A stretch of DNA of 64,000 bases. Source: a virus (lineage: Duplodnaviria; Caudoviricetes). A program made the position numbers and the translations under genes. The DNA lies in the IMG/VR virus record IMGVR_UViG_2700989102_000001, positions 32,001 to 96,000 of that record, one strand, 5' to 3'. The notes under the pieces were generated by a model. The model made no database searches and was not told the DNA's origin. It saw nothing but the letters and a program-made list of their open reading frames with translations. How positions within the stretch are numbered: the first letter of the stretch is position 1; each line of letters starts with the position of its first letter. Shown one piece after another: positions 1 to 64,000 of the stretch.

Positions 1-300
1 GGCACGTTCAACTACAACGGCATCGCCGCTGTCGGTGGCGTGAACCAGAACTCCTACGGCGGCCAGGGCGTCGCGCCTGGCGGTGCGGGCAACGGCGGCA
101 ACTACGTGTCGTTCCAGCCTGGCGGTAACGGCGCGCCCGGTGGCGCGTGGATCAGGTTCCGTCAAGACCCGCTGCCCGGCGAGGAAGTCGTCGGCGGCGA
201 TGGAGACACCACACCTCCAGCTATCGACGATCTCGATGTCGCCGTCGAGACAACCATCAACACCATCACGATCACCCCCTCTGGAGCTGTCGATGCCTAG
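1..300 (+). CDS. Minor tail protein, C-terminal part (5' truncated by window)
   Basis: Gly-rich repeats (GGQGVAPGGAGNGG...GGNGAPGGAW) typical of mycobacteriophage minor tail proteins; stop at 300 overlaps the next start. Confidence 0.75.
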   Translation, partial: GTFNYNGIAAVGGVNQNSYGGQGVAPGGAGNGGNYVSFQPGGNGAPGGAWIRFRQDPLPGEEVVGGDGDTTPPAIDDLDVAVETTINTITITPSGAVDA

Positions 301-1801
301 CGGTCTCAAGGGCTACAACATCTACCTCGACGGCGTTAAGGTCAACACCGTCGAGGTAGCCGAGGGTCACCCCCTGGTCATTCCAAATGTCAATCCAGGG
401 ACGGATTATTCGTCGCGCATCACCATTGGCGCGGTCGATAAAGCCGGTAACGAATCGACTCCCGTGTCCATCGAGTCCTTCAAGGGCGCGGGGTCGGTCG
501 TTACCGCCTCACCGCCAGCCAGTGAGACTCTGTCCGCGACCGTTCGAGATCAGATCGATGCGCTCGTAGCTGCAAAAATAAAACCCTCCTCCGGCAGGGA
601 AGCCGACGGAGCGATGGTCGGCGTCGAAACGCCAAACGGCAACTACTACAAGGCGTATGGCGGCGACCGTACCCCCAATAAGCCGCTGACGCTGGATCTA
701 AACTTCCGCTATGGATCATGCTCGAAAATGTTCGTCAACGTCCTAATTCTCCGGGCGATCCAAAACGGATACATCGACTGGAATGACACGGTCGACATGT
801 TTGTCGACGGCATCCCAAACGGGCACAAGATCACCGTGCGGTATCTGCTCCTGTTCCAGGACGGCCTGAAGGACTGGCTGCAGGGCGACCCCGCAGTCCA
901 GCAGTCGTACTTCCTGAATCCCACGGCCGCTTTCGATCCGTTGGCCTACATCCGGGCCTCGACCCCGATATTCGAACCCGGGACCAGCTCGGCCTACTCG
1001 AACTCCGCGACACTGCTGATGGGCAAGATCCTGGAACACGTTGACGCCGAGCACGGGACCGGCCGAAGCATCCGACAGATCGTGGTCGAAGACTGGAACA
1101 GCGAGGTTGGCCTCCCGTCCCTGCACTGGCCAACCGCGCTCACCCCTAACGCCCCGTACGTCCGCGGCTGGACCCCTAACATGGCGCTGCCGCAGATTCA
1201 GGCGATCCTTGGCCCGTTCGCGTTCCTCGCCGGCCTGTTCGGCTATCCGACGTCGAAGGACCTGGAGTGGACTGCGGTTTCGACCACCTGGTCGGACGCG
1301 GCCGGCTCCCTCGCCGGGAACATGGAGGACTTCGTCAAGTTCGGCAAGGCGCTCTACGAGGGCGTGTTCCTGTCCGACGAGATGAAGCAACTCCGCAAAG
1401 AGTTGTTCACCACTTATCTGTTCTACGAACCCGCCGGCCCCTATCAGGGTCCGGGATGGATGGGATTCGGGCTCCAGGCAATCCGCTGGGCCTCGTGGCG
1501 CGGATGGGTCGGAAACCTCGGCGGCTACATTGCTGTCCTGTTCTACAAGGAGACGGATGGTTCGGTCATCGCGGTGATGATGAACAACTTCGCCTCCCAC
1601 GCGGACTGTGTCGACTTGTTCTATCAGATCGCCTACCTGCTCGACCCTGGGTCAACGCAGCACGTGCCGTGGCAATACCGGCCAGACCCGATCGAAGAAG
1701 ACGGCGAAGACGTCTTCAGCCCAGCCATTTTCGTTCAGAAGGAGCGCGGCGACGTCAATGGGCGCACCAAGCTTCCGATCACGCCGCCGTACCAACTCTA
1801 G
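293..1801 (+). CDS. Minor tail protein with serine beta-lactamase/D-Ala-D-Ala carboxypeptidase domain and N-terminal FN3-like segment
   Basis: SxxK (GSCSKM), YxN (AYSNS), ITVRYLL; ATG at 293 after GGAG, overlapping upstream stop. Confidence 0.85.
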   Translation: MPSGLKGYNIYLDGVKVNTVEVAEGHPLVIPNVNPGTDYSSRITIGAVDKAGNESTPVSIESFKGAGSVVTASPPASETLSATVRDQIDALVAAKIKPSSGREADGAMVGVETPNGNYYKAYGGDRTPNKPLTLDLNFRYGSCSKMFVNVLILRAIQNGYIDWNDTVDMFVDGIPNGHKITVRYLLLFQDGLKDWLQGDPAVQQSYFLNPTAAFDPLAYIRASTPIFEPGTSSAYSNSATLLMGKILEHVDAEHGTGRSIRQIVVEDWNSEVGLPSLHWPTALTPNAPYVRGWTPNMALPQIQAILGPFAFLAGLFGYPTSKDLEWTAVSTTWSDAAGSLAGNMEDFVKFGKALYEGVFLSDEMKQLRKELFTTYLFYEPAGPYQGPGWMGFGLQAIRWASWRGWVGNLGGYIAVLFYKETDGSVIAVMMNNFASHADCVDLFYQIAYLLDPGSTQHVPWQYRPDPIEEDGEDVFSPAIFVQKERGDVNGRTKLPITPPYQL

Positions 1802-1810
1802 GGGGTTCAC

Positions 1811-2215
1811 GTGTCCATTCGAGGTAAATACACCAAGGGGCGTGAAGCATTCGCGCGGGGCGAAATCAACTGGATGGGTGACGACATCAGGGCCGCCCTC
1901 ATCGACGATGCCGACTACACAGTCAACCTCGCCAGTGACGAATTTCTCAGCGACATCCCGAGCGGCGCGATCGTCGCCACCTCGCCGAACTTCACCGGAA
2001 AGTCTGTCACGAACGGCTACCTAAAAGCGGCGAAACTCATCTTCCCGACGGTGACGGGAGACATCGCGGAGGCGGCCGTGATCTACAAGTGGACCGGGAC
2101 CGCGTCAACATCCCGGCTGATCGCCTACGTCTCATCGGAACTGTACACGTCCGTGACGCCGAACGGCGCCAACATCATCATCAACTGGCCCGGCATCGGG
2201 ATTCTCCGGATCTAG
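1811..2215 (+). CDS. Virion/minor tail protein
   Basis: 134 aa ORF in tail operon with RBS; GEINW..DDIRAAL pattern seen in phage tail accessory proteins. Confidence 0.7.
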   Translation: MSIRGKYTKGREAFARGEINWMGDDIRAALIDDADYTVNLASDEFLSDIPSGAIVATSPNFTGKSVTNGYLKAAKLIFPTVTGDIAEAAVIYKWTGTASTSRLIAYVSSELYTSVTPNGANIIINWPGIGILRI

Positions 2216-2225
2216 AGGAGTAGCA

Positions 2226-3029
2226 ATGGATTTGCGGACTGACTACGAGGACGACGTAGACGAGATCGACGCCTCGTGGTTCAACGATGTCGGCCTGGCG
2301 GTCAATGAGAACACTGCGGCCCGGGCTAAGAAGGGATTGTTCTCGGCGCTACCCGCGGCGGGTGCGGCGGGCAGACTGTATTTCTCCACCGACACGGGGA
2401 CGATCCTGCGAGACAACGGCACATCGTGGGATGTCGTCGGCCGGTGCGATGTTGCGCACATCCTGCCGCCCGCGAGTTCCTGGTCGACCAACACGCTGGG
2501 GACGGCGACGGTCACCGCCGACAAGGATGGGCGCCTGTTCACGATCCCCAGTTCCGGTGGTCTGCTCACTCCGCGTATCGAGTACCGCACGCTGAGCCCC
2601 ACCTCAAACTACACGGTGACCGCGCGGATCGAGCCGGCAGATTTCGCCCGATCAGAGGGGCAGTCCTACTCGGGACTGATCCTCCGACACGGCAGCTCGT
2701 CCAACACCATCATATTCGGCTACATGGTCTACGCGGGCCAGGTGAACAACCTGATTGTGACGCAGGGAAACTCGGGGAACCTCATTGGCTCCCACTACAC
2801 CTATGCCCCCGTGGACCGGTTCCCGGGCTTCCCCCGCTGGCTGCGCGTCCGAGATGACGCCACGAACCGTTATTACGAATTCTCGATAAACGGTATCGAC
2901 TGGGTTGAGTTCTACTCCGGGTCGCGCACCAACTACATCACCCCCGACCAGGTCGGTTGGGGCGGTGCGCAGTCCACCAGCCTCACCAGGTCGCTTGTCG
3001 TGCGACTCCGGTCGTTCAACGTCTCATGA
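2226..3029 (+). CDS. Minor tail protein (beta-sandwich/lectin-like C-terminus)
   Basis: GAGGAG RBS; LPAAGAAGRLYFSTDTG and WLRVRDD..YYEFS.NG.DW motifs of tail fibre-type proteins. Confidence 0.7.
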   Translation: MDLRTDYEDDVDEIDASWFNDVGLAVNENTAARAKKGLFSALPAAGAAGRLYFSTDTGTILRDNGTSWDVVGRCDVAHILPPASSWSTNTLGTATVTADKDGRLFTIPSSGGLLTPRIEYRTLSPTSNYTVTARIEPADFARSEGQSYSGLILRHGSSSNTIIFGYMVYAGQVNNLIVTQGNSGNLIGSHYTYAPVDRFPGFPRWLRVRDDATNRYYEFSINGIDWVEFYSGSRTNYITPDQVGWGGAQSTSLTRSLVVRLRSFNVS

Positions 3030-3157
3030 TGTTTCTCGCCGCCCTAGCAATCGCAGCAACCCCCCCTAATTGCTGGATATGTCCTTTTGGCAATCCTTTC
3101 GCAAGACGATGAATAAGGGGATTCATTAAACTTACATTCCCCAGGAGGGCTTAGAAG

Positions 3158-5881
3158 GTGGCGCTCTACCGCACCCTTTTCCCACTCACCTACCGCCGCG
3201 GTAACCGGGCGGTACAAATCACCCGGGCCGGGGTGGTGATCGATCTTGATGCCGCACAGGCCGCCGAACTCGCCGGAAAAGTCGCGTACGTCGGCGACGT
3301 TGCGCAATTCCCCCGCGCACAAATTCTGTATTACGACAATGATGACGCCTTTCCCCCCGTGGGGGATGAGCGCTACGTTTTTCTTGCAAAGGATACGGGC
3401 GCGCTCTACCAGTGGTCTCAGGATGACGGCTACACGCTTTGCCTGGCCGCGGGAGCGATCGATGAGGGTGTTGTCACCGCCGCCGTCGAGGCGGTTATCG
3501 ATGACGTCGTCGGCGACGCCCTAGACGGCAAAGCAAACGTCAGCCACACCCATAATCCGGGCGATATCACCGGGCTATCGGCTGCGTTGACCAAGCTGTC
3601 CGGCATTGAGCCCCTTGCCGACGCCACCGACGCCACAAACGTCGACGCGGCCGGCGCGGTGATGAACTCGGATACCACCGTCGCGGACATGTCTTTCGTC
3701 ATCGACGAGGACGACATGGCGTCAAATCTAGCCACCAAGGTCCCCACTCAGCAGAGCGTCAAAGCCTACGTTGACGCACACGGCGGATCGGGCGCAGACC
3801 GGAACTACGGCATCCCCACGCTCACAATCACCACCGAGGGCGGCGCCGAGATCGTGTCCAAGGAGGACTACCTCAACGCCACATTTGAGCTGAACGGACA
3901 GACCCTTACCGGCGAGATCCGCGGCCGGGGCAACTCGACATGGACCAGGCCGAAGAAGCCGTACCGCATTCGCCTGACGTCCTCGACATCGCTGCTGGGG
4001 ATGCCCGCGTCCCGGCACTGGGCGATCCTCGCCAACCACATGGACTTTTCCGGCATCCGCAACGCTGTCGCGTTCGAGGTTGGCTCCCGCATGACGGGGC
4101 TGGACTGGACGCCCCGGTACCGCCCGGTCGAGGTGGTCCTGAACGGCGTCTACAACGGCCTCTACCAGCTGGTGGAGATCGTCCGATTCGACCCGAACCG
4201 GGTGAACGCCACTGCCGCCAGCGGCACCACGGGGCTGGGGTTGACGGGGGCATACCTGCTGGAGATCGACCGCTACCGCGACGCCGACGTGGTCATTGAC
4301 ACCACCCACGACGATCTGCCCATCATCATGGACGATCCCGACGGGTCGGTGGGCGAGCAGCGGACGTACATCACGAACTGGCTCGACGACTTCGAAACCC
4401 TCCTCTACGACGACGAGGAATGGCTCGACCCCGACACCGGCTACAAGTCGATGATCGACCTCGACTCATTCATCGACTGGTACCTGGTCAACGAACTACT
4501 GGTTCCGGTGGACGGCATGTTCGCAACGTCGGTAAAGCTTTATAAGACCGCCGACACCGCCGAAGAGTCGGGCAGGTTGTTCATGGGCCCGATGTGGGAC
4601 TACGACCTGTCGATGGGTGGGTTCCTGGAATGGACCTACTCCTACGAGGGCTGGTGGATGCTGTCCACCACTCAGCCCGTGTCCGAGGACCCCGCGCCGG
4701 GCGCAACGTGGATCGCCCGCATGCTCGAAGACCCGGAATTCGTCTCCGCCCTTGAAGCCCGCTGGACCGAGGTTGTGGGGCTTCTCGAAGACCTGGATGA
4801 CATCGTCACCACCGCGGCCCGCAAGGTCGCCCTAGCCCGCGTCAACGACATGGTCATCTGGGGCACCAGCGACCACCCGACGTGGAGCTCCGCGGTTGAC
4901 ACGATCACCACCTGGCTGGAGAACCGCATCGAGTGGATGACCGAAAACATGCACACCGCATCCGAGCCCGACGAGGAAGCACCCAGCGTCCCGGAGGGGC
5001 TGGAAGCCACCTCGATCGGCGCGACCAGCTTCACCGTCGAATGGGACTCCTCCACCGACAACGTCGGGGTCACCGGCTACGAAGTGCGTCTCGACGAGGG
5101 CACCGCCGTCTCCAAGACCGGCACAACGCACACCTTCACCAGCCTTGTTTCAGAAACGGAATACTCGGTGGACGTGCGCGCCCGCGACGCCGCGGGCAAC
5201 TGGTCGGACTGGTCCGAGCCGCTGCTGGTGGAGACGATTGAGCTCACCGAGGGTGGCGATCCGCCCCAATTTGCGGCGGTGGGCAACTTCCTATCGGGGG
5301 ACACCTCGAGCACCGCTCCCGTCCCGGTGCCGGCGGGTGCAACGGGCGACGGCATTGTCGACGTAGTGTTTCTGTACGTCGGCACGTCGAGCGTCACCAT
5401 TACTCCGCCGACCGGGTTCACCGAGGCTGAGCCCGCCGCCGTCGGCAACAATGCCGGCCAGCAGCTCGCGCTGCGCACGTTCTGGAAGCGTCCCGATTCA
5501 TCCAGCGGCACCTATAACTTCTCATTCCCGGGCGGTACCTGGCGCCTCGGCTACGCGATCCGATTCTCCGGCTGCGCAGCCTCCGGCTCCCCGTGGGACG
5601 TCATCGACGCCGCTGACCCCGGCGACTACACCACCATCCCGGACACCTCCCTCACCACCACGGGGGGCAATCGCCTCCTGGTGTGGTGGGCCGGCGACTG
5701 GAGCGGCGGCGGCGGCTTCACCCCACCGTCGGGCTTTACACAGCGGGCCGAGAATCGCGACACCGCGGGCATTGCCATTGCCACGAAGGTGCAGGAGGTC
5801 GCCGGCTCAACGGGCACCGTGAGCGGTTCGTTCTCCGGTTCGGGCCGCAAGCAGGCCTGGCTGGGCGCGCTCAAGCCATAA
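3158..5881 (+). CDS. Multidomain protein: CotH kinase family domain + fibronectin type III domain + tail-type C-terminal domain
   Basis: CotH motifs RGRGNSTW..PKKPYRI, VEVVLNGVYNGLYQL, GPMWDYDLS; FN3 APSVP..WDSSTDNVGVTGYEV..VRARDAAGNWS; AGGAGG RBS. Confidence 0.8.
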   Translation: MALYRTLFPLTYRRGNRAVQITRAGVVIDLDAAQAAELAGKVAYVGDVAQFPRAQILYYDNDDAFPPVGDERYVFLAKDTGALYQWSQDDGYTLCLAAGAIDEGVVTAAVEAVIDDVVGDALDGKANVSHTHNPGDITGLSAALTKLSGIEPLADATDATNVDAAGAVMNSDTTVADMSFVIDEDDMASNLATKVPTQQSVKAYVDAHGGSGADRNYGIPTLTITTEGGAEIVSKEDYLNATFELNGQTLTGEIRGRGNSTWTRPKKPYRIRLTSSTSLLGMPASRHWAILANHMDFSGIRNAVAFEVGSRMTGLDWTPRYRPVEVVLNGVYNGLYQLVEIVRFDPNRVNATAASGTTGLGLTGAYLLEIDRYRDADVVIDTTHDDLPIIMDDPDGSVGEQRTYITNWLDDFETLLYDDEEWLDPDTGYKSMIDLDSFIDWYLVNELLVPVDGMFATSVKLYKTADTAEESGRLFMGPMWDYDLSMGGFLEWTYSYEGWWMLSTTQPVSEDPAPGATWIARMLEDPEFVSALEARWTEVVGLLEDLDDIVTTAARKVALARVNDMVIWGTSDHPTWSSAVDTITTWLENRIEWMTENMHTASEPDEEAPSVPEGLEATSIGATSFTVEWDSSTDNVGVTGYEVRLDEGTAVSKTGTTHTFTSLVSETEYSVDVRARDAAGNWSDWSEPLLVETIELTEGGDPPQFAAVGNFLSGDTSSTAPVPVPAGATGDGIVDVVFLYVGTSSVTITPPTGFTEAEPAAVGNNAGQQLALRTFWKRPDSSSGTYNFSFPGGTWRLGYAIRFSGCAASGSPWDVIDAADPGDYTTIPDTSLTTTGGNRLLVWWAGDWSGGGGFTPPSGFTQRAENRDTAGIAIATKVQEVAGSTGTVSGSFSGSGRKQAWLGALKP

Positions 5882-5890
5882 TTTCTCGAC

Positions 5891-5923
5891 GAAAAGCCCC
5901 GGGACCCATACCCGGGGCTTTTC
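5891..5923. terminator. Intrinsic terminator (possibly bidirectional)
   Basis: GAAAAGCCCCGGG-ACCCATA-CCCGGGGCTTTTC inverted repeat right after stop. Confidence 0.75.
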
Positions 5924-5944
5924 CCTACCCCATAAAGGGGCTTT

Positions 5945-6271
5945 ATGCAAAACGTCATCATTTCACTCGTCATCAAGATTATCGCTGAGGCCGCCAAGAA
6001 CGAAGATGTCCGCAAGTTTGTCCTCGAACTGGTGAAAGAACTTGCCGATAAACTCAAGGACGATCTCGTCCCAGCGCTTATCGCGCTGTTCCCGACTTTC
6101 GGCGGGGCGATCATCAAATCCGCCTTGGACTTCCTCCCCGAGGTTGACCTGCCGGATATCGATGTCCTGAACACCGATATCGCAAAGAAGATTGTAGACG
6201 CCGATCCCGACCTTCCGTTTGTGTCGGACATCATCGACATCACCGAGATTCTCAAGGGCTGGATCAAGTAA
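5945..6271 (+). CDS. Hypothetical protein preceding lysin A
   Basis: 108 aa ORF with RBS, amphipathic helical. Confidence 0.75.
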   Translation: MQNVIISLVIKIIAEAAKNEDVRKFVLELVKELADKLKDDLVPALIALFPTFGGAIIKSALDFLPEVDLPDIDVLNTDIAKKIVDADPDLPFVSDIIDITEILKGWIK

Positions 6272-6284
6272 ATAGGGGAATTCA

Positions 6285-7661
6285 ATGGCTAACCGAGTCG
6301 TTTACGGCAACTCATTCTCGTCGAATGGGTGGCCAATGGTCGACCAAGGTTCATGCACCTGGGTGAAAATTCCCGGAACGTCGGTGACGCTGCAGATCCA
6401 GAATGGCCAGCCGCTCGCCATCCTGCGGGCATTCGCCGCAGACTTCCACGCCTATGTTGAGCCACTGCGCGATGCCGATTCGGCCTGCTGGACGCCGACC
6501 AACTCAGTATCAACGTCCAACCACTTAAGTGGCACGGCAATGGACCTGAACTGGAATAGTCACCCTTTTCAGGTTCCGGATGCGGGGTTCGACGCCGCGA
6601 AGAAGGCCCGGGTCAGGGAACTCCTCGACTTCTACGAGGGAACCGTCTTCTGGGGCAATGACTGGACGTCGCCAAAAGACGCCATGCACTTCCAACTCGC
6701 AAGTCTTCGCAATGGCGGAAACATCAACACCTACGGCAATCCGTTCGTAGACGATTTCATCTCCCGCAAGATTCGGCCGGACGGGTTTTCGACGTTCCGC
6801 CGCGGAGATGCGCCGACCGTGGACGTCGCCAAGGTTCTGGCTGATGCCACGGGCCTCACCCCCGCGCGGGCGCGGGAGATCCTCCCGATGGTTACCGATG
6901 GCCTGCGAGCTGCGGAATGCATAAACGTCAACCGCATCGCTATGTGGCTGGCGCAGATCGGCCATGAATCAGCAGGATTCAATGCCACCGAGGAATACGA
7001 CCACGGCCGCAATCACGGCGACCCTAATGAGGTTACCGACCGGTGGAAGTACAAGGGTCGGACCTGGATACAGATCACCTGGCAATCCAACTACGCAGGA
7101 TTCTCTAAGTGGTGCCACGGGCGCGGGCTCGTTCCATCGCCAAGCTACTTCGTGGATCGCCCCCGCGAGCTAGCTGAGTTGAAATGGGCCGGATTAGGTC
7201 CAGCTTGGTACTGGACCGTCGCCAGGGCCGACATCAACGCACTCTCCGATAAGCGGGATCTCGACACCGTCACCCGCCGCATTAACGGCGGAACCAACGG
7301 CATTGCCGATCGTCGCAACCGCTATAACCGCGCACTCGCGCTGGGGGACCAACTTCTTTCACTCATCTCCGAAGGGGGAGACGACTTGACTCCTGAACAG
7401 GATCGAATGCTGCGCGAGGTTCACGCATGCCTCTTCAACCCGATCTCGTCGCAGTCTAAATACAAGGCCGAGGGCGAGGGCGCGCGCTGGCGCCTGCATG
7501 AACTCGTAAAGAACGACGACGCCATGATCCACGAAATGCTCGTGGAACGTCAGGCCATGATGGGCAACCCGGAGGCCCTGGCGCTCGTGAAGCGTGAAGC
7601 CGACAAGGGCGACAAATGGGCCCAGGTTGTATTTCGCTACTGCACTGAAGAAGACGCCTGA
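6285..7661 (+). CDS. lysA: Lysin A (M15-type peptidase + GH19 glycoside hydrolase)
   Basis: SNHLSGTAMDLN / DAMHFQ peptidase motifs; AQIGHESAGF, YKGRTWIQIT, RRINGGTNG GH19 motifs. Confidence 0.95.
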   Translation: MANRVVYGNSFSSNGWPMVDQGSCTWVKIPGTSVTLQIQNGQPLAILRAFAADFHAYVEPLRDADSACWTPTNSVSTSNHLSGTAMDLNWNSHPFQVPDAGFDAAKKARVRELLDFYEGTVFWGNDWTSPKDAMHFQLASLRNGGNINTYGNPFVDDFISRKIRPDGFSTFRRGDAPTVDVAKVLADATGLTPARAREILPMVTDGLRAAECINVNRIAMWLAQIGHESAGFNATEEYDHGRNHGDPNEVTDRWKYKGRTWIQITWQSNYAGFSKWCHGRGLVPSPSYFVDRPRELAELKWAGLGPAWYWTVARADINALSDKRDLDTVTRRINGGTNGIADRRNRYNRALALGDQLLSLISEGGDDLTPEQDRMLREVHACLFNPISSQSKYKAEGEGARWRLHELVKNDDAMIHEMLVERQAMMGNPEALALVKREADKGDKWAQVVFRYCTEEDA

Positions 7662-8665
7662 TGCCGCTCCGTCTCGGCGATCGTAACGAAAGCGTTCGCC
7701 AATGGCGGATCAAGATGAACGCCTGGTTCGGGCCGCTCTACACCCGCCTCATCGGACCCCTGCCGATGGATACCGACGAATTCGGTCCCCGCGCAAAAGC
7801 GTGGCAGGAAGAGTATGAGCGACGCACCAACCAGGTGGTGGACGGCGAAGTAAGCGACAACGATCTCCGGGCACTGGGCGTACCCGTCCCGACCAAGGTC
7901 GTTATCTTCACCGTCGCCGGCACGGGGGCTCGTTGGGATCAGGGCTATCCGTTTGACCTCGGCCGCTGGCAGGACCAGTCGCGCGTCATCCTTCAGCCCA
8001 TTGGGTACCGGGCGGCAGTGTTCCCCATGGGTCCGTCGGTCAACGAGGGTGAGGTCGAACTCATCCGACAGATGCATATCCATCTCGACCGGGACCCGTC
8101 GCTCAACTTCATCCTGATTGGATACTCGCAGGGCGCCATTGTGACCTCGCGCGTTCTCCGACGGATGATGAGCGGAGACCTGGCGCACTACTACGACCGC
8201 TGCATCGCTGGCGTGACGTTCGGCAACCCCATGCGCGAGCGTGGGCACTTTGTCGGCAGCAATGACCCCGGCGGCCAAGGACTGGACCCGAAGCCGCTCG
8301 TCAACACCCCGACATGGTGGTACGACTATGCGGCCAAGGGCGACATCTACTCATCGGGCCCCGGCAATGACGATAAGCAGGCCGCGGAGCATATGACGGC
8401 GATTTACCAAGCCGTCATGGGGCATTTCATCATCGGAAACGACAGCCTAACTCAGCAGGTGATTGAGCTGTTCACGAACCCCTTCAAGGAAGCCCCCGCA
8501 GTCATCAAGGCTATCGCGTCGGGCATCGGGTTCGTTGCCAGCAATCCGCCAACGGCGCCGCACATAGAGTACCACCTGCGGGAATGCGTCCCCGGGGTTA
8601 CCTACTTCGATCATGCAATGGGCTATGTCCGCCAAGTTATCTCGGCGAACAAGCGCATCGCCTAA
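7661..8665 (+). CDS. lysB: Lysin B (mycolylarabinogalactan esterase, cutinase-like)
   Basis: GYSQG nucleophile elbow, FGNPMR, N-terminal PG-binding-like region; follows lysA. Confidence 0.95.
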   Translation: MPLRLGDRNESVRQWRIKMNAWFGPLYTRLIGPLPMDTDEFGPRAKAWQEEYERRTNQVVDGEVSDNDLRALGVPVPTKVVIFTVAGTGARWDQGYPFDLGRWQDQSRVILQPIGYRAAVFPMGPSVNEGEVELIRQMHIHLDRDPSLNFILIGYSQGAIVTSRVLRRMMSGDLAHYYDRCIAGVTFGNPMRERGHFVGSNDPGGQGLDPKPLVNTPTWWYDYAAKGDIYSSGPGNDDKQAAEHMTAIYQAVMGHFIIGNDSLTQQVIELFTNPFKEAPAVIKAIASGIGFVASNPPTAPHIEYHLRECVPGVTYFDHAMGYVRQVISANKRIA

Positions 8666-8677
8666 AAGGGGGATCAA

Positions 8678-8998
8678 TTGAATCTCGGAAAATACTGGAA
8701 AGCGTTCTGCGCTTTCCTGTCCCTGGTGGCCACCAACCTGGCCTACCGGGTGACCAGTGGCGAAGAGCCGCTGCCGGCCTTCGACGATTACAAGGGCTGG
8801 ATACTGTTCGCGGCCACCACCGCGGCGGGCACCTTCCTTACGTGGGCCAAGGGCAACAAGGGCTTCGTGGAGGCCGACAAGGTAGAGGCTCCAACTATCA
8901 ACTCTGAGTTGATAGTTGACGAGTCTGAGGCTGGCACCGAGCCGATCCCGGTCGCTGAACAGGCTGAGAAGCCCAAGCGTCGGAGGCCCGTGATCTAG
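8678..8998 (+). CDS. Holin
   Basis: Two hydrophobic segments, charged C-terminus, directly after lysB. Confidence 0.7.
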   Translation: MNLGKYWKAFCAFLSLVATNLAYRVTSGEEPLPAFDDYKGWILFAATTAAGTFLTWAKGNKGFVEADKVEAPTINSELIVDESEAGTEPIPVAEQAEKPKRRRPVI

Positions 8999-9384
8999 TG
9001 GACGCCCCGGCATACGAGCCCACCGGGTGGTTCGGAATACTGCCGTGGCTGTTGTACGCCGTGCCCTTCCTCGTTCCCACGCTATTCATCGCATGGGGGC
9101 AGTGGAAGGCGCGGCGCCACAACGCTAAGCAGGCCGCCACCACCGACGAGCTCAAGCAAACCATCGGAGCTATCCGTAACAACGTCCAGAACGGTCACAA
9201 GACCCTGATGCGCGACGACCTCGACGAACTCGTGGCCGGCATCAAAGAGTTGCAGGCCGGGCAGGCGACGCAAGGCGAAATGCTCAACCGCATGGATAGA
9301 CGCCTCGACCGTATCGCCGAGGACCTGTCCACAGAACGCCAGGAACGTATCGCTGGCGATAGGAGATCAGAAAACTGCAGGTAA
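8998..9384 (+). CDS. Lysis-cassette membrane protein (1 TM + coiled coil)
   Basis: N-terminal TM, NGH..MRDDLD and TERQERIAGD motifs common in mycobacteriophage lysis cassettes. Confidence 0.75.
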   Translation: MDAPAYEPTGWFGILPWLLYAVPFLVPTLFIAWGQWKARRHNAKQAATTDELKQTIGAIRNNVQNGHKTLMRDDLDELVAGIKELQAGQATQGEMLNRMDRRLDRIAEDLSTERQERIAGDRRSENCR

Positions 9385-9626
9385 CGGTGTATTCCCCGCC
9401 AACCCCCTGTGTCATGTGCAGGACCACCAAGGCCCGCCTGGACAAGTTTGGAATACCTTACGAGTCCGTGGTGACCGACGAGGAAACCGCCAATCGATTT
9501 CGGAATGAAGGCCGATCCTCATACCCCGTGGTCGTCGTTGAACGCGACGGCCAGGAACCGTGGGTGTGGTCGGGCTTCCGCGACACCGAGATCAAGAAGC
9601 TTGCCGACGAGCTGGCAAGTAAATAA
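9375..9626 (+). CDS. nrdH: NrdH-like glutaredoxin (probable CTG start at 9375; first canonical start 9387)
   Basis: CVMC redox motif, PVVVV..WSGFR; AGGAG at 9361. Confidence 0.9.
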   Translation: MQVTVYSPPTPCVMCRTTKARLDKFGIPYESVVTDEETANRFRNEGRSSYPVVVVERDGQEPWVWSGFRDTEIKKLADELASK

Positions 9627-9641
9627 ACAGCTCCCCATAGA

Positions 9642-9742
9642 CGAGGCCCGCGCTCCCCAGGACGTTCCCCCCTGGGTTTGAGCGCGGGCCTCTTTGCCTT
9701 TTGACGCCCCGTTAGCTTCGGCTAGCGGGGCGTCTTTTTTGT
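9642..9742. terminator. Tandem hairpins terminating the convergent operons
   Basis: GAGGCCCGCGCTC...GAGCGCGGGCCTC then GACGCCCCGTTAGC-TTCG-GCTAGCGGGGCGTC-TTTTTT. Confidence 0.85.
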
Positions 9743-9794
9743 TTTCGCCCCCACTAATGCGCGGGGGCTGTGTGGGAAACACTATCGCCGGGAA

Positions 9795-9983
9795 CTAGGA
9801 GCGGTAGGCGGCAGCCCATCTTGAGCAGAGGATTCGTTCGGCGACCTCGTCTGCATCATCGAGAGATAAGCCTGCGCGCCGAGCAGCCCAAAGGACATGA
9901 ACGAGGGCCGTGTGGTCGCCTTCCCATGGTTCGAACGGTCCCGATACACCTTTCGTGAGTGTGTCGACGTCTGCGTTCTTCAT
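9795..9983 (-). CDS. Hypothetical protein
   Basis: Last gene of leftward operon, ATG coupled to upstream TGA. Confidence 0.6.
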   Translation of the reverse strand: MKNADVDTLTKGVSGPFEPWEGDHTALVHVLWAARRAGLSLDDADEVAERILCSRWAAAYRS

Positions 9984-10147
9984 CAGGCACCTTCGACGGG
10001 GAGCAGTTCCGTGGTGGGGACGACGCCAGTAACCCCATGCGGGTTCCATGCCACTAGAGCGCTGAGTCCCGTGGTGGCTTTAACTGTTCCTGTGCGTCCG
10101 TCTGTGTGGCGGACAAGGTCACCAGGACGGAAAGATATGTTCTTCAT
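9983..10147 (-). CDS. Small SH3-like hypothetical protein (not in ORF track)
   Basis: MKNISFRPGDLVRHTDGRTGTVKATTGLSALVAW..., GGAG RBS; paralog at 58180-58341. Confidence 0.7.
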   Translation of the reverse strand: MKNISFRPGDLVRHTDGRTGTVKATTGLSALVAWNPHGVTGVVPTTELLPVEGA

Positions 10148-10205
10148 GGGTTACTCCGGTTTAGTGTGTGGCTTCATAAAGAAGAAATGAAGGCCAGATC
10201 CCAAC

Positions 10206-10472
10206 TTATTTCCCTCCCGTGGCGCTCGGGCTGGGCCAGTTGACAAACTGCTCGAGGAGATCGTAGTGACTCACCACTTCACCCTGCTTGCCGAGGTAGA
10301 TGATCCCCGTCCAGCGCGCCTTCCAGTTCTCGCCGTAGTCAACCGCCACGGGGAGGAAGTCCTCGCCGCTCTGGCGAAGATAGTCGTTCGCCTCTGCGCG
10401 GTCTTCCGTGGTAAACAGAACTTCGTCATAGCCCTTGCTGTAGACCGTGATGATCACGCTTGCGGTCATCAT
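10206..10472 (-). CDS. Hypothetical protein
   Basis: 88 aa, coupled start/stop. Confidence 0.65.
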   Translation of the reverse strand: MMTASVIITVYSKGYDEVLFTTEDRAEANDYLRQSGEDFLPVAVDYGENWKARWTGIIYLGKQGEVVSHYDLLEQFVNWPSPSATGGK

Positions 10473-10621
10473 TCATCACCCCCGAGGAGTTCGCGCTCCC
10501 ATTCGGCCGTCTCGAAGTGGTAGATGTTCTCTAGGCAGCCGTACCCGTCCGGGTCGCCGGGCTCGCGCTCTCGGCGATCGCCGCCGCAGTGGCTACAGAA
10601 GGGCCCGTACTCGTAGGTCAT
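10469..10621 (-). CDS. Small Cys-rich protein
   Basis: MTYEYGPFCSHCGGDR...GYGCLENIYH; ATGA overlap; paralog at 11692-11871. Confidence 0.7.
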   Translation of the reverse strand: MTYEYGPFCSHCGGDRREREPGDPDGYGCLENIYHFETAEWERELLGGDE

Positions 10622-11034
10622 TCCACCACCTGCACAACCCGGGCGCTCAACTGCCCATCGGGGGTGCTGCAATACTCCCAGTCGCCGAGTTGGCTCCACT
10701 TGTCGCCGACCATGTCGAAGTTGCCGACCTTGCCGTCGTCGCACCCCAGAACTTCGTACACCACGGTGAAGCGCATGGTTTCCGGGAGGATCGGCCCGTT
10801 GTACCGGGGGTCGATTTTGAATCGGACATTGCATCCGGCCGAGCCGTAGCACTGCCGTTCGATGACGTTGACGCCGACCTGGAAATCCCCAGGCACGGGG
10901 AGACTAGCCTCCTCAACAACGACTGCGGGAGTAGTGGTCGCGGGGGAGCCCGCGGCGATCGGTTTACCGTCGACCGGGACGCACGCCACGCCGAAGAGTG
11001 CGGTCGTTGCGATTACTGTTGCGATGCGTAGCAT
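10618..11034 (-). CDS. Lipoprotein
   Basis: Signal peptide with lipobox-like FGVAC; ERQCYGSAGCNV motif. Confidence 0.75.
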   Translation of the reverse strand: MLRIATVIATTALFGVACVPVDGKPIAAGSPATTTPAVVVEEASLPVPGDFQVGVNVIERQCYGSAGCNVRFKIDPRYNGPILPETMRFTVVYEVLGCDDGKVGNFDMVGDKWSQLGDWEYCSTPDGQLSARVVQVVE

Positions 11035-11093
11035 GGTGCTTGCCTTTCATTGAGGGCGTGGGCGGGCGGTTCTTGACGGGGCGGCCCGCCCAC

Positions 11094-11255
11094 TTACAGG
11101 TACATCCCCAAGAGGGGTTCTGGTTCCTTGATGGGCTCAAGGTGCTCGTCGAGGTATTCGGCGGTCAGTCGATTGGTGACAACGGCGCTGGCGACCAGAA
11201 CCCGCCGGGCGAACTGCCGAGTCACGGGAAATGTCAGACGATGGGCGATATCCAT
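11094..11255 (-). CDS. Small hypothetical protein (not in ORF track)
   Basis: 53 aa ORF starting 2 nt after lsr2 stop. Confidence 0.5.
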   Translation of the reverse strand: MDIAHRLTFPVTRQFARRVLVASAVVTNRLTAEYLDEHLEPIKEPEPLLGMYL

Positions 11256-11257
11256 GA

Positions 11258-11608
11258 CTACCCCGCGTGTGAGAACTGCGGATGGGCCTCTTCGAAGGCG
11301 TTGACAATATCCCGGGGGATGCGCCCGCGGTCGGACACCTTCTTGCCGCTGCGCCGCGCCCAGTCCCGGATGGCGGACAGCTGGTCGGCCTTGTCGGTGG
11401 GCGACACCTTGGCCTTGGGCTTGGGAGCGGCCTTCTTGCTGCCGTGGACCTTGCGGGCGGATTCGATGAAGCCGGCGAGGGCCTTTTCCAGCTCCTCGTA
11501 GGTGGAGTCGACGAGGTCGATCTCGTAGGCCTCGCCCTCGATGGAGAATCGGCGCGTCTTTGCGCCCTCGTCTCCCGTGATGTCATCCACTAGCACCGTC
11601 TTGATCAT
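11258..11608 (-). CDS. lsr2: Lsr2-like nucleoid-associated protein
   Basis: LVDDITG..FSIEG..YEIDL N-domain; IRDWAR..G..VSDRGRIP AT-hook C-domain; AAGGAG RBS. Confidence 0.95.
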   Translation of the reverse strand: MIKTVLVDDITGDEGAKTRRFSIEGEAYEIDLVDSTYEELEKALAGFIESARKVHGSKKAAPKPKAKVSPTDKADQLSAIRDWARRSGKKVSDRGRIPRDIVNAFEEAHPQFSHAG

Positions 11609-11691
11609 GTCATCTCCTTCGGATAACGGATTGGTTATCTAGAAAGATATAGACCTATCGAGAAGGCGTCAACCTAAATCTTGCTGAGAGA

Positions 11692-11871
11692 TTAATCCTC
11701 ACCCCGATGATCGGCCATACAGTCCTCGGGGCAATTCTCGTCGCATCCGCAGCCGAGGGCGTCTTCGGAGTGATAGATGTTCTCTAAGCATCCATATCCG
11801 TCGAGGTCGGCGGGCTCGCGCCTGCCCCGATCTCCGCCGCAGTGACTGCAGAAGGGGGAGTATTCAATCAC
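11692..11871 (-). CDS. Small Cys-rich protein (not in ORF track)
   Basis: MIEYSPFCSHCGGDRGRREPADLDGYGCLENIYH...; GTGA overlap. Confidence 0.7.
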   Translation of the reverse strand: MIEYSPFCSHCGGDRGRREPADLDGYGCLENIYHSEDALGCGCDENCPEDCMADHRGED

Positions 11872-12014
11872 TTCTCCGCCGCCTCGCTATCGTGATATTC
11901 CTTGACCTCCGCCATGGACATCTGCTTCAGGCAACCGCAGGTCCACACGCCGTCCATAACCTCCCAGTCGAAGCCTCCGCAGCGAGAGCATGTGACATTC
12001 CGGGTCCAGCTCAC
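11868..12014 (-). CDS. Small zinc-ribbon-like protein
   Basis: CSRCGG...WTCGC; coupled GTGA overlap. Confidence 0.6.
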   Translation of the reverse strand: MSWTRNVTCSRCGGFDWEVMDGVWTCGCLKQMSMAEVKEYHDSEAAEK

Positions 12015-12229
12015 CGGCGCTTCTCTTCCCAGACGATATTGCCCTCGGCGTCTTCCACGGCGTCGGGTTCCCATTCGCCGGCGAGATCGAAGTCTCTGGC
12101 GCACTGGTGACATAGCGAGCCCGGAAGCTCGTCCCATGCCCTGTCGATAGCCTCGCTGTAATCCTCGGCCTCAACCCGCTTCACCACGGTGCCGACGGCT
12201 TGCGCAAACCAGACGGTGTATTCGTTCAT
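12011..12229 (-). CDS. Hypothetical protein
   Basis: AAGGA RBS, 72 aa. Confidence 0.65.
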   Translation of the reverse strand: MNEYTVWFAQAVGTVVKRVEAEDYSEAIDRAWDELPGSLCHQCARDFDLAGEWEPDAVEDAEGNIVWEEKRR

Positions 12230-12263
12230 TGCTTTCCTTTACGTTCCGGTGCGGCCTTCTGGC

Positions 12264-12464
12264 TCATCCCAGCGGCCTCACTTTCGCGCTCTTCACCGCC
12301 ACCGTCTGATACGGAGACATCCGGGAAGTAATGGCGCCGTAGTCCGCCTCGGGGTCCACTTTGATCGTGCAGAACACCCAGCCGCGCTCAACTTTCTCGA
12401 CGTGGCCCCGGTGTTCTAGGCCTTCAAATTCGACGATGACGTCATCGCCAGGCTTGGGGGTCAC
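12264..12464 (-). CDS. Small SH3/tudor-like hypothetical protein
   Basis: PKPGDDVIVEFEGLEHRGHVEKV. Confidence 0.65.
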   Translation of the reverse strand: MTPKPGDDVIVEFEGLEHRGHVEKVERGWVFCTIKVDPEADYGAITSRMSPYQTVAVKSAKVRPLG

Positions 12465-12634
12465 GCCTTCTCCAAAAGTCGGGTGAGATCGGCGCGCACC
12501 GACCGGTAAGCATCGTCCAGCGCGCTGATCGCGTTGGTGACGGTTGTGTAGGTGATGTCGGGTATCTCGACGGACACATGCGGGCCATAACCCGCCCCGT
12601 AGAACTCGTGCTTGTTGAATACGTGCCTGTTCAC
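12461..12634 (-). CDS. Hypothetical protein (not in ORF track)
   Basis: 57 aa ORF exactly filling the gap with GTGA overlaps at both ends. Confidence 0.6.
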   Translation of the reverse strand: MNRHVFNKHEFYGAGYGPHVSVEIPDITYTTVTNAISALDDAYRSVRADLTRLLEKA

Positions 12635-13008
12635 AGTTCTTGCTCCCGCCAGTTAGGGTTGGCCGCCTCTACCGCGGCCGAGAAGTCTGCCAATTCGCCC
12701 CGCATCCACTCTGCGATCTCGCCATCGCGGCTGTAGTGCTTGAAGCGCTTGCCCGGGCGGGTGGCGGCCATCCAGCACGTCTTATCGGAGAACAGGTCCA
12801 GGTGGACCGAGCGGTCGCCGCCGCGCCAATAGAACGTCAGGTCCCCGTTGTCCGGCGCAATCGAGGCGTACACAGTATCCGGGGTGAAAAGCTGCTCCAC
12901 CACCTTGTAGCCCCACTGAGCCGTGTGCAGGCCGATGTGCCCGCCACTCCAGAGGTTGGCGATATCCAACTTGGCCCGCTCGGTAGCGGAGCGTGTATCA
13001 AGCTTCAT
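12631..13008 (-). CDS. Hypothetical protein
   Basis: ATGA-coupled ORF in leftward operon. Confidence 0.65.
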   Translation of the reverse strand: MKLDTRSATERAKLDIANLWSGGHIGLHTAQWGYKVVEQLFTPDTVYASIAPDNGDLTFYWRGGDRSVHLDLFSDKTCWMAATRPGKRFKHYSRDGEIAEWMRGELADFSAAVEAANPNWREQEL

Positions 13009-13247
13009 GATTCCCCCGGCTCGAGGATCAGATGGGCCACCCCGGCGTCCGAGCGGTCGGGGATGTAGATGGACATCTCGGTCACGTAATAGACGGGCTC
13101 TTTTGAGCCCGGCCTGGCCGACACGTGCCACCCGCTATGGCCTTCGCGGCCGACGCAGAACACCTTCCCAACGCGATCATTGGACTCGAATCCGCAGTGC
13201 TGGAGGTCGGCGACGCGCGGGCGCCCCTCCTTTAGGCGATGCTTCAT
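13005..13247 (-). CDS. Hypothetical protein
   Basis: ATGA-coupled ORF. Confidence 0.6.
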   Translation of the reverse strand: MKHRLKEGRPRVADLQHCGFESNDRVGKVFCVGREGHSGWHVSARPGSKEPVYYVTEMSIYIPDRSDAGVAHLILEPGES

Positions 13248-13534
13248 TCGACTACCCTCCAGCCGTCGATGTAGGGAGCCTTCAGCCGGGCGACATTGTC
13301 CTCGCCGTTGACCCCCACTGACCTCGGCAGCTTGACCACCGCGTAGCGCTCGGCATCTAGATCGGCCAGGATCACGTCAGCCGCGGCGCGGCGCACCTCA
13401 TCACTCCACCCGGCGAGAAGTCCAAGGTTGCGCAGTGTGCGGGCAATACTTTCGGACGCCCCGACATCAATGAAGTCTGGGCGAGGATTGGAGCGCAGCA
13501 TATCCTCGATCCATTCGCCTAACTCACTCATCAC
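13244..13534 (-). CDS. Hypothetical protein
   Basis: Coupled ORF; YAVVKLP motif. Confidence 0.6.
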   Translation of the reverse strand: MMSELGEWIEDMLRSNPRPDFIDVGASESIARTLRNLGLLAGWSDEVRRAAADVILADLDAERYAVVKLPRSVGVNGEDNVARLKAPYIDGWRVVE

Positions 13535-13724
13535 TCACCACGTATCCACGTTTGAAGAAGGCCGTCCGGACAATCTGCTCGGCAAGGTGAATCCCATGGG
13601 CCCGGCTGGAGTGGTTTCGAGAAACCTCGAAGGTGCCGGCGTCACATGTGGACTCGGCCTTGTCCATCTCGGCATTCCAGAGTTTGTCGAGTTCGGTCAT
13701 GATCTCTTTGAGAATGTCGTTCAC
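13524..13724 (-). CDS. Hypothetical protein
   Basis: GTG start after GGAG, overlapping upstream stop. Confidence 0.55.
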   Translation of the reverse strand: MNDILKEIMTELDKLWNAEMDKAESTCDAGTFEVSRNHSSRAHGIHLAEQIVRTAFFKRGYVVSDE

Positions 13725-13936
13725 TTCAACTCCTTGATCTGGCCCCGCCACTCGCACGCGGTAAACCATTCCTGAAGGCTGTCGACAAACTCTTCCGCCT
13801 CTTCTTGCCCCATGAGATGGAATTCGGCGGTGACGGAAACGGTGCGCCCACTGAGAAGTGATCTGCCCTCGGGGCCCAATTCCCGGAGGTGACACCAGGT
13901 GAGGTACCACTCGCGGAGATGGTTGAAGATGTTCAT
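13721..13936 (-). CDS. Hypothetical protein
   Basis: ATGA-coupled ORF. Confidence 0.55.
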   Translation of the reverse strand: MNIFNHLREWYLTWCHLRELGPEGRSLLSGRTVSVTAEFHLMGQEEAEEFVDSLQEWFTACEWRGQIKELK

Positions 13937-14208
13937 GAATTCTCTTTCCCGCAGGTGTGAGGATAGGGCGGCGCGCCGCTCCAACCCTCTGGATTGGGTT
14001 CAGACTGCACAACCGACCCGACATCGCTGGGCAGATCGTCGGTGTTGACCTCTACCCACCACAGTCCAGGCTGCCCAGGTATGGCCTCGCGCCGGACAAG
14101 GATGCCGCCGCTATGCGACTGGAACTGGAGTGCATCCTCTAGGCTGTCGTGCTCCTGAATCCACTCGCCCCCTCCGGGACGCGGTTGCTTCAGTGCGTAG
14201 ACGCTCAT
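13933..14208 (-). CDS. Hypothetical protein
   Basis: MSVYALKQPRPGGGEWIQEHDSL; coupled. Confidence 0.6.
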   Translation of the reverse strand: MSVYALKQPRPGGGEWIQEHDSLEDALQFQSHSGGILVRREAIPGQPGLWWVEVNTDDLPSDVGSVVQSEPNPEGWSGAPPYPHTCGKENS

Positions 14209-14324
14209 TTGTGGTGTCCTTTGCAGTCGGTGGAATGCTCGGCACGGGGCTGGAAACACGCCGGACAAACAGGGCTCTCAACGAGGAAACGACCCTGGGC
14301 GGCGAGAATCACGGACAGGGTCAT
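14205..14324 (-). CDS. Small Cys/His protein (not in ORF track)
   Basis: MTLSVILAAQGRFLVESPVCPACFQPRAEHSTDCKGHHK; ATGA overlaps both ends. Confidence 0.6.
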   Translation of the reverse strand: MTLSVILAAQGRFLVESPVCPACFQPRAEHSTDCKGHHK

Positions 14325-14638
14325 TGGTTCTGCACCGCCTGCGCGCCTGCCCTGATTCCGTTCAGATACGTCCATGCCGAGTCATACGAGTGCGGCCCAG
14401 ACGCTGACGAAGTAGCGCCATAGCGCAAATGGACCGAGTAACACCCCGTCTGCTGGACCCCGCCGATCGAGTAGTTCGCTTCATGCACCGTCACGGAAAG
14501 TCCTGTCTGATCCCGGATAAGGGCGGCACTCCACCGCAGCTTCACCAGATCAGGCCATGTCTGGTCGAATTCCGGTTCCGGGGTGTGTCCGTGCTCTGTT
14601 CGGATCATGCGGGCGTTTTCGACTTCTTCGAAGCTCAT
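14321..14638 (-). CDS. Hypothetical protein
   Basis: 105 aa coupled ORF. Confidence 0.6.
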   Translation of the reverse strand: MSFEEVENARMIRTEHGHTPEPEFDQTWPDLVKLRWSAALIRDQTGLSVTVHEANYSIGGVQQTGCYSVHLRYGATSSASGPHSYDSAWTYLNGIRAGAQAVQNQ

Positions 14639-14693
14639 TGCTGGTCCCTTTCGGCTAGGTCGCGAGCTTGCTGCTCAGCGGACGGGAAATCCC

Positions 14694-14876
14694 TCACTGC
14701 ACAGCCTCCAGTCGATCCGCAGCCAATCGCAGCCAAGCAACGGCGCTGTCGCGGTACTCCCGCCAGTCCTCCCTGCCACGTCCGACTTCACGCCACATGC
14801 GAAGAGCAACTAACGCCGCGCGATACACGTCATCGCTGGCAAGCACCTCGGTCGATTCGATGGGTTGTTCAGGCAT
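14694..14876 (-). CDS. Hypothetical protein
   Basis: ATG after GGGGGA RBS. Confidence 0.55.
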   Translation of the reverse strand: MPEQPIESTEVLASDDVYRAALVALRMWREVGRGREDWREYRDSAVAWLRLAADRLEAVQ

Positions 14877-15312
14877 GGTTGTCTTCCCCCTCGGCCAGAA
14901 CAGCAGCAACGGGCACCTGATGGGGCTCGATACTGCCGTCGTCACGGACGTAGCGGTTGGTCCCGCACGCAGGGCATTTGGCGACCTCGCCGTCGCGGCT
15001 TAGAGTGCCGGGCTTGAACGGTTTCCCCGATCCCGCGCAGTCCTGCATCGTCACAGCCTCGGTGGGTTCGGGTAGTTGGATTACCGCCACACCCGGAAGA
15101 GACAGGATGACCTCGGCTAGGTGGTCCGCCGCGATCTCTTCGCCCAACACGACCCGATTAATCCCTTTGATCGGGAACGTGTTGCTCTTAAAGTCGCACC
15201 CGTGGCACTGCCACCACTGGATAGATTCCTCGTCCCATCCGGAACGTGAGCACTGGTAAACCTGATGCGCTTTGAGTGCTTCTGTGAGTACGTCACGTAA
15301 CTCGTGGGTCAT
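14869..15312 (-). CDS. Modular hypothetical protein (ELRDVLTEAL / LPGVAVIQLP family) with Cys motifs
   Basis: Shares exact DNA boxes with 19276-19677. Confidence 0.7.
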   Translation of the reverse strand: MTHELRDVLTEALKAHQVYQCSRSGWDEESIQWWQCHGCDFKSNTFPIKGINRVVLGEEIAADHLAEVILSLPGVAVIQLPEPTEAVTMQDCAGSGKPFKPGTLSRDGEVAKCPACGTNRYVRDDGSIEPHQVPVAAVLAEGEDNHA

Positions 15313-15536
15313 CGACCGCTCCTATGAATCTCCGCCGCCCGCGCTTTTGCAGCATTCAGCGTTGGCCAGTCCCCGCTCCACGGCTCCTCGGCGTCGGAGT
15401 CGTACAACTCCCAACGGTTCGATGTCGCGTTCTTTGGGTGAAGAATTTTCCACCGGCCATCATCGCTTTCGTAATTGAGATACGGCAGCCTTGAGGGTTC
15501 ACGTCGCCAGATAATCGGCATTTTCGGGTCTCTCAC
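15309..15536 (-). CDS. Hypothetical protein
   Basis: Coupled ORF. Confidence 0.6.
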   Translation of the reverse strand: MRDPKMPIIWRREPSRLPYLNYESDDGRWKILHPKNATSNRWELYDSDAEEPWSGDWPTLNAAKARAAEIHRSGR

Positions 15537-15871
15537 CGTTCCCCCTCGGCTACAACCGCAGCAGCGAGAAGAGCGGCGGCGAGTTCACGCGCCTCCCCGG
15601 GACTCATCGGCTCCTCCGGTTCGAGGTCGTAATCGAAATGAACCTCGCCGGGGTAGTCGTCCCACACGAGGACGCGGTGGAGCGCCACGCTGGGCCAGCC
15701 GACTGCGACCTCGTCCTCTTCGCGCTCTTCGGGTTCGGGTAGTTCTACTAGAGCGATACGGTTAGCCTCGAATGCCGCGAGGATGTTGCGCGCCTCGTCG
15801 TAGTCAAGCGCGGTGACATCTTCGTCATCCGCCAAGGCTTTGGCGATGGTGCCAAGAATTCGGTCACTCAT
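15533..15871 (-). CDS. Modular hypothetical protein (ANRIALVELPEP family)
   Basis: AGGAGG RBS; related to 19674-20018. Confidence 0.7.
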   Translation of the reverse strand: MSDRILGTIAKALADDEDVTALDYDEARNILAAFEANRIALVELPEPEEREEDEVAVGWPSVALHRVLVWDDYPGEVHFDYDLEPEEPMSPGEARELAAALLAAAVVAEGER

Positions 15872-16068
15872 CACGCCTCCTGAAATTGCTTCTTGAGCCA
15901 TTCCCTGGCTTCTTCACGCTGGACCATCACCCGCCGGCCGATCCGGGCGTAGCGCGGCCCGTACCCCACCTGCTTCCAGTACCGCACTGTGGCCAGGGGC
16001 ACTTGGGCCTCGCGGGCGAAGTCTTCGAGCGTCATCAACAACGGCTCGCTTGAACTGCTCTGCTCCAT
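15871..16068 (-). CDS. xis: Excisionase / recombination directionality factor (MerR/AlpA-type wHTH)
   Basis: LMTLEDFAREAQVPLATVRYWKQVGYGPRYARIGRRVM; divergent from integrase. Confidence 0.8.
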   Translation of the reverse strand: MEQSSSSEPLLMTLEDFAREAQVPLATVRYWKQVGYGPRYARIGRRVMVQREEAREWLKKQFQEA

Positions 16069-16144
16069 ACGCAACACTGTACTGCATTGAACTATAGCAT
16101 GGAACACACTGCAGTGATGAGATCCTGCAACAAAATGAGTTTTC

Positions 16145-17374
16145 ATGCATACGCTGTCCGGTATGCAGAACCGCACGCCGGGTCGGCGCGGAGTCACCGA
16201 CATGTGGTACCGCGACGACGGAACTCCCACCCAACTCGCGGCACCCGGAACCACGCCCAAGAACCCCTCCGGAAGCGGGGCCAGGTGGCGCGCCTGGTAC
16301 ATCGACACCGCCGGAAAGCAGCGCACCAAGAAGTTCCCCAACAAGAAGGGGGCGGAGCGGTGGGCCGACGACCAGGCCAACAAAATCAACACCGGGACAT
16401 GGGTCGCCCCCGAAGTCGCCTCGGAGACCTTCGCAACCGTGGCGGAAAAGTGGTACGCCACCAAGTCCAACCGGGAGGCGACCACCAAGCACGGCTACCG
16501 CAACATCCTCGACACCATCGTCCTGCCGAAGTGGGGTAAGGATTCGTTGGCCTCCATTGACCACGAGTCCCTACAGGACTGGATCAACGAGCTCTCCACC
16601 ACCAGTGAGTACCGGACCAAGGGCTCCGGGGGCTTCTCGGCCTCCAGGACCATCCAGATCCACCTGGTGATGAACGGGGTGCTGAAGTATGCCGTGCGAA
16701 CGGAGAGGATCACCAGGAACCCCGCAGAGGGGTTGGAACTGCCCACCAAGAAGAAGACCTCCCGGCAGCGGTACCTCACCCACGGTCAGCTACAGGAGTT
16801 CGCCGGCGAGATGGGACGCTTCGAGGGCCTAACCCTCCTACTGGGGTACTGCGGCGCCCGCACCAGCGAAGCCTTCGGCGCCAGGGGTAGGGACTTCCGA
16901 GGGAGGGTCTGGGAGCTGCACGGGGCAGTGGTGAGGAAGGTGGAGAAAGACACCAAGACGCACCGGGCCCGGTTCATCCCCGTCCCCGAGGTGGTGTGGA
17001 ACAAGCTCCAGATGCCCGCCAATCCCGATTCCCTGCTCTTCCCCGGCCGGAAGGGGCACATCACCACGGGGGAGTACCGCTGGGCCTTTGACAGGGCCCT
17101 GAGGGCGGTGCAGGAGCGTACGGAGAAGATCCGTCAGGAGGAGATCGCGTCAACAGGGAGAGCGGTGACGCCGGCGTTCCCCACCATCACGCCTCACGAC
17201 CTCCGGCACACCTGCGCATCGCTGGCCATCTCCTCGGGGGCCAACGTCAAGGCCGTCCAGAACCTCCTGGGGCACGCCACCGCAGTGATGACCCTCGATC
17301 TGTATGGGCACTTGCTGTCGGACGATCTCCAGCGGGTGATGGACGCCCTCGATGAAGCGGCGGCTGCGGCATGA
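16145..17374 (+). CDS. int: Tyrosine integrase
   Basis: R (CGARTSE), K (TKT), HDLRH, LLGH, Y (LDLYGH); N-terminal arm-binding WRAWYID. Confidence 0.97.
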   Translation: MHTLSGMQNRTPGRRGVTDMWYRDDGTPTQLAAPGTTPKNPSGSGARWRAWYIDTAGKQRTKKFPNKKGAERWADDQANKINTGTWVAPEVASETFATVAEKWYATKSNREATTKHGYRNILDTIVLPKWGKDSLASIDHESLQDWINELSTTSEYRTKGSGGFSASRTIQIHLVMNGVLKYAVRTERITRNPAEGLELPTKKKTSRQRYLTHGQLQEFAGEMGRFEGLTLLLGYCGARTSEAFGARGRDFRGRVWELHGAVVRKVEKDTKTHRARFIPVPEVVWNKLQMPANPDSLLFPGRKGHITTGEYRWAFDRALRAVQERTEKIRQEEIASTGRAVTPAFPTITPHDLRHTCASLAISSGANVKAVQNLLGHATAVMTLDLYGHLLSDDLQRVMDALDEAAAAA

Positions 17375-17391
17375 CCTGGGCGAATGGAAGA

Positions 17392-17636
17392 GCCATGGTG
17401 CGTACTATCTGCATACGGCCCCTCGGTGTGTACGGCCTCCGGGGTGAAAAACCCCCTCTGACCAGTGCCCTCGGTGAGATTCGAACTCACACTGTACGGG
17501 TTTTGAATCCTTTGCTCTCGCATTTTCTACCTGCGGGATTGCAGATCCTCAACACTGTTTCCGCAGGTTGAGTAGATGACGAGTGGTGACTGTTGCGAGT
17601 GGGCGAGCGCCATGGTGCATACGGCCTGCATACGAT
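17392..17636. promoter_or_regulatory. Integrase arm-type binding sites flanking attP core
   Basis: GCCATGGTGCGTACTATCTGCATACGG (~17392) and GCCATGGTGCATACGGCCTGCATACGA (~17609): paired TGCATACG-like direct repeats on each side of the core. Confidence 0.65.
17465..17510 (-). other. attP common core: 3' half of mycobacterial tRNA-Leu(CAA)
   Basis: Reverse complement GGATTCAAAACCCGTACAGTGTGAGTTCGAATCTCACCGAGGGCAC = anticodon loop TTCAAAA, T-arm and acceptor strand; ~90 bp after int. Confidence 0.9.
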
Positions 17637-18060
17637 GCGAGGGTTCTGCGGAGCGTCGCCGGGGCGAGGGCTGAACGATGGGCGCGGGCTAGCAAACTGT
17701 TTGCCGGGGTCACAGAAGCCCCCAGAAGGCTCGAACACCCTTTCGAGGGGTATTCACCTAGGGCTGGCCTGAAAGTCCGCCTACGGCCCATCCGTGGGGC
17801 GGGGAATCGGCATCCCCGGCTTGAGGGTCGAGCCGCGCGCAGGCCTAGAAGCACCTGTAAAAGATTAGATAGAAAAACAATGTTTCCTGATCTCTGGTTC
17901 TCAAGCCGACCACAAGCCCAACCGGACCCTACGTCGGAACAACCTCTCGACGGCCGCCGTCAGGCGGCTACGGAAGTGCCCCCACCGCCCCATGTTGACC
18001 GGGATGAGACCCCGGTCACAGGAAACATTTGCGGGTTTTTCCCGTTCCGTAAGGGATTCT

Positions 18061-18150
18061 TGTAACAGGACCTGTCACGCAGTCTGTCACGCACCTTGTC
18101 ACGCACCTTGTCACGCGTGACACAGGATAAGGATAAGGATAAGGATCTAG
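18061..18150. repeat. Iteron-like 12-bp-period repeats followed by AGGATA hexamer repeats (putative origin)
   Basis: TGTCACGC at 18073, 18085, 18097, 18109; palindrome TGTCACGCGTGACA 18109-18122; AGGATA x3 from 18124. Confidence 0.8.
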
Positions 18151-18225
18151 GAGCCTAGGATGAGGCTCCAGGATTTTTAGGATCAGGTCCAGGTTCAGGT
18201 TGAGGATCGGGACTAGGAGCGAAAA

Positions 18226-18618
18226 TTGGATCTCAGCGATATCGACGGTACCGCGTTGGACACACGTCTGAAGCACACCGTCTTGACCGACATGATCTTG
18301 CAGGACGAGCTGTCCGGGGAAGAGTTTCGGGACTTCATCAACCTGTTGGTGTGGTCGGTGTCTTTGGTGAGCGATGGGGCGTTCAGTAGCCGCGCTGCCA
18401 TGCGCATCGCACACCTCCCCAAGGAATCGTTGGAGAGGTTCTGCGAGTTGGGGTTGGTGAGCGATCGGGGCGACCACTACCGGATCGGGGATCGGTTCTG
18501 GAAGTGGCAGAGTTCCCGGGCCGACCTGGAGCAGCTGGCCCGCCGGCGCGCAAGCGCCCGTGAACGGCAGAAGGAGAAGCGCACACGGGAGGCCAGCGGC
18601 CTGCAGGTGGTGCAATGA
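18226..18618 (+). CDS. Short RepA-like replication initiator domain protein
   Basis: WS..VSDG.F...L..LGLV...DHYRI..FWKWQSS...RR...RERQ pattern resembles actinophage Rep N-terminal domain; AGGAG RBS, TTG start. Confidence 0.55.
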   Translation: MDLSDIDGTALDTRLKHTVLTDMILQDELSGEEFRDFINLLVWSVSLVSDGAFSSRAAMRIAHLPKESLERFCELGLVSDRGDHYRIGDRFWKWQSSRADLEQLARRRASARERQKEKRTREASGLQVVQ

Positions 18619-18675
18619 ATTGGGTCTTCTAATTGCATCGCAGTGTGATAGGATTAACTCTGAACTGCGATTGGA

Positions 18676-18888
18676 GTGGGCATGGAGATGATGTTCACCA
18701 CGGGGGCTAACTGGACCGACGGAAAGCGCAATGTCGTCATCGAAGAGGAGTACGTCTCCCGCGGAACGCGCGCCTTTGTCATCCGGAATCTGGAGACGGA
18801 TCGCAAAAGTCGAATTGAACTGCCGGGGTTAACCCGCAAGTTCAATTACGTCGGCCATGACCCGAACTACACACCGAAGGGACCCTGA
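18676..18888 (+). CDS. Hypothetical protein
   Basis: GGAG RBS, downstream of promoter-like TTGCAT..TGATAGGAT. Confidence 0.6.
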   Translation: MGMEMMFTTGANWTDGKRNVVIEEEYVSRGTRAFVIRNLETDRKSRIELPGLTRKFNYVGHDPNYTPKGP

Positions 18889-18891
18889 ATC

Positions 18892-19080
18892 ATGAAGATC
18901 ATCGTAGAAATCGACTACGACCCCAACTTGTCCTATTACCCGGACGAGGTCACCACAAAGCTGGAGGCACTCCAGTTCGAGGTAGCCGCCTTGGAGGAGG
19001 GCACCACGGATGTCGGGATGTTTATCAACCACATAAAAAATATCTACGTGGTGGATGACGACGGCGTTCGGGTGGATTGA
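18892..19080 (+). CDS. Hypothetical protein
   Basis: 62 aa ORF in operon. Confidence 0.6.
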   Translation: MKIIVEIDYDPNLSYYPDEVTTKLEALQFEVAALEEGTTDVGMFINHIKNIYVVDDDGVRVD

Positions 19081-19250
19081 TGCTCTCCATTTTTATCCGA
19101 TCGTTGGCCCCGCTACTTATGATCCCCTACGGGCAGTGTGTTGTCAGGCCCATGATTGATGCCGGCTTCGGTCCATGGGTGGTGGGGACGGCGATGGCCG
19201 CGCCCATTGTGGGATTTCTTATTGGGTGCGTTCGGGAGCGCCGAACGTGA
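19080..19250 (+). CDS. Small membrane protein (not in ORF track)
   Basis: TGATG coupling; two hydrophobic stretches. Confidence 0.5.
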   Translation: MLSIFIRSLAPLLMIPYGQCVVRPMIDAGFGPWVVGTAMAAPIVGFLIGCVRERRT

Positions 19251-19275
19251 AGCTCACCACCGAGGAGTTGGAACA

Positions 19276-19677
19276 GTGACCCCCGAGTTACGTGACGTAC
19301 TCACAGAAGCCCTCGTTGCACACGGGGCGCTGTCCCTCGACGCGTCCCCCGAGGGTGACGTAATCGAATGTGTTTGCGGATGGCACTACACCCGTGAGGA
19401 CCACGCTAAGCATCAAGCCAGCGTCATCGCGTCTCTTCCGGGTGTGGCGGTAATCCAACTACCCGACGAAATGACGGATCGCACCAACGTGGCAGAGAAG
19501 ATCCGATGTCAACCGATGTGGGAGCACCAAGGCTCGTGGGCGACGGTCGAAGGTGACGAGGTCGAGTTTGAAGCCGATAACCAAATGGTGTGCGGCATCA
19601 TCCCGGTCAACTCCGTCCCGGGGTTGGTTTCAGTTCTCGCCGCTGCTGCGGTTGTAGCCGAGGGGGAAGACAAGTGA
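19276..19677 (+). CDS. Modular hypothetical protein (paralog of 14869-15312)
   Basis: GAGGAG RBS; ELRDVLTEAL, SLPGVAVIQLP, AAAVVAEGED. Confidence 0.7.
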   Translation: MTPELRDVLTEALVAHGALSLDASPEGDVIECVCGWHYTREDHAKHQASVIASLPGVAVIQLPDEMTDRTNVAEKIRCQPMWEHQGSWATVEGDEVEFEADNQMVCGIIPVNSVPGLVSVLAAAAVVAEGEDK

Positions 19678-20018
19678 GCGATCAGACACGTATCGAAGCG
19701 ACTCTCGGGCAGATGTTTCGGGACCACTTCTTCGACAGCCCCCACGAGGACACCCGGTGCTGTGTTGAAGAGTTCCTGGAAGCGTTGAAAGCGAACCGCA
19801 TAGCACTCATAGAACTCCCCGAACCGTCCTACGAAGACGACACCGGCGGGATTGGATTCAACGGCGGACCCGGTGACCGTGAGATCGCCGCTGAGCGTGG
19901 CGTGTATGTCTTCGGTGGCGGGGTTTTTGACCAGTGGGACGGCGTGAACCCCGACCAGGCCCGGAAGATTGGTAGCTGGTGGATCGCTGCCGCTGCTGCT
20001 GCGGAGGTGACCGAATGA
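19674..20018 (+). CDS. Modular hypothetical protein (paralog of 15533-15871)
   Basis: ANRIALIELPEP; GTGA coupling. Confidence 0.7.
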   Translation: MSDQTRIEATLGQMFRDHFFDSPHEDTRCCVEEFLEALKANRIALIELPEPSYEDDTGGIGFNGGPGDREIAAERGVYVFGGGVFDQWDGVNPDQARKIGSWWIAAAAAAEVTE

Positions 20019-20203
20019 GCTGGCTCAAAGAACCCGTTCCTCCATCCGAGAATTACGCCAGCCCGCTCATCACCCGTGTGGAATTGGTGGACCATCGTTC
20101 GTCGGCCGGTAAACCCGGAAGAGTGTTCTCCGCCTTCGACGTGGAGAATGTTCTCGTCTCCGTCCAGGATGATGGGCGGACGTTGAAAGTGTTTGTGAGT
20201 TGA
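20015..20203 (+). CDS. Hypothetical protein
   Basis: ITRVELVDH...SVQDDGRTLKVFV, a widespread small phage protein pattern. Confidence 0.7.
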   Translation: MSWLKEPVPPSENYASPLITRVELVDHRSSAGKPGRVFSAFDVENVLVSVQDDGRTLKVFVS

Positions 20204-20406
20204 CGAGATACTTCTACGTACCGGGCATGGCCCATCCGTATTGGATTGTCAGCGAGGAGCATGACTGGCCCGAGCCCGGCGATGTCACAACAGTGGCAAC
20301 GAACTCTGCGGCTAGCACCGACATGGGCGATCTGTACGACACAGAGTTTTTTGATCTCTTCCCGAATGCGGTGGAGATTTCCAAGGAGGAATTCAAGGCG
20401 CGATGA
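20200..20406 (+). CDS. Hypothetical protein
   Basis: Coupled ORF. Confidence 0.6.
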   Translation: MTRYFYVPGMAHPYWIVSEEHDWPEPGDVTTVATNSAASTDMGDLYDTEFFDLFPNAVEISKEEFKAR

Positions 20407-20780
20407 TCGACGATCTCGACATCCCATATGGCATCTGCCCGTCCCAGGTGGATGGGTTCACCGCCGACAGGCGACCCTTTTACTTCCGCTGTCGCCACGC
20501 TCGCTGGACTATCGCCATTGGCGAGGTGGGCTGGGGAGCGAACTGCCTGTCTTGGCCGGAGAGCTTCCGCGAACGAATCGAGTTCTCCGGTAAGGGGGAC
20601 TATGTGTCCAAGGTTGAGGTGGACACTCTTCTGACCGAGCACCTGGGCGAGGGGTGGCGCCAGGCCACGTGGGAAGAGTGCCTCTTCACCAGGACGTGCA
20701 GATGCGGAAAAGACTTTGAGGCCAGTGGCAGATCCATCTGCAGGGAATGCATGGTGAAGAAGCTCCGGGGAGACGGATGA
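20403..20780 (+). CDS. Hypothetical protein with C-terminal zinc finger
   Basis: GICPSQ..G...FYFRCRH; CRCG...CREC. Confidence 0.65.
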   Translation: MIDDLDIPYGICPSQVDGFTADRRPFYFRCRHARWTIAIGEVGWGANCLSWPESFRERIEFSGKGDYVSKVEVDTLLTEHLGEGWRQATWEECLFTRTCRCGKDFEASGRSICRECMVKKLRGDG

Positions 20781-20944
20781 CCGTGCGCCGACGCAATCCA
20801 ACGATGGCTGAAAGAAGGCTGACATGACTGCAGCTACCGACCGATACTTGCGCACGTAAATTTTGATACAGCAAAGACGTTAGCACCGGAAAAGATCTTG
20901 ATAATCCACCTTTATCCGCTTGGTAAGTTCCGGTATCTTGGTTA

Positions 20945-21196
20945 GTGATGCTACGAGGGGCTATAGCAGTAGCGATCATGGTGGGGATTGGCGTGGCGGG
21001 GGCCGCGCCTGTAAGCGCGGATGGCTGTTCCCGCCCGGTCGTGCTACTCAACGGTGAAGAGGTGCCGCAGCACCAGCCAACGCTGCGGTGTAACGGTGTC
21101 GGCGGCTCCATGGGGAGCGGCGGCGCCCGACCCAGGGGGCTCCTGGGCAACTTTCCAATCGTCGGGAACCTCCCCGGCCTAGGCGGCATTCTTTAG
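20945..21196 (+). CDS. Small secreted protein
   Basis: Signal peptide ending APVSA-DG, two Cys; preceded by AT-rich intergenic region. Confidence 0.6.
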   Translation: MMLRGAIAVAIMVGIGVAGAAPVSADGCSRPVVLLNGEEVPQHQPTLRCNGVGGSMGSGGARPRGLLGNFPIVGNLPGLGGIL

Positions 21197-21886
21197 GCCG
21201 CGCTGCAGCTTCCTGAAGCCTTTCATCTTTTGCTGCCACGAGTATGCCGCTGCGATGGCGAAGCCGATCAGCCACATTGCAGTGCCCATGAGGATCGCCC
21301 AGTAGGCGCGTTCCCCGCCCCATAGGTTGACGTCGGTCATCATGCACGCCAGGGCGACCATCTGGCCGAGCTGGGCAATGAACCCTGCAGCGCATGGCAC
21401 CAGGAACAGAACGGCCATGCGCCGCTGCCGCACGTCGCCAGCGAGGACGACCAGGGCTAGGATCGCAAACCCTAGAAGATAGGCGGTGGTCGCGGTCATC
21501 GCCACGGAGTAGATCTCGATGTAGATCGGGATGCTCCACTGGCGCCCGCGCAGCTCGGCCGTGAACCCTCCGCCGAGGAATAGGGCGGCGACCATGGCGA
21601 GGACGCCCGCCAGCATTGGATTGGCCACCCACCGCCGGACGATGTGCCAGGTGTCTCCTTCTATGCGGGAGACCGCGGTGGTGGCGATGGCCCCGGCGCC
21701 GGCGACGAGGCAGATGTGCCCCGCCACCTGGAGCAGCCCGAGGCAGAAGGTGAGAACGATGCTGAGCCCGAGGAGGGCGACAGCAATGGTGGATGCCAAC
21801 TCCCAGCGCAGGGACCAGGTCATCCATCGCACCCGGAGGCTCCAGCCGAGGCAGGAGAGGGCGGCGATCGTTAGGGCAGTTGTCAT
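21179..21886 (-). CDS. Polytopic membrane protein downstream of repressor
   Basis: About 7 hydrophobic segments; same strand as repressor. Confidence 0.75.
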   Translation of the reverse strand: MTTALTIAALSCLGWSLRVRWMTWSLRWELASTIAVALLGLSIVLTFCLGLLQVAGHICLVAGAGAIATTAVSRIEGDTWHIVRRWVANPMLAGVLAMVAALFLGGGFTAELRGRQWSIPIYIEIYSVAMTATTAYLLGFAILALVVLAGDVRQRRMAVLFLVPCAAGFIAQLGQMVALACMMTDVNLWGGERAYWAILMGTAMWLIGFAIAAAYSWQQKMKGFRKLQRGLKNAA

Positions 21887-21991
21887 GCTTGGCCTTCAAG
21901 AAAAGCGCGGAAACGGTCGCTGCCAAGTAAACGCTTTATTAAGCAAGATCAACAGGGGGCTAAGAAAATATTAAGGCCCGATGCTGAATCG

Positions 21992-22411
21992 TTATATAGG
22001 CGGGGCATCCTGACGGGCGCGGAACCTAGCCAGCCTCCCCGTCTTCTTCCTCGTCTGGACTTTTAAAGAGCTGGGCTCAGTCCTGTTCAGGACCTCTTCG
22101 AGCAGTTCCTCGGTCTCCACCATCCCTAGGTCGGGCTCGTGGCGCACCACTGTGTCATATTCTTCTGCCCGGCCGTAGCCGGCGGCGGCCATCGCTTCGG
22201 GGAGTGTGGACCCCTCGCCGAACTGGCGCCAGAAGTTGACCACCTTGTCCGCGGAGGGCTTCGTGAACCCTTCCGCCTTGATCCAGTTGCCGACCATCGA
22301 CCCTGATGCGTCGACCAATTTGCCAATCTGCTCGTTGGTCAGATCCCCCCGGTGTGCATCCAACTGACGCAGAACGTACCGGGACCATGTCTGCGCGAAG
22401 TCTCCATCCAT
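21992..22411 (-). CDS. Immunity repressor (XRE-family HTH)
   Basis: TNEQIGKLVDASGSMVGNW..KPS HTH, EAMAAAGY; divergent from Cro-like gene. Confidence 0.75.
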   Translation of the reverse strand: MDGDFAQTWSRYVLRQLDAHRGDLTNEQIGKLVDASGSMVGNWIKAEGFTKPSADKVVNFWRQFGEGSTLPEAMAAAGYGRAEEYDTVVRHEPDLGMVETEELLEEVLNRTEPSSLKVQTRKKTGRLARFRARQDAPPI

Positions 22412-22691
22412 GGTTAAGACGCTACTCCACTGTGGTGAGATGTTGCAACACCCGCAATTTAACTGCAGTGCGGATTTCGTTGGCAAAACCCCTGTTCAGG
22501 TACCGGTTCCATGTCTCACAACAATGTAACTCCACCCCTGGGAGGCGTTGCAGCAACTCAACATTAGGCACATTAGAGGTTTGCCGAAGCCTTGCGTGGG
22601 TAACGACAGCGCACTACAGTGAATCCCATCACGCAGCGCAGTTGAATTGCACTGCTAATCCAGAGCAGTACCGCGAGGGGATGGTGATTCC
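22412..22691. promoter_or_regulatory. Lysis/lysogeny switch region with candidate operators
   Basis: Variants of palindrome CACTGCAGTG at 22428, 22461, 22612 (perfect copy at 16107). Confidence 0.55.
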
Positions 22692-22916
22692 ATGGCTTTC
22701 TTCCGTGTCAACCACGAGGGCTTTCAGCGCATCAAGCAGCAAGGCCTGGCCAAAAGCGATCGGGCGATCGCGAAGATGTTTCAGGTAGATCCGGCGACGA
22801 TGCACCGGGTCCTCAACGGCAAGACCGAACCGACCGGCCGAGTGGTTGCCGGTGCGATGGCGGCGCTCGGCCCAGCATGGGTTGGCATCCTCTTCGACCT
22901 CGTGGACGAACAGTGA
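22692..22916 (+). CDS. Cro-like HTH protein
   Basis: SDRAIAKMFQVDPATMHRVLNGKTEP. Confidence 0.8.
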   Translation: MAFFRVNHEGFQRIKQQGLAKSDRAIAKMFQVDPATMHRVLNGKTEPTGRVVAGAMAALGPAWVGILFDLVDEQ

Positions 22917-23158
22917 ATACCTGCTACCGCGGCCACGAGCGATCCGAGGAAAACACCTACGTCTTCTTCGACAACGGCCAGAAGAAACACATGTGCCGCG
23001 AGTGCCGCCGCAAGGTCGGCCGAGTGTGCGACTACTGCAACAACGTCTTCACCACCACCCTTCAGCGGGACTCCTGGACCTGCCCGACCTGCACCAGCGG
23101 CGGGGTTGTCACCAAAGACTTCACCCCACTGGGGTCCACCTGGGTTACGAGCGGATAG
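22913..23158 (+). CDS. Zinc-binding hypothetical protein
   Basis: C.RGH...ENTY...CREC, CDYC, CPTC; GTGA coupling. Confidence 0.6.
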   Translation: MNTCYRGHERSEENTYVFFDNGQKKHMCRECRRKVGRVCDYCNNVFTTTLQRDSWTCPTCTSGGVVTKDFTPLGSTWVTSG

Positions 23159-23166
23159 GACAGAAC

Positions 23167-23523
23167 ATGAGGAACACAGCTCTTCTCAACGAGGTCATGC
23201 AGTTCATCCTCGATTACCCCGAGGCGCACGATCAGACCATTTTCTCGAACGCCGAGGGCACTATCGGGTGCTTCGCGGGCTGGACCTGCTACCTGGCCGG
23301 CTATGACCGGGTTCTCGACGACTTCGTGAATGTGAACACTCCCGAGGGGCCTGCTGCGACTGGGGACGTGGCGCAGCGGGTGTTGGGGCTCACTCTCGAC
23401 GAGAGCCGCGACCTCTTCCTCTCCAAGAACGGGGTCGCAGACCTCCAATTGATGGTTGCTGACCTTGTAGCGGGCAAGCCACTCGGCTCCGCCACCAGTT
23501 ACTGGCAGAAGACGGGGCACTAG
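23167..23523 (+). CDS. Hypothetical protein
   Basis: PEAHDQ...GTIGCFAGW...LGLT..E..LF family; AGGA RBS. Confidence 0.7.
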   Translation: MRNTALLNEVMQFILDYPEAHDQTIFSNAEGTIGCFAGWTCYLAGYDRVLDDFVNVNTPEGPAATGDVAQRVLGLTLDESRDLFLSKNGVADLQLMVADLVAGKPLGSATSYWQKTGH

Positions 23524-24321
23524 ATGATCCCCGCACTTACGCATTTCGATGCGAGACGGAAGTTCCTCGCCGAATCCGTCCGCTACAACAGCACCGGCCA
23601 GAAGCTCGACATCTGGCTTCCCCTCAATCCCGTGGATGCACCGGTCTTCATGTTCATCCCCGGCGGGGCCTGGACCATCGGGGATCGGCGCGGCCAAGGC
23701 TACGCCATCATGTCCCACCTTATTCAACAAGGCTGGATCTGTGTCGCCATCGACTACCGCACCGCTCCCCAGAACCAATGGCCCGCCCCTTTCGAAGATG
23801 TCAACGACGCCTGGAATTGGGTTGTCTCGAACATTCACGCTTACGGCGGGGGAGACTTCCTCGCGGTCGGGGGAGCTTCCGCCGGCGGCCACATGGCCTC
23901 ACTCTTGGGATTGACCACATGGTCATTCTCTAAACCCGATGCAGTGATTTCTTTGTACGGGGTGTACGACTGGACCTCCAAGAGCCTCGACCACTGGTTG
24001 ATCAACCGGTACGTGGAGAACGTTGTGGTGGGCCGACGCGACCCCGAAACCCTCCGCGTCTCCTCGCCCATCCATCAGGTGCACCACGACGCCCCGCCTT
24101 TCCTGATCATCCAGGGGGATAGGGATCTGGTTACTCCGCAGGGCGGGGCGAAGAAGTTCCACCAGAAGCTCGTGAAGACCTCCCAGAATCCGGCGGTGTA
24201 TCACAACATCCCCGGCGGGGTGCACGGGTTCGACCTGATCCAGCCTCGGCAGACCAAGTCCGCAGTGGGGGCTATCGACCACTTCCTCTCTTCCCGCATC
24301 GCCCTCCAGGAGGCGTCGTGA
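23524..24321 (+). CDS. Alpha/beta hydrolase (HSL-type esterase/lipase)
   Basis: PGGAW oxyanion, IDYR.AP, GASAGG, QGDRD, HGFD. Confidence 0.92.
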   Translation: MIPALTHFDARRKFLAESVRYNSTGQKLDIWLPLNPVDAPVFMFIPGGAWTIGDRRGQGYAIMSHLIQQGWICVAIDYRTAPQNQWPAPFEDVNDAWNWVVSNIHAYGGGDFLAVGGASAGGHMASLLGLTTWSFSKPDAVISLYGVYDWTSKSLDHWLINRYVENVVVGRRDPETLRVSSPIHQVHHDAPPFLIIQGDRDLVTPQGGAKKFHQKLVKTSQNPAVYHNIPGGVHGFDLIQPRQTKSAVGAIDHFLSSRIALQEAS

Positions 24322-24436
24322 CCACTCCTGCGATCATCTTCCTCGCCTCCGTAGGAATCGCCCCCATCGTGGCGCTCCTCATCGGCACCGTCCAGGCTAG
24401 GGCCGAGCGGTGGGCGCACGATAAGGACTTTTGGCT

Positions 24437-24682
24437 ATGAGGACCTGCACGCGCGAAGACTGCGAGCGGAAACACCACGCCAGGGGATACTGCAAGTTCC
24501 ACTACAAGCGCTGGCACGACGGTGTCGACCTAGACCGCCCCTACGGCCCCGGTCGGCTGAGGTTCTTCGACTGGGCGATGTGCGGAACGCCAGCCCAATA
24601 CAAGAAGCATCTTCGGCACAACATCCCGATGTGCGAGCCGTGCCGGAAAGCGGAGAGTCGACGCCAGCAGGATCGGCCATGA
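24437..24682 (+). CDS. Zinc-binding hypothetical protein
   Basis: CTREDC..H.ARGYC..HY; CGT...CEPC. Confidence 0.65.
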   Translation: MRTCTREDCERKHHARGYCKFHYKRWHDGVDLDRPYGPGRLRFFDWAMCGTPAQYKKHLRHNIPMCEPCRKAESRRQQDRP

Positions 24683-24987
24683 AAGATTCCTCGGAACATT
24701 TACAGGGATCTGATCATGGCGCTGATAAAATTGGACTACCCGAAGGACTGCAAGACTGGGGGCCAGCGTGCGGAATGCGAGAAGAACTTCTCACGCTCCC
24801 AGTGTGCAGAAAACCCGCTACGCACAGTCTCAACGACTGCGACAACGTCGTTTTGACTTGCCTCGAATGTCATCAAGCTTATATGGATTATCTTCGCCAC
24901 GAGGTGTCCACCTTCCCCAAGGCGAAGTGCAAGACCTGCGAACAGGATGTTGATCTCCTGCTCCACCTTCAGCTGAAGAAGCTGTAA
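24679..24987 (+). CDS. Cys-rich hypothetical protein
   Basis: ATGA coupling; CLECH, CKTC. Confidence 0.55.
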   Translation: MKDSSEHLQGSDHGADKIGLPEGLQDWGPACGMREELLTLPVCRKPATHSLNDCDNVVLTCLECHQAYMDYLRHEVSTFPKAKCKTCEQDVDLLLHLQLKKL

Positions 24988-24989
24988 CA

Positions 24990-25223
24990 ACAGACTTACA
25001 TCGCTTTTCACGGCGGGATGCCAGCGTTCTCCAAAGTCGATGGGGATGACGATTCCACCAGCCCTCGGGTGCCGTGTTGAGTACATAAAAATGTGACGGG
25101 TTAAGCCATAGGGGCAGAAATGCCGCCCGCGGGGACACATAAACCCCGCCGTTAGCCTTCGGGCGCGTAGACCCACTTCGGTGGAGGATCAAGCTTACCC
25201 AGTTTTTTGCAGAGAAATCTGCA
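24990..25223 (+). ncRNA. Putative structured non-coding RNA
   Basis: No coupled + strand ORF; stems CACGGC/GCCGTG, GGGTTAAGC/GCTTACCC enclosing GAAA and two UUCG tetraloop hairpins. Confidence 0.6.
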
Positions 25224-25290
25224 GCGCACGGCCGGAACGGTCCGGCATGAATTCCGATTCATCAAGGTTCAACTCCTTGCGTGCGCACCA
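25224..25290 (+). ncRNA. 67 nt tRNA-like RNA lacking canonical D and anticodon loops
   Basis: 7 bp acceptor GCGCACG/CGTGCGC + ACCA; T-arm CAAGG-TTCAACT-CCTTG; two 6 bp tetraloop hairpins between. Confidence 0.7.
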
Positions 25291-25291
25291 G

Positions 25292-25326
25292 GCCACGGGA
25301 GGTGTCTGCTCCCTCCCGTGGCTTTT
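25292..25326 (+). terminator. Intrinsic terminator after tRNA-like element
   Basis: GCCACGGGAGG...CCTCCCGTGGC-TTTT. Confidence 0.8.
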
Positions 25327-25354
25327 CCATGCCCATTTACCAGGAGGTAGGTCC

Positions 25355-25654
25355 ATGCGCGGATTCGACAAATACCAGCAGGCTCTGCTTGCCGGGTTGT
25401 GGGCACTGTGCGACGCCCAGCCGCCCGAGAAGCAGGAGCTGCGCCGGCTGCTCAACCCCCGCACCACGGTGACCAGCGAAGCGCACGTTGTCATGGCCAC
25501 GAGGGCGGCCGAGGACTTCCACCACAACATCCGCAAGGGTTTGACGGAGTTGTCCCGGGCCACCCAGAAATACCCTCGCTACGCCTTCGACAAGGACCGA
25601 AGGGGAACGGGTGTCCCGAATCATCGAAAGGTCAGGGTCAATGACGGTCGATAA
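25355..25654 (+). CDS. Hypothetical protein
   Basis: AGGAGGT RBS. Confidence 0.65.
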   Translation: MRGFDKYQQALLAGLWALCDAQPPEKQELRRLLNPRTTVTSEAHVVMATRAAEDFHHNIRKGLTELSRATQKYPRYAFDKDRRGTGVPNHRKVRVNDGR

Positions 25655-25771
25655 CGCGGCTAAGGTTCTCTACCTGGCCTACCACAAGGATCGCTACGCC
25701 CCGCATTGGGAGTCCGCGTTGGATAAGACGCGGTGGCGGCGGGCGGCGGCGGCCCTGCTCCAGGAGATCAA

Positions 25772-25933
25772 ATGAACCGCTGGAAAGTCCGCAAAGAAGA
25801 CGGCATCTGGAAGATCTACGAGCACGATTCCTGGTGGGACTCCGAATACGAGTTTGATCAGGCGATCTTGTGGGCCCACCGCTTTGCCGTGTCCGCATTC
25901 GTTATGGACGGTGGTTTAGGTGACTGCCGCTGA
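25772..25933 (+). CDS. Hypothetical protein
   Basis: AGGAG RBS; MNRWKVRKEDGIWKIY. Confidence 0.6.
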   Translation: MNRWKVRKEDGIWKIYEHDSWWDSEYEFDQAILWAHRFAVSAFVMDGGLGDCR

Positions 25934-26144
25934 AACCATGGAACGTCGAGTAGAGCTCTACGAGCATCTCACCGACATAGACCAGGCCTTGTCCCTCCTG
26001 CTCGGCGAGCCCCTCGGGCCCGACACCGAGGATGTCGCTTTCGAACTCCTTGAAGAGCGCGAGCTGGTCTGCAATCTGATGCGCAGTGTCGGGTACCACC
26101 CGTGGGATTCCCCGCTTCACGAAGACGAAACGAAGGTTTTATGA
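25920..26144 (+). CDS. Hypothetical protein
   Basis: ORF in operon. Confidence 0.55.
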   Translation: MTAAETMERRVELYEHLTDIDQALSLLLGEPLGPDTEDVAFELLEERELVCNLMRSVGYHPWDSPLHEDETKVL

Positions 26145-26314
26145 ACGACGCAGAGGAAAAGGAAGCGCTAGTTCGCAACGCCCTGCAATACCTGGCCGCG
26201 GCGCGCTCCACCGTGGTGGATCACCTCACGGGATCGAATGACCTTTATGCCAAGGTCGAGATTCTTCAGGATCTCGACTCGGTTGACCACTACCTGAAGA
26301 AGGCCATGCAATGA
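26141..26314 (+). CDS. Hypothetical protein
   Basis: ATGA coupling. Confidence 0.55.
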   Translation: MNDAEEKEALVRNALQYLAAARSTVVDHLTGSNDLYAKVEILQDLDSVDHYLKKAMQ

Positions 26315-26454
26315 AGCAAACCCTGAAAGCATTCATCATCGCGGGTGCGGTGGCCGCCGGCTTCACCGGACTGGGCCTCGTCACCGCCCAGCCTGCCGAG
26401 GCGGTTCCCGGCCAGTGTGGCGGTGCCATTGTCTTCGGTAGCGGCGGGTGCTAG
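26311..26454 (+). pseudogene. Signal-peptide protein apparently truncated at the HNH insertion
   Basis: MKQTLKAFIIAGAVAAGFTGLGLVTAQPAEA-VPGQCGGAIVFGSGGC*; stop overlaps HNH start. Confidence 0.5.
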
Positions 26455-26990
26455 CCGAGTGCTGGATGCCGATTCCGGGCCTTCCGGGGTATGAGGCCAG
26501 CTCGCTCGGCCGTGTCAGGTCCCTGCCCAGGCGGATTACGCAGGTCAGGTATGGCAAGTCACATGTCATTACAGCGAAGGGGCGGGTGCTGAAGCCCCGG
26601 ATGATCAATGGATATCTTGTGGTTCAGCCCCGCAGGCCCGACCATTCCACTTGGTCGGTGGGGGTCCACCGTCTGGTGCTCATGGCCTTTAGCGGGGTCC
26701 ATCACCCGACGCTGGACTGTCGCCACCTAAATGGCGACCGGATGGATAACCGCCCAGAGAATCTTGAATGGGGCACCCGGCTAGACAATCTAGAGGATCA
26801 GAAGCTGCATGGCACCCACCCCTCTCAGCGTCTGGTGACTCATTGTCCCGCGGGCCATGAATACACTCCCGAAAACACCGCACGGCGCAAATCGGATGGG
26901 TCACGGCGCTGTAGGCAATGCGATCGAGAGTATGCGCGCGAATACCAACGAAGGAAGCGCCGAACCAGGGGCGGATTGAGGCAAGAATGA
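26448..26990 (+). CDS. NUMOD4-HNH homing endonuclease
   Basis: W.PIPG.PGYEASSLGRVRS; VHRLVL; HLNGDRMDNRPENLEW; C.AGH..CRQC. Confidence 0.92.
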   Translation: MLAECWMPIPGLPGYEASSLGRVRSLPRRITQVRYGKSHVITAKGRVLKPRMINGYLVVQPRRPDHSTWSVGVHRLVLMAFSGVHHPTLDCRHLNGDRMDNRPENLEWGTRLDNLEDQKLHGTHPSQRLVTHCPAGHEYTPENTARRKSDGSRRCRQCDREYAREYQRRKRRTRGGLRQE

Positions 26991-27151
26991 CAATCTACAA
27001 CCTCTCGTACGACCGCAAAGACGTGCGGTACGAGGTCCACTACGGGGATAAAACCGAGGTGTTCACCTCTCCGTATATCACTCAACTGTGGTCCTGGCTC
27101 GGTAACACCATGGAGCCGGGGGACACCTTGCACTGGCTACCGGGAGAATAA
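26987..27151 (+). CDS. Hypothetical protein
   Basis: ATGA coupling. Confidence 0.55.
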   Translation: MTIYNLSYDRKDVRYEVHYGDKTEVFTSPYITQLWSWLGNTMEPGDTLHWLPGE

Positions 27152-27153
27152 CC

Positions 27154-27540
27154 ATGAAAAAGATCTTCACCGCAGTGGTCGCGACCGGCCTCATTCTCGG
27201 CCTCTCGTCATGTTACTCCGACGCCGATGTCGCATCGGAGAACCTTTCCAAGGCGGCCGACAACTTCGAGATCCCCCGACGGATCGTGTTCTTCAACGGC
27301 ATCACCGACAACTACCTCCTGGAGATCCAGGGTCGGTGCGCCATCTTCCCCGACACCGGATCAAAGAAGCTCGATGTGGTGTGCAAGATGGGCGACGGCT
27401 CCCTGAAGAAGCACTTTCTGGGACTGTCGGACAACGTTTCATATCTCGTGGAGCAGGTGGACGGCGCCAACGTCAGCACCGACTTCTACCAGGTGAACTT
27501 CAAGCCGACCACCATCCTGCCGGACGTCAAGCTTCGGTAA
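27154..27540 (+). CDS. Lipoprotein
   Basis: Lipobox LSSC; SDADVAS.NLSKAADNFEI.RRIVFFNGITD conserved phage lipoprotein pattern. Confidence 0.85.
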   Translation: MKKIFTAVVATGLILGLSSCYSDADVASENLSKAADNFEIPRRIVFFNGITDNYLLEIQGRCAIFPDTGSKKLDVVCKMGDGSLKKHFLGLSDNVSYLVEQVDGANVSTDFYQVNFKPTTILPDVKLR

Positions 27541-27595
27541 GGCCAAAAACTTTCTCTCCCAAGCCGCTGGACAGCGCAAACCCAAGGAAACGACA

Positions 27596-28528
27596 ATTAC
27601 CGTAAAGGTAACAATTGGGGGCACTATTCCGTGCCAATCTTACGGAAATGTGCAGCCCAGTTTTGAAATAGAGGCCCCCTCCCACGAAGAAGCTTTTGAG
27701 ATCGGCCTCCAGAAGCTGCAGCAGATCTGGAACCGCGTCGGGTCAAACCCCCTGGACATTAACCGGGGTGAGCCCGCCGCGCCGACCAAACCCCAGGGCA
27801 TTCTCAAAAAGTGCCGGGTGTCCGGGGCTGAGGTCATCTTCGATCCGGTGGCCCACACCTACTATGACCACCGGGGCCGGAAGTACCGCGGCGGCTCCAC
27901 CTTCGCCAGTCAGTACAAATCGCCATTCTTGGCGCAGACCATTGCTGAGAAGATGGCCGCCAAGCATGGGGTGTCCGCCGATGACATTCTGGCGATGTGG
28001 CAGCTCAATAGCGAGGCTTCCACCTCGTTCGGGACGTCTCTCCATGCCGCGCTGGAACTGTATGGCAGATATCTGGAGCTGTCCAAGACCCTAAAGGGCG
28101 GCACCGACGAGTCCTGCTTGACGAAAAACCCGGTGCTGCGGCCGATTGTCCAGAAGTTTTTCACCGAAGAGAGAAAAGCCGAGGTGGCCTACTACGAGGA
28201 ATTCGTCGCCGACCCCGAGACGTTGTCTTGCGGGTTGATTGACCGCCTCGTGGTGGAACCCGACGGGTTGTGGGTTGAGGACTACAAGACGAACGCGTCG
28301 GTAACAGACAAGAAAGAAGTCTACCTACCGCCATTCAAGGACGTAGTGGAGCCAAATGCTCTGGGCGGCTACACCATCCAGTTGTCATATTACGGTGCGA
28401 TCCTCAAGAAATACGGCCGGAACGTTAAGGGCCTTCGCATCCACCATTGGGATGGGGAGGGCTGGACTACGTACGAGCGGGAAATGGTCGACATTTCCGG
28501 GGAACTTAAGCCCATCAAGGAGAACTAA
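27596..28528 (+). CDS. PD-(D/E)xK (RecB/Cas4-like) exonuclease; probable ATT start (first canonical start 27650)
   Basis: GTSLHAALE, GLIDRL, DYKT, QLSYY. Confidence 0.85.
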   Translation: MTVKVTIGGTIPCQSYGNVQPSFEIEAPSHEEAFEIGLQKLQQIWNRVGSNPLDINRGEPAAPTKPQGILKKCRVSGAEVIFDPVAHTYYDHRGRKYRGGSTFASQYKSPFLAQTIAEKMAAKHGVSADDILAMWQLNSEASTSFGTSLHAALELYGRYLELSKTLKGGTDESCLTKNPVLRPIVQKFFTEERKAEVAYYEEFVADPETLSCGLIDRLVVEPDGLWVEDYKTNASVTDKKEVYLPPFKDVVEPNALGGYTIQLSYYGAILKKYGRNVKGLRIHHWDGEGWTTYEREMVDISGELKPIKEN

Positions 28529-28848
28529 TGAGCGAACTCGGACAAAAGCTCATCAACGAGATCCGCATGGTCGCCGCGAGCAATCCCGACTACGTCTACC
28601 GGGATGATCACTACACCTGCGCATACGTCCAGGCGGGTGGCCCATCCTGCCTCGTCGGTCATGGGTTATGGCGACTCGGCCTGATCGATGCGAAGTTTGA
28701 AACCAATTGGCTCAATGTCGAAGTGTTCGACCACCTCTGGGCCGAATTCGGCCTGGAAATGGACGGGGAAGAGGTTAACTGGGTTCAGATGGCCCAGGAG
28801 CGGCAAGACGCCGGCCGCACCTGGGGCGAAGCGGTGGGCATCTCATGA
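28528..28848 (+). CDS. Hypothetical protein (paralog of 38544-38903)
   Basis: MSELGQKLI, PSCLVGH, Q..QD.G..WGEAV. Confidence 0.7.
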   Translation: MSELGQKLINEIRMVAASNPDYVYRDDHYTCAYVQAGGPSCLVGHGLWRLGLIDAKFETNWLNVEVFDHLWAEFGLEMDGEEVNWVQMAQERQDAGRTWGEAVGIS

Positions 28849-29099
28849 CCGCTCCACTGATCGAGTCCGTTGACCTTTCGGCATACGAATTCTCCATCCA
28901 GTGCGAGTCCCCGGGGTGCAACGAGTCGGCCGACTTTATGGCTAAGGGTTGCGCCGACCGCACTTATCGCAGCCTTTGCCACTATCACCTGGCGGTCGTG
29001 AAGAGGCGATTCGACCAGAATTGCGGCAAGGTGGTTTGCGAAGATTGCAACCGGCCGTGGTTGTTTTTTGAAACCCATTACGAGGTCACCAAGCTGTGA
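28845..29099 (+). CDS. Cys-rich hypothetical protein
   Basis: Coupled; C..PGC, CHYH, CEDC. Confidence 0.65.
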   Translation: MTAPLIESVDLSAYEFSIQCESPGCNESADFMAKGCADRTYRSLCHYHLAVVKRRFDQNCGKVVCEDCNRPWLFFETHYEVTKL

Positions 29100-29521
29100 G
29101 CCTTTCTCGACCATCAACACCGCGAAAAGAGCCGGAGAGGCCCGTTCAGCAGGTTGACACCCGGCCACCCGGCGCCGACGACCTCGACCCGGTAACCGTC
29201 GAGAGACGTATTCAAGAGCTTGTCGAAGCATTGGATGTCGCACTGCTGGAGTGGCGGGATCTCTTCCGGGCGCACAAAGAGGCTGACCGGAATTTCGACC
29301 AGGCCTACGCCTTGGCGAAGATCAACGTCGATAAGGACGTTCCCTATGCCGACCGTGGCCAGCACGCCACGCTCGAAACAATGGATGAGCGTGAAGCCAA
29401 GGATATCGCCCTAGAGGCATTCAAATATGCCGAGGAGCGTCTGGACGCCATCAAGAAGGCGCTGTCCGCCTGGCAGTCTCTGTCGAACAGCATAAGGGCG
29501 GCGTATCTAAACGCCCGGTAA
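29096..29521 (+). CDS. Coiled-coil hypothetical protein
   Basis: Helical, ends ALSAWQSL..SIRAAY. Confidence 0.7.
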   Translation: MSLSRPSTPRKEPERPVQQVDTRPPGADDLDPVTVERRIQELVEALDVALLEWRDLFRAHKEADRNFDQAYALAKINVDKDVPYADRGQHATLETMDEREAKDIALEAFKYAEERLDAIKKALSAWQSLSNSIRAAYLNAR

Positions 29522-30041
29522 AACGCCCGGTAGGGGAATGATGACGTTAACGCATGTTGATCTATTCGCGGGTATCGGCGGATTCTCGCTCGCGCTTCAG
29601 CGGGCAGGGGCTAAGACCGTTGCGGCGGTGGAGATCGACAAGCACTGCCAGAAGGTGCTCGGCCGGACATTTTCCGGAAGCCAAGATCTTCCCGGATGTA
29701 TGCGACATTACTTCGGCGACGCTGACCGCTGCGGGCTTCGTCCCCTCTCGGGGGGTTATAACGGCTGGCTGGCCCTGTCAGGGCAATTCGGTGGCGGGGA
29801 GGCGCGCGGGCCTGGGGGACGCGCGGTCAGGCCTCTGGAGTGAGGTGTATCGGATACTCGATGAAAATCGACCCGCATACTTCATTGGCGAGAATGTTCC
29901 GGGGCTACTCAGCGTCAATAAGGGTAGGGATATTCGTCTCATCCTCAATGACCTTAATGATCTCGGTTACTTTGTGAACATGGATATTCTGGACGCGCAA
30001 TTCTTTGGCGTGCCACAGCGTAGGAGGCGATTGTTCTTCGT

Positions 30042-30659
30042 ATGCCAGCGGGTCGATCATATACTCCAGCGGAAGACGACTTCATCCGCGCTCATTATCG
30101 CTCAAGTAGTTTCAGAGATATTGCGACTCATCTTGGACGTAGCGAATCCGCCATTGCCCATAGGGCGTCGAAACTCGGGCTCCGCAAAAATGAGCTCCGT
30201 CGATGGACTTCGGATGAGGATGAAATTATTCGAACTCGATGCGGAACCATCAGCCTGGGCGAACTTGCTGAGCTACTTGGACGACGGTCTAGCGAGGTCT
30301 CAACACGGGCCAGAAAACTCGGGTTTACCTCTTGTCGAAAAAGGCGAACGCTCACAAGCGGCGGACACGTCATTAGCGGATTGGAAAACGGTAAATACCT
30401 CGTCGAGCATCGAGTGGTCATGGAGCGACACCTGGGCCGCGCTCTGCGAAGCGACGAGATCGTGCACCACATCAACACCATCAAGACCGATAACGGAATC
30501 GACAATCTATTCCTGTGCGCGAATGCTTCTGAGCATCAGCGAGCGCATCGATCTCTCGATGACCTCGTCCCCGACCTTCTCTCCCGCGGCCTCATCTATT
30601 TCGATCGCACTGACGGAGTTTATAAACTATGCCAGACAATCAAGTCGACAAGTTCCTAA
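30042..30659 (+). CDS. HNH endonuclease with two N-terminal Myb/SANT-like repeats, nested in the MTase
   Basis: YTPAEDDFI / WTSDEDEII repeats; EHRVVMERHLGR.L...EIVHHIN..K.DN..DNL. Confidence 0.85.
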   Translation: MPAGRSYTPAEDDFIRAHYRSSSFRDIATHLGRSESAIAHRASKLGLRKNELRRWTSDEDEIIRTRCGTISLGELAELLGRRSSEVSTRARKLGFTSCRKRRTLTSGGHVISGLENGKYLVEHRVVMERHLGRALRSDEIVHHINTIKTDNGIDNLFLCANASEHQRAHRSLDDLVPDLLSRGLIYFDRTDGVYKLCQTIKSTSS

Positions 30660-30874
30660 CGACCTGGCCGGGAATAGTGGGTGGACTGATTTCATTCGAC
30701 CAGCCGAATGCTCCATCGAATCTCTCCAGCATCTTGGAGACTCCGGGCGAACATCTGCGGAAGTACTTTTTGAGCGCCAAGGCGTGTCAGGGGATTCTGC
30801 GCAGGGCCGCGAAGCGGGGCCGGAAGCTGCCGGAGCCGCTGGAGCAAGCTCTGCGGGCAATAGCGAACGAGTAA
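30629..30874 (+). CDS. Alternative-frame ORF associated with phage C5 MTases
   Basis: LSSILE...KYFLSAKACQGILRRA.KRGRKLP..LEQAL. Confidence 0.65.
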   Translation: MPDNQVDKFLTTWPGIVGGLISFDQPNAPSNLSSILETPGEHLRKYFLSAKACQGILRRAAKRGRKLPEPLEQALRAIANE

Positions 30875-31335
30875 CCGTCTCCACCCTACAAGGGGGGCAC
30901 CCGCGGCTATCGGATAGATGCGGAAGCGGCAGCCGGCGGGCATCTACAGATCCAGTCGCGGCCTTGACGGCTAACGGCGTCGGGACTTGTGGCGCCGATG
31001 ACAATCAAGCACAGGCGGGACACCTCATTGCCGGCATTTTCCATTGCCCTTCGAGGGCGTAAGGACGGGGCGGAGATCGAGTGGGACGAGACCGGTCCCG
31101 CCTACGCCATTAGAACTGGATCTGGGGGATCTAGCAAGCCGATGATTTGTTCTACAGGTGGCGACCTCATTGGAGTTCGCCGGTTAACTCCCCTGGAGTG
31201 CGAAAGATTGCAGGGATTCCCCGACGGATATACGGATGGACAGAGCGATGCTCAGCGATATCGCCAGTTGGGTAACTCCGTCGCTATCCCGTGTGTCCAG
31301 TGGATCGTTGACCGCCTGGTCGCGGTCGATCAAGC

Positions 31336-31668
31336 GTGAACGAGAAGCAATGCCGGGAGATCGTACGAAATAGGGCTGACGATCTTTGTGAACGTTGCGG
31401 GAGCGGCGGCGGCCTAACCCTGCATCACCGCAGAAACCGCTCCCAGATGCCGAAATCCCGCCACTGGGAGGTGGCAAATGCGAGTTACCTGTGCGGTGAC
31501 GGAACGCGCGGGTGTCACGGCTGGGCCACCGTCAACCCCAGGGCTGCAGCAAAAGAGGGCTGGCACGTCAAGCCCTGGGAAGAGCCCGCCGATATCCCCG
31601 TCCGCTACCGCGGTGAGTGGGTTCTTTTACGTGAAGACGGCTCCATAGGAATGATCGATGAAGCATAA
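31336..31668 (+). CDS. HNH endonuclease
   Basis: CERCG, HHRRNRS, N..YLCG.GTRGCHG. Confidence 0.8.
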   Translation: MNEKQCREIVRNRADDLCERCGSGGGLTLHHRRNRSQMPKSRHWEVANASYLCGDGTRGCHGWATVNPRAAAKEGWHVKPWEEPADIPVRYRGEWVLLREDGSIGMIDEA

Positions 31669-31972
31669 GCAAACCGCCCTAAAGCATTGGTCGGGCGAAG
31701 TCATGGTAGACGAGGGTATCGCCACCCTTATCGAGAAGCTGTGGGGCCGGGGAGTCATCACCGAGTTCTCCTGCCAGGGCTGCGGCGATAACCCCGCCTA
31801 CATCATGTTCACCGACCTTGAAGAGGCCGTTGAATTTGTCACGGAGTCCGTCGAGGCCACTCAAATGTATGAGTTCGACCTGGCCGTCTATCCGCCGGTG
31901 AATCATGACTACCCACGGGGGCGGGTGACATTCCCCGCTGACTATGTGGAGATTCTGGAGGAGGTTTGGTGA
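31658..31972 (+). CDS. Hypothetical protein
   Basis: VDEGIA.LIEKLW.RGV.T.FSCQG...AYI.F. Confidence 0.7.
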   Translation: MKHKQTALKHWSGEVMVDEGIATLIEKLWGRGVITEFSCQGCGDNPAYIMFTDLEEAVEFVTESVEATQMYEFDLAVYPPVNHDYPRGRVTFPADYVEILEEVW

Positions 31973-32253
31973 GCGATACTCAAACCATTTCCATAATTGA
32001 GCTTGAGGAGATGCTGTCGAGCGAGGTCCCGTGTGGCGGGAACAGCGTCCCGGTAGCGCGTGACTGCCCCCACAATGCTCCAGCCACTCTAATCTCCAGG
32101 CACCAGATGACGTGCACGGGCAACCCCAGGGCGCTCAAATGCGCGGATTGCCATTTGCAGTGGCTTAGGTACGCGCTGAGTAGGTCCGGCTGGGGGCGGT
32201 GCGCAGGCTGCGGACGCAAGTGGCCGGCCGAAGAGATGTACCAACCCCTCTGA
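31969..32253 (+). CDS. Cys-rich hypothetical protein
   Basis: GGAGG RBS; CADCH, CAGC. Confidence 0.65.
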   Translation: MSDTQTISIIELEEMLSSEVPCGGNSVPVARDCPHNAPATLISRHQMTCTGNPRALKCADCHLQWLRYALSRSGWGRCAGCGRKWPAEEMYQPL

Positions 32254-32264
32254 AAGGGCATTTC

Positions 32265-32582
32265 ATGACCTACGGAACCTATAGCAACCTCAACCTCACA
32301 GAGGTCGTGGAGGTTAGCACCTATCGGGAATGCTACGACTGGCGTGTTCTCGGGGTGTGGTGGCACGAGGAAACCAACTCTTATCGGGTTTCCACCGACG
32401 GGGGATGTTCCTGCAACTCCCCGTGGGAGTACCTCAAGTCTCTTGAGGACTACGGCCCGCCCCTCACCTATGTAGAGGCCCGCACAAAAATCCAGAAAGA
32501 GGATTTCGACCCGGATTGCTTCAGCGAAAAGTTGGACGCTATCGAGAGGCTGGTGCAGTTTGAGCGCAACCGACAAGTTTAA
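32265..32582 (+). CDS. Hypothetical protein
   Basis: YDW..LGVW...DGGCSCNSPWE. Confidence 0.7.
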   Translation: MTYGTYSNLNLTEVVEVSTYRECYDWRVLGVWWHEETNSYRVSTDGGCSCNSPWEYLKSLEDYGPPLTYVEARTKIQKEDFDPDCFSEKLDAIERLVQFERNRQV

Positions 32583-32850
32583 AGGTCCGGATATCAAGCC
32601 GGGCTCCGAAGTCATTTACAAACGAGGTGATGATGAGTTCGAGGCCGTAGTCGAGAGCGTTACCTACACTTCGGCCAGTCCGGCGATTTATGCCGAGCTC
32701 AACCGCTGGCAGAAGGTCCGGCGGGCCCTGACCCCGAAGCGCTGGCGTAAGCCCATCCCGGTCATTCGGGAGGCGCGGGGCCCTGAGATCCAGATCAACA
32801 TGGTCGACTCCCTCTGGCGAGTTCGCCAACAGGTGCAGCTGATGGAGTAG
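32560..32850 (+). CDS. Hypothetical protein
   Basis: ORF in operon. Confidence 0.55.
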   Translation: MSATDKFKGPDIKPGSEVIYKRGDDEFEAVVESVTYTSASPAIYAELNRWQKVRRALTPKRWRKPIPVIREARGPEIQINMVDSLWRVRQQVQLME

Positions 32851-32883
32851 CTGCTCAAGCGTCCCGATAGCTAAAGGAATGTC

Positions 32884-33831
32884 ATGAAAATCTGGGCAAT
32901 GCGCGGACTCCCCGGAAGCGGGAAATCCACCCGTGCGCGGGAAATCGCCAGGCAACACGACGCCGTCACCATCAACCGGGACCTCATCCGCCGGCAGCTC
33001 CTAGACTCCTGGTGGACGGGCAAAACCGAAGACGAAGACCGCGTCACCATTGCCGAGAAGGCCCAGGTTGAGGCATTCCTCAAGCAAAACGTCAACATCG
33101 TCATCGACAACACGAATCTTAATCCGAAGTTTCTTCGCCAGTGGGCGCGGCTCGCCACCCAATACGGTGCAGAATTCGAAGTCGTCGACATCAAAACCGA
33201 CGTAGACGAATGCAAGCGCAGGGCATATAGACGCTGGACCCAAGAGGCCGGCACCCCGCTAGAGCGCTACATCGACCCCCGGGTGATCGAAGCCAAGGCC
33301 AGGCAGTTCCCCATGGAGAAGTGGCCGAAGATCACGGCCGAGCCTTTCGTTCCGGAACCGGTGGAGCGCGACGCCACACTACCCGATGCGATCATCGTGG
33401 ACATAGACGGGACTGTCGCCAGGAATGTCAGCCGCTCGCCCTTCGACTACACAAAAGTCTTGGAGGACGAACTCCATCCAGAGATTGCATGGCTGGTTAA
33501 CGTTCTGTTCTTGCTGCGTTACCACAACCCTGGCGAGGACCATCCGGAGATCATCTTCGTGTCCGGTCGGGACCACACCTGCTACGACGACACCATTCAG
33601 TGGCTGAACGATAACAACATCCCGTTTGACCGGTTGCTCATGCGGCCAGCAGACGCGCGGGATAAGCAGGGAAATAAGCTGCCCGATTTTCTCGTCAAGC
33701 ATCAGCTCTTCAATGAGCACATCCGGGGCAAATACAATGTCCTGTTCATTTTGGATGATCGGGACCAGGTGGTTCGGACATGGCGCCGCATGGGGCTGAA
33801 GTGCCTTCAGGTAGCCGAAGGAAATTTCTAA
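32884..33831 (+). CDS. pnk: Polynucleotide 5'-kinase/3'-phosphatase (T4 PseT-like)
   Basis: P-loop GLPGSGKS, RDLIR, DNTN; HAD DIDGT, SGR, DDR. Confidence 0.95.
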   Translation: MKIWAMRGLPGSGKSTRAREIARQHDAVTINRDLIRRQLLDSWWTGKTEDEDRVTIAEKAQVEAFLKQNVNIVIDNTNLNPKFLRQWARLATQYGAEFEVVDIKTDVDECKRRAYRRWTQEAGTPLERYIDPRVIEAKARQFPMEKWPKITAEPFVPEPVERDATLPDAIIVDIDGTVARNVSRSPFDYTKVLEDELHPEIAWLVNVLFLLRYHNPGEDHPEIIFVSGRDHTCYDDTIQWLNDNNIPFDRLLMRPADARDKQGNKLPDFLVKHQLFNEHIRGKYNVLFILDDRDQVVRTWRRMGLKCLQVAEGNF

Positions 33832-33942
33832 TGGAATTCTTCGCATTCCTGCGGGCACTCCTGTTGCTTTTCATCTGCATGGCCCTTATCGCCATCGGCG
33901 AGCAACTCGGCGAGATCATCGACATTATATCGAGGTAAACAA

Positions 33943-34419
33943 TTGCCTGACGTAAATCGCGTCTGCATCGACTGCAAAAAGGCTGCCGAGGAGTCTGGTG
34001 CCGCAATCCCGAAGAGGAAGCCGGCGCTCAACGCCGACGGCACCCCCGTTCCGGGCAACCGTTGCATCACGCATGAGCGCGAGCGAAAGAAGCGGAGGCG
34101 AACCAGCGCCCGCGAGAGGAATTGGTCGAGGACCTACGGCATATCGGCCGAGGAGTATTGGCTTATATACGCAGAGCAGGGGGGCACCTGCGCCATCTGC
34201 CAAAGGGCGAAGGGGATCGGGAAGAAGCCACTCTGCGTAGACCATGACCACGAGACCGGCATGGTGAGAGGCCTCCTCTGCAACCCCTGCAATGCAGATG
34301 TGCTGGGCCATGCCCGCGACGATATCTCGTTCTTCGAACGTGCAATTGATTACCTAACCTCCCCTCCGGCGGTGCGCGCCATTGGCAGGAGGGTGATACC
34401 CGAGCAACCCGAGGAGTAA
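33943..34419 (+). CDS. Recombination endonuclease VII-like protein
   Basis: YGI..EY...Q.G.CAIC, VDHDHETG.VRGLLC..CN. Confidence 0.9.
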   Translation: MPDVNRVCIDCKKAAEESGAAIPKRKPALNADGTPVPGNRCITHERERKKRRRTSARERNWSRTYGISAEEYWLIYAEQGGTCAICQRAKGIGKKPLCVDHDHETGMVRGLLCNPCNADVLGHARDDISFFERAIDYLTSPPAVRAIGRRVIPEQPEE

Positions 34420-34423
34420 CCAT

Positions 34424-34648
34424 ATGTCTACACCGTGTGCTGGTAAGTGGGATATTTTCTGCGGGGAAGACGGATATGGGTGGTCAGAGGCCAAGAAGAT
34501 CTGCCAGACCGAATGCTCCGAGAAGATGCGAAACAAATGCTTGGAGAGATGCCTGGCGTTTGAGGAGCATGAGCCCGTTCGCCTGGGTGTGTGGGGCGGG
34601 CTGACCGCGCATGAACGAAACAAGATCTACGGCCGAAAGTCTTCATGA
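34424..34648 (+). CDS. whiB: WhiB-family transcription factor
   Basis: Four Cys, AKKICQTEC, GVWGGLT..ER. Confidence 0.9.
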   Translation: MSTPCAGKWDIFCGEDGYGWSEAKKICQTECSEKMRNKCLERCLAFEEHEPVRLGVWGGLTAHERNKIYGRKSS

Positions 34649-35445
34649 GTCAGTGCGCTGCATCTCCGAATTGTTCCAAGACTCCATCGAAGTTTAAGCG
34701 GGGCATGTGCGGCGCCCACCATCGAGCTTATCTGCGGCGCGCCAGGGATGAGGGGGTGTGGCGGGGGCATGTGCCCGCTGGGCCAGTCCAGGAGCATCTA
34801 AAAGCCCTGGCCGATGCCGGGGTGAGCGCTCAACGCGTCTCGTGGGTTACGGGGTTAAGCCTGAACACTCTCCTTCAGATTCCCGAGCGGGAGTCCCTTT
34901 GGTCGACGACCGCTGACAAGATTTTTGCCGTCCGGGTGGATGGGAATTTCCGCGAGGGCGGCAGGGGCATGATCCCCGTTCTTGGGTCTCGGCGGCGACT
35001 GCAGTCCCTGCACTCCCGCGGCTTCACGGTCGCCCACTTGGCCGAGCGCCTCGGTATGAGTGTTACCGCTACGACCAGGATTTTGCGCCCTGATGATCCG
35101 CGCTCGGTGGACAGGGTGGAGTCGGGGACGGCGCGCAAGATCGACGCCCTGTGGCGCGAGCTGCAACTTGCTGCCCCGCCGCAGGGCCCCGCGTGCACCA
35201 AGGCTCGCAGGCGTGCGGCAAAGCTCGGCTGGCCGGACCCCCTGGCTTGGGAAGAGAACGAGATCGATGACCCAAGAGCTCGGCCGCGCATTGACCCCAC
35301 CCTCCTCACCAAGGGACGCCTTGAGGAGTACAAGAAGCTCCGCGACCAAGGCTTGACCAAGAAGGAAATAGCGAAGCGATTCAACCTCAACGAGTCGACT
35401 TTGTATGACTGGATCAACCGCCAGAAAGCCAAGGGAAATCTATGA
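34645..35445 (+). CDS. Multi-HTH DNA-binding protein
   Basis: SRRRLQSL..RGF...LAERLG; W..PLAW..IDDP; C-terminal HTH. Confidence 0.75.
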   Translation: MSQCAASPNCSKTPSKFKRGMCGAHHRAYLRRARDEGVWRGHVPAGPVQEHLKALADAGVSAQRVSWVTGLSLNTLLQIPERESLWSTTADKIFAVRVDGNFREGGRGMIPVLGSRRRLQSLHSRGFTVAHLAERLGMSVTATTRILRPDDPRSVDRVESGTARKIDALWRELQLAAPPQGPACTKARRRAAKLGWPDPLAWEENEIDDPRARPRIDPTLLTKGRLEEYKKLRDQGLTKKEIAKRFNLNESTLYDWINRQKAKGNL

Positions 35446-36302
35446 GCATCTCCATGCGTGCTGTGACCGCCGATGGAATCCTTGAAAAAGATGACAAGGC
35501 CGTCGAGCCCGAGGTGTTCACCTTCCCTGGCGGGGAGCACCACCTCCGCAACATCCCTGATCATCCGAATATCAAGGCCTGGGTGGCGTGTGTGCGGGGG
35601 AGTGACCCCAACGACTTGGTGAAGGCCGGTCTGCTATCCGATGTCGCCCTCGGGCGCTCTCAGGAATTTGCCCTACTGCTACCTTATGCGCCGGCAGCCC
35701 GAGCTGATCGCGGTGAGCCCATGGGGGCCGGTGTTTACGCGGAGTTCGTGAATGCGGTTGGCGCCCGCAGGGTGGTCATCCTCGATCCGCACAGTCAGAT
35801 GGTCGTGGCGTGCCTAAACGATGTCGTTGTCGCCGACCACGCGCCGTTGATCGAGCGGGCGCTGAAAACCTCGCAAAAGAAGTTCCACGCTCTCATCGCC
35901 CCGGATAGGGGCGCCACGGAGCGCACTCGCGCCGTGGCGAACCGCCTCGACATGGACTGGTACCAGGCCGGGAAGGAGCGCGACTTCGACACCGGCCAGA
36001 TCCGTGGCATCAAGATGACGGAGCGCCTGCCAAAACACGGTCGGTACCTCGTTGTGGATGACATCTGCGACGGCGGCGGAACCTTCATGGGCCTCGCTGA
36101 CGCCACCGGCCTGCCCCGCGAAAAGCTGGGGCTGTGGGTTACCCACGGAATCTTTTCCGGCAATGCCCACCTTTTGCGCAACTGTTACGAGCAGATCATC
36201 ACCACCGATTCCCACCCCGGGCATAACCGGGTGGACGTGGCCACGCTGATCCTCCCCGTTTACCACCATTTATTGAACACCGCCCTGAAAGGGTTATTGT
36301 GA
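35442..36302 (+). CDS. PRPP-synthetase-like protein (probable Adps, ADPR-PP synthetase of NARP1)
   Basis: FPGGE, PY.P.ARADR, DPHS, PD.GA, VDDICDGGGTF, VTHGIFS. Confidence 0.9.
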   Translation: MSISMRAVTADGILEKDDKAVEPEVFTFPGGEHHLRNIPDHPNIKAWVACVRGSDPNDLVKAGLLSDVALGRSQEFALLLPYAPAARADRGEPMGAGVYAEFVNAVGARRVVILDPHSQMVVACLNDVVVADHAPLIERALKTSQKKFHALIAPDRGATERTRAVANRLDMDWYQAGKERDFDTGQIRGIKMTERLPKHGRYLVVDDICDGGGTFMGLADATGLPREKLGLWVTHGIFSGNAHLLRNCYEQIITTDSHPGHNRVDVATLILPVYHHLLNTALKGLL

Positions 36303-37771
36303 CTGACTTCAGCCCCATTGCGGCCCTCTGGGCTACCGACTGCTATAAGCTAGACCACCGTCGCCAGTATGAGCTGGCCGGCAAGGTCACCCGGGTCTAC
36401 TCCAACCTCACCGCCCGCAAGAGCCGCATCCCTGGCGTCGACAAGACCGTCCATTTCGGTCTGCAGGCCTACATCCAGAAGCATCTGATGGATGCCTTCG
36501 AGCCGTTCTTCGCCGCGGATGAAGACCTCGTGGCGGATCTGTACGAGAAGCGCTTGGAGCAGGTGCTGGGCCCGAATGATATCGGTTCGGATCACATCCG
36601 CGAACTCCATCGGCTGGGGTATCTGCCGCTGAAGTTCTGCGCAGTGCCGGAGGGCACGCTTGTCCCGATCCGGGTCCCCAGCTTCACGGTCGAGAACACG
36701 GACCCGAGGTTTTTCTGGCTGACGAATTACATTGAAACCGGCTTGTCGGCCGGGTACTGGCAGGCCAGCACGTCCGCCACGATCGCCCACGAGTACCGCA
36801 AGGTTCTGGAGGCGGCGGCCATTCGCACCGGGGCTCCGCTGGAGGCCGTGGATTGGCAGTGCCACGACTTCTCCTATCGGGGGATGTCTTCGCATGAGAC
36901 CGCGGCGGCGTCCGGCGCGGCCCACCTGCTGTCGTTCAACGGCACCGACACCCTCGTGGCGATGGACTTCATCGACCGCTACTATGGCGGGCCATATATT
37001 GCCGGGTCAGTTGCCGCAACCGAGCACTCAGTGATGTGTACCGGTATCGAGACCAACGGTGAGCTGGAGACCTTCTCCCGCCTACTGGACCTGTACCCCA
37101 CGGGCATCGTCTCGGTGGTGTCGGACACCTTCGACCTGTGGCGGGTGCTCACCGAGTACCTCCCGGCGCTGAGGGGCAAGATCCTCGCCCGCGACGGCAA
37201 GCTGGTCATCCGGCCGGATTCCGGCGACCCGGAGAAGATCATCTGCGGCGACCCGAATGGCGAGACCCGAGCCGAACGATACGGCGTCATTACACTGCTG
37301 GCCAACGAGTTTGGCTACACCGTTAACGACGCGGGCTACGCGGAGCTCAACCCCCACGTGGGTGCCATTTACGGCGACTCCATCACGGTGGAGCGGGCCC
37401 GCGCCATCACCGAGAACCTGGCGAGCAAGGGTTTCGCCTCGTCGAACATCGTCTTCGGCGTGGGCTCCTACACCTACCAGATGAACACCCGCGACACCCT
37501 CGGCTCCGCCATGAAGGCTACCTGGGCAGAGGTCAACGGCAAGGGCGTGAACCTTCTGAAAGACCCGGTCACCGACGACGGGACGAAGAAGAGCGCCACC
37601 GGCCGCCTGGCGGTACTGCCCACCGGCCCCGACGGGGAGTTGGAACTGCACGAGCAGGCGGGCGGCTACCAGGAGAAGCATTCGGTCCTGCAGCCGGTGT
37701 GGGTGGACGGCAAGTTCGTCGAGCGCCAGACCTTCGCCAATGTCCGCGAGACCTTGGCAGCGCAGCGATGA
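36299..37771 (+). CDS. NAMPT-like protein (probable Namat, nicotinamide ADPR-transferase of NARP1)
   Basis: TDCYKLDH..QY, HDFSYRG, ATEHSVM, SVVSDT, IRPDSGDP, IYGDSIT, KDP.TD.GTKKS. Confidence 0.92.
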   Translation: MTDFSPIAALWATDCYKLDHRRQYELAGKVTRVYSNLTARKSRIPGVDKTVHFGLQAYIQKHLMDAFEPFFAADEDLVADLYEKRLEQVLGPNDIGSDHIRELHRLGYLPLKFCAVPEGTLVPIRVPSFTVENTDPRFFWLTNYIETGLSAGYWQASTSATIAHEYRKVLEAAAIRTGAPLEAVDWQCHDFSYRGMSSHETAAASGAAHLLSFNGTDTLVAMDFIDRYYGGPYIAGSVAATEHSVMCTGIETNGELETFSRLLDLYPTGIVSVVSDTFDLWRVLTEYLPALRGKILARDGKLVIRPDSGDPEKIICGDPNGETRAERYGVITLLANEFGYTVNDAGYAELNPHVGAIYGDSITVERARAITENLASKGFASSNIVFGVGSYTYQMNTRDTLGSAMKATWAEVNGKGVNLLKDPVTDDGTKKSATGRLAVLPTGPDGELELHEQAGGYQEKHSVLQPVWVDGKFVERQTFANVRETLAAQR

Positions 37772-37989
37772 AGTACGGGGACGCCATCGAAATCTGGGCC
37801 TCGCGGGCATCCGGCATCGACCGGGCGGCGATAACAGGCGTCGAGGTGGAAGCGGAGGGGGAGTGGCTGGGCCGCATTGTCCATAGCGTGAATGTTTTCT
37901 ACTGCGACGGCAATGTGAAGCGCCGGTGGACCAAGGAGGTCGACTTCGGAACCCTGTTGAACGAGTTGCTCGAAATCTCGGAGGAGTAA
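37768..37989 (+). CDS. Hypothetical protein
   Basis: ATGA coupling. Confidence 0.55.
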   Translation: MKYGDAIEIWASRASGIDRAAITGVEVEAEGEWLGRIVHSVNVFYCDGNVKRRWTKEVDFGTLLNELLEISEE

Positions 37990-38547
37990 TTGGACGACAG
38001 CGATCACCGCTGCTATTCCGGAGAATACTGCGTAGCCCTCACCCCCGATGGGGCGGCGCTCACCACCCGCATGGACACCCTGTGCCACGGATGCATCGCA
38101 AAATTGCAAGAGCAGTACGACGAACTCCGGGTTATCAGGAAAGTCTTGGAGATGTTCAAGGGCGGACTGTGGGGGCAATCCGGCGAGGCCAAAGTCTCGT
38201 CCTCGTCGGAGCCTTCGCCCCCGCTGAATGTTCACGCATTGGACGTCATCAACGAGGTCGAAGAAGTTCTCGAAGATGTGGGCAACCTCCCCGTGGCCGA
38301 TCTGGTGAGACATGAGGATGGTGTTTCCAGGTCGCTCCGCATCGGGACGGCGTGGCGGCAGTCCGATGGCATTATCGGCATATCCAGGGCGTGGAGCCGG
38401 CGCCTGGCCAAATGCCCGGAATGCGTTCAAAGAACCCTTGGAAGTTTCGCGGGGTCGGACACCATCGAGTGTTTGAACTGCAGCCACCGTCTTACCAGGG
38501 ATGAGTATTCGATGCTTTGTTTCACCTCATTAAAGGAGGGCTCATGA
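37990..38547 (+). CDS. Zinc-binding hypothetical protein
   Basis: LCHGC, PPLN..ALD, CPEC..CLNC. Confidence 0.7.
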   Translation: MDDSDHRCYSGEYCVALTPDGAALTTRMDTLCHGCIAKLQEQYDELRVIRKVLEMFKGGLWGQSGEAKVSSSSEPSPPLNVHALDVINEVEEVLEDVGNLPVADLVRHEDGVSRSLRIGTAWRQSDGIIGISRAWSRRLAKCPECVQRTLGSFAGSDTIECLNCSHRLTRDEYSMLCFTSLKEGS

Positions 38548-38903
38548 GCGAGTTGGGCCAAAAGCTCATCCCCTTCAAATGCATCCAGGACCGCATAGTC
38601 GAACTCGCCAAAGAACAACCTTGGCGCAAGTCCATCGGTGCATACTTCATCTCCGGGCAGCCCGAATGCATCATCGGACACGTCTTGGCCGATATCGGGG
38701 TGGGCGCCGACGGCACCCGACTGGTCAACAAAAATGGCGTCCCCACCTCATCGGTCAGCCACCTAGCTGACACATTCGACTGGAACGAGTTCGGCGTCCA
38801 AACCCCCACCAGACGTCAAATCGGATGGGTACAGGTGGTCCAGTCCCGCCAGGATTGCGGAGACGCCTGGGGGGAAGCCGTCAAGAGAGCGGGAAGGCAA
38901 TGA
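38544..38903 (+). CDS. Hypothetical protein (paralog of 28528-28848)
   Basis: AGGAGG RBS; MSELGQKLI, PECIIGH. Confidence 0.7.
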   Translation: MSELGQKLIPFKCIQDRIVELAKEQPWRKSIGAYFISGQPECIIGHVLADIGVGADGTRLVNKNGVPTSSVSHLADTFDWNEFGVQTPTRRQIGWVQVVQSRQDCGDAWGEAVKRAGRQ

Positions 38904-38989
38904 AGAAACTCTACCGCCGCGTGTCGGCATACCTGTTCTACCTCTATTGGCGCCTCACCGGCCGCTAACCCAACAACCAAAGGAAACAC

Positions 38990-39670
38990 ATGAGCCTCAG
39001 TAAACCTCATAGCAGCAATTCTCCCGTAAAGCGCTGGTTTAAGCTTAAGGGAACGAACGGCGGGGGCATCACGTATTGGGATAAGTCCGCAGAGGCGGAG
39101 CGCGCCGTCGGCACCCCGTTCCACTTCGTAGTACTGGATAGTCTGAATTCCATCACCGGATTCCACAAGCCCAGCAACACCGGTATCCGCAGCAATGAGA
39201 TCCGCGACACCCGGACGGAGCCCCTGGTGGTTCGCGCGGGCGCCACCGTACTCGCCGAAGGCCTCTACAACGACATCAAAGATGTGATGAAGGGCAAGGG
39301 GGGCAAGTTTGCCAACAGCCTGTACGTCGCCTTCAAAGACGGCGACGAGCTGGTGATCGGCAACCTTCTCTTGTCGGGCGCGGCCCTCTCCGAATTCTTC
39401 GACTTCAAGAAGGGGAAAAGCCTCGACAAGGAGCCGGGTGTAGCCATCACCGGCTTCGACGGCCCCCGCATGGCGGGCACGAACGAATACTGGGTGCCGG
39501 TCTTCGGCTCCTGGACCCCCCAAGACCTGAGCGCGGCCATCGCCCTGGATGAAACGCTCCAGGCGTATCTGGATGGCACAGGCCAGGCGGAGGAGCCCAC
39601 GGCGTCGGAGCCGTCATTCGGCGGGGGCGGCGCATCAAGCGACTGGGACGATTCCGAGCCCCCGTTTTGA
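38990..39670 (+). CDS. Putative ssDNA-binding/annealing protein
   Basis: Acidic tail ending DWDDSEPPF; upstream of primase. Confidence 0.6.
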   Translation: MSLSKPHSSNSPVKRWFKLKGTNGGGITYWDKSAEAERAVGTPFHFVVLDSLNSITGFHKPSNTGIRSNEIRDTRTEPLVVRAGATVLAEGLYNDIKDVMKGKGGKFANSLYVAFKDGDELVIGNLLLSGAALSEFFDFKKGKSLDKEPGVAITGFDGPRMAGTNEYWVPVFGSWTPQDLSAAIALDETLQAYLDGTGQAEEPTASEPSFGGGGASSDWDDSEPPF

Positions 39671-39690
39671 CCAATCCTTAAGGAGTTCTC

Positions 39691-40410
39691 TTGCTCGCCT
39701 TCTCTCGCTGCGAAGAATGCCAAACCGGCATGCGAGTTTTGTACGTCGGCCAGCAGACCCACCCCGGCTGCAAAAAGACCGAGGAAGAGCGGAAGCTCCA
39801 AGAGTTCGTCGAGGCGGTCCAGCGGGGCGACGAGAAGGCGGCCGACAAGCTGGAGGCCGCCATCAACAAACCGAAACCCGCGAAGCTGGGCCCCTCGGCA
39901 CTCTGGTACGCGAAATCCGGTTGGCCCGTATTCCCCCTGGCGGTGGGCGACAAGCTCCCCGCCATCCCATCAGCACACCCCAAGGGAGATCCTCTCCGAG
40001 GGGTGTGCAAGGGGGAGTGCGGGAAACTCGGCCACGGGCTCTACGACGCCACTACCGATCCTAAGCAGATCAAGGCGTGGTGGAGCGAGGCCGAATACAA
40101 CATCGGCATCCCCACCGGTCACGCATTCGATGTGATCGATATCGACGGGGCCAAGGGCTACCAATCCCTTCTGGAATTGGGCGATGACGTCTTCCCGCCG
40201 ATCCACGGCAAGGTCAGCACTGTCCGCGAGGATAGCGGGGAGCACTGGTATGTCCTCCCCACGGGGGACGGAAACCGCGCCGGCGTCCGCCCCGGCATTG
40301 ATTACCGGGGAATTTCTGGGTATGTCTGCGCTCCGCCATCAAGGGTGAACGGGCGGCAATACACCTGGATCATAAAGCCTTCCCCAGAGATCCTCAAGGG
40401 TGCGTCATGA
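39691..40410 (+). CDS. Bifunctional DNA primase/polymerase N-terminal domain (Prim-Pol)
   Basis: GWPVFPL, ATTD...WW..NIGI.TG, VIDID, G.H, IDYRG..GYV.APPS. Confidence 0.9.
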   Translation: MLAFSRCEECQTGMRVLYVGQQTHPGCKKTEEERKLQEFVEAVQRGDEKAADKLEAAINKPKPAKLGPSALWYAKSGWPVFPLAVGDKLPAIPSAHPKGDPLRGVCKGECGKLGHGLYDATTDPKQIKAWWSEAEYNIGIPTGHAFDVIDIDGAKGYQSLLELGDDVFPPIHGKVSTVREDSGEHWYVLPTGDGNRAGVRPGIDYRGISGYVCAPPSRVNGRQYTWIIKPSPEILKGAS

Positions 40411-40655
40411 AGTTTCGCTTTAGGCAATGGTGGCTAGGTTTGCCCTGGCCACTTTGGACCCTGGGTGCGTGCAAACCCTTTTCGCCCTGGTGCTTTATCG
40501 AGGAGATCTTGTCGGCCGCCTTCCCACTTACCTTCGGGTGGTGCGACCCCGAGAAGGGATTGTGGCACGAGACCTTCATGAGCGAGTGGATACACGAGAA
40601 GCATAACGCCGCCATTGAGAAGTATTACGACAAGAGGGATCGTGCTCGACGTTAA
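40407..40655 (+). CDS. Hypothetical protein
   Basis: ATGA coupling. Confidence 0.55.
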   Translation: MKFRFRQWWLGLPWPLWTLGACKPFSPWCFIEEILSAAFPLTFGWCDPEKGLWHETFMSEWIHEKHNAAIEKYYDKRDRARR

Positions 40656-41029
40656 AGAAATGACGCCGGACGAGTTGTTTGCGCATCTGGGCGTTCCAGA
40701 TATGCCCGACGAGGACCGTGTCGACCTACTCGCTCACATGCACGCTTGGTCCCGAACGGTGCTGCCGGGCCCCAATCAATGGTGGCTCAAGGCGCTCTTC
40801 CTCGCTGCTGCCTGGAGAAGGGCGAACGGATGACCGTTGAGGATATTGACGAAGACCTGGGTGTATTCGTCGGCTCAGAAATCCTCGACTACGACGAGGA
40901 AAACGACGTCATCTACTACGCCATTTACTATAAGGATCGGGAAATGAAGTGATGATTGAAACAACCCTGCCGCCACTGACCCCTTCCCCGTGGCAATCCT
41001 GGACCGATGAGCACTGAAGGAGAAATCGG

Positions 41030-41368
41030 ATGGCAGTAGAAGTTCTAACTAAAGACCACGGGAAGATCCTGCACAAAGAGGCGGCGACCGCCAAGTGGGA
41101 TGAGCTCGGGTTCCTGTCGCTGTTCAGCGATGAGACTGACGCGAGCTCCGGGATCGCGGGCTACGCCGCGGGTACCTGGGTGTCGGCGGTGAAGGTCGAG
41201 CTGACGGAAGAGGCCGGTAAGGCGAAGCCTCGGGTGTGGCATCGCTGGGCAGACGTCCCGTCCAACACCAGGGTGGAGGACCGCATCGGGCGTGCATGGG
41301 TCAGGTGGGACAGCGACGAGCTACCCCACCGTGATCACGAGGGCCCCTTCACCGAGGTGATCGCATGA
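41030..41368 (+). CDS. Hypothetical protein
   Basis: AAGGAG RBS; PRVW....VP...V.D...GPFTEV. Confidence 0.7.
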   Translation: MAVEVLTKDHGKILHKEAATAKWDELGFLSLFSDETDASSGIAGYAAGTWVSAVKVELTEEAGKAKPRVWHRWADVPSNTRVEDRIGRAWVRWDSDELPHRDHEGPFTEVIA

Positions 41369-41676
41369 CCGAATCCATCCTCGACGGGGCAATGACCGCC
41401 GAAGAGATCCTCCGCGAACTCGCCAAGCCTCTACCCGATGCTCGGATGCAAGCCTATTACTACGGCTTCGAGGCGACGGGGCTGGCGGTGATCGACCGCA
41501 TTCTTTCGGCGGTGGCCACCGCAGGGAAGCGATATCACCACACGGAATCGTGGAGCGACCCGTGGGGCGACGTGATGACCGAAGAGGATCGAATTCAGAT
41601 GGCAGCCGAGGAATCTGCCGAACAGATCCGCAAACTCCTCGCCGTGGCGGAGTCACTTCTCGTGGGGGAGGAATGA
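41365..41676 (+). CDS. Hypothetical protein
   Basis: ARMQAYYYGFEATG...ID.ILSAVA.AGK.YHHT. Confidence 0.7.
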   Translation: MTESILDGAMTAEEILRELAKPLPDARMQAYYYGFEATGLAVIDRILSAVATAGKRYHHTESWSDPWGDVMTEEDRIQMAAEESAEQIRKLLAVAESLLVGEE

Positions 41677-42026
41677 CCCACCGGGGTCTTGAGCGGGCCG
41701 AGGAGCGCCGCGTCCAGATCGCCAAGCTTATCCGACAGGGCCTGACCAACAAAGAGGTTGCTCAGATCGTCGGCGTCACCGACCGCACAGTCAACCGCGC
41801 CAGGGAGCGGAAAGGCCTGAAGAAACCCCAGCCTCCGCGGATCAGCGAGGAGACACTGTCGGCCGGCTATCAGATGCTCCTGGATGGGTGCTCGTACGCG
41901 GAGGTTGCCCGGACCTTGGGGCACTCGCGGGATGCCTGGCGGAGAAAGCTGCCGGGCTTTGCCTGGTCGCATGTCGAGTGCGGTCGCTTTCGCAAGCTGC
42001 AGGAAAGATACGAGGGACTGCTATGA
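41673..42026 (+). CDS. Double-HTH DNA-binding protein
   Basis: GLTNKEVAQIVGVTDRTV; DGCSYAEVARTLG. Confidence 0.8.
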   Translation: MTHRGLERAEERRVQIAKLIRQGLTNKEVAQIVGVTDRTVNRARERKGLKKPQPPRISEETLSAGYQMLLDGCSYAEVARTLGHSRDAWRRKLPGFAWSHVECGRFRKLQERYEGLL

Positions 42027-42301
42027 GCGATCCAGTTGTTGAGGCAGTCCTCCGGGCCATTCCCCCGCTATGCGATGGGCATCAGCCGACGGCATTGATG
42101 GCGGCGGCGGCCCGGGAGGTCCTGAAGCCCATTCGGGAGTTGGTCGAGAAGCTGCGGCTGGCCGCCGAGGGTCGCCAGCCCTTTACCAACCCTTCTCCGA
42201 CCGACTTGGCCTACGACGTGGGGCACGCTTTTGACGACGGAGCGCTGTGCCTACTGGCGCTGCTAGACCCGCTTATCTACTCATCCGAGGAGCTGCAATG
42301 A
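42023..42301 (+). CDS. Hypothetical protein
   Basis: AAAAREVLKPIREL...L.PLIYSSEEL. Confidence 0.65.
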   Translation: MSDPVVEAVLRAIPPLCDGHQPTALMAAAAREVLKPIRELVEKLRLAAEGRQPFTNPSPTDLAYDVGHAFDDGALCLLALLDPLIYSSEELQ

Positions 42302-42573
42302 CATTCGGCTGCGCTCGTTGCGACGCTCGATGGGGCGGGGTCCGCACCGCCCATTGCGGCAGCTGCCATGAGACCTTCTCGGGACTGTCCGCCTTCGAAA
42401 TCCATCGCGCAGGCTCTCACTCCAAAGGGCGTTATTGCCTAGACCCCTCTACGGTAACCAACGAGAATTCCGATTCCGCTGATTACGGCGAGAGGCTGTT
42501 TAAGAGGTCGGCGCGCGACTACCCCTGCTGGTCCCTGGCGGGGGATATGCCAGAATTCTGGAGCAAGGCGTGA
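42298..42573 (+). CDS. Zinc-binding protein (FDxHR-like)
   Basis: CARC..W...HC..CH.TFS...FE.HR...CLDP. Confidence 0.7.
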   Translation: MTFGCARCDARWGGVRTAHCGSCHETFSGLSAFEIHRAGSHSKGRYCLDPSTVTNENSDSADYGERLFKRSARDYPCWSLAGDMPEFWSKA

Positions 42574-42767
42574 GCCTATTTCGATATGGGCCCCTGGTTC
42601 CATTTTTCGCTTGGCGCCCGGTGAACACCCGGGATGCGGGTTGGGTGTGGTTGCGTCGGGTCTCCCGGCGGCGGGCCTACATGGACCCGCTGCTCAGCGG
42701 TCCAACCTGCGGACCCTGGTGGATCTATTACCGCTATTAGCTTTGCTCGACTCAGGAGGGTTTCAAA

Positions 42768-44186
42768 ATAGACGGATTCCTTTCCCGGATCGAGCCAAAG
42801 AAGGAAGCTCCTCCACGCCCGATCGGGCCGCTAGTCCCACCCAGTGATGCCTATACTGCCGCGGCCTTCAAGGGGGAGATCGACAACCTCCTCAATGCGG
42901 TGGAGGGCACAAGAAACTCCACCCTATTCCAGGCCTCCGCAAACTTGTCTGAGTTTGTCAACGCGGGAACCTTGAATGAAAATGTTGCCCGGGATGCACT
43001 GATGGATGCGGCCCGCCAGATCGGGCTCATGGATCACGAAATAGAAGCCACCATCGACTCCGGCTTCAATAAAACGGTGGGCAAGGCGCGGGCCGTGCCG
43101 GAGCGGAAGCTCTCGCTGGTGCGGGAGGGGGGCGAGGGCGCCGAAAGCCCCGCGGCGGCCCCCGCTCAGTCGGCCGATAGCGACAACCCGTGGGGGGACT
43201 TCCCGCCCATCGACGGCGCGGAATGGATGTTCAATTCCGACACCCGCGCCAGGCCCATCTGGGGTACAGAGTCGGAGTGTCTCTGGGCGTCGGGGGAGAG
43301 CTTGATGCTTGCCGCCCCGCCTGGCCTGGGCAAGTCGACACTCGCCGGCCGCTTGGTCCGAGCTCAGCTCGGACTCCAGGACGAAGTCTTAGGCCTTCCG
43401 GTGGTCGCATCAGATGAGCCGATCCTGTACTTGGCGGCCGACCGCCCCAAGCAGCTTCAGCGCTCCATGTTGAGGCAGTTCAGCGAGGATGAGATTCCCC
43501 TGATTGCGGGGAGGCTCTTCATCCGTCCGGGGCCGCCGATCAACAACATCGCCTCTGAGCCGGGTCTTCTTTTGCGCATGGCTCAGGCCGTGGGCGCGGG
43601 AACGGTTTACATCGACTCCGTCAAGGACTTTGCCATCGGCTTGTCCAGCGACGAGGTCGGCGCACTCTACAACCAGGCGCGCCAGTGGCTGGTGAGCGCG
43701 GGGGTTGAGGTATGTGAGCTGCACCACATGAAGAAAGTGAATGCCGATAGCACCGGCGGCGTTGCCGATGTTTACGGCTCCACCTGGCTCACTAGCGGCA
43801 CGGGATCGGTAATCGTTCTGTCGGGCGAGCCGGGGGATCTTGCGATCAGATTCCGGCACGTACGTCAGCCTGCCGACGAGGTGGGCCCCTTCCACCTGCT
43901 CCTCAATCCTGATACGGGCGATTTTTCGGTGCGTAGATGCGACCTATTGGTCTCGGCGAAGAATGCCGGGCCCAGTGGGTTATCCGCCGAGCAGGCTGCG
44001 ATGGACCTCTACGAAACTCGGAAGCCCCGCCCCGCGCAGAAGGCGGCGGCCGAGCGCCAGTTGGACAAGATGGTGACAAAGGGATTGCTAGTCAAGATGG
44101 ATTCCCCTCATGGCGGACCTATTTGGTACCCGGCCGAGAGGCGATTTGATGAGCAGCCCCCGGCAAGAGCGAACGGAATGTTTTAG
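42768..44186 (+). CDS. RepA/AAA_25-type DNA helicase with N-terminal primase C-terminal-like domain; probable ATA start (first canonical start 42900)
   Basis: EGTRN..LF...L; Walker A APPGLGKS; YIDS; LHH.KK; YGS. Confidence 0.85.
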   Translation: MDGFLSRIEPKKEAPPRPIGPLVPPSDAYTAAAFKGEIDNLLNAVEGTRNSTLFQASANLSEFVNAGTLNENVARDALMDAARQIGLMDHEIEATIDSGFNKTVGKARAVPERKLSLVREGGEGAESPAAAPAQSADSDNPWGDFPPIDGAEWMFNSDTRARPIWGTESECLWASGESLMLAAPPGLGKSTLAGRLVRAQLGLQDEVLGLPVVASDEPILYLAADRPKQLQRSMLRQFSEDEIPLIAGRLFIRPGPPINNIASEPGLLLRMAQAVGAGTVYIDSVKDFAIGLSSDEVGALYNQARQWLVSAGVEVCELHHMKKVNADSTGGVADVYGSTWLTSGTGSVIVLSGEPGDLAIRFRHVRQPADEVGPFHLLLNPDTGDFSVRRCDLLVSAKNAGPSGLSAEQAAMDLYETRKPRPAQKAAAERQLDKMVTKGLLVKMDSPHGGPIWYPAERRFDEQPPARANGMF

Positions 44187-44788
44187 TGGAATTCGATGCC
44201 GAACTGTGGCGCGACATACCCGGCTATGAAGGTCTCTATCAGGCCAGCGACCAGGGGCGCATCCGATCTGTCGACAGGGTTATCAAGCAAGTCTCGCTGC
44301 ATGGCGGCTTCATCGATCGCCGGATGCCGGGCAGGGTGCTCACCCCTTGGCCCCACTCGGCGGATGGGCGCCCATGGGTGTCGCTCAGTCGCGACGGTAA
44401 GGTCAAGAAGCTGGGCGTCCACGTGCTCGTGACCCGCACTTTCTGGGGTTCGGCGCCACCCGATAAGCCCATGGCCCTCCATCGCAATGGCGATCCGTTC
44501 GACAACCGTCCCGGGAACCTTTACTGGGGCGACAATGCCGACAATATGAACGACGCGGTTCGGCACGGTACTCACGTGGCTGCGCGGCGCACCAGGTGTC
44601 CATATGGCCATGCGCTAGTCGATCCAAATATCAAGTGGACTAGGGATAGGCGCGGTCGAGAATGTAAGGCCTGTCGCAATGCGAATGAGTGGGCGCGGAC
44701 TCGGCGCAGGAGGGGGCTTTCCCCGGTTGAGTCGGAAAAGCGCGCCTACGCCGATAAGCGATACGCCAAGATCATGGCGGAGGAATAA
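44186..44788 (+). CDS. NUMOD4-HNH homing endonuclease
   Basis: WRDIPGYEGLYQASDQGRIRS; VH.LV; HRNGDPFDNRPGNLYW. Confidence 0.92.
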   Translation: MEFDAELWRDIPGYEGLYQASDQGRIRSVDRVIKQVSLHGGFIDRRMPGRVLTPWPHSADGRPWVSLSRDGKVKKLGVHVLVTRTFWGSAPPDKPMALHRNGDPFDNRPGNLYWGDNADNMNDAVRHGTHVAARRTRCPYGHALVDPNIKWTRDRRGRECKACRNANEWARTRRRRGLSPVESEKRAYADKRYAKIMAEE

Positions 44789-45420
44789 TGGAGTCATGCT
44801 GGCATTGCGATAGGGATGTGCATGAAGCCCCGCTAACCGAGCGGGTGGCCAGAATGTACGACAAGCATTCCTTCGATCTGGAGTATTCGGCCGATGAAGA
44901 TGATTCCGAGATCGTCTGCATAGGGTCGTATACGGAGGGGCCGCGGCGGGCACCACGAACATGGGGGGCTGGCATTGAGCCCTGGAAACTCTATATCTAT
45001 GTAAACGGCGCAAAGCAGGGGGGCGCAATCCCCCTTAGTGCTCCGGGGCCCAACTGGTACCCTATGGGCACCATCGCCGATGGGCCGGAGTTCACGTACG
45101 GCAAGGGATTCGGCTTCGCCCCCTTCGCCCCCTGGCAGGGGACCTTGGCGACCAAGGTTCTATCCTCCTGGGTCATCCACGACGAGGCCTATAAGCCTAT
45201 CGAGTGCAACCTTCCCGAGGATATCCCGGAGATCAAATTCGGCCCGGAGAACTGGGTAGCGAAGGATTACATAGGCGCGGGTGCTTGGTGGGCCGCGCGC
45301 CAAATCCTCCCCAATGCGGGCTGGCAGGATATCCCACTGCCCGATATGCCCAAATCCGATTACAAAGCGCTCGGCGAAGAGCTGAGCGAAAAACTCAACC
45401 CGAAGTGGAGCAAGGTATGA
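44788..45420 (+). CDS. Hypothetical protein
   Basis: GGAGG RBS, 210 aa. Confidence 0.65.
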   Translation: MESCWHCDRDVHEAPLTERVARMYDKHSFDLEYSADEDDSEIVCIGSYTEGPRRAPRTWGAGIEPWKLYIYVNGAKQGGAIPLSAPGPNWYPMGTIADGPEFTYGKGFGFAPFAPWQGTLATKVLSSWVIHDEAYKPIECNLPEDIPEIKFGPENWVAKDYIGAGAWWAARQILPNAGWQDIPLPDMPKSDYKALGEELSEKLNPKWSKV

Positions 45421-45740
45421 AGACATCCGAATTCGTTTCTCAGGCGAGGGATGAGATTTACCAAGGGTGGACCCAGGACAGCTACCGCAACGACCAGGGT
45501 GTGTGCGTTCTCGGCGCCCTGGACCGCGTAGCCCTGCACAACCTTCACCAGGGCCCGGAGGAGACGGTGAAGGCCCGCGCCAAGGCCCAGAAGGAAATCG
45601 AGAAGATGGCCGAGGAGCTTTTCCCCGATGTTTGGAATGGCAGCATCCCGGCGCTCAACGACAGCTCCAGCACCACCAAGGACGACGTCCTAAATCTCTT
45701 GGACAAAACGACTATCGGGCTGGAAGAGCGCGGGGAGTGA
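45417..45740 (+). CDS. Hypothetical protein (GW.Q...C.LGAL...ND family)
   Basis: ATGA coupling and motif pattern. Confidence 0.7.
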   Translation: MKTSEFVSQARDEIYQGWTQDSYRNDQGVCVLGALDRVALHNLHQGPEETVKARAKAQKEIEKMAEELFPDVWNGSIPALNDSSSTTKDDVLNLLDKTTIGLEERGE

Positions 45741-45994
45741 TCCCCCATATCGGTAGTAGACGGTGGATCGCCTGGAAACTGGTCCAGCTGGCCGCGCGGA
45801 TCTACGACGCCGAATACTACGAGCGCATTCACGTTACCGACGCTCTGGGGCGCGAGATATTCGAGGCGGTCATTGTCGGCGATTCGTACGGTTGTGGCAT
45901 CTCCAGCGCGACCGCTCCTGCCGGGCGGAGCGCGCGTCTGCCAGACGGTTCCACCATCCATTGGGATGACGACTACAAACCGGATTGGCTATGA
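45737..45994 (+). CDS. Hypothetical protein (paralog of 56854-57087)
   Basis: RWIAWKLVQLAARI. Confidence 0.6.
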   Translation: MIPHIGSRRWIAWKLVQLAARIYDAEYYERIHVTDALGREIFEAVIVGDSYGCGISSATAPAGRSARLPDGSTIHWDDDYKPDWL

Positions 45995-46479
45995 CCGACA
46001 CTCGGCATAAGTACAACCTGAAGCGCTGGATGATGCACGCCCATGCCCTCGACACCCCCAATGGAAAGATAATCCTCTGCGGGGAGTGCGGCATAGAACT
46101 CACCGAGGAAACAGTCACCATAGGCCACTGGCCGGTGCCCGCATACCTCGGTGGGACATGGACCCGCAACAACGTCCGACCGGAGTGTTTCGAGTGCAAC
46201 GCCGGCGAGGGCTCCGCGATGTCCAGACTCCCCGCGAAACTCGTGTGGGAGATTGTCTACGAGCGGGCCACCGGCTTCATCTACTTAGAAAAGATGAAGC
46301 GGTTGGGGTTAACACCCATCAAAGTGTCCCCGAATTTTGGAAAAGTCCACCGCAAAGCCGTAAAGATGGGCAAGGGGTGGGCGGCGATGCCCAAACACAC
46401 CCCCTACCGCCCGCGGATGTGGCGGATATCAGGAGAATGCCTTGAAGAAAAAGCTGAAGGTAACCCTGTATTCCAGTGA
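45991..46479 (+). CDS. HNH endonuclease
   Basis: CGECG..LT...TIGH.PVP...GG.W...NVRP.C..CN. Confidence 0.75.
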   Translation: MTDTRHKYNLKRWMMHAHALDTPNGKIILCGECGIELTEETVTIGHWPVPAYLGGTWTRNNVRPECFECNAGEGSAMSRLPAKLVWEIVYERATGFIYLEKMKRLGLTPIKVSPNFGKVHRKAVKMGKGWAAMPKHTPYRPRMWRISGECLEEKAEGNPVFQ

Positions 46480-46813
46480 TAATGGAATCCGGAGCGCCAT
46501 AAGGACCGCATTCAGCGGTGCGGGCTACGACCTCCTCGAGATCACTGATGCCTCCAAGGCCCCTCGGGTGGATCTCAACGAAGAGCAGCAGCCGGGGACG
46601 ATCGGCCGCCTCCAACTCCCCGAGCGGGTAGACGCCGTGGTTACCAAGACGGGGCTCAATGCGCGGGTCGAAGGCTTAGCGGCTTCGTTGGCGCTCAAGC
46701 AGTCCAGGAACGATGTCTACTGCTACGTGATTCCAGAGGCTCTCGATGCACTGCGGGCCAAGCTCGATCGCATGGGTGAATTGGTCCTTGTGGGTGGTGA
46801 TCAAGGTCGATGA
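46442..46813 (+). CDS. Hypothetical protein
   Basis: AGGAG RBS. Confidence 0.6.
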   Translation: MKKKLKVTLYSSDNGIRSAIRTAFSGAGYDLLEITDASKAPRVDLNEEQQPGTIGRLQLPERVDAVVTKTGLNARVEGLAASLALKQSRNDVYCYVIPEALDALRAKLDRMGELVLVGGDQGR

Positions 46814-46847
46814 GGCAGCCGAAGACTTTGAACGAATGGTCACATAA

Positions 46848-47036
46848 TTGATTACCCTTCTCTGGATATATCTATCCTTCGGGATCATCTCAGGCGTCTT
46901 CATAGGGGGCGCTTATCTTCTTGAGCACCCCAATAAAGAGGGCGCGCTCGACTCTTTAGCCATTGCCCTGGTCACCACCGCCACTTGGCCATGGGTCGCC
47001 TGGATCGCCATCGGCGATCTTCTCAATCTTCGATAA
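46848..47036 (+). CDS. Small membrane protein
   Basis: Two TM segments, WP motif. Confidence 0.65.
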   Translation: MITLLWIYLSFGIISGVFIGGAYLLEHPNKEGALDSLAIALVTTATWPWVAWIAIGDLLNLR

Positions 47037-47047
47037 CGGAGAAAGCC

Positions 47048-48388
47048 TTGAAATTCGATCCGCCCGCCAACAGCAACTACGCCTGCACGGTTGTGAAGAT
47101 CCCCGCGACCATTACCCTGCCGGGGTTGGACAATTTGGTTGGGGTTCCAGTTTTGGGCCACCAGGCGCTCACCCAGAAGGATAAACAGGCCGGCGAGCTG
47201 GCCTTGGCGTTCACCGCCGAGATTCAACTCTCCGAGGAGTACGCCGCGTACAACAATCTGTTCCGCGACTCCTCCCTGAACCGCGACCAGGTCGAGAAGG
47301 GTTATCTTGAGGCCAATCGCCGGATCAGAGCCCTCAAGCTCCGCGGCCACCGCAGCGACGCCCTCCTGATGCCCCTGGAGTCACTCGCCTACACGGGCGT
47401 GGATGTCTCCCAGCTGCAAGAGGGCGACGTGTTCGACGCCGTCAACGGCCACGAGATCTGCCGTAAATACACCCTTCCAGTGAAGCGGCAGCCGCAGGCC
47501 AAGTCCAAGGTGGAGAAGGCGTTCAAGAGGGTTGACACCAAGCTTTTCCCCGAGCATATCAGCACAGATCAGTTCCACCGCAATCAGCGCCTGTTGCGCC
47601 CGGGCCGGGAAATCGTGATCACCCAGAAGCTCCACGGGACCAGCATTCGCGTCGGCCGGGTCCCCTGCCTGCGCCAGAAGGGCCGCCTGGAGCGACTCCT
47701 GAATCGCTGGCTCCCGACGCCGGATTACACCTACGACGCCGTGTTCGGCTCCCGCAAGGTGATCAAGGACGTCAACAACCCGAACCAGAATCACTACTAC
47801 CAGTCGGACATCTGGACGGACTACGGCAAGAAGATCGCTGACCTCATCCCGGAGGGGTATATCGTCTACGGGGAGCTCATAGGGTGGACTCCCGTCAAGG
47901 ACGGTATGCAGTTCGACACCTCGCCAATTCAGAAGAATTACACCTACAACCTTCCCGAGGGCCAGGCGGAACTCTACGTCTACCGGGTGGCCACCATCAA
48001 CACCCAGGGAACCCTTGCGGATCTTCCTTGGGACGCGGTGAAGGAATTCTGCCTCGCCCGGGGCCTGAAGTGGACCCCGGAGATGGGTCGCGTCTCCTTC
48101 GGCCCGCAAACGCTCTGGTCGGCCGAAGACATTGAGCAATATGTCAACGAATTGATGGATATGCGTTACGCGGACTACTACGACGAGGTCGTCGCCAAAG
48201 ATGAGGAACTAGCGGCCATTTTTGAGCGTCCCATTCCATTGTCCGATAAGAAGACGGTGGACGAGGGCGTGGTGCTGCGCCAAGAGGGCATCGTCCCCGT
48301 TTTGCTAAAGGCTAAGGCACCGGCGTTCCTTCTTCACGAAACGAAGCTCCTCGACGCCGAAGAGCAAGACATCGAATCCGCCGCATAA
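47048..48388 (+). CDS. RNA ligase (Rnl2/DRB0094-like, N-terminal OB domain)
   Basis: Motif I TQKLHGTS, YGELIG, EGVVLR, KAK; KLRGHRS. Confidence 0.88.
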   Translation: MKFDPPANSNYACTVVKIPATITLPGLDNLVGVPVLGHQALTQKDKQAGELALAFTAEIQLSEEYAAYNNLFRDSSLNRDQVEKGYLEANRRIRALKLRGHRSDALLMPLESLAYTGVDVSQLQEGDVFDAVNGHEICRKYTLPVKRQPQAKSKVEKAFKRVDTKLFPEHISTDQFHRNQRLLRPGREIVITQKLHGTSIRVGRVPCLRQKGRLERLLNRWLPTPDYTYDAVFGSRKVIKDVNNPNQNHYYQSDIWTDYGKKIADLIPEGYIVYGELIGWTPVKDGMQFDTSPIQKNYTYNLPEGQAELYVYRVATINTQGTLADLPWDAVKEFCLARGLKWTPEMGRVSFGPQTLWSAEDIEQYVNELMDMRYADYYDEVVAKDEELAAIFERPIPLSDKKTVDEGVVLRQEGIVPVLLKAKAPAFLLHETKLLDAEEQDIESAA

Positions 48389-48398
48389 GGAGTTTTGA

Positions 48399-49109
48399 TT
48401 GAACGACTGGGACGAGGCCCGCAGAAAGAGCCTGGAACTCCAAAAGCTGGAACTCGATGTCGAGAACGCCAAGCTGGATCTCCGCCGGCTCGCCGCGGAG
48501 GCGGAGGAGAAAGAGCACCAGGCGGCGCTGGCCGCCATCAGGCTGCGGGAGGCCGAGGCGGAAGAGGTTGAGCGGGATTCCTCGGATGCCGCCAACTACA
48601 CCTATCGGTTTGCCGACGAGGTGGATGACGACTCGATCTTCGCTTTGATGGACACGGTGAACGCCTGGCACCGCCAGGACCCGGAGTCGAAGTGGAATTT
48701 GATCGTTGACTCCCCGGGTGGATACTGCAATTCGGGCTTCCACGCCATCGACCAGCTGATCGAGTATTCGGTGTGGGGCGGCGGCTCCCACCACATCACC
48801 ATGACGGTAAGGGGCATGGCCGCCTCTATGGGCGGAATCATTCTCCAGGCTGCGGATGAGAGGGTTATGGGAAGAAACGCCCAGATCCTTATCCATCCCA
48901 TCTCGTCGGGGCTATACGGCGGCAGGGGCGAACTCCATGACTACATGGGTCGCATTGAGATGCTCACCGCGCAGGCCGAGAAACTCTTCAAGCACCGCGC
49001 AGGGAAGAAGCTTCCCAGGAAGAAACTTAAAAACGCGCTTATGCATAAGAACTGGTGGATCGGTGCTGAAGAGGCGCTGGAGTACGCCCTCGTAGACAGG
49101 ATTGGATAA
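48399..49109 (+). CDS. ClpP-like protease with N-terminal coiled coil
   Basis: DSPGG, AASMG, ILIHP, W..AEEALEYALVD. Confidence 0.88.
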   Translation: MNDWDEARRKSLELQKLELDVENAKLDLRRLAAEAEEKEHQAALAAIRLREAEAEEVERDSSDAANYTYRFADEVDDDSIFALMDTVNAWHRQDPESKWNLIVDSPGGYCNSGFHAIDQLIEYSVWGGGSHHITMTVRGMAASMGGIILQAADERVMGRNAQILIHPISSGLYGGRGELHDYMGRIEMLTAQAEKLFKHRAGKKLPRKKLKNALMHKNWWIGAEEALEYALVDRIG

Positions 49110-49639
49110 TGAGTCGTCAAATAGTCGTGGTGGACACGGAGACCGGGGGGCTCGGTCCCAACGCTCCGGTGTTGGAGATCGCAGCGGTCAATGTCGAGAC
49201 CGGGGAGGAATTTCGTGTCGTCCCGTTCCTCACGGCGGCGCAACTCTCCTCCTGCGAACCCGAGGCGCTCGCCATCAATCGATTCTATGAGCGCCGGGTG
49301 TTCGCGGACATGCTAGAGAACGCCGGGGGGAATAAGAACGCTTTCGGCTGGCTGCGCAGCATGCTTGACGGAAATGTGTTCGCAGGCTCAAACCCGGCAT
49401 TTGACGCGCCGCTAATCGCCAAACTGTTGAACGGCGAGCCGTGGCATCATCGCAAACTTGCGCTGGAATCGTATGCGGCAGGCGTGCTGGGCCTGCCCCT
49501 CGACGAGCTCCCGGGCCTCAACAAGGTCTGCGAAATCCTCGGGGTAGAGAATGAAGACCCCCATTCCGCACTGGGGGACGCGCGGGCCACGGCCGAGTGC
49601 TTCCGAAGGTTGCGGGCCGAGCGATCGGTAATGGCGTGA
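49109..49639 (+). CDS. DnaQ-like (DEDDh) 3'-5' exonuclease
   Basis: VDTETGG, N..FD, HSALGDA. Confidence 0.92.
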   Translation: MSRQIVVVDTETGGLGPNAPVLEIAAVNVETGEEFRVVPFLTAAQLSSCEPEALAINRFYERRVFADMLENAGGNKNAFGWLRSMLDGNVFAGSNPAFDAPLIAKLLNGEPWHHRKLALESYAAGVLGLPLDELPGLNKVCEILGVENEDPHSALGDARATAECFRRLRAERSVMA

Positions 49640-49670
49640 TGATCCGCTACGAAGATCGGGTCTACCGGCC

Positions 49671-49877
49671 GTGAACCTTATCGCCGAATTCGACCAGCAG
49701 TTGGCCTACGCAGAAGAAGTCGTCGATTATCTGATCGGGCGGGTGGGCGCCGGCTCTAAATTCTCCCGCCTCCAATCCCTGGTGGTTGAGGATATCGACA
49801 GCTTCAAGCAGTTCTCTACTTTCGACTTGAAGCTTCTCTTGGCCATAGCGATAGACAGGTTGGCGAACTATGAGTGA
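49671..49877 (+). CDS. Hypothetical protein
   Basis: ORF in operon. Confidence 0.5.
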   Translation: MNLIAEFDQQLAYAEEVVDYLIGRVGAGSKFSRLQSLVVEDIDSFKQFSTFDLKLLLAIAIDRLANYE

Positions 49878-50133
49878 GGACATTATAGAGCTCGCTGAAG
49901 CGCTAAAGGCGGCCCGCGAAGAACTCGCTGAGAACGCTGGAGTCATCAAGGCGCTTCGGCGGCAGCGCGACGTGGCCGAAAACCGCGTCGCATTCCTGGA
50001 GCGGGCCCTGCGTAACGCGGAGACTTTCGCAGAGGCGGCCCGGGTGGACCCGGAGGACGCCATAGAGGTGAACCTCGACGAGGGCGAATCGCGGAGCTTT
50101 CTGCTGAAAGACGTCGAACGACCACATTCATAA
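49870..50133 (+). CDS. Coiled-coil hypothetical protein
   Basis: ELAENAGVIKALRRQRD.AE. Confidence 0.6.
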   Translation: MSEDIIELAEALKAAREELAENAGVIKALRRQRDVAENRVAFLERALRNAETFAEAARVDPEDAIEVNLDEGESRSFLLKDVERPHS

Positions 50134-50730
50134 ATGTCGTCGAACGACAACAGGGGGGTTGGGTTGGGCGAGGTCAAACACGGCAGGGACGACAAGCTTG
50201 AGGCGGATGCCGACAAGTGGCTCGCCCGGGGCGTCGGGAAGAATAAGCGCGGCCTTGAACGCGACCTCGAAAAGGTTCGTTACGAATCAGGTTCCGTTTC
50301 TGCGGCCGAGTTGAGGTTTTACGACCCTACCAACAACTGGGATAGTAAAGATTCGGCGTATACAATTTACGTCGCGCCAACTGACCTTGAGGGCGTTGAG
50401 CCCACAGCATGCGTGGATGGCAATGTCCGGGCCAGAAGCCGCGAGGACCCCAACTTGCCCGATGGGACCTGGGGCAGGGCCGGCGCGGAAGAACTGAAGG
50501 GTATGCGTCGCCACGTTGAGGATGACGATAGCGGCGGATCAACTTTCGAGTTCATTCCATTACTCGGCGCCAATGAGATCACGTCGGGGAAAGCGTGCAC
50601 CAAATGTGGACTGAGGAAGCGGTTGGAGTACTTCTCTCCAGATTCGAGAAGCGGCGATGGCCTGCACTCATGGTGCAAGCGATGCCGTAAAGAATCCGCG
50701 AGGAATGCCTACGTCAGAAAAATTGAATAA
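50134..50730 (+). CDS. Hypothetical protein with C-terminal zinc finger
   Basis: K.CTKCG..K....F....DGLHSWCKRC. Confidence 0.65.
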   Translation: MSSNDNRGVGLGEVKHGRDDKLEADADKWLARGVGKNKRGLERDLEKVRYESGSVSAAELRFYDPTNNWDSKDSAYTIYVAPTDLEGVEPTACVDGNVRARSREDPNLPDGTWGRAGAEELKGMRRHVEDDDSGGSTFEFIPLLGANEITSGKACTKCGLRKRLEYFSPDSRSGDGLHSWCKRCRKESARNAYVRKIE

Positions 50731-50817
50731 TCGCAGGTCAGGTTGGTAATTATTTTCAACCCGATAGTGGAGGGGAATAAAAGATTTTCCACAGACTATA
50801 GAGGGTTGGGCTGAGCT

Positions 50818-51027
50818 ATGGCGATGGGCGACGATGCACCTCCGGAGCCCTGCCTGGTGGACGGTTGTTACGGGGATCGCATTTACGGTAGTTGCATGTG
50901 CCGCGCCCATACAATGGCGGGCGCAAACCCTCTCGGCCCCGACGAGGAATGGACCTGCGAATGCGGCGGCTGGGACCCGTGGTGCGACCACGATGTCATC
51001 TTTGATGAGCCCTACCTCTTAGACTAA
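50818..51027 (+). CDS. Small Cys-rich protein
   Basis: CLVDGC..MCRAH..CECG..C.H. Confidence 0.55.
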   Translation: MAMGDDAPPEPCLVDGCYGDRIYGSCMCRAHTMAGANPLGPDEEWTCECGGWDPWCDHDVIFDEPYLLD

Positions 51028-51175
51028 ACGGGGCCAGCCGGATAACCTCGCGAGCGCAAAGCCAAACAACCGGCACTAAAGCCAGGTCGCTGCTCCCTGC
51101 GGGTAGAGCGGCGGCCCCGGCCGGTCCATCAGCCCCAGTGCACGGGGGAGAGCAACCTGGTGGACCGGCCATCTC
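51028..51175 (+). ncRNA. Putative structured intergenic RNA element
   Basis: Stems GCCGG/CCGGC, GGTCGCTGCTC/GAGCGGCGGCC, GGCCGGTCCA/TGGACCGGCC. Confidence 0.4.
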
Positions 51176-51476
51176 TTCTTTAGGGGTATTCAATGAAGGA
51201 TGCTGCGTGAACGCCCGGGAGAAGTGGCTGCAGATCATAGCCGACATTGTCGAATATGAACTGTGTGCCGATCAGGGTCAACTGCTCAGCGAAGAGGCTG
51301 ACAGGTGGATTGAACGCTCGCCAGTGCTCGCGAGGGGAATCATCCTGGGGGTCGGCGCGGCCCTCACCCTTCATTTAGCCAACGCCATCCCACCCAAGTG
51401 GGATGTCATCTCCAAGGGATTCTTCCTTTGGGGTCGCATTCGAAATAGCTAATCGCCAAATCAAAGGGGAACTTGA

Positions 51477-52208
51477 ATGGCGAGCGTAAAACGACTGTAC
51501 GTTGGTGGCCCCATGAGTCCGGAATCATTCGGACTGACGGAGACGCCCACCGACTGGGATTGGAACCATCCAGCCTTCAACAAGGCTGCAGAGTTCTATC
51601 GTTCACAGGGGTACGAGGTTGTCAACCCCGCCGAGATGGACGCCGAAGCCGGAGATGTCGGGGCACTCGAATGGCACGAGTATCTTCGCCGGGATATCAA
51701 GGTCCTGGCCGACTGCACCCATATTGCCATGCTCCCCGGCTGGGAGAACAGCAAGGGCGCGCAGCTAGAGCACCACATCGCCCAGGAATTGGGCTTGACG
51801 GTGGAATACCTCGGGGACACCCCTCGACTGAATATTCTCGACGGTACGACCGAATTCATGCGCCTGGGTCGACAGAATGTCGACGGCGGGCAGTTCAACG
51901 ACTACGCCATTCGCGAACTTCGCTACAAGCTCCTGAAAGAGGAGTACGGGGAGTGGGAATGGGCCGATCTCCACGGCGATCTCGTAGAGGTTGTTGACGG
52001 CCTCCTGGACATCATTGTGGTGGCCTGGGGGTCTCTCCTGGCATTCGTCGGCGAAGATAAGGCCAAGGCTGCCGCGGCAGAGGTTGTGCGCTCCAATCTT
52101 GACAAAGTCAAGGGCGAGGGTCTGCCGACCTTCAATGCGGCCGGCAAGATCCAGAAACCGCCGGGTTGGCGTGCCCCCGACATCGCGGGGGTGCTGGGGG
52201 TCAAATGA
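51477..52208 (+). CDS. DUF4406 (nucleoside deoxyribosyltransferase-like) fused to MazG-like NTP pyrophosphohydrolase
   Basis: YVGGPMS..N.PAF..NPA..LPGWE.S.GA.LE; EEY.E..D...D....V.RSN..K..GKI.KP.GW..PD. Confidence 0.8.
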   Translation: MASVKRLYVGGPMSPESFGLTETPTDWDWNHPAFNKAAEFYRSQGYEVVNPAEMDAEAGDVGALEWHEYLRRDIKVLADCTHIAMLPGWENSKGAQLEHHIAQELGLTVEYLGDTPRLNILDGTTEFMRLGRQNVDGGQFNDYAIRELRYKLLKEEYGEWEWADLHGDLVEVVDGLLDIIVVAWGSLLAFVGEDKAKAAAAEVVRSNLDKVKGEGLPTFNAAGKIQKPPGWRAPDIAGVLGVK

Positions 52209-52771
52209 GTTACGCCTGCATCCGGTGTGAAACCCCGCTCCCGCGCAAGCGCGTCACGGGCCAGTGTCGCGAATGCTTTCTAAAGTCCAGCTCTACCGGT
52301 AAGCGCTGCGCGGACTGCGGCCGGCGCTGCAAGCGGAGCGAGGTCCGGTGCCCCGCGTGCCGCGGGGCGGCGCCCACGAGGGTGTGTCCAGACTGCGGCG
52401 GCAAGAAGACGCTTAGGTCGTTTCGCTGCTCGGGCTGCCACAACAGGCTTGTCCGGGCGGGCGAGAGGGGCAAGGATCACCGCGCCTGGAAGGGCGGCAG
52501 GGTTGAGTGCAAGGACGGGTACGTCCGCATCTACATGCCCGACCATCCGCGCGCCCATAATGGCCGGTACGTACTTGAGCATATCGCCGTAATGGAGCGG
52601 GAGCTGGGGCGATACCTGCATCCAGACGAGCGTGTCCATCACCGCAATAAGGTGCGAAACGATAATAGGCCAGAGAACCTCGAACTCTGGTCGGTGGGGC
52701 ACCCCGCGGGTGCCCGAGTCGAGGATTTGGTTACTTGGGCCAGGGAAGTGCTCACCCGCTATGACAGTTAA
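52205..52771 (+). CDS. HNH endonuclease with Cys-rich N-terminus
   Basis: WKGG, P.HP, YVLEH..VME..LGR.L...E.VHH.N....DNRPENLELW. Confidence 0.9.
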   Translation: MSYACIRCETPLPRKRVTGQCRECFLKSSSTGKRCADCGRRCKRSEVRCPACRGAAPTRVCPDCGGKKTLRSFRCSGCHNRLVRAGERGKDHRAWKGGRVECKDGYVRIYMPDHPRAHNGRYVLEHIAVMERELGRYLHPDERVHHRNKVRNDNRPENLELWSVGHPAGARVEDLVTWAREVLTRYDS

Positions 52772-53150
52772 AGAAGAAATCCGTACAGTATCGTCGACTG
52801 GTGCCCGTAAGGGCACAAAGATGTGTAGGCCGGACCTTATCCCCGCCAAGGCTCACATGGAGTTGGCGACCCACTATGCCCATGGGGCCGCCAAGTACAC
52901 CGAGTACGACAACAAGGGGAATGTGACCCACGAGGGCGGTAATAATTGGCGCCTGGGTTACGAGTGGTCTAAGTCCATCGCCGCCCTGGAGCGGCACCTG
53001 CTCGCATTCAAGTCCGGCGAGGACTATGACGCCGAGTTCGGCAGCAAGCACATTATTGCCGCGGCGTGGCATTGCATGACGCTCGCGACATTCATGGACG
53101 AGCATCCTGAGTTCGATGACCGCTGGTCGACCATAAGTAAACGAACCTAA
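52761..53150 (+). CDS. dATP/dGTP diphosphohydrolase domain protein (DUF5664-like)
   Basis: DLIP, GAAKY, NNW..G..WS...ALERH...GED.D.E...H...AAWH. Confidence 0.85.
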   Translation: MTVKEEIRTVSSTGARKGTKMCRPDLIPAKAHMELATHYAHGAAKYTEYDNKGNVTHEGGNNWRLGYEWSKSIAALERHLLAFKSGEDYDAEFGSKHIIAAAWHCMTLATFMDEHPEFDDRWSTISKRT

Positions 53151-53163
53151 AGGGGGAGCGACC

Positions 53164-53397
53164 ATGTCGCTTACCGACAGGCTTGCCGCTCGTCGGCAGT
53201 ACGCAACACTTTCCAACAATGGCTGTGCCACCTGCAAGTGGCTGGCCACCCGCTCCAATCAGGAGCGCGCCGATATCGACGCATGGATTGATGCAGGGCT
53301 GTCTTTGACCCCTTTGCATGAGGAATGTGTCGCCGAGGGTCTGCCGGTGGGTTTGTCCGCCTTTACGGGCCACGTCAGGAAGTGTCATAAACGGTGA
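53164..53397 (+). CDS. Small zinc-binding protein
   Basis: GCATC.W...H...C. Confidence 0.7.
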   Translation: MSLTDRLAARRQYATLSNNGCATCKWLATRSNQERADIDAWIDAGLSLTPLHEECVAEGLPVGLSAFTGHVRKCHKR

Positions 53398-54554
53398 GCG
53401 ACGAGAAGAGTTTGGGCGACCGCCTGGCGGAGCGATTGTCGGAGCAAAAGCCCGACAACGCCCCCATTGTGCCCCGCACCGAGTTTGACGGTTCAACGGG
53501 GCATATCCAGACGGGGCCAATGGAAGAGGCGCCCGACGACTTCTCCGCATTGCTGGAACAGTTCGGGTACGACCCGCAGAAGGTCAGGATCGTCGGCAAC
53601 CCGCGCACGTCGCGTTGGCAGGCTTTTGACGGCCGCTGGCTGACCGCCTACCGCTTCCATATTGCCCAGACGATGCCCGGACTGGATCTGCCGGCGCTTT
53701 ACGCCGCCGTGGAGCGGGATCACGAGGTTCGCACCTCAGCCCGCGTAGACGGTGAGGCTACCGTTGTGGTGGCGTGGGGCGACGTCCAGACCGGCAAGGT
53801 GGACCACCTCGGCGGCATGGAGGAGCTCCTTCACCGTCTTCAGGACAAGCGTGACGCTCTGCGTGAGTACCTGGCGCGTACCCCGCATGATCACATCGTG
53901 ATTGCCGATGTTGGCGATATTATCGAGGGCTTCGACAACGTCGACTCTCAGATTCGCACCAACGGGCTTTCCCTGATGGACCAGGTGGAGGTGGCGGCGA
54001 CGGAGTTCTGGAAGACCATCAAACTGTGCACCGAATACGCGCCGGTCGATGTTCTGTCCATCCCGTCCAATCACTGCGCCTGGCGCCGCGGCAGCAAGCA
54101 GATCGCGGGCCTACCCAACGATGACTGGGGTATCCACATCTCCAAGCGCCTGGAGGGGCTGAGCAACGAGCTCGGCCTGGGCGTGAAGTTCCATCGCCCC
54201 GAATCCGAGTACCTGGAGATGCTGGAGTTCGACATTCGCGGCACCCGCCTCGGATTGGCCCACGGGCATCAGGCGAAAAATCCGAAGAACGTTTGCGATT
54301 GGTGGGCGAAGATGTCCCACGCTGGCGAACTGTCTTGCGACGTTCTCCTCACCGGACACTTCCATTTCCCGACGTTCCGCCCCTCCGGCCGGAATCCTCG
54401 CACGGGCCGGACCAAGTGGCATGTGCAGTGCAGCACCCTCGACAACGGGTCCGCCTGGGTCCGGAACGCCTTCGGTGAAGACGGCGACCCGGCTTTGACG
54501 GTGTTCACCATTGATGAGAACGGCTTCAATGTGAGTGGGTTCGCGCTGCTGTGA
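53394..54554 (+). CDS. Calcineurin-like metallophosphoesterase (Mre11-like nuclease)
   Basis: D.Q.GK, GDIIEG, SNH, AHGH, GHFH. Confidence 0.85.
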   Translation: MSDEKSLGDRLAERLSEQKPDNAPIVPRTEFDGSTGHIQTGPMEEAPDDFSALLEQFGYDPQKVRIVGNPRTSRWQAFDGRWLTAYRFHIAQTMPGLDLPALYAAVERDHEVRTSARVDGEATVVVAWGDVQTGKVDHLGGMEELLHRLQDKRDALREYLARTPHDHIVIADVGDIIEGFDNVDSQIRTNGLSLMDQVEVAATEFWKTIKLCTEYAPVDVLSIPSNHCAWRRGSKQIAGLPNDDWGIHISKRLEGLSNELGLGVKFHRPESEYLEMLEFDIRGTRLGLAHGHQAKNPKNVCDWWAKMSHAGELSCDVLLTGHFHFPTFRPSGRNPRTGRTKWHVQCSTLDNGSAWVRNAFGEDGDPALTVFTIDENGFNVSGFALL

Positions 54555-54793
54555 CCCGCAAAAGGTTTGAGCCAACGGATGAGGCTTGGGCGCTCTACGC
54601 CAAGGCGCTGGAAACCGAGGTCGCGGGGCCGCCTCCACCCCTCGAAGAGGTCCTCTGGGAGCGCCTGGAGGAGTTGGAGCGCCGGGTCGCCCAATTGGAA
54701 TCCCACCGCCACGTTATCGGCGACGGCATGATCAATGGCCGTTACGAGAAGTTCGCCACCGGGGAGCCTATCGGCCCTCGTGAGGAAAGGTAG
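54551..54793 (+). CDS. Hypothetical protein
   Basis: GTGA coupling. Confidence 0.55.
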   Translation: MTRKRFEPTDEAWALYAKALETEVAGPPPPLEEVLWERLEELERRVAQLESHRHVIGDGMINGRYEKFATGEPIGPREER

Positions 54794-54798
54794 TCGTT

Positions 54799-55032
54799 TT
54801 GCACGACGAAGATTGCACCTGCGGTATCCCCGAGGGCGCGGTGGTCATGAATGTTTTGACGGTTGTCGAATACATGACCGAGGATGGCGAAATCTGGAAG
54901 GGCGACTTCTCCCACGATAGCGCCGGGAACGAAATGGACCACGGCAAACTTCTGGAGTTGTGCGAGTGGGCCCGCATGATCAGGTCAATGTCGATCATGG
55001 CAGACATGATCCATGACCTAGAGGACGAATAA
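54799..55032 (+). CDS. Hypothetical protein
   Basis: ORF in operon with RBS. Confidence 0.6.
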   Translation: MHDEDCTCGIPEGAVVMNVLTVVEYMTEDGEIWKGDFSHDSAGNEMDHGKLLELCEWARMIRSMSIMADMIHDLEDE

Positions 55033-55058
55033 CAACTAATCTTCAGGGGAACGAAGAT

Positions 55059-55310
55059 ATGGCACGATTCCGAGATATTCGCCCTCAGCTCCTTAAGGGT
55101 GTGCACGAACAAGACTACGACAATCCGGCTACTCCGAAGTGGATCTCTCCACTGGCCTCCGGGTTTCTGATCGCCAAGGAGCTGGGGATTGACCTCCCCA
55201 CCCCCAAGCAGAACCGCGCAGGCAGGCGTAGGGCAGGCGTTAGGCGGTTGCGCCGGCGCCTACCCGGTGTCGCCATTGCGAAGACCCAGCAGCCCTGGAG
55301 GATGAAGTGA
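55059..55310 (+). CDS. Basic hypothetical protein
   Basis: NRAGRR, Arg-rich C-terminus. Confidence 0.55.
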   Translation: MARFRDIRPQLLKGVHEQDYDNPATPKWISPLASGFLIAKELGIDLPTPKQNRAGRRRAGVRRLRRRLPGVAIAKTQQPWRMK

Positions 55311-55561
55311 TCCTCACGAACTCTCTGGGCGACGTGAAGTACGTTCTCGCCGTCGACGACACCCCAAAGAATCCTGTCGAGGGCTACGAGTCATACCGGG
55401 TTCGCGGCGGGGTCGCCCTCCGTGACGCGCGAATTGTCGACGTCCCGCTGCCTATGCAGGTGACGGTGACCCCCGGCTGGCTGGAGGAGATGCGCAGCGG
55501 CTTCTGGCCCGGCGACGATGCCCTGCTCGCTTTCGAACTGCTGAAGGACGCCGCCAAATGA
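55307..55561 (+). CDS. Hypothetical protein
   Basis: GGAGG RBS, coupled. Confidence 0.6.
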   Translation: MILTNSLGDVKYVLAVDDTPKNPVEGYESYRVRGGVALRDARIVDVPLPMQVTVTPGWLEEMRSGFWPGDDALLAFELLKDAAK

Positions 55562-55776
55562 GCAATGACAAGGTCCGCCACCGCGGCAAACCTGCCGAGC
55601 CCTTCGCCGAGGTCGGCGCCCACGGGCGCATCACCCGCACAAAAGAGGATGGTCGGCTGCGCATCACCCCCAAGGGTCATGGACTCCCGGCCATGGCTTA
55701 CGTCTCCTGGAAAGACGGCGAGTTCTTCACGTGGGAGAGGCTCGCCGACTTGACCTTCACGAAGGGTAAGCGATGA
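55558..55776 (+). CDS. Hypothetical protein
   Basis: ATGA coupling. Confidence 0.6.
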   Translation: MSNDKVRHRGKPAEPFAEVGAHGRITRTKEDGRLRITPKGHGLPAMAYVSWKDGEFFTWERLADLTFTKGKR

Positions 55777-56072
55777 AGCGGTGCGCAGCCTGTGACAACA
55801 GCCTAGAGGCGGATGAGCCGAGAGTCATGGTGAACGGCGAGGCCCTGCACCCGTGGTGCGACCTCACGCCCACCAGCAAATACTGCGCCGATGACCGGTG
55901 CCATTGGTGGAGGACTGATCATGCAGGAGAATGCGTCGTCTGACCTGCGCAAATGGCAGCAGCCACTCACGCCCGAGGCTATCGAGTGGCTGTCGGTTCA
56001 GTTCGCGATCCTGCGCGATCGGTTCCGGCCGGCTAAGCCCAAGGTCCGCTACCGTAAGGAATTCTGGGAACG

Positions 56073-56873
56073 ATGATTGAGCCCGAGCGGATTATGTTCC
56101 TTGGGGACACCCACGGCAACGCGGGGTGGACCCGCCAGGCAATCGACTACGCGGCCGGCAATGGCTGCGATGTTATTGTCCAGGTGGGCGACTTCGGCTT
56201 CTGGAGCGATAACGCGGACACCGCCGCATTCCTAGCTATTACCCAGTCACGCCTGGCCAAGCACGGCATCACCCTCTACTGGGTGGACGGAAATCATGAG
56301 GATCATGATCGCCTCGCGGCCCGCCCGACGATGCAGAAGCCGCACCATCACAGGGGGCCGTGGAGCCTGCCCGACAGCCCGAATATCATCCATCTGCCTC
56401 GCGGCTACCGCTGGCACTGGTGGGGGCAGGCTTGGATGTCATTGGGCGGTGCGGCCTCGGTTGACCGCCTCGCGCGGAAGCCAGGCAAATCCTGGTGGCC
56501 GGGGGAGACCCTGACTGACGAGGACGTGGAGTTCGCTTCGCGGCCTGGCAATGTAGACGTCATCGTTGCCCACGACGCTCCTTATGGCGTGGACATCCCC
56601 AAGATCGGCATCGGCGAACCGAATACCGACAGCGGATGGCCCTTCGCCACCCTTCTGGAGTCTTCGGAGCATCGCCGCAAGGTTCGCCAGGTGGTTGATG
56701 CCGTCCGGCCGCGGCTTTACGTACACGGCCATTACCACCTCCGCTATCAAGCTTATTGCCGGCTCCCTGGCGGGGACCGCACGCTGGTGCAGGGGCTCGA
56801 CTGCGATGGCACGCCGGCACACCTGAGCACCATGTTCCTGAATAGGTCTACCCATGAGGAAATGGATAGCTAA
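56073..56873 (+). CDS. Metallophosphoesterase
   Basis: GDTHG, GDFG, DGNHE, H.AP, HGHYH. Confidence 0.9.
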   Translation: MIEPERIMFLGDTHGNAGWTRQAIDYAAGNGCDVIVQVGDFGFWSDNADTAAFLAITQSRLAKHGITLYWVDGNHEDHDRLAARPTMQKPHHHRGPWSLPDSPNIIHLPRGYRWHWWGQAWMSLGGAASVDRLARKPGKSWWPGETLTDEDVEFASRPGNVDVIVAHDAPYGVDIPKIGIGEPNTDSGWPFATLLESSEHRRKVRQVVDAVRPRLYVHGHYHLRYQAYCRLPGGDRTLVQGLDCDGTPAHLSTMFLNRSTHEEMDS

Positions 56874-57087
56874 GGCGCTACATCGGCTGGCGGTGAGAAT
56901 CCATTCGGACGAGCATTCGGAAAGAATAGTCATCCTGGATGAGTACGAGATCATCCGCTGCCGAGTGGAGATCGCCGGGGACGACTCCCACGGCGTTGAC
57001 TCCGAATATGACCTCCTACCTCCGGGCTGGACGGTTCAGCAATTTAGGGATGGGGAGCAGATTTGGACGAGTTGGAACCCGGGCTGA
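56854..57087 (+). CDS. Hypothetical protein (paralog of 45737-45994)
   Basis: RKWIAKALHRLAVRI. Confidence 0.6.
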   Translation: MRKWIAKALHRLAVRIHSDEHSERIVILDEYEIIRCRVEIAGDDSHGVDSEYDLLPPGWTVQQFRDGEQIWTSWNPG

Positions 57088-57329
57088 TCGCCGCCTATGA
57101 CCAGCAGGTTGCGGCGTGCGATGAGTGCTTGGATAAGTTTGTTGCGACTTTCCGGGCTTTGGCGTTGGTCTTCGGTTCTACGGCGACCACGATTGAGTTT
57201 GCGAATGATTTTGTCAGGCGCGCCGAGCTTGAGGCTAGCGGCGAGGCCACTGACGAGGATTTCGGCGTGAATGTCGAGTTTTTGTCGAACCTTTTGACGG
57301 TTGCTATCAAAAGATTGGCGCAAGTATGA
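57063..57329 (+). CDS. Hypothetical protein
   Basis: DQ..A...L.VAI.RLA. Confidence 0.6.
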   Translation: MDELEPGLIAAYDQQVAACDECLDKFVATFRALALVFGSTATTIEFANDFVRRAELEASGEATDEDFGVNVEFLSNLLTVAIKRLAQV

Positions 57330-57535
57330 TCCGCCGACCCAATGGAGACATGGTAGGCCCGCGCGACAGCGTGATCCGGGAATTGCTTACCGGTGAAGAG
57401 GTGCCAGTCGAGGACTGGGTGATGGATCAGTCGGAGTTTGTTGACACGAACGTCTGGCGCTACTGCAAATGGTATGACCTTCCCCCGGAATTTTGGGTCG
57501 ACAAGATCTATGATCACGTCGGGGAGTGTGAGTGA
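57326..57535 (+). CDS. Hypothetical protein
   Basis: ATGA coupling. Confidence 0.55.
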   Translation: MIRRPNGDMVGPRDSVIRELLTGEEVPVEDWVMDQSEFVDTNVWRYCKWYDLPPEFWVDKIYDHVGECE

Positions 57536-57864
57536 TATCCATTGCCCTGGTTGACGGCCGCCCAGTCACCCCCTGCCATACGGGCTGGCTGGTGGATGAC
57601 ACGGTGACCAAGGCCGCCCAGGCGGGGTTGACTTGGACCCCGGAAGACGTGCATCAGCACATTCTGATCACGATGTTCGATTACCCTATACCGCCCGAGT
57701 TTCAGTCTCGCTATGACCAGATGAATGCAGATTTGAAGCGGGTGGGTGATACGGTTTGCCATTGCGGCGCTCCGGGCGAGCGATACGCGGGTAAGAGGTA
57801 CGCGGTGTGCCCGCCGTGCGCCTATAGCGTGCATGAAACCTGCTATTGCAGCGAGGGCGAGTGA
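57532..57864 (+). CDS. Cys-rich hypothetical protein
   Basis: CHCG, CPPC; GTGA coupling. Confidence 0.6.
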   Translation: MISIALVDGRPVTPCHTGWLVDDTVTKAAQAGLTWTPEDVHQHILITMFDYPIPPEFQSRYDQMNADLKRVGDTVCHCGAPGERYAGKRYAVCPPCAYSVHETCYCSEGE

Positions 57865-58179
57865 ACGCAGTCCGCAGGCTTGCCGCCCGCGTAGCGGTGA
57901 CCGCTAGCCGAAAGACCGGCCGCCCCGTTGACCCTCGCGTGGCCCAATTGGCGGCAGATGACGATTTTCTCCGTGCGTATCAATCGGAAAAGGCACGCAG
58001 CCCGGGGCGCGCTACCCGACGGCAGGAGTGAGCGATGAACGCGTTGGGCGACAAAGAGGTTTAGGCATGTGTCAGTTTTGTGAAGATTATAAATCTACGG
58101 CGTGCGCCCTATGGGATCTCCTCTTCGAGGAGTTACGCGTGGCCATTGAGACCCCACTTGACGTGTCGGTGTTCCTCGG

Positions 58180-58341
58180 ATGACGCAGCCTAGATTCATG
58201 CCCGGTCAGCGGGTGAGGCGCACCACCGCCAATACCTCCCTCGTCGGTACCGTGCGCGCCACTGACGGGCATTCGGCCCTCGTTGCATGGGATAACGGAA
58301 CGATGGGCGCGCAGCCCGTCTCCGAGTTGCGAGAGTCCTAG
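58180..58341 (+). CDS. Small SH3-like protein (not in ORF track; paralog of 9983-10147)
   Basis: FMPGQRVR...GTVRATDGHSALVAW. Confidence 0.65.
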   Translation: MTQPRFMPGQRVRRTTANTSLVGTVRATDGHSALVAWDNGTMGAQPVSELRES

Positions 58342-58395
58342 CGGACCAAGAAGGGAACAGCAAAAAAATAGACCCCTCCAAGCCTCTCAACGATG

Positions 58396-58424
58396 CTCAA
58401 ACGGGAGGGGCCGTGTGGTACACT
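58396..58424 (+). promoter_or_regulatory. SigA-type extended -10 promoter for the RNA cluster
   Basis: CTCAAA-17 nt-TACACT with TGTGG extension. Confidence 0.55.
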
Positions 58425-58461
58425 AGATACTAGTTCCGGGCGCGCAACCCGGAAGGCGCGA

Positions 58462-58629
58462 CAGAATGCCTGTATCCGCGTGGATGCGGGGGCGGTGGCT
58501 CTCCTGCGGGCTCCCCCATATGCGCTGGGGGCGCTACGGAGAGTTTGGGACACCGCGAACGGGAATTGGCGCAAGACCGGGAAACCGGGCCTTGATGCCC
58601 CCCGTTGGGTTCGATTCCCGGGGATTCTG
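58462..58629 (+). ncRNA. ~170 nt tRNA-shaped RNA with greatly extended internal arms
   Basis: Terminal stem CAGAAT(G)CC/GGATTCTG adjoining T-arm TTGGG-TTCGATT-CCCGG; three internal helices. Confidence 0.55.
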
Positions 58630-58679
58630 CTTCGCGCAAAGCCCAGGAGTGGTTGCCCTGTTGAAAACTAGCAACCTAC

Positions 58680-58751
58680 GCGCTTGCGGTCGAGTTGGAA
58701 AGACTCCTGGCTTCCACCCAGGTTATGCAGGTTCGAGTCCTGTCGAGCGCT
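58680..58751 (+). tRNA. tRNA-Gly (TCC)
   Basis: Acceptor GCGCTTG/CGAGCGC, U73, anticodon arm CCTGG-CTTCCAC-CCAGG, T-arm GCAGG-TTCGAGT-CCTGT. Confidence 0.92.
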
Positions 58752-58752
58752 C

Positions 58753-59110
58753 GGAGGCTTAAGCTAACAAGCCGCCAGAAACTAAATTAGCCGATAGTTG
58801 GCAGCCCTAGACGTTAAATCACCCTGCCCGGCGTTCGCTTCCGTCGTCAACCAGAAGCATGAACTTGGTCGGAGCTTTGTGGCAGCGGGGTGGAATTAAC
58901 CCCAGGCCCTCCGACCTGGCCCTACCCCCGCCCGCCTGAATACAGGTAAGTCAGAGGGGCTGACTTCGAAGGTGGCGGGACTCAAAAGGGTTTACCCAGG
59001 ACGGCCCACCTGGGGATCAAAAATGGGTAACGCGAGTTCCTGCCCGCCCCTCGCAAACAAGGGCGGTGCCGACTTTAAGGAGGTCTTTCCATGCGTTAGG
59101 TAGCTAACAA
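58753..59110 (+). ncRNA. Putative ~350 nt structured RNA 3' of tRNA-Gly
   Basis: No ORF of 60 aa or more in any frame; many nested stems. Confidence 0.5.
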
Positions 59111-59124
59111 TGGAAGGAGCGGTA

Positions 59125-59424
59125 ATGAGCCGCACATACAGGGATCAGAAAAAGTATCTCTACAAACACCATCACGAAGTCTGCATGCGCAGCCATTTCT
59201 ACCTAGACGATGGCTCCATGCGATGGGGTTGGCGCGCGCACGACTGCGAATGCGCCGATTGGTGGGACTGGGGCATGAAGTATTGCCCGGTTCCGAGCTG
59301 GTGGAATCGCGATATTCGTAGGGCGGAGCGCGCCTTCACCCGCAACAAGATGCAACGCGCCCGCGCCGGTCACATCGACTGGTCGGCCGTGGATGAAAAG
59401 CGCGGAGATGACTATTTTTGGTGA
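59125..59424 (+). CDS. Hypothetical protein
   Basis: AAGGAG RBS; MSRTYR...PSWWNR. Confidence 0.7.
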   Translation: MSRTYRDQKKYLYKHHHEVCMRSHFYLDDGSMRWGWRAHDCECADWWDWGMKYCPVPSWWNRDIRRAERAFTRNKMQRARAGHIDWSAVDEKRGDDYFW

Positions 59425-59567
59425 CTTCTACTTCATGCCCTGCGCCGCTTGCGGTGGCCGGATGCTGAGGTCCAACATGACCGCCATCTACCCCGTCGAA
59501 GGGATGATTCACAGCCAATGCGCCAAGAGGTTTGCGGAATTGGGCTTCGGCGAGTATCCGGAGGTGA

Positions 59568-59765
59568 ATGATGGCTGACTACTTCACCCGCGGGGGCCGG
59601 GGGCCTTTCGCCTCCTATTCGGAGGCCGCGGAGGTTGGCGCGCCCCTTCTGGACCTTTCCACCATCAGCGAAGACGGCTCCGAGGTGATCCGCCTACTCG
59701 CCGATGATCCGGTGCTGTTCGCCATCTTCGAGCTTGGCCGGCGGCTAGGTGAAGAGGGTCTCTAG
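59568..59765 (+). CDS. Hypothetical protein
   Basis: GGAGGTG RBS. Confidence 0.55.
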   Translation: MMADYFTRGGRGPFASYSEAAEVGAPLLDLSTISEDGSEVIRLLADDPVLFAIFELGRRLGEEGL

Positions 59766-59856
59766 AACGGTACGCAAATCCCGAGGTGCTGCCACCTCTC
59801 CCGTTAAGTCGGTCGGATTGCGTCGGCTGGCCCCCGCCGACTGAAGTGGGGCGGTG

Positions 59857-59928
59857 TGGCCCGTAGCTCAATTGGCAGAGCGGCCGGCGGTAATTCGGCG
59901 CGTCTCGGTTCGAGTCCGGGCGGGCTAC
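59857..59928 (+). tRNA. Atypical tRNA, anticodon GTA (nominally Tyr)
   Basis: TGGCCCG/CGGGCTA, TAGCTCAATTGGCAGAGC D-arm, GCCGG-CGGTAAT-TCGGC, CTCGG-TTCGAGT-CCGGG. Confidence 0.8.
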
Positions 59929-59944
59929 CTACTTTTCCTGTGAG

Positions 59945-60391
59945 GTGTCGATGATCCGGCCGGAAATCAGTGTAGAAAAAAGCCTGTGGTGCATCGCCCT
60001 GCCGGGGGTGCCTATCGCGGCCGAGGCGTGGTTCTGCGATACCTGCGTGACCGATTTTATCGACGCTGCCCGCGAGTACGCGTGGGATTGGACGGATCAC
60101 CTGCACCGGGCGCCGAACCACGAGCAGAACGCCGACCTGGTGTGCTTCATTCAAGCCTCCACCGACCGGCAACTCCGGAATTGGGTTTTCTCGGGTCTAC
60201 GGTGCGTCTGTGGGGATGTTTACGAGGATCACGAGCCCAAAGACCTCTCGGTCCCGTTGGTGAACGATAATCCGCTCTACCCGATCCCGAACGGCTCGGT
60301 TTCGACTATCGCCACCACCAAGCCTTTCTCCACCTACGATATCGCCGCCTGCCACTGCGGCTGCACGATTTTTGATTTGTTGACCGACTAG
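59945..60391 (+). CDS. HicB-like antitoxin domain protein
   Basis: W.I.LPG.PIAA.......IDA.REYA.DW...L..APNH..N..LV......D.QL..W pattern of actinobacterial antitoxin C-domains. Confidence 0.6.
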   Translation: MSMIRPEISVEKSLWCIALPGVPIAAEAWFCDTCVTDFIDAAREYAWDWTDHLHRAPNHEQNADLVCFIQASTDRQLRNWVFSGLRCVCGDVYEDHEPKDLSVPLVNDNPLYPIPNGSVSTIATTKPFSTYDIAACHCGCTIFDLLTD

Positions 60392-60397
60392 GGGAAC

Positions 60398-60808
60398 ATG
60401 TCTGTCTACGATGAGGCTGTAGAGCTTCTGAGGAACAATATCGGGTCGCTACCCGATGAAGACTTCGGCCATCTCAACCTTTTTCCATTCACGTACGAAT
60501 CCGACGAGACCAACGGCATCAAACTCAAGGTTTGCATGGCCATCGTGAAGCTTCTCCAGGATCACGGCTTTCTCGCCGCGGACGACGCCAAACCGCTCGA
60601 CACGAGTCGTTCGGTGCGGGTGGCCTGTCAGTCCTGCGATACCGCATTGTTCAGCGTGGTGGCAGGGGAGTCGAGCGCGCTGGTGCCGGCGTCGTACTTG
60701 ATTCAGCAGGTGGGCCGCTTGGACCCGAATTGCCCGCACAAGCCGATGACGCTGGATGATCAGCGCCGGCTGATTCAAGAGGCACTCGAGGAAGCGGGGA
60801 AGCAGTGA
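60398..60808 (+). CDS. Hypothetical protein
   Basis: RBS, CQSC. Confidence 0.65.
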   Translation: MSVYDEAVELLRNNIGSLPDEDFGHLNLFPFTYESDETNGIKLKVCMAIVKLLQDHGFLAADDAKPLDTSRSVRVACQSCDTALFSVVAGESSALVPASYLIQQVGRLDPNCPHKPMTLDDQRRLIQEALEEAGKQ

Positions 60809-61026
60809 ACGAAGAAGAAAAGCTCCAGATGATGGGCTCATTGATGAGCCGGATGACCGCGGCATCGGCCGAGGAAGCCCGCTTCACCGATGAGCAGATT
60901 GCAGCCCTAGTGGAGATCTTTATCCCACGGTTTGTAACCGGTGCTCCAGGGGTTGCCCCCGCCAAGTTGTCTTGCACGGTCGATAGGGATGAAAAAGGTT
61001 GGACGATCCGGATCGACAAGCCGTGA
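60805..61026 (+). CDS. Hypothetical protein
   Basis: GTGA coupling. Confidence 0.6.
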   Translation: MNEEEKLQMMGSLMSRMTAASAEEARFTDEQIAALVEIFIPRFVTGAPGVAPAKLSCTVDRDEKGWTIRIDKP

Positions 61027-61228
61027 ACACGATAGCGATGATCTGGCACGATCTGGTGCTTCGGCACGGCGATGCGTGGGTCGAGTTGAATTTCAGCAAG
61101 GCCTCCCGCAGATTCGGCACCGTCATCGAGTGCCCATGCGGTAAGCGGTGGCTTTCTCGCATGCCTTGGTTCCGGCGCTAGAGTTCCACCCGCTTTGAGG
61201 GGTCGCATCCAAGCGGGTCTCGAATGGC

Positions 61229-61438
61229 CTAGGCCACTTTGAAGTCGGCAATGATTTGGCAGTATTCACACAGCCATTTGTTGTCGGTGGCCGCGCCCAC
61301 GTAGATGACGCGGTTACATTCTGAGCAGCGGGGCTTTCCCGCCTCGACGGACGCCGCATGCAATGGTGGGCATGCGGCGCGCCTGTTGAGACACTGCCAA
61401 TAAGGCTCACCGCATGACGGGCATCGCTTGGCCATCAA
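61229..61438 (-). CDS. Small zinc-finger protein
   Basis: CPSCG, CSEC, CEYC; GAGGTG RBS. Confidence 0.6.
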   Translation of the reverse strand: MMAKRCPSCGEPYWQCLNRRAACPPLHAASVEAGKPRCSECNRVIYVGAATDNKWLCEYCQIIADFKVA

Positions 61439-61584
61439 TCCACCTCACCACTCCAGCACCCGAAGCAGTACAACTCGTCGGGCGCGTCCGTCCAGACCTC
61501 TCGGGGCGCGTAGGCGATGGGATATCCGCACCGCTGGCACTTGACCTCGTAGTCGTCTTCAGTGAGGGCGGGCGCCTTGTCCAT

Positions 61585-61752
61585 TTAGTCCCCCACTTTC
61601 GCCAGGATTGCCAGTGCGTCTGCCATGCCGCTGGCCCGCCCCCCGCTGACTAGGCAGTCCTCCTTGTCGCCGCGGGCTGCGGCCGCTTCGCAGAAGCGAA
61701 GCCACTTCACGCGCTCAGCGTTGATCAGGTCTATTGCATCGCTCAAGGTCAT
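61585..61752 (-). CDS. Hypothetical protein
   Basis: MTLSDAIDLINAERVKW; AGGAG RBS. Confidence 0.6.
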   Translation of the reverse strand: MTLSDAIDLINAERVKWLRFCEAAAARGDKEDCLVSGGRASGMADALAILAKVGD

Positions 61753-61804
61753 CGGGTCTCTCCTCGCAGCGCGAGCTCGGTAGCAGCGGTCTTGTGCGGG
61801 TACG

Positions 61805-62101
61805 TCATGGGCGTCTACCAATAACCTTCGTCAGAGCGTGCTTGATCGCGACGCGCTTCGCGGCCTCCCGCGAAGCGCCTCCGTTCAGAAGGCCGGAGAA
61901 CTTAACCTGACTAAAGTCCTCATCCAGGAGTTCCGCCTCGGCTACCCAACAATCCGCATACCGGTCGGGCCCGGTCACCGTCAGCCTGACCATTCCGTGG
62001 TCTCGCTCGATGAACGCGACCGAGGCCGTCTCGTGGTCGCGCCACATCAGTTCGTTCACAACCTCACCCCGTAGGTCTATTGCATCGCTCCATGCGCTCA
62101 T
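61805..62101 (-). CDS. Hypothetical protein
   Basis: TGATG coupling to ftsK. Confidence 0.6.
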   Translation of the reverse strand: MSAWSDAIDLRGEVVNELMWRDHETASVAFIERDHGMVRLTVTGPDRYADCWVAEAELLDEDFSQVKFSGLLNGGASREAAKRVAIKHALTKVIGRRP

Positions 62102-63429
62102 CAGATCTCCCTCAATGCCTGATCCCGCAGGACCTTCAATTGCCCGGCGAGATAGAGCAGGGTGTCCGCCGCGTGCCCCAGCATTTCCGGGGTGCGGGTG
62201 AACATGTCCAGCTTCTTGTTTCTCCCGGGGTACTTTCCTTCGAGGCTTTCCATCTCCGTCAGGAAGCCTCCGTGGTGATGCCCCGCCATTTCGGCGGTCT
62301 CGATCAACTGGTCGAGGAAGAATTTCACCGGCACCATATTCGCGAGATCCTCCGGTTCGGGGTTGAGCTCGCGCACCTTCTCTTCTACTCGCGCGGTCAC
62401 CCGAACGTTGTTGACCGCGGCCTCGATCTCCCCATCGGAGACGAACGCGCCCTGTATCCGGATGGCGCTGCGCGCCCCCACCGGCAGGAATAACCCGTCA
62501 CCCATTCCCATGAGCTGCTCGGCTCCGCCCTCGTCCAGGATCACCCGGCTATCGGTGAGGGACGCTGTGGCGAACGACAGCCGCGAGGGCACGTTGCTCT
62601 TGATGAGGCCCGTCACCACATCCACGGAGGGCCGCTGCGTCGCCAGGACGAGATGAATGCCGGCCGCACGCGCCTTCTGCGCGATGCGGACAATGTTGGC
62701 CTCAACCTCTTTCTTGTAGCCACCCATCATGAGGTCCGCGAGTTCATCCACCACTACCACGATGTAGGGGAGTCCGAGTTTCTCGGCGTGGCGCACGCCA
62801 GCCTCCTGCATCTGCCGGTATCGGTCGTCCATCTCTACGGTGAGCCACCGCAGCGTTTTCACCGCCTCGTCAGCCTCTGTAACCACGGGCTGGAGAAGGT
62901 GGGGGATACCGTTGTACGGGGTGAGCTCGACACATTTGGGGTCGATCATGATGAGTTTGACCCGATCAGGGGTCGCCCGGTAGAGCAGCGAAACCAGCAT
63001 TGAGTTGATGAAGCTGGACTTGCCCGATCCGGTCGCGCCAGCCACCAGCAGATGCGGCATCTTGGCCAGGTTCAGGGAGACGTCCTTACCCTCGACGTCC
63101 TTGCCCACTGCCACGGTCAACGGATGGTCATCCTCGGGAACGATGTGCTGCAACCGCACAGTCTGCCGTTCCGGCCGGGGGAGCTCGATTCCTACGGCTG
63201 TTTTCCCGGGGATGGGGGCAACCACCCGCACGCTCTCCGTTGCGAGCGCGTAGGCCAACTGGGACTGCAGTTGTGCGACTTTCTGGATGCGCACACCCGG
63301 CCCCAGTGTGATCTCGTAGCGTGTGACGCTCGGTCCATCGGTGCGGCCGGTGACCTTGGCCTCGATGTCGAACTCTCGGAGTGCGGAGATGATCTGTGCC
63401 GAGATGTCCTGCTCAAGCATTGCGGTCAT
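62101..63429 (-). CDS. ftsK: FtsK/SpoIIIE DNA translocase motor (alpha/beta domains only)
   Basis: GPSVTRYE, PIPGKTAVGIELP, MPHLLVAGATGSGKS, IDPK.VEL, VVDELADLMM, ATQRPSVDVVTGLIK. Confidence 0.95.
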   Translation of the reverse strand: MTAMLEQDISAQIISALREFDIEAKVTGRTDGPSVTRYEITLGPGVRIQKVAQLQSQLAYALATESVRVVAPIPGKTAVGIELPRPERQTVRLQHIVPEDDHPLTVAVGKDVEGKDVSLNLAKMPHLLVAGATGSGKSSFINSMLVSLLYRATPDRVKLIMIDPKCVELTPYNGIPHLLQPVVTEADEAVKTLRWLTVEMDDRYRQMQEAGVRHAEKLGLPYIVVVVDELADLMMGGYKKEVEANIVRIAQKARAAGIHLVLATQRPSVDVVTGLIKSNVPSRLSFATASLTDSRVILDEGGAEQLMGMGDGLFLPVGARSAIRIQGAFVSDGEIEAAVNNVRVTARVEEKVRELNPEPEDLANMVPVKFFLDQLIETAEMAGHHHGGFLTEMESLEGKYPGRNKKLDMFTRTPEMLGHAADTLLYLAGQLKVLRDQALREI

Positions 63430-63660
63430 TTGCCCGCCTCCAGTCGAAGGTGATCGGCGCGGCGGCGTACGCCTCCAGCCGGGGATGCTCTAGACTGTGT
63501 TGCGACATTGGTAAGACTCTCTCTCGTGTGTGCCGGTGTCGGGTGCCGTCCGATTGCCGTCGGGCGGCACCGCCTTTTTATGCGTCGCTCTTGACGCCGT
63601 GGTAGATGCGGTCGGCGCACGCCCGCGCATTGCTGCAACTTTCGATCCGCACGGGGTCTA

Positions 63661-63945
63661 TCACGCCCCCGCCTCCGAGGCGAACAGGGATCGGGGCGCG
63701 GCCCAGTCCCAGCGGGCGCACTCGGCGCAGGGCTCAGGTTCGGCTCGCCGTGCATCCTCCAGGGAGGCCCGTAGTGAGTCCACTTCTTCCCGTAGCTCCT
63801 CGATCAGGCACTTGGCGTCATGTTGCTTGTGGCGCAGCTCGGCGGTGTACTCGGCCAGTGCCCGATGGTCGACGCCCATGAATTCCTCAACCCATGCGGC
63901 AGTGAGGCGCGGCACGTCCTCGGCGCGCGTGTAGTGCTCGCTCAC
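63661..63945 (-). CDS. Hypothetical coiled-coil protein
   Basis: GTGA coupling. Confidence 0.6.
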   Translation of the reverse strand: MSEHYTRAEDVPRLTAAWVEEFMGVDHRALAEYTAELRHKQHDAKCLIEELREEVDSLRASLEDARRAEPEPCAECARWDWAAPRSLFASEAGA

Positions 63946-64000
63946 GCCAAAACCCCCTCGTTGTACTTGTCTACGATATCTTTCGGGATGCGCCCGCGGG
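63942..64000 (-). CDS. C-terminus of a second Lsr2-type DNA-binding domain protein (truncated by window)
   Basis: Reverse strand reads RGRIPKDIVDKYNEGVLA*. Confidence 0.7.
   Translation of the reverse strand, partial: RGRIPKDIVDKYNEGVLA

Follow-up and report, generated by a model that had tools for sequence, protein, structure and literature searches.

RESULTS

The gap in a rightward early operon encodes a structured RNA

The window analyzed here, a 64,000-nucleotide (nt) stretch of a 106-kb IMG/VR virus record, contains the rightward early operon of a Cluster J (Omegavirus) mycobacteriophage. Around the region of interest, BLAST gave 99% DNA identity to Mycobacterium phage HokkenD and 98% to many other Cluster J phages. 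A divergent repressor/HTH (repressor/cro) region lies ~2 to 2.5 kb upstream, and the local operon consists of small genes on the + strand that overlap or abut one another, the sole exception being a gap between the stop codon of one gene (TAA, 24985-24987) and the ATG of the next, gpA, at 25355. The initial annotation had described a rare gap in an otherwise coupled operon, and the gap is real: the + strand annotation of HokkenD shows a single interruption of 367 nt, between genes 92 and 94. Its size is ~410 nt in Omega and Courthouse and 547 nt in WXIN.

We found that the ORF-free sequence at 25009-25326 on the + strand encodes one multi-domain structured RNA, which measures ~320 nt in the window and up to ~550 nt in relatives. 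All of the helices and tetraloops previously listed for this region were found in place by a sequence and pair check, and the MFE fold of 24988-25295 reproduces these helices. The MFE z-score is −1.17 on the + strand, where 11 of 100 shuffled sequences fold as well, and −0.85 on the − strand; since the score is unremarkable and the − strand does no worse, folding energy alone proves nothing. A 178-nt contig from a run labelled RNA-Seq, which is probably DNA, spans 24950-25125 and matches no boundary of the RNA.

The upstream stop codon is followed by a spacer (24988-25008, +) that contains a degenerate −10-like hexamer, ATCGCT, at 25000-25005, and a consensus scan found no sigma-70-like promoter in 24300-25700 of the window. 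At the 5′ edge of the RNA region, extended −10 motifs occur in three relatives (TGGTAAGCT in Gaia, TGATAAGCT in L016 and TGCTAAACT in L008). The motif, TGNTAAGCT or TGCTAAACT, would occupy the position matching ATCGCT, a correspondence that we infer from an alignment made by eye.

The 5′ domain (25009-25076, +) is closed in the MFE fold by the pairing of CACGGC (25009-25014) with GCCGTG (25071-25076) and encloses a GGGAT/ATTCC pairing and two small hairpins. It is common only to the two Cluster J subtypes, the other lineages having different 5′ domains. Between the window and Omega, G-U to A-U and U-A to C-G changes are present, consistent changes being few, and the outer stem is down to 4 bp in Omega. 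This domain is less well supported than the core described below.

The RNA is shared by eight phage or phage-like lineages

BLAST located the region in 44 Cluster J-type records, made up of 27 near-identical sequences, 16 of the Omega/Courthouse subtype and the single divergent WXIN. Between the two Cluster J subtypes, only 25011-25291 aligns as DNA, at ~81%, with the conserved island beginning at 25011 and the flanking DNA unalignable; the flanking gpA protein, in contrast, is 61% identical. Pattern scans based on conserved junction blocks of the core then added the viral contigs L008, L009 and L012, the last being phage Gaia of Cluster X, as well as the metagenome contigs L015 and L016. The eight lineages considered here are therefore the two Cluster J subtypes, WXIN, Gaia, the viral contigs L008 and L009, and the metagenome contigs L015 and L016.

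Further searches did not enlarge this set. The strict core pattern occurred at 0 places in one genome per species from 185,579 prokaryote species. A looser pattern gave 24 places in prokaryote genomes, about the number estimated for chance, and all 24 failed the covariance model of the core (R1, see below) at E up to 1, as did one further viral contig (L041). Two scans, each freeing one conserved block, yielded seven candidates (L042 to L048), all of which failed R1 at E up to 10, and otherwise returned known contigs only. A locus search via gpA led to the same contigs again and to no new lineage. All eight lineages are phage or phage-like, and the family is therefore narrow; judged from these sequence searches, the RNA has so far turned up only in mycobacteriophages of the Cluster J/X type and in a few uncultured relatives.

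A five-way-junction core is conserved by compensatory change

The core (25098-25200, +) was defined by a pair check, model R1, the alignment and independent folds. It is a five-way junction closed by P1, in which GGGTTAAGC (25098-25106) pairs with GCTTACCC (25193-25200) and one T is bulged at 25102. Four hairpins, all on the + strand, are arranged within it: P2 at 25111-25127, which has GGCA-GAAA-TGCC inside, a GAAA loop and a bulged G at 25125; P3 at 25129-25149 (GCGGGG/CCCCGC); P4 at 25150-25167, with GCC-TTCG-GGC at 25155-25164 and a UUCG loop; and P5 at 25173-25184 (CCAC-TTCG-GTGG), also with a UUCG loop. Immediately 5′ of P1 is a conserved single-stranded GTGAC (25093-25097, +), the same in 8 of the 9 aligned rows and reading GTGAAC in Gaia.

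Model R1 was built from the window and one near-identical sequence with a hand-drawn structure. It recovered all eight lineages (9 matches among 34 sources, at 23 to 156 bits) and none of 25 chance loci. Fitting the sequences to R1 yielded a core alignment of 9 rows from the eight lineages, two rows representing one lineage, in which the 5′ end of P1 is out of register in Gaia and the alignment of L016 is poor across P2 and P3. Standard pairs fill 96.9% of the 260 pair cells of this alignment, versus 41.5 to 48.3% when the partners are slid by 1 to 3 columns; the structural conservation on which the initial annotation had made its case depend is thus present. Both sides have changed in 15 of the 30 core pairs, spanning 40 cells, and 0 of 500 shuffles of the alignment reached any of the observed measures.

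The both-side changes are distributed over P1 (6 of 8 pairs), P2 (4 of 6), P3 (3 of 6) and P5 (2 of 4). P4 has none in its 6 pairs, 5 of which never vary, so that it is conserved and at the same time unproven as a helix. The alignment also contains 19 G-U cells that would be A-C mismatches if read on the opposite strand, indicating that the + strand is the RNA strand. The view that a folded RNA is encoded on this strand was thus borne out by the paired changes among relatives together with the strand-specific G-U cells. As a check that does not lean on R1, the isolated cores were folded as single sequences without constraint, and the same closing stem and four hairpins appeared in 7 of the 8 lineages, L016 being the one that deviates.

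While the helices are rewritten from lineage to lineage, the nucleotides between them are not. GTGAC, ACAGG, the bulged G followed by CCC, CGTTAGC, GCGCGTAGACCC and GGAGGATYA stay fixed, and the three junction blocks CGTTAGC, GCGCGTAGACCC and GGAGGATYA are nearly invariant across lineages. The loops, by comparison, are swapped freely (UUCG for GCAA, and GAAA for loops of 6 to 7 nt). The invariance of the three junction blocks is in part a matter of construction, because the search patterns required them; as counterweights, the scans that freed each block in turn gave no further true members, and WXIN was retrieved by BLAST alone. Comparison among the lineages thus establishes the fold of the core and, as described below, that of a tRNA mimic; the order of the two on the + strand and their place in the early rightward operon, shortly before gpA, are constant.

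Hairpin H links the core to a tRNA mimic without an anticodon arm

An A/U-rich linker (25201-25207, +), the sequence of which varies among lineages, follows the core, with a T-run at 25203-25208. It leads into hairpin H (25208-25223, +; TGCAGA-GAAA-TCTGCA), which directly abuts G+1 of the next element. Its counterpart in WXIN, L008, L009 and Gaia is a three-way domain of 60 to 70 nt with the same GCAG/CTGC closing stem, and by this comparison the hairpin of the window is a tetraloop-capped truncation of the domain found in its relatives. A noncoding RNA of ~220 nt had originally been proposed upstream of the tRNA-like element. In most relatives the RNA is larger, with the extended three-way domain at the position where the window has only the GAAA-capped hairpin.

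The element at 25224-25290 (+) was analyzed by a scripted module search, which looked for T loops with a T stem and a 7-bp acceptor stem around them, by a pair count and by a second model, R2. Its acceptor stem is 7 bp long (GCGCACG/CGTGCGC), and the loop of its D-like arm ends in GGT. A variable short hairpin occupies the position of the anticodon arm and is followed by the T arm, CAAGG-TTCAACT-CCTTG, and then by discriminator A and an encoded CCA. The T loop and the D-loop GG are the elements that build the elbow of a tRNA. The fold is that of a tRNA mimic without anticodon arm.

The module was found in 6 of the 8 lineages (7 of the 9 loci scanned), always 3′ of the core. In these six, all 99 stem pairs are formed despite differing acceptor, D and T stems, and the T loop TTCRAYT and the D-loop GGT are present without exception, while the middle arm can be as short as a 4-nt linker or as long as a 16-nt hairpin. 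An encoded CCA is restricted to the two Cluster J subtypes (window and Omega). Model R2 was built from the mimics of the window, Omega and Gaia, and it independently matched those of WXIN, L015 and L008 (E of 4e-7 to 6e-3), none of which had been used in building it. With R2, the window showed a single copy, and L009 and L016 gave no match; at this position they form a plain hairpin, of 17 bp in L009 and 11 bp in L016. The tRNA-like element reported earlier is therefore present downstream of the core in six lineages, but two have a plain hairpin in the same place. This replacement fits an end-forming role better than a tRNA-specific one, and the absence of the mimic from 2 of the 8 lineages means that it is not essential to the function of the core.

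A long hairpin and a small arginine-rich protein gene complete the cassette

The next hairpin begins 1 to 7 nt past the discriminator of the mimic, or past the encoded CCA. In the window it is terminator-like (25292-25326, +), with an 11-bp stem formed by 25292-25302 and 25312-25322 and followed by TTTT. Its 5′ strand is purine-rich and resembles a Shine-Dalgarno (SD) sequence (GGGAGG), and its 3′ strand is pyrimidine-rich (CCCTCCC). A terminator scan of the window, which needs 5 T in 8, did not flag this hairpin because it has only 4 T. A long hairpin follows the position of the mimic in every lineage, with the same division into a purine-rich 5′ strand and a pyrimidine-rich 3′ strand; those of the relatives are longer and composite. 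The 5′ strand is GGAG-like and the 3′ strand CUCC-like in all eight lineages, and in the MFE fold of L008 the 3′ strand pairs with the SD of gpA instead.

A clear U-tract (U6) after the hairpin is seen only in the Omega type. UUUU stands in its place in the window, and the remaining 6 lineages have no such tract, so the hairpin is probably not simply a terminator. The terminator of the initial annotation thus survives as a terminator-like hairpin behind the mimic, without a U-tract in 6 of 8 lineages. The core, the mimic and the terminator-like hairpin are physically linked in one conserved cassette, and they may, as was proposed for noncoding RNA, tRNA-like tag and terminator, form one expression and processing unit.

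The hairpin is followed, after a spacer of ~12 to 20 nt as read off the sequences, by a strong ribosome-binding site for gpA, which encodes a protein of 90 to 100 amino acids (aa). In the window, the gpA entry extends over 25342-25654 (+), with the ribosome-binding site AGGAGG at 25342-25347 and the ATG at 25355, and the product has 99 aa and belongs to phrog_6612. All eight lineages have a gpA homologue behind the RNA, and the C-terminal tail of the protein is Arg-rich and conserved. An AlphaFold2 model of low confidence (pLDDT 58.7) predicted three helices and a disordered tail. We found no Pfam family and no Atlas neighbor for gpA, and a large protein database holds only 2 clusters of it. 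The gpA gene, an esterase gene and the RNA co-occur in the same 47 phage records. Since these shared records reflect common descent within one lineage, they are no independent evidence of a functional link, and we rejected co-occurrence as a sign that the RNA, gpA and the esterase act together.

The RNA differs from known RNA families

The RNA matched no known family, in line with the failure of the initial annotation to recognize one. At gathering thresholds, Rfam found only a tRNA and an abiF motif in the whole window, both elsewhere; a scan of 24850-25450 at E up to 10 gave sub-threshold, chance-level matches only, as did a scan of six relatives at E up to 1. The sub-threshold match worth mention was to mascRNA-menRNA (RF01684) on 25224-25286, at 23.2 bits versus a gathering score of 42.5 (E = 0.028 in the 601-nt search), which reflects the tRNA-like shape of the element and its shortened middle arm. 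The tRNA model itself (RF00005) matched neither the mimic at E up to 10 nor the modules of the relatives at E up to 1. ARAGORN reported only a tRNA-Gly and a tRNA-Tyr in the window, both elsewhere, and no tRNA or tmRNA at the mimic. Of the features of a tRNA, the mimic has the 7-bp acceptor stem, the TTCRANY T loop, the D-loop GG and, in the window and Omega, the discriminator with CCA, and it lacks an anticodon arm with a 7-nt anticodon loop.

Several assignments were rejected. The mimic is contiguous and not built from two RNA ends, and neither ARAGORN nor Rfam gave a tmRNA, which argues against a tmRNA. YrlA or another bacterial Y RNA was dismissed on the basis that the phage record has no TROVE/Ro60 gene (0 matches, in a search to which control genomes responded) and that no Rfam Y RNA matched. 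GOLLD, ROOL, raiA and OLE gave no covariance-model match in the window (at gathering thresholds and at E up to 10) or in the six relatives (at E up to 1). A riboswitch of known class was likewise set aside, with no Rfam match and at least 90 nt between the core and the downstream hairpin.

Likenesses to described systems can nevertheless be drawn. With YrlA, the RNA shares a tRNA-like elbow in a noncoding RNA of a mycobacteriophage; the acceptor stem of YrlA is a closed form, whereas that of the mimic is open and ends in CCA. YrlA Y RNAs are described as noncoding, with a tRNA-like domain, in mycobacteriophages that encode Ro60 (PMC4201824). GOLLD and ROOL are described as large ornate RNAs of phages and prophages, often located beside tRNA genes, and GOLLD as sometimes holding or being linked to a tRNA or pseudo-tRNA, including in Mycobacterium tRNA arrays with an HNH endonuclease gene (PMC6582537; bioRxiv 10.1101/2024.12.08.627333). 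Like these, our RNA is phage-borne, multi-domain and supported by covariation; unlike them, it is much smaller and resides in an early operon rather than in a tRNA island, and the element linked to it is a tRNA mimic without anticodon arm, not the tRNA of GOLLD.

MALAT1/mascRNA and MEN-beta/menRNA likewise consist of a long structured RNA and, 3′ of it, a tRNA-like cloverleaf whose middle arm is shortened. The tRNA-miRNA transcripts of the herpesvirus MHV68 are another case of a tRNA-like module. For MALAT1/mascRNA, tRNA-processing enzymes are described as creating the ends at a tRNA-like 3′ module that is cut by RNase P (PMC9777231). The mascRNA-menRNA family is vertebrate and nuclear, however, and the likeness is one of shape and proposed mechanism only. 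Among phages, C4 is a small antisense RNA without a separate tRNA-like cloverleaf module, and, in contrast to C4, no antisense target is evident for the RNA described here. The maturation that we propose below would nonetheless resemble that of P1/P7 C4, a regulatory RNA reported to be matured from an operon transcript by host RNase P, and a phage antisense RNA precursor and operon mRNAs are given as non-tRNA substrates of bacterial RNase P (PMC11143913). With lambda nut/N, HK022 put and bipartite antitermination, the RNA has in common its place in the early operon of a phage and the elements that come after it, a terminator-like hairpin and a gene for a small Arg-rich protein, but it is far larger and more complex than these systems and has no boxA/boxB-like element or put match.

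A literature search found neither a description of this RNA nor a Cluster J transcriptome, and the supplement of PMC10690425 (~10,000 viral candidate RNAs) might list it. The terms "non-coding," "noncoding" and "small RNA" have 0 occurrences in the Cluster J genome paper, and "mycobacteriophage" and "Mycobacterium" have 0 in the main text of the 224-motif paper. We rate the RNA as a new family, absent from Rfam but of a general kind already known, with GOLLD/ROOL as the nearest and tRNA-like-module RNAs such as MALAT1/mascRNA as the next nearest.

DISCUSSION

We propose that the mimic serves as a punctuation or maturation signal that frees a stable core RNA, the junction of which would bind a conserved partner, and we consider this reading to have about an even chance of being right. 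The RNA would be synthesized early, by read-through from the early lytic promoter in the lineage of the window and with an extended −10 promoter of its own in Gaia, L008 and L016. The mimic appears to keep exactly those parts that processing enzymes read, namely, the acceptor stem, the T arm and the elbow-forming D-loop GG. RNase P, the 3′-end enzymes and the CCA-adding enzyme would be the readers of these parts; the parts needed for decoding, including the anticodon arm, would have been discarded. This selective retention suggested to us a built-in maturation signal, and the replacement of the mimic by a plain hairpin in two lineages, together with its position between hairpin H and the hairpin that follows, makes punctuation the simplest reading. 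Host RNase P would cleave between 25223 and 25224, and the tRNA 3′-end enzymes would trim past the discriminator or CCA. The upstream RNA would in this way be released with a flush GAAA-capped hairpin as its 3′ end, and the downstream gpA mRNA would be left with a stable 5′ hairpin. The ends of the RNA, its abundance and its cleavage are all features that we infer from the sequence. Of the features that bear on RNase P, the acceptor/T-stem stack, the elbow and RCCA are present; a hairpin flush with the cleavage site and −1 nucleotides that vary (A, G and U) are not ideal and speak against cleavage. The invariant junction of the core implies a conserved partner and would be the working part of the RNA. 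A small ligand or a host factor could play the role of this partner, as could a protein, with Arg-rich gpA as the obvious candidate.

A possible, though not a probable, alternative is that the RNA acts in cis, as a leader of gpA and of the long rightward operon. The core would then govern termination or SD masking through ligand- or protein-sensing control of the hairpin, or it would act with gpA in processive antitermination, much as lambda nut/N, HK022 put and the bipartite systems do, for which described precedents include HK022 putRNA (PMC9378689) and a bipartite antitermination system (PMC8191782). A leader would be placed as the RNA is, within the early operon and immediately ahead of gpA in every one of the eight lineages, and a terminator-like hairpin, followed by a true U-tract when the phage is of the Omega type, stands between the two. 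The hairpin strands, SD-like and anti-SD-like in each lineage, and the alternative pairing with the gpA SD in L008 point the same way, and so would the small gpA protein, predicted to be mostly helical with a conserved disordered Arg-rich tail. On the other hand, 90 to 230 nt of independently folded modules (domain H and the mimic) part the core from the hairpin, which is unlike the expression platforms of known riboswitches. Moreover, 6 of 8 hairpins have no U-tract, no Rfam match was obtained to put, EAR or any riboswitch, and an antiterminator leaves the tRNA mimic unexplained. A related idea, which we hold only tentatively and regard as rather improbable, is that the invariant junction represents a functional core of a new kind, which binds a protein or a ligand or is catalytic and which this group of temperate mycobacteriophages has coupled to the mimic. 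Such a core could form an RNA-protein switch with gpA, for example, for antitermination or translational control of the ~50-kb right arm, or it could serve to hijack, or act as a decoy for, host tRNA-end or defense functions.

The mimic could itself be the effector, either as a decoy or sponge for enzymes or defense toxins that act on the acceptor end and elbow of tRNAs or as a chargeable mini-tRNA, with the core as its scaffold. The perfectly kept elbow and acceptor features, the discarded anticodon arm and the CCA encoded in two lineages agree with this, and the tRNA genes, polynucleotide kinase and RNA ligase of Cluster J phages have been interpreted as tRNA-repair counter-defense (PMC3706429). 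We nevertheless consider an effector role unlikely: the two lineages without a mimic weaken the case for a tRNA decoy, the core being present in 8 of 8, and the mimic is single copy in the genome and is not where the strongest sequence constraint lies, which is in the core. That constraint raises the thought of a self-processing RNA, in which the five-way junction would be a new self-cleaving or otherwise catalytic motif. Almost wholly invariant junction nucleotides amid rewritten helices are typical of ribozyme or aptamer cores, but the RNA has no likeness to any Rfam ribozyme family; a catalytic junction seems very unlikely to us. Hardly credible, finally, is the reading that the gap holds no RNA gene and instead contains small protein genes or works at the level of DNA, for example as an origin or as the target of a homing endonuclease. 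Some GenBank records do annotate ORFs there (Omega gp110, HokkenD 93 and Gaia 73), and HNH endonuclease genes are located nearby in several relatives. The annotated ORFs vary in strand and position between records, however, and the indels between the window and Omega, of 4, 1, 2 and 6 nt, keep no reading frame. The compensatory pair changes and strand-specific G-U pairs are constraints at the level of RNA and thus argue against both coding and a DNA site.

Phage structured noncoding RNAs are few, nearly all of them without an assigned function, and the one described here has unusually clear comparative support. If the combination of a new core with a mimic is confirmed, it would be the first known example, in bacteria, of a phage RNA whose maturation or targeting handle is a tRNA mimic of its own. 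Binding of the core to gpA or to a host factor would, if it occurs, add a new layer of actinophage early-gene control or host takeover. The narrow distribution of the family limits its generality, and its interest is real but specialized. By analogy with the vertebrate MALAT1/mascRNA pair, the stripped-down mimic would make for a concrete prediction, that of cleavage by RNase P. The RNA is small enough for direct study and is found in well-known, genetically tractable phages that grow on M. smegmatis, a harmless laboratory host. Several GenBank records place hypothetical proteins over the RNA gene.

Variable domains downstream of the core

In four of the lineages that carry the RNA, an extended three-way domain was found. 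It lies between the five-way-junction core and the tRNA mimic in WXIN (L004, 3078-3161), in the Gaia contig (L012, 1548-1630), and in the viral contig L008 (5623-5702, minus strand), and it occupies the corresponding interval in the viral contig L009 (2386-2466, minus strand). The four domains share the conserved segments AAATAYGG and YACACC and a GAGGTAAAG-like segment. This three-way domain is reduced to the GAAA-capped hairpin in the classical Cluster J phages. Plain hairpins occupy the position of the tRNA mimic in two lineages, one a perfect 17-bp hairpin in L009 (2340-2385, minus strand) and the other an 11-bp hairpin in the metagenome contig L016 (about positions 930-965, minus strand).

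Promoter-like motifs and annotated ORFs

The RNA region carries an extended −10-like motif at its 5′ edge in L012 (TGGTAAGCT, about 1266-1276), L016 (TGATAAGCT, about 1283-1293, minus strand), and L008 (TGCTAAACT, about 5962-5972, minus strand). These motifs suggest a separate promoter for the RNA in the three lineages, and possibly its expression in lysogens. At the homologous position of the window (25000-25005), the counterpart is the degenerate ATCGCT.

Hypothetical proteins are annotated over, or partly overlapping, the RNA in public records, namely, Omega gp110 (L002, 3094-3309), HokkenD gene 93 (L001, 5837-6187, minus strand), and Gaia gene 73 (annotated record L049, 4073-4222). Both strand and frame of these ORFs vary among the three records, and they are probably spurious.

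Gene neighborhood of the RNA

Upstream of the RNA, a BD-FAE-type esterase gene was found at a distance of 0.8 to 1.6 kb in every lineage checked. The gene two positions upstream in the window (24437-24682) combines an HNH-endonuclease-like N terminus with a WhiB-like C-terminal match, and HNH or WhiB genes lie immediately upstream in Omega, WXIN, and Gaia. Two small genes follow the RNA. The first encodes gpA (window 25355-25654), which was found in all eight lineages and whose C terminus is a conserved Arg-rich tail, FDxxRRGTGvPxxRKVRV; the second (window 25641-25775) was seen in at least the window, WXIN, L008, and L016.

A possible second noncoding RNA cluster

Window positions 58342-59109 may represent a second noncoding RNA cluster. 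An abiF-motif RNA (Rfam) was identified at 58374-58410, scoring 54.9 bits against a cutoff of 37, and a tRNA-Gly at 58680-58752; a T-arm-like GGGTTCGATTCCC occurs near 58607, where no tRNA was called. This stretch of about 770 nt is devoid of a convincing ORF, and GC-rich hairpins are numerous in it. Beyond it lies a tRNA-Tyr (59857-59929).

Follow-up and report, generated by a model that had tools for sequence, protein, structure and literature searches.

Several enzymes recognise the helix that the acceptor stem and the T arm of a tRNA form together: RNase P, RNase Z, the enzyme that adds CCA and those that modify the T loop. In engineered tRNA scaffolds, an RNA placed within the anticodon arm is protected and processed by the tRNA frame. 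The current understanding of phage tRNA genes is that they counter defences that cut tRNAs, and the tRNA gene cluster of phage T4 also yields the stable RNAs "species 1 and 2", of unknown role, which are made and processed with the tRNAs. Look-alikes of tRNA are known as the t-elements of plant mitochondria (PMC1920247), and the M. smegmatis RNA YrlA is described as being cut by RNase P and receiving CCA (PMC4201824). The phages of Cluster J carry polynucleotide kinase, RNA ligase and tRNAs, for which a role in RNA repair against host evasion mechanisms is proposed (PMC3706429). Anticodon-less tRNA look-alikes in phage tRNA loci are hardly studied; we find no description in the literature of the element that is the subject of this work or of tRNA look-alikes in Cluster J, and the passages of Pope 2013 on Cluster J that touch this subject mention tRNAs only.

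The DNA considered here (the window, a stretch of 64,000 nucleotides) is taken from a 106-kb record, the genome of a mycobacteriophage of Cluster J (genus Omegavirus). Over their full length, the 441 bases that surround the element match 24 named Cluster J records at 98.4-99.3%. The features to which we refer are the following.

58456..58637, + strand: oversized tRNA-shaped element, 182 nt, with a predicted fold (shuffle z -2.7 to -3.5)
58374..58410, + strand: hairpin of the abiF RNA motif (antitoxin type), RF03085 at 54.9 bits (gathering score 37)
58414..58424, + strand: putative extended -10 promoter-like motif, TGN + TANNNT, read from the sequence
58434..58454, + strand: short 7-bp leader hairpin that lies after the presumed start and before the element and folds weakly (z -1.74)
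58680..58752, + strand: tRNA-Gly(UCC), called by ARAGORN, RF00005 at 55.2 bits
59754-59835: DUF3800-IV-like RNA, 42.9 bits, sub-threshold
59857-59929: tRNA-Tyr, called by ARAGORN
56073-56873: metallophosphoesterase gene, upstream of the element
25224-25290: mini tRNA look-alike with an encoded CCA (fold z -3.79)

The element is placed between the putative promoter motif and tRNA-Gly, 42 nt upstream of the tRNA and on the same strand. The RNA that resembles the DUF3800-IV motif scores less than the gathering threshold of 60.7, but the likeness is clear (E 2.7e-5 over 1.8 kb); it lies 1.1 kb past the element locus and 21 nt before tRNA-Tyr, an arrangement shared with phage Omega (L003 2365-2446), and a protein search finds no DUF3800 protein in the phage genome. 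After tRNA-Gly there are ~220 non-coding bases (about 58858-59075) that are extra relative to Omega; the stretch 58753-59095, in which they lie, folds no better than its shuffles (z -0.82) and has no Rfam match.

We consider the fold of the element first. The minimum-free-energy fold of 58462-58629 has an energy of -85.2 kcal/mol (z -2.71, with 2 of 200 shuffles equally good), and every helix listed in a first-pass annotation of this DNA is present in it. In our own shuffle test (300 dinucleotide shuffles per segment), the 168-nt core gives a z of -3.04 and the full 182-nt unit (58456-58637) one of -3.47. The comparison with shuffled sequence that the annotation had named as a check thus favours the element, with z from -2.71 to -3.47. 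Folded singly, the hairpin in the D position has a z of -3.88, the first long arm -2.85 and the second long arm -3.09.

The predicted architecture is a five-helix junction. It is closed by a stem in which 58456-58467 pairs with 58624-58637; the core fold has 6 bp of this stem, and a wider fold adds 6 bp outward across a 2-nt bulge (58456-58461 with 58632-58637) for a total of 12 bp. The closing stem of the first-pass annotation therefore exists but was given too short, and the outward extension makes 58456-58637 the unit, with both ends buried in the 12-bp helix. The hairpin at 58469-58490 does occupy the D position, as the annotation had it, but its 7-9 bp carry a 4-nt loop without GG. There follow the first long arm, in the anticodon position (58492-58556, 65 nt), the second long arm, in the variable position and with a GNRA loop on top (58558-58606, 49 nt), and the T hairpin (58607-58619), in which 3 bp carry a canonical T loop of 7 nt. 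Few bases link the helices of this compact junction: 1, 1, 1 and 0 nt between successive ones and 4 nt after the T arm. In an alternative pairing, an 8-bp stem with one bulged G is stacked on a 5-bp T stem. The description of the whole as a cloverleaf with enlarged arms is right in its topology, which is that of a class-II tRNA, but with a closing helix of 12 bp and no D loop, the element is less tRNA-like than that description implies.

How much of this likeness would be expected by chance? In simulated genomes of the same size and composition, scanned on both strands for a T-type hairpin and then a 6-nt closure within 260 nt, there are 0.6 such matches per genome and at least one in 46% of the simulations; the expectation for a given 338-nt gap is about 0.001. 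A signature this common by chance proves little alone, and it is notable here for its position beside a tRNA gene.

The element belongs to no family that we can recognise. Rfam (4227 families) is searched at gathering scores and then at E up to 10, both on 1.8 kb and on 211 bases alone with the most permissive filters, and it returns no match to the element at either level. The sole line from the 211-base search is a microRNA match with E 1.3, which we judge meaningless. The comparison with known families by Infernal, also named beforehand as a check, gives no match to tRNA, tRNA-Sec, tmRNA or YrlA (Rfam, E up to 10); for tRNA (RF00005) this holds on the 1.8 kb and on the 211 nt, and ARAGORN calls only tRNA-Gly and tRNA-Tyr at the locus and leaves the element uncalled. 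The single features agree with this in part. The T arm at 58607-58619 has the canonical loop, and the closing stem resumes with its 3' strand 0-4 nt further on. The D-position loop, of 4 nt, has no GG, and the loop in the anticodon position has A at its second place. With neither a U33 nor a 7-nt anticodon loop, the element is non-decoding, as had been claimed. It is equally not a tmRNA, in agreement with the first-pass annotation: ARAGORN and Rfam find none, a tag frame is absent, and the third acceptor pair is G-C and not the G-U of an alanine-type acceptor. The long "D" stem with its 4-nt loop, the long extra arm and the possible 8+5 bp stack recall tRNA-Sec, but this is a resemblance only: RF01852 is not matched at E up to 10, and a UCA loop is absent. 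The fold of the element, its stability and the absence of a known family are computational observations.

We search for relatives of the element in several ways. By blastn against 50,697 phage records, 28 are matched, of which 24 cover the full element at 98.9-100% identity and are all Cluster J; the remaining four are short chance matches (E 2 or more). The 24 copies vary at 2 sites, one in an internal loop and one that changes G-C to G-U, and two contig data sets show the same two variants. Since the copies vary so little and the flanks are conserved as strongly as the element, this conservation is uninformative for or against the structure. Pattern scans give 1 match in viral contigs (Cluster J), 6 in species-representative genomes (none actinobacterial) and 10 in metagenomes, none of the last with the spacing of the element and the best scoring 15.7 bits with R1, a covariance model of the element. 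This model was run over the window and 99 loci (206,069 bases) and then over 44 loci (33,767 bases); it gives 225 bits for the self-match and 15.7 bits for the next best. Among related loci and those with an abiF hairpin, ~240 kb in all, it thus detects no relative. A search with the 104-aa protein encoded next door yields 7 loci, every one from Cluster J. A diverged copy of the element is found neither by blastn nor by the pattern scans, the loci of the 104-aa neighbour or R1, and its arms have no further copies in this genome or in those of other phages.

Some other tRNA-like structures come to light in these searches. An uncultured phage contig contains, ~225 nt after an abiF-like core, a 141-nt element (L033 935-1075) in which a closing helix of 22 bp encloses a tRNA-like core; this core has a D-type loop, and its T arm adjoins the 3' strand. 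The element of this contig folds with a z of -6.70 and scores 14 bits with R1, a likeness in architecture only. Five of the 10 metagenome matches (L152-L154, L156 and L157) look like ordinary tRNAs, with canonical acceptor, D and T arms and an encoded CCA, except that a GAAA tetraloop stands where the anticodon loop is expected; since this tetraloop was demanded by the search pattern, their likeness to the element is built in. Each of the five abuts a real tRNA (Gly, Lys or Pro), which is tRNA-Gly(UCC) in three of them. In L151, L158 and L160, about 410-555, a conserved non-coding stretch has a T-loop-like sequence that is near-perfectly complementary to a segment ~130 nt upstream.

While no diverged copy is found, the same site in sister phages is informative. 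The order in the window is abiF hairpin, promoter motif, oversized element, tRNA-Gly. The sister phages Pound, Omega and LittleE have other modules at the locus.

L002 1620-1925: ~300-nt module of Pound
L003 1000-1500: alternative modules of Omega
L127 800-1140: alternative modules of LittleE

In Pound, the order is hairpin, promoter motif, an unrelated element of ~300 nt and tRNA-Gly; at this identical site, its sequence is common with the window to just past the -10 motif and then diverges. In Omega, a T-loop look-alike of ~66 nt comes first, followed by a variant of the promoter motif, the 300-nt element and tRNA-Gly. In LittleE, an abiF hairpin is followed by the 66-nt look-alike, then by the -10 motif and by a truncated form of the 300-nt module, and tRNA-Gly is missing. 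The 5' part of the ~300-nt module is tRNA-like in the Omega fold (z -3.70), with an acceptor-like stem, a good D arm and a long arm in the anticodon position, and a 3-bp mini hairpin stands where the T arm is expected. The ~66-nt look-alike of Omega combines an imperfect acceptor-like stem of 8 bp with a hairpin that ends in a GNRA loop and with a canonical T loop; the fold of the corresponding region of LittleE is not significant alone (z -0.99). Neither the ~66-nt look-alike nor the ~300-nt module has an Rfam match, both of these Omega-type modules are absent from the phage of the window, and no local similarity is found between the oversized element and the Omega/Pound module. Across Cluster J, at least four non-coding modules are interchangeable at this locus, and because sister phages do without the element, it is dispensable.

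The promoter motif deserves a comment here. The first-pass annotation saw an extended -10 motif ahead of the element, and it is indeed there (58414-58424), although a simple -35/-10 scan does not detect it. The TGN + TANNNT motif recurs before the modules in four spellings (window, Pound, LittleE and Omega), and this recurrence is the best support for a putative promoter.

The phage keeps a second look-alike far from this locus, at 25.2 kb, which had also been proposed at the outset as a tRNA mimic. Its 67 nt (25224-25290) form a 7-bp acceptor, two 6-bp hairpins with 4-nt loops and a 5-bp T arm, end in an encoded CCA and give a z of -3.79. This mini look-alike is kept in 44 Cluster J records, with diverged copies that are 85-87% identical. 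In the diverged copies, the second hairpin is shortened (a 6-nt length change), and one of its pairs changes from U-A to C-G on both sides, which is one compensatory change. The anticodon-less fold, the 44 records and this change bear the proposal out: the phage carries at least two anticodon-less tRNA look-alikes. The mini and the oversized elements are built alike: in both, a tetraloop hairpin takes the D position, and linker bases are nearly absent. The best Rfam line for the mini look-alike is mascRNA, at 23.2 bits (25224-25286) and below the gathering score of 42.5. We rejected the candidate explanation of the mini element as an attP core. Such a core adjoins int (Pope 2013), and the only integrase match is 8 kb away.

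We now consider the abiF hairpin that precedes the promoter motif. The segment 58374-58410 is a full-length match to RF03085, well above its gathering score, and no Abi_2 (AbiF) protein is found in the phage genome. In Clostridioides difficile, an RNA of two abiF motifs is reported to act as antitoxin by binding the AbiF toxin and neutralising it (bioRxiv 10.1101/2025.04.15.648962). The 18-base core of the motif is present in at least 118 viral contigs by a pattern scan, and the loci counted are the 111, among the matches listed, that have at least 250 bases on each side. A T-arm-type hairpin lies within 250 nt on the same strand downstream in 44 of these 111 and upstream in 16; by ARAGORN, a tRNA starts downstream in 32 of the 111 and ends upstream in 15 (all among the matches listed). 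Among the same listed matches, the downstream elements mostly start 17-22 bases past the core, which is a few bases past the hairpin, and 31 examples that we folded are cloverleaf-like, with the acceptor stem and the T arm kept and the rest variable. With Rfam, again among the matches listed, the partner reaches the tRNA model in 4 of 20 loci. The longest downstream ORFs (65 of 84 distinct ones, among the matches listed) include Abi_2 in 3/65 and metallophosphoesterase in 11/65 when compared with Pfam. In phages, the abiF hairpin is mostly an orphan that is tied to tRNA genes or look-alikes.

Mycobacteriophages of other clusters provide examples, with the hairpin within a tRNA array or at its edge. 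In Bromden and MrMagoo, the hairpin separates tRNA-Gly from the tRNA that comes next, at gaps of 2-6 bases, and in Lolly9, it is 2 bases before tRNA-Asn. The tRNA array of Bromden also has an unannotated gap of 300 nt (L128 817-1117) with a possible degenerate tRNA near its end. In a plasmid collection, the abiF hairpin has weak matches only (79% identity, E 0.6), all of them in plasmids of Pseudomonas. The work that describes the abiF motif (Weinberg 2017) may already touch on nearby tRNAs in its supplement; in the literature that we searched, we find no description of abiF hairpins within phage tRNA arrays, and a cyanophage paper lists an abiF RNA and, in the passage that does so, makes no remark on its neighbours (PMC9964418). 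A hairpin of the AbiF-antitoxin kind inside tRNA arrays, mostly without an adjoining AbiF gene, suggests antitoxin mimicry via tRNA processing, and this wider observation may matter more than the element itself. The locus in the window is not a composite of this type, in which the tRNA(-like) part starts within ~10 nt of the 3' end of the hairpin: the gap is 46-51 nt here against 2-9 nt elsewhere, and with the promoter motif in between, the link between hairpin and element is one of position only.

What, then, is the oversized element? One answer is a small protein gene, as annotated in some records: an ORF (58393-58671) overlaps the element and is called a hypothetical protein in several of them (e.g., Wanda gene 180, 92 aa). 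This is scarcely credible. The two ORFs that overlap the element have GC contents by codon position of 0.67/0.61/0.62 and 0.62/0.64/0.62, without the signal of four real genes nearby (0.38-0.49 at the second position and 0.70-0.76 at the third), the start of the ORF falls inside the abiF hairpin, and most records leave the stretch unannotated. The element is non-coding. A Y-RNA-like molecule that borrows the Ro60 (Rsr) of the host would account for the long closing helix and the T-arm domain, and M. smegmatis is reported to have Rsr, YrlA and a T-arm-bearing YrlB, with YrlA encoded by some mycobacteriophages as well (PMC4201824). We nevertheless think this very improbable: at E up to 10, Rfam reports nothing of the kind, 58430-58680 contains no Ro-binding motif (GNCGAAN0-1G), no TROVE/Ro60 protein is matched in the 106-kb genome, a D arm is lacking, and the arms do not follow the order described for YrlA (T arm, closed acceptor-like hairpin, D arm). 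The place of the element between the promoter motif and tRNA-Gly, and the long structured leaders that Pound and Omega have before the same tRNA, would also suit a cis-acting leader of the tRNA-Gly precursor, which would control its maturation, stability or amount and have no function of its own. Yet two unrelated leaders of 180-300 nt, each with a tRNA-like part, exceed the needs of a leader, and LittleE retains modules without tRNA-Gly; we regard a leader role as improbable.

The reading that we favour, with a confidence that stops a little short of even, is that the element is a tRNA-derived scaffold RNA that shares a transcript with tRNA-Gly, is excised by the enzymes that process tRNAs and belongs to a locus of RNA counter-defence. 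The T arm stacked on the acceptor-like closing stem would be the part that host tRNA enzymes read, and would have been retained for that reading; a tetraloop hairpin would have replaced the D arm, and two long hairpins the anticodon and variable arms. Transcription would proceed from the motif at 58414-58424, with the element as the first part of a precursor shared with tRNA-Gly, and the tRNA-processing machinery would release and stabilise it, the cut of RNase P at the 5' end of tRNA-Gly setting its 3' boundary at the latest. The long arms would be the working part, which may bind or soak up a host factor, as in a natural "tRNA scaffold". With an orphan antitoxin-type hairpin and a DUF3800-IV-like RNA at the locus, the most likely role would be to counter RNA- or tRNA-directed host defence, and the metallophosphoesterase upstream, the RNA repair genes of Cluster J phages and the absence of Abi_2, DUF3800 and Ro60 proteins from the phage are consistent with such a conflict. 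That the same phage keeps a second anticodon-less look-alike of the same design supports the scaffold, as do the stable and compact fold and the swapping of modules at this site. Against it weigh the 12-bp helix, which buries the ends, unlike those of usual RNase P substrates; the lack of any relative found; a T arm and closure that chance alone supplies about 0.6 times per genome; the purely positional link to the abiF hairpin; and the dispensability of the element in sister phages. Much the same observations speak for its main rival, a functionless relic, in which a duplicated or captured tRNA gene has decayed and taken up palindromic insertions to become a spacer in a recombination-prone non-coding stretch: the element is confined to 24 near-identical records, is conserved no better than its flanks and is replaced by unrelated sequence in sister phages, and its buried ends and its chance-prone T arm and closure weigh on the same side. 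This rival is a serious one but on balance doubtful. Every arm is unusually stable (z -2.9 to -3.9), the junction is compact and contains no decayed helices, the closing stem reaches 12 bp, the element lies directly behind a motif that is also kept before other modules, and its arms are unrepeated elsewhere in the genome or other phages.

The scaffold reading can be extended to the locus as a whole. It may be a modular counter-defence locus, in which orphan antitoxin-type RNAs and anticodon-less scaffolds lie by tRNA genes and are freed by host tRNA enzymes; the element would then be a tRNA-framed decoy that traps a host factor of abortive infection, and modules would be swapped according to the defences met. 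This larger proposal is speculative, and we think it unlikely as it stands.

Finally, we compare the element with the known systems. Like the mascRNA of MALAT1 and the t-elements of plant mitochondria, it has an anticodon-less, cloverleaf-like fold in which the helix of acceptor and T arm is kept, and it adjoins an RNA, as they adjoin the RNA whose end they define. Those two are RNase P/Z processing signals of ~60 nt with free ends, however, whereas the element has 182 nt, two long extra arms and a 12-bp closing helix, and Rfam gives no mascRNA match in its 211 nt; a weak one (28.6 bits) appears in one abiF-adjacent look-alike (L035). No relationship by descent is implied by this likeness. With YrlA and YrlB, which are described from M. 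smegmatis and some mycobacteriophages, the element shares its non-decoding nature, the T arm and a long terminal helix; it differs in its arm order, lacks a D arm and the Ro-binding motif and matches no Rfam family, and the phage that carries it has no Ro60 gene. The abiF-adjacent look-alikes of uncultured phages also keep the acceptor and T arm, leave the D and anticodon arms free, have a D-position hairpin without GG and follow an abiF hairpin on the same strand, but they are 60-85 nt long and begin 2-9 nt past that hairpin, whereas the element has 182 nt and a promoter motif in between, and the covariance model R1 finds no similarity between the two. With the T4 "species 1 and 2", the element would share production and processing alongside tRNAs, and with the engineered scaffolds a protecting tRNA frame. 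Should the element prove to be a stable RNA that is processed, the "tRNA scaffold" that engineers use for structured RNAs would have a counterpart in nature, and there would be a handle on what such look-alikes bind.
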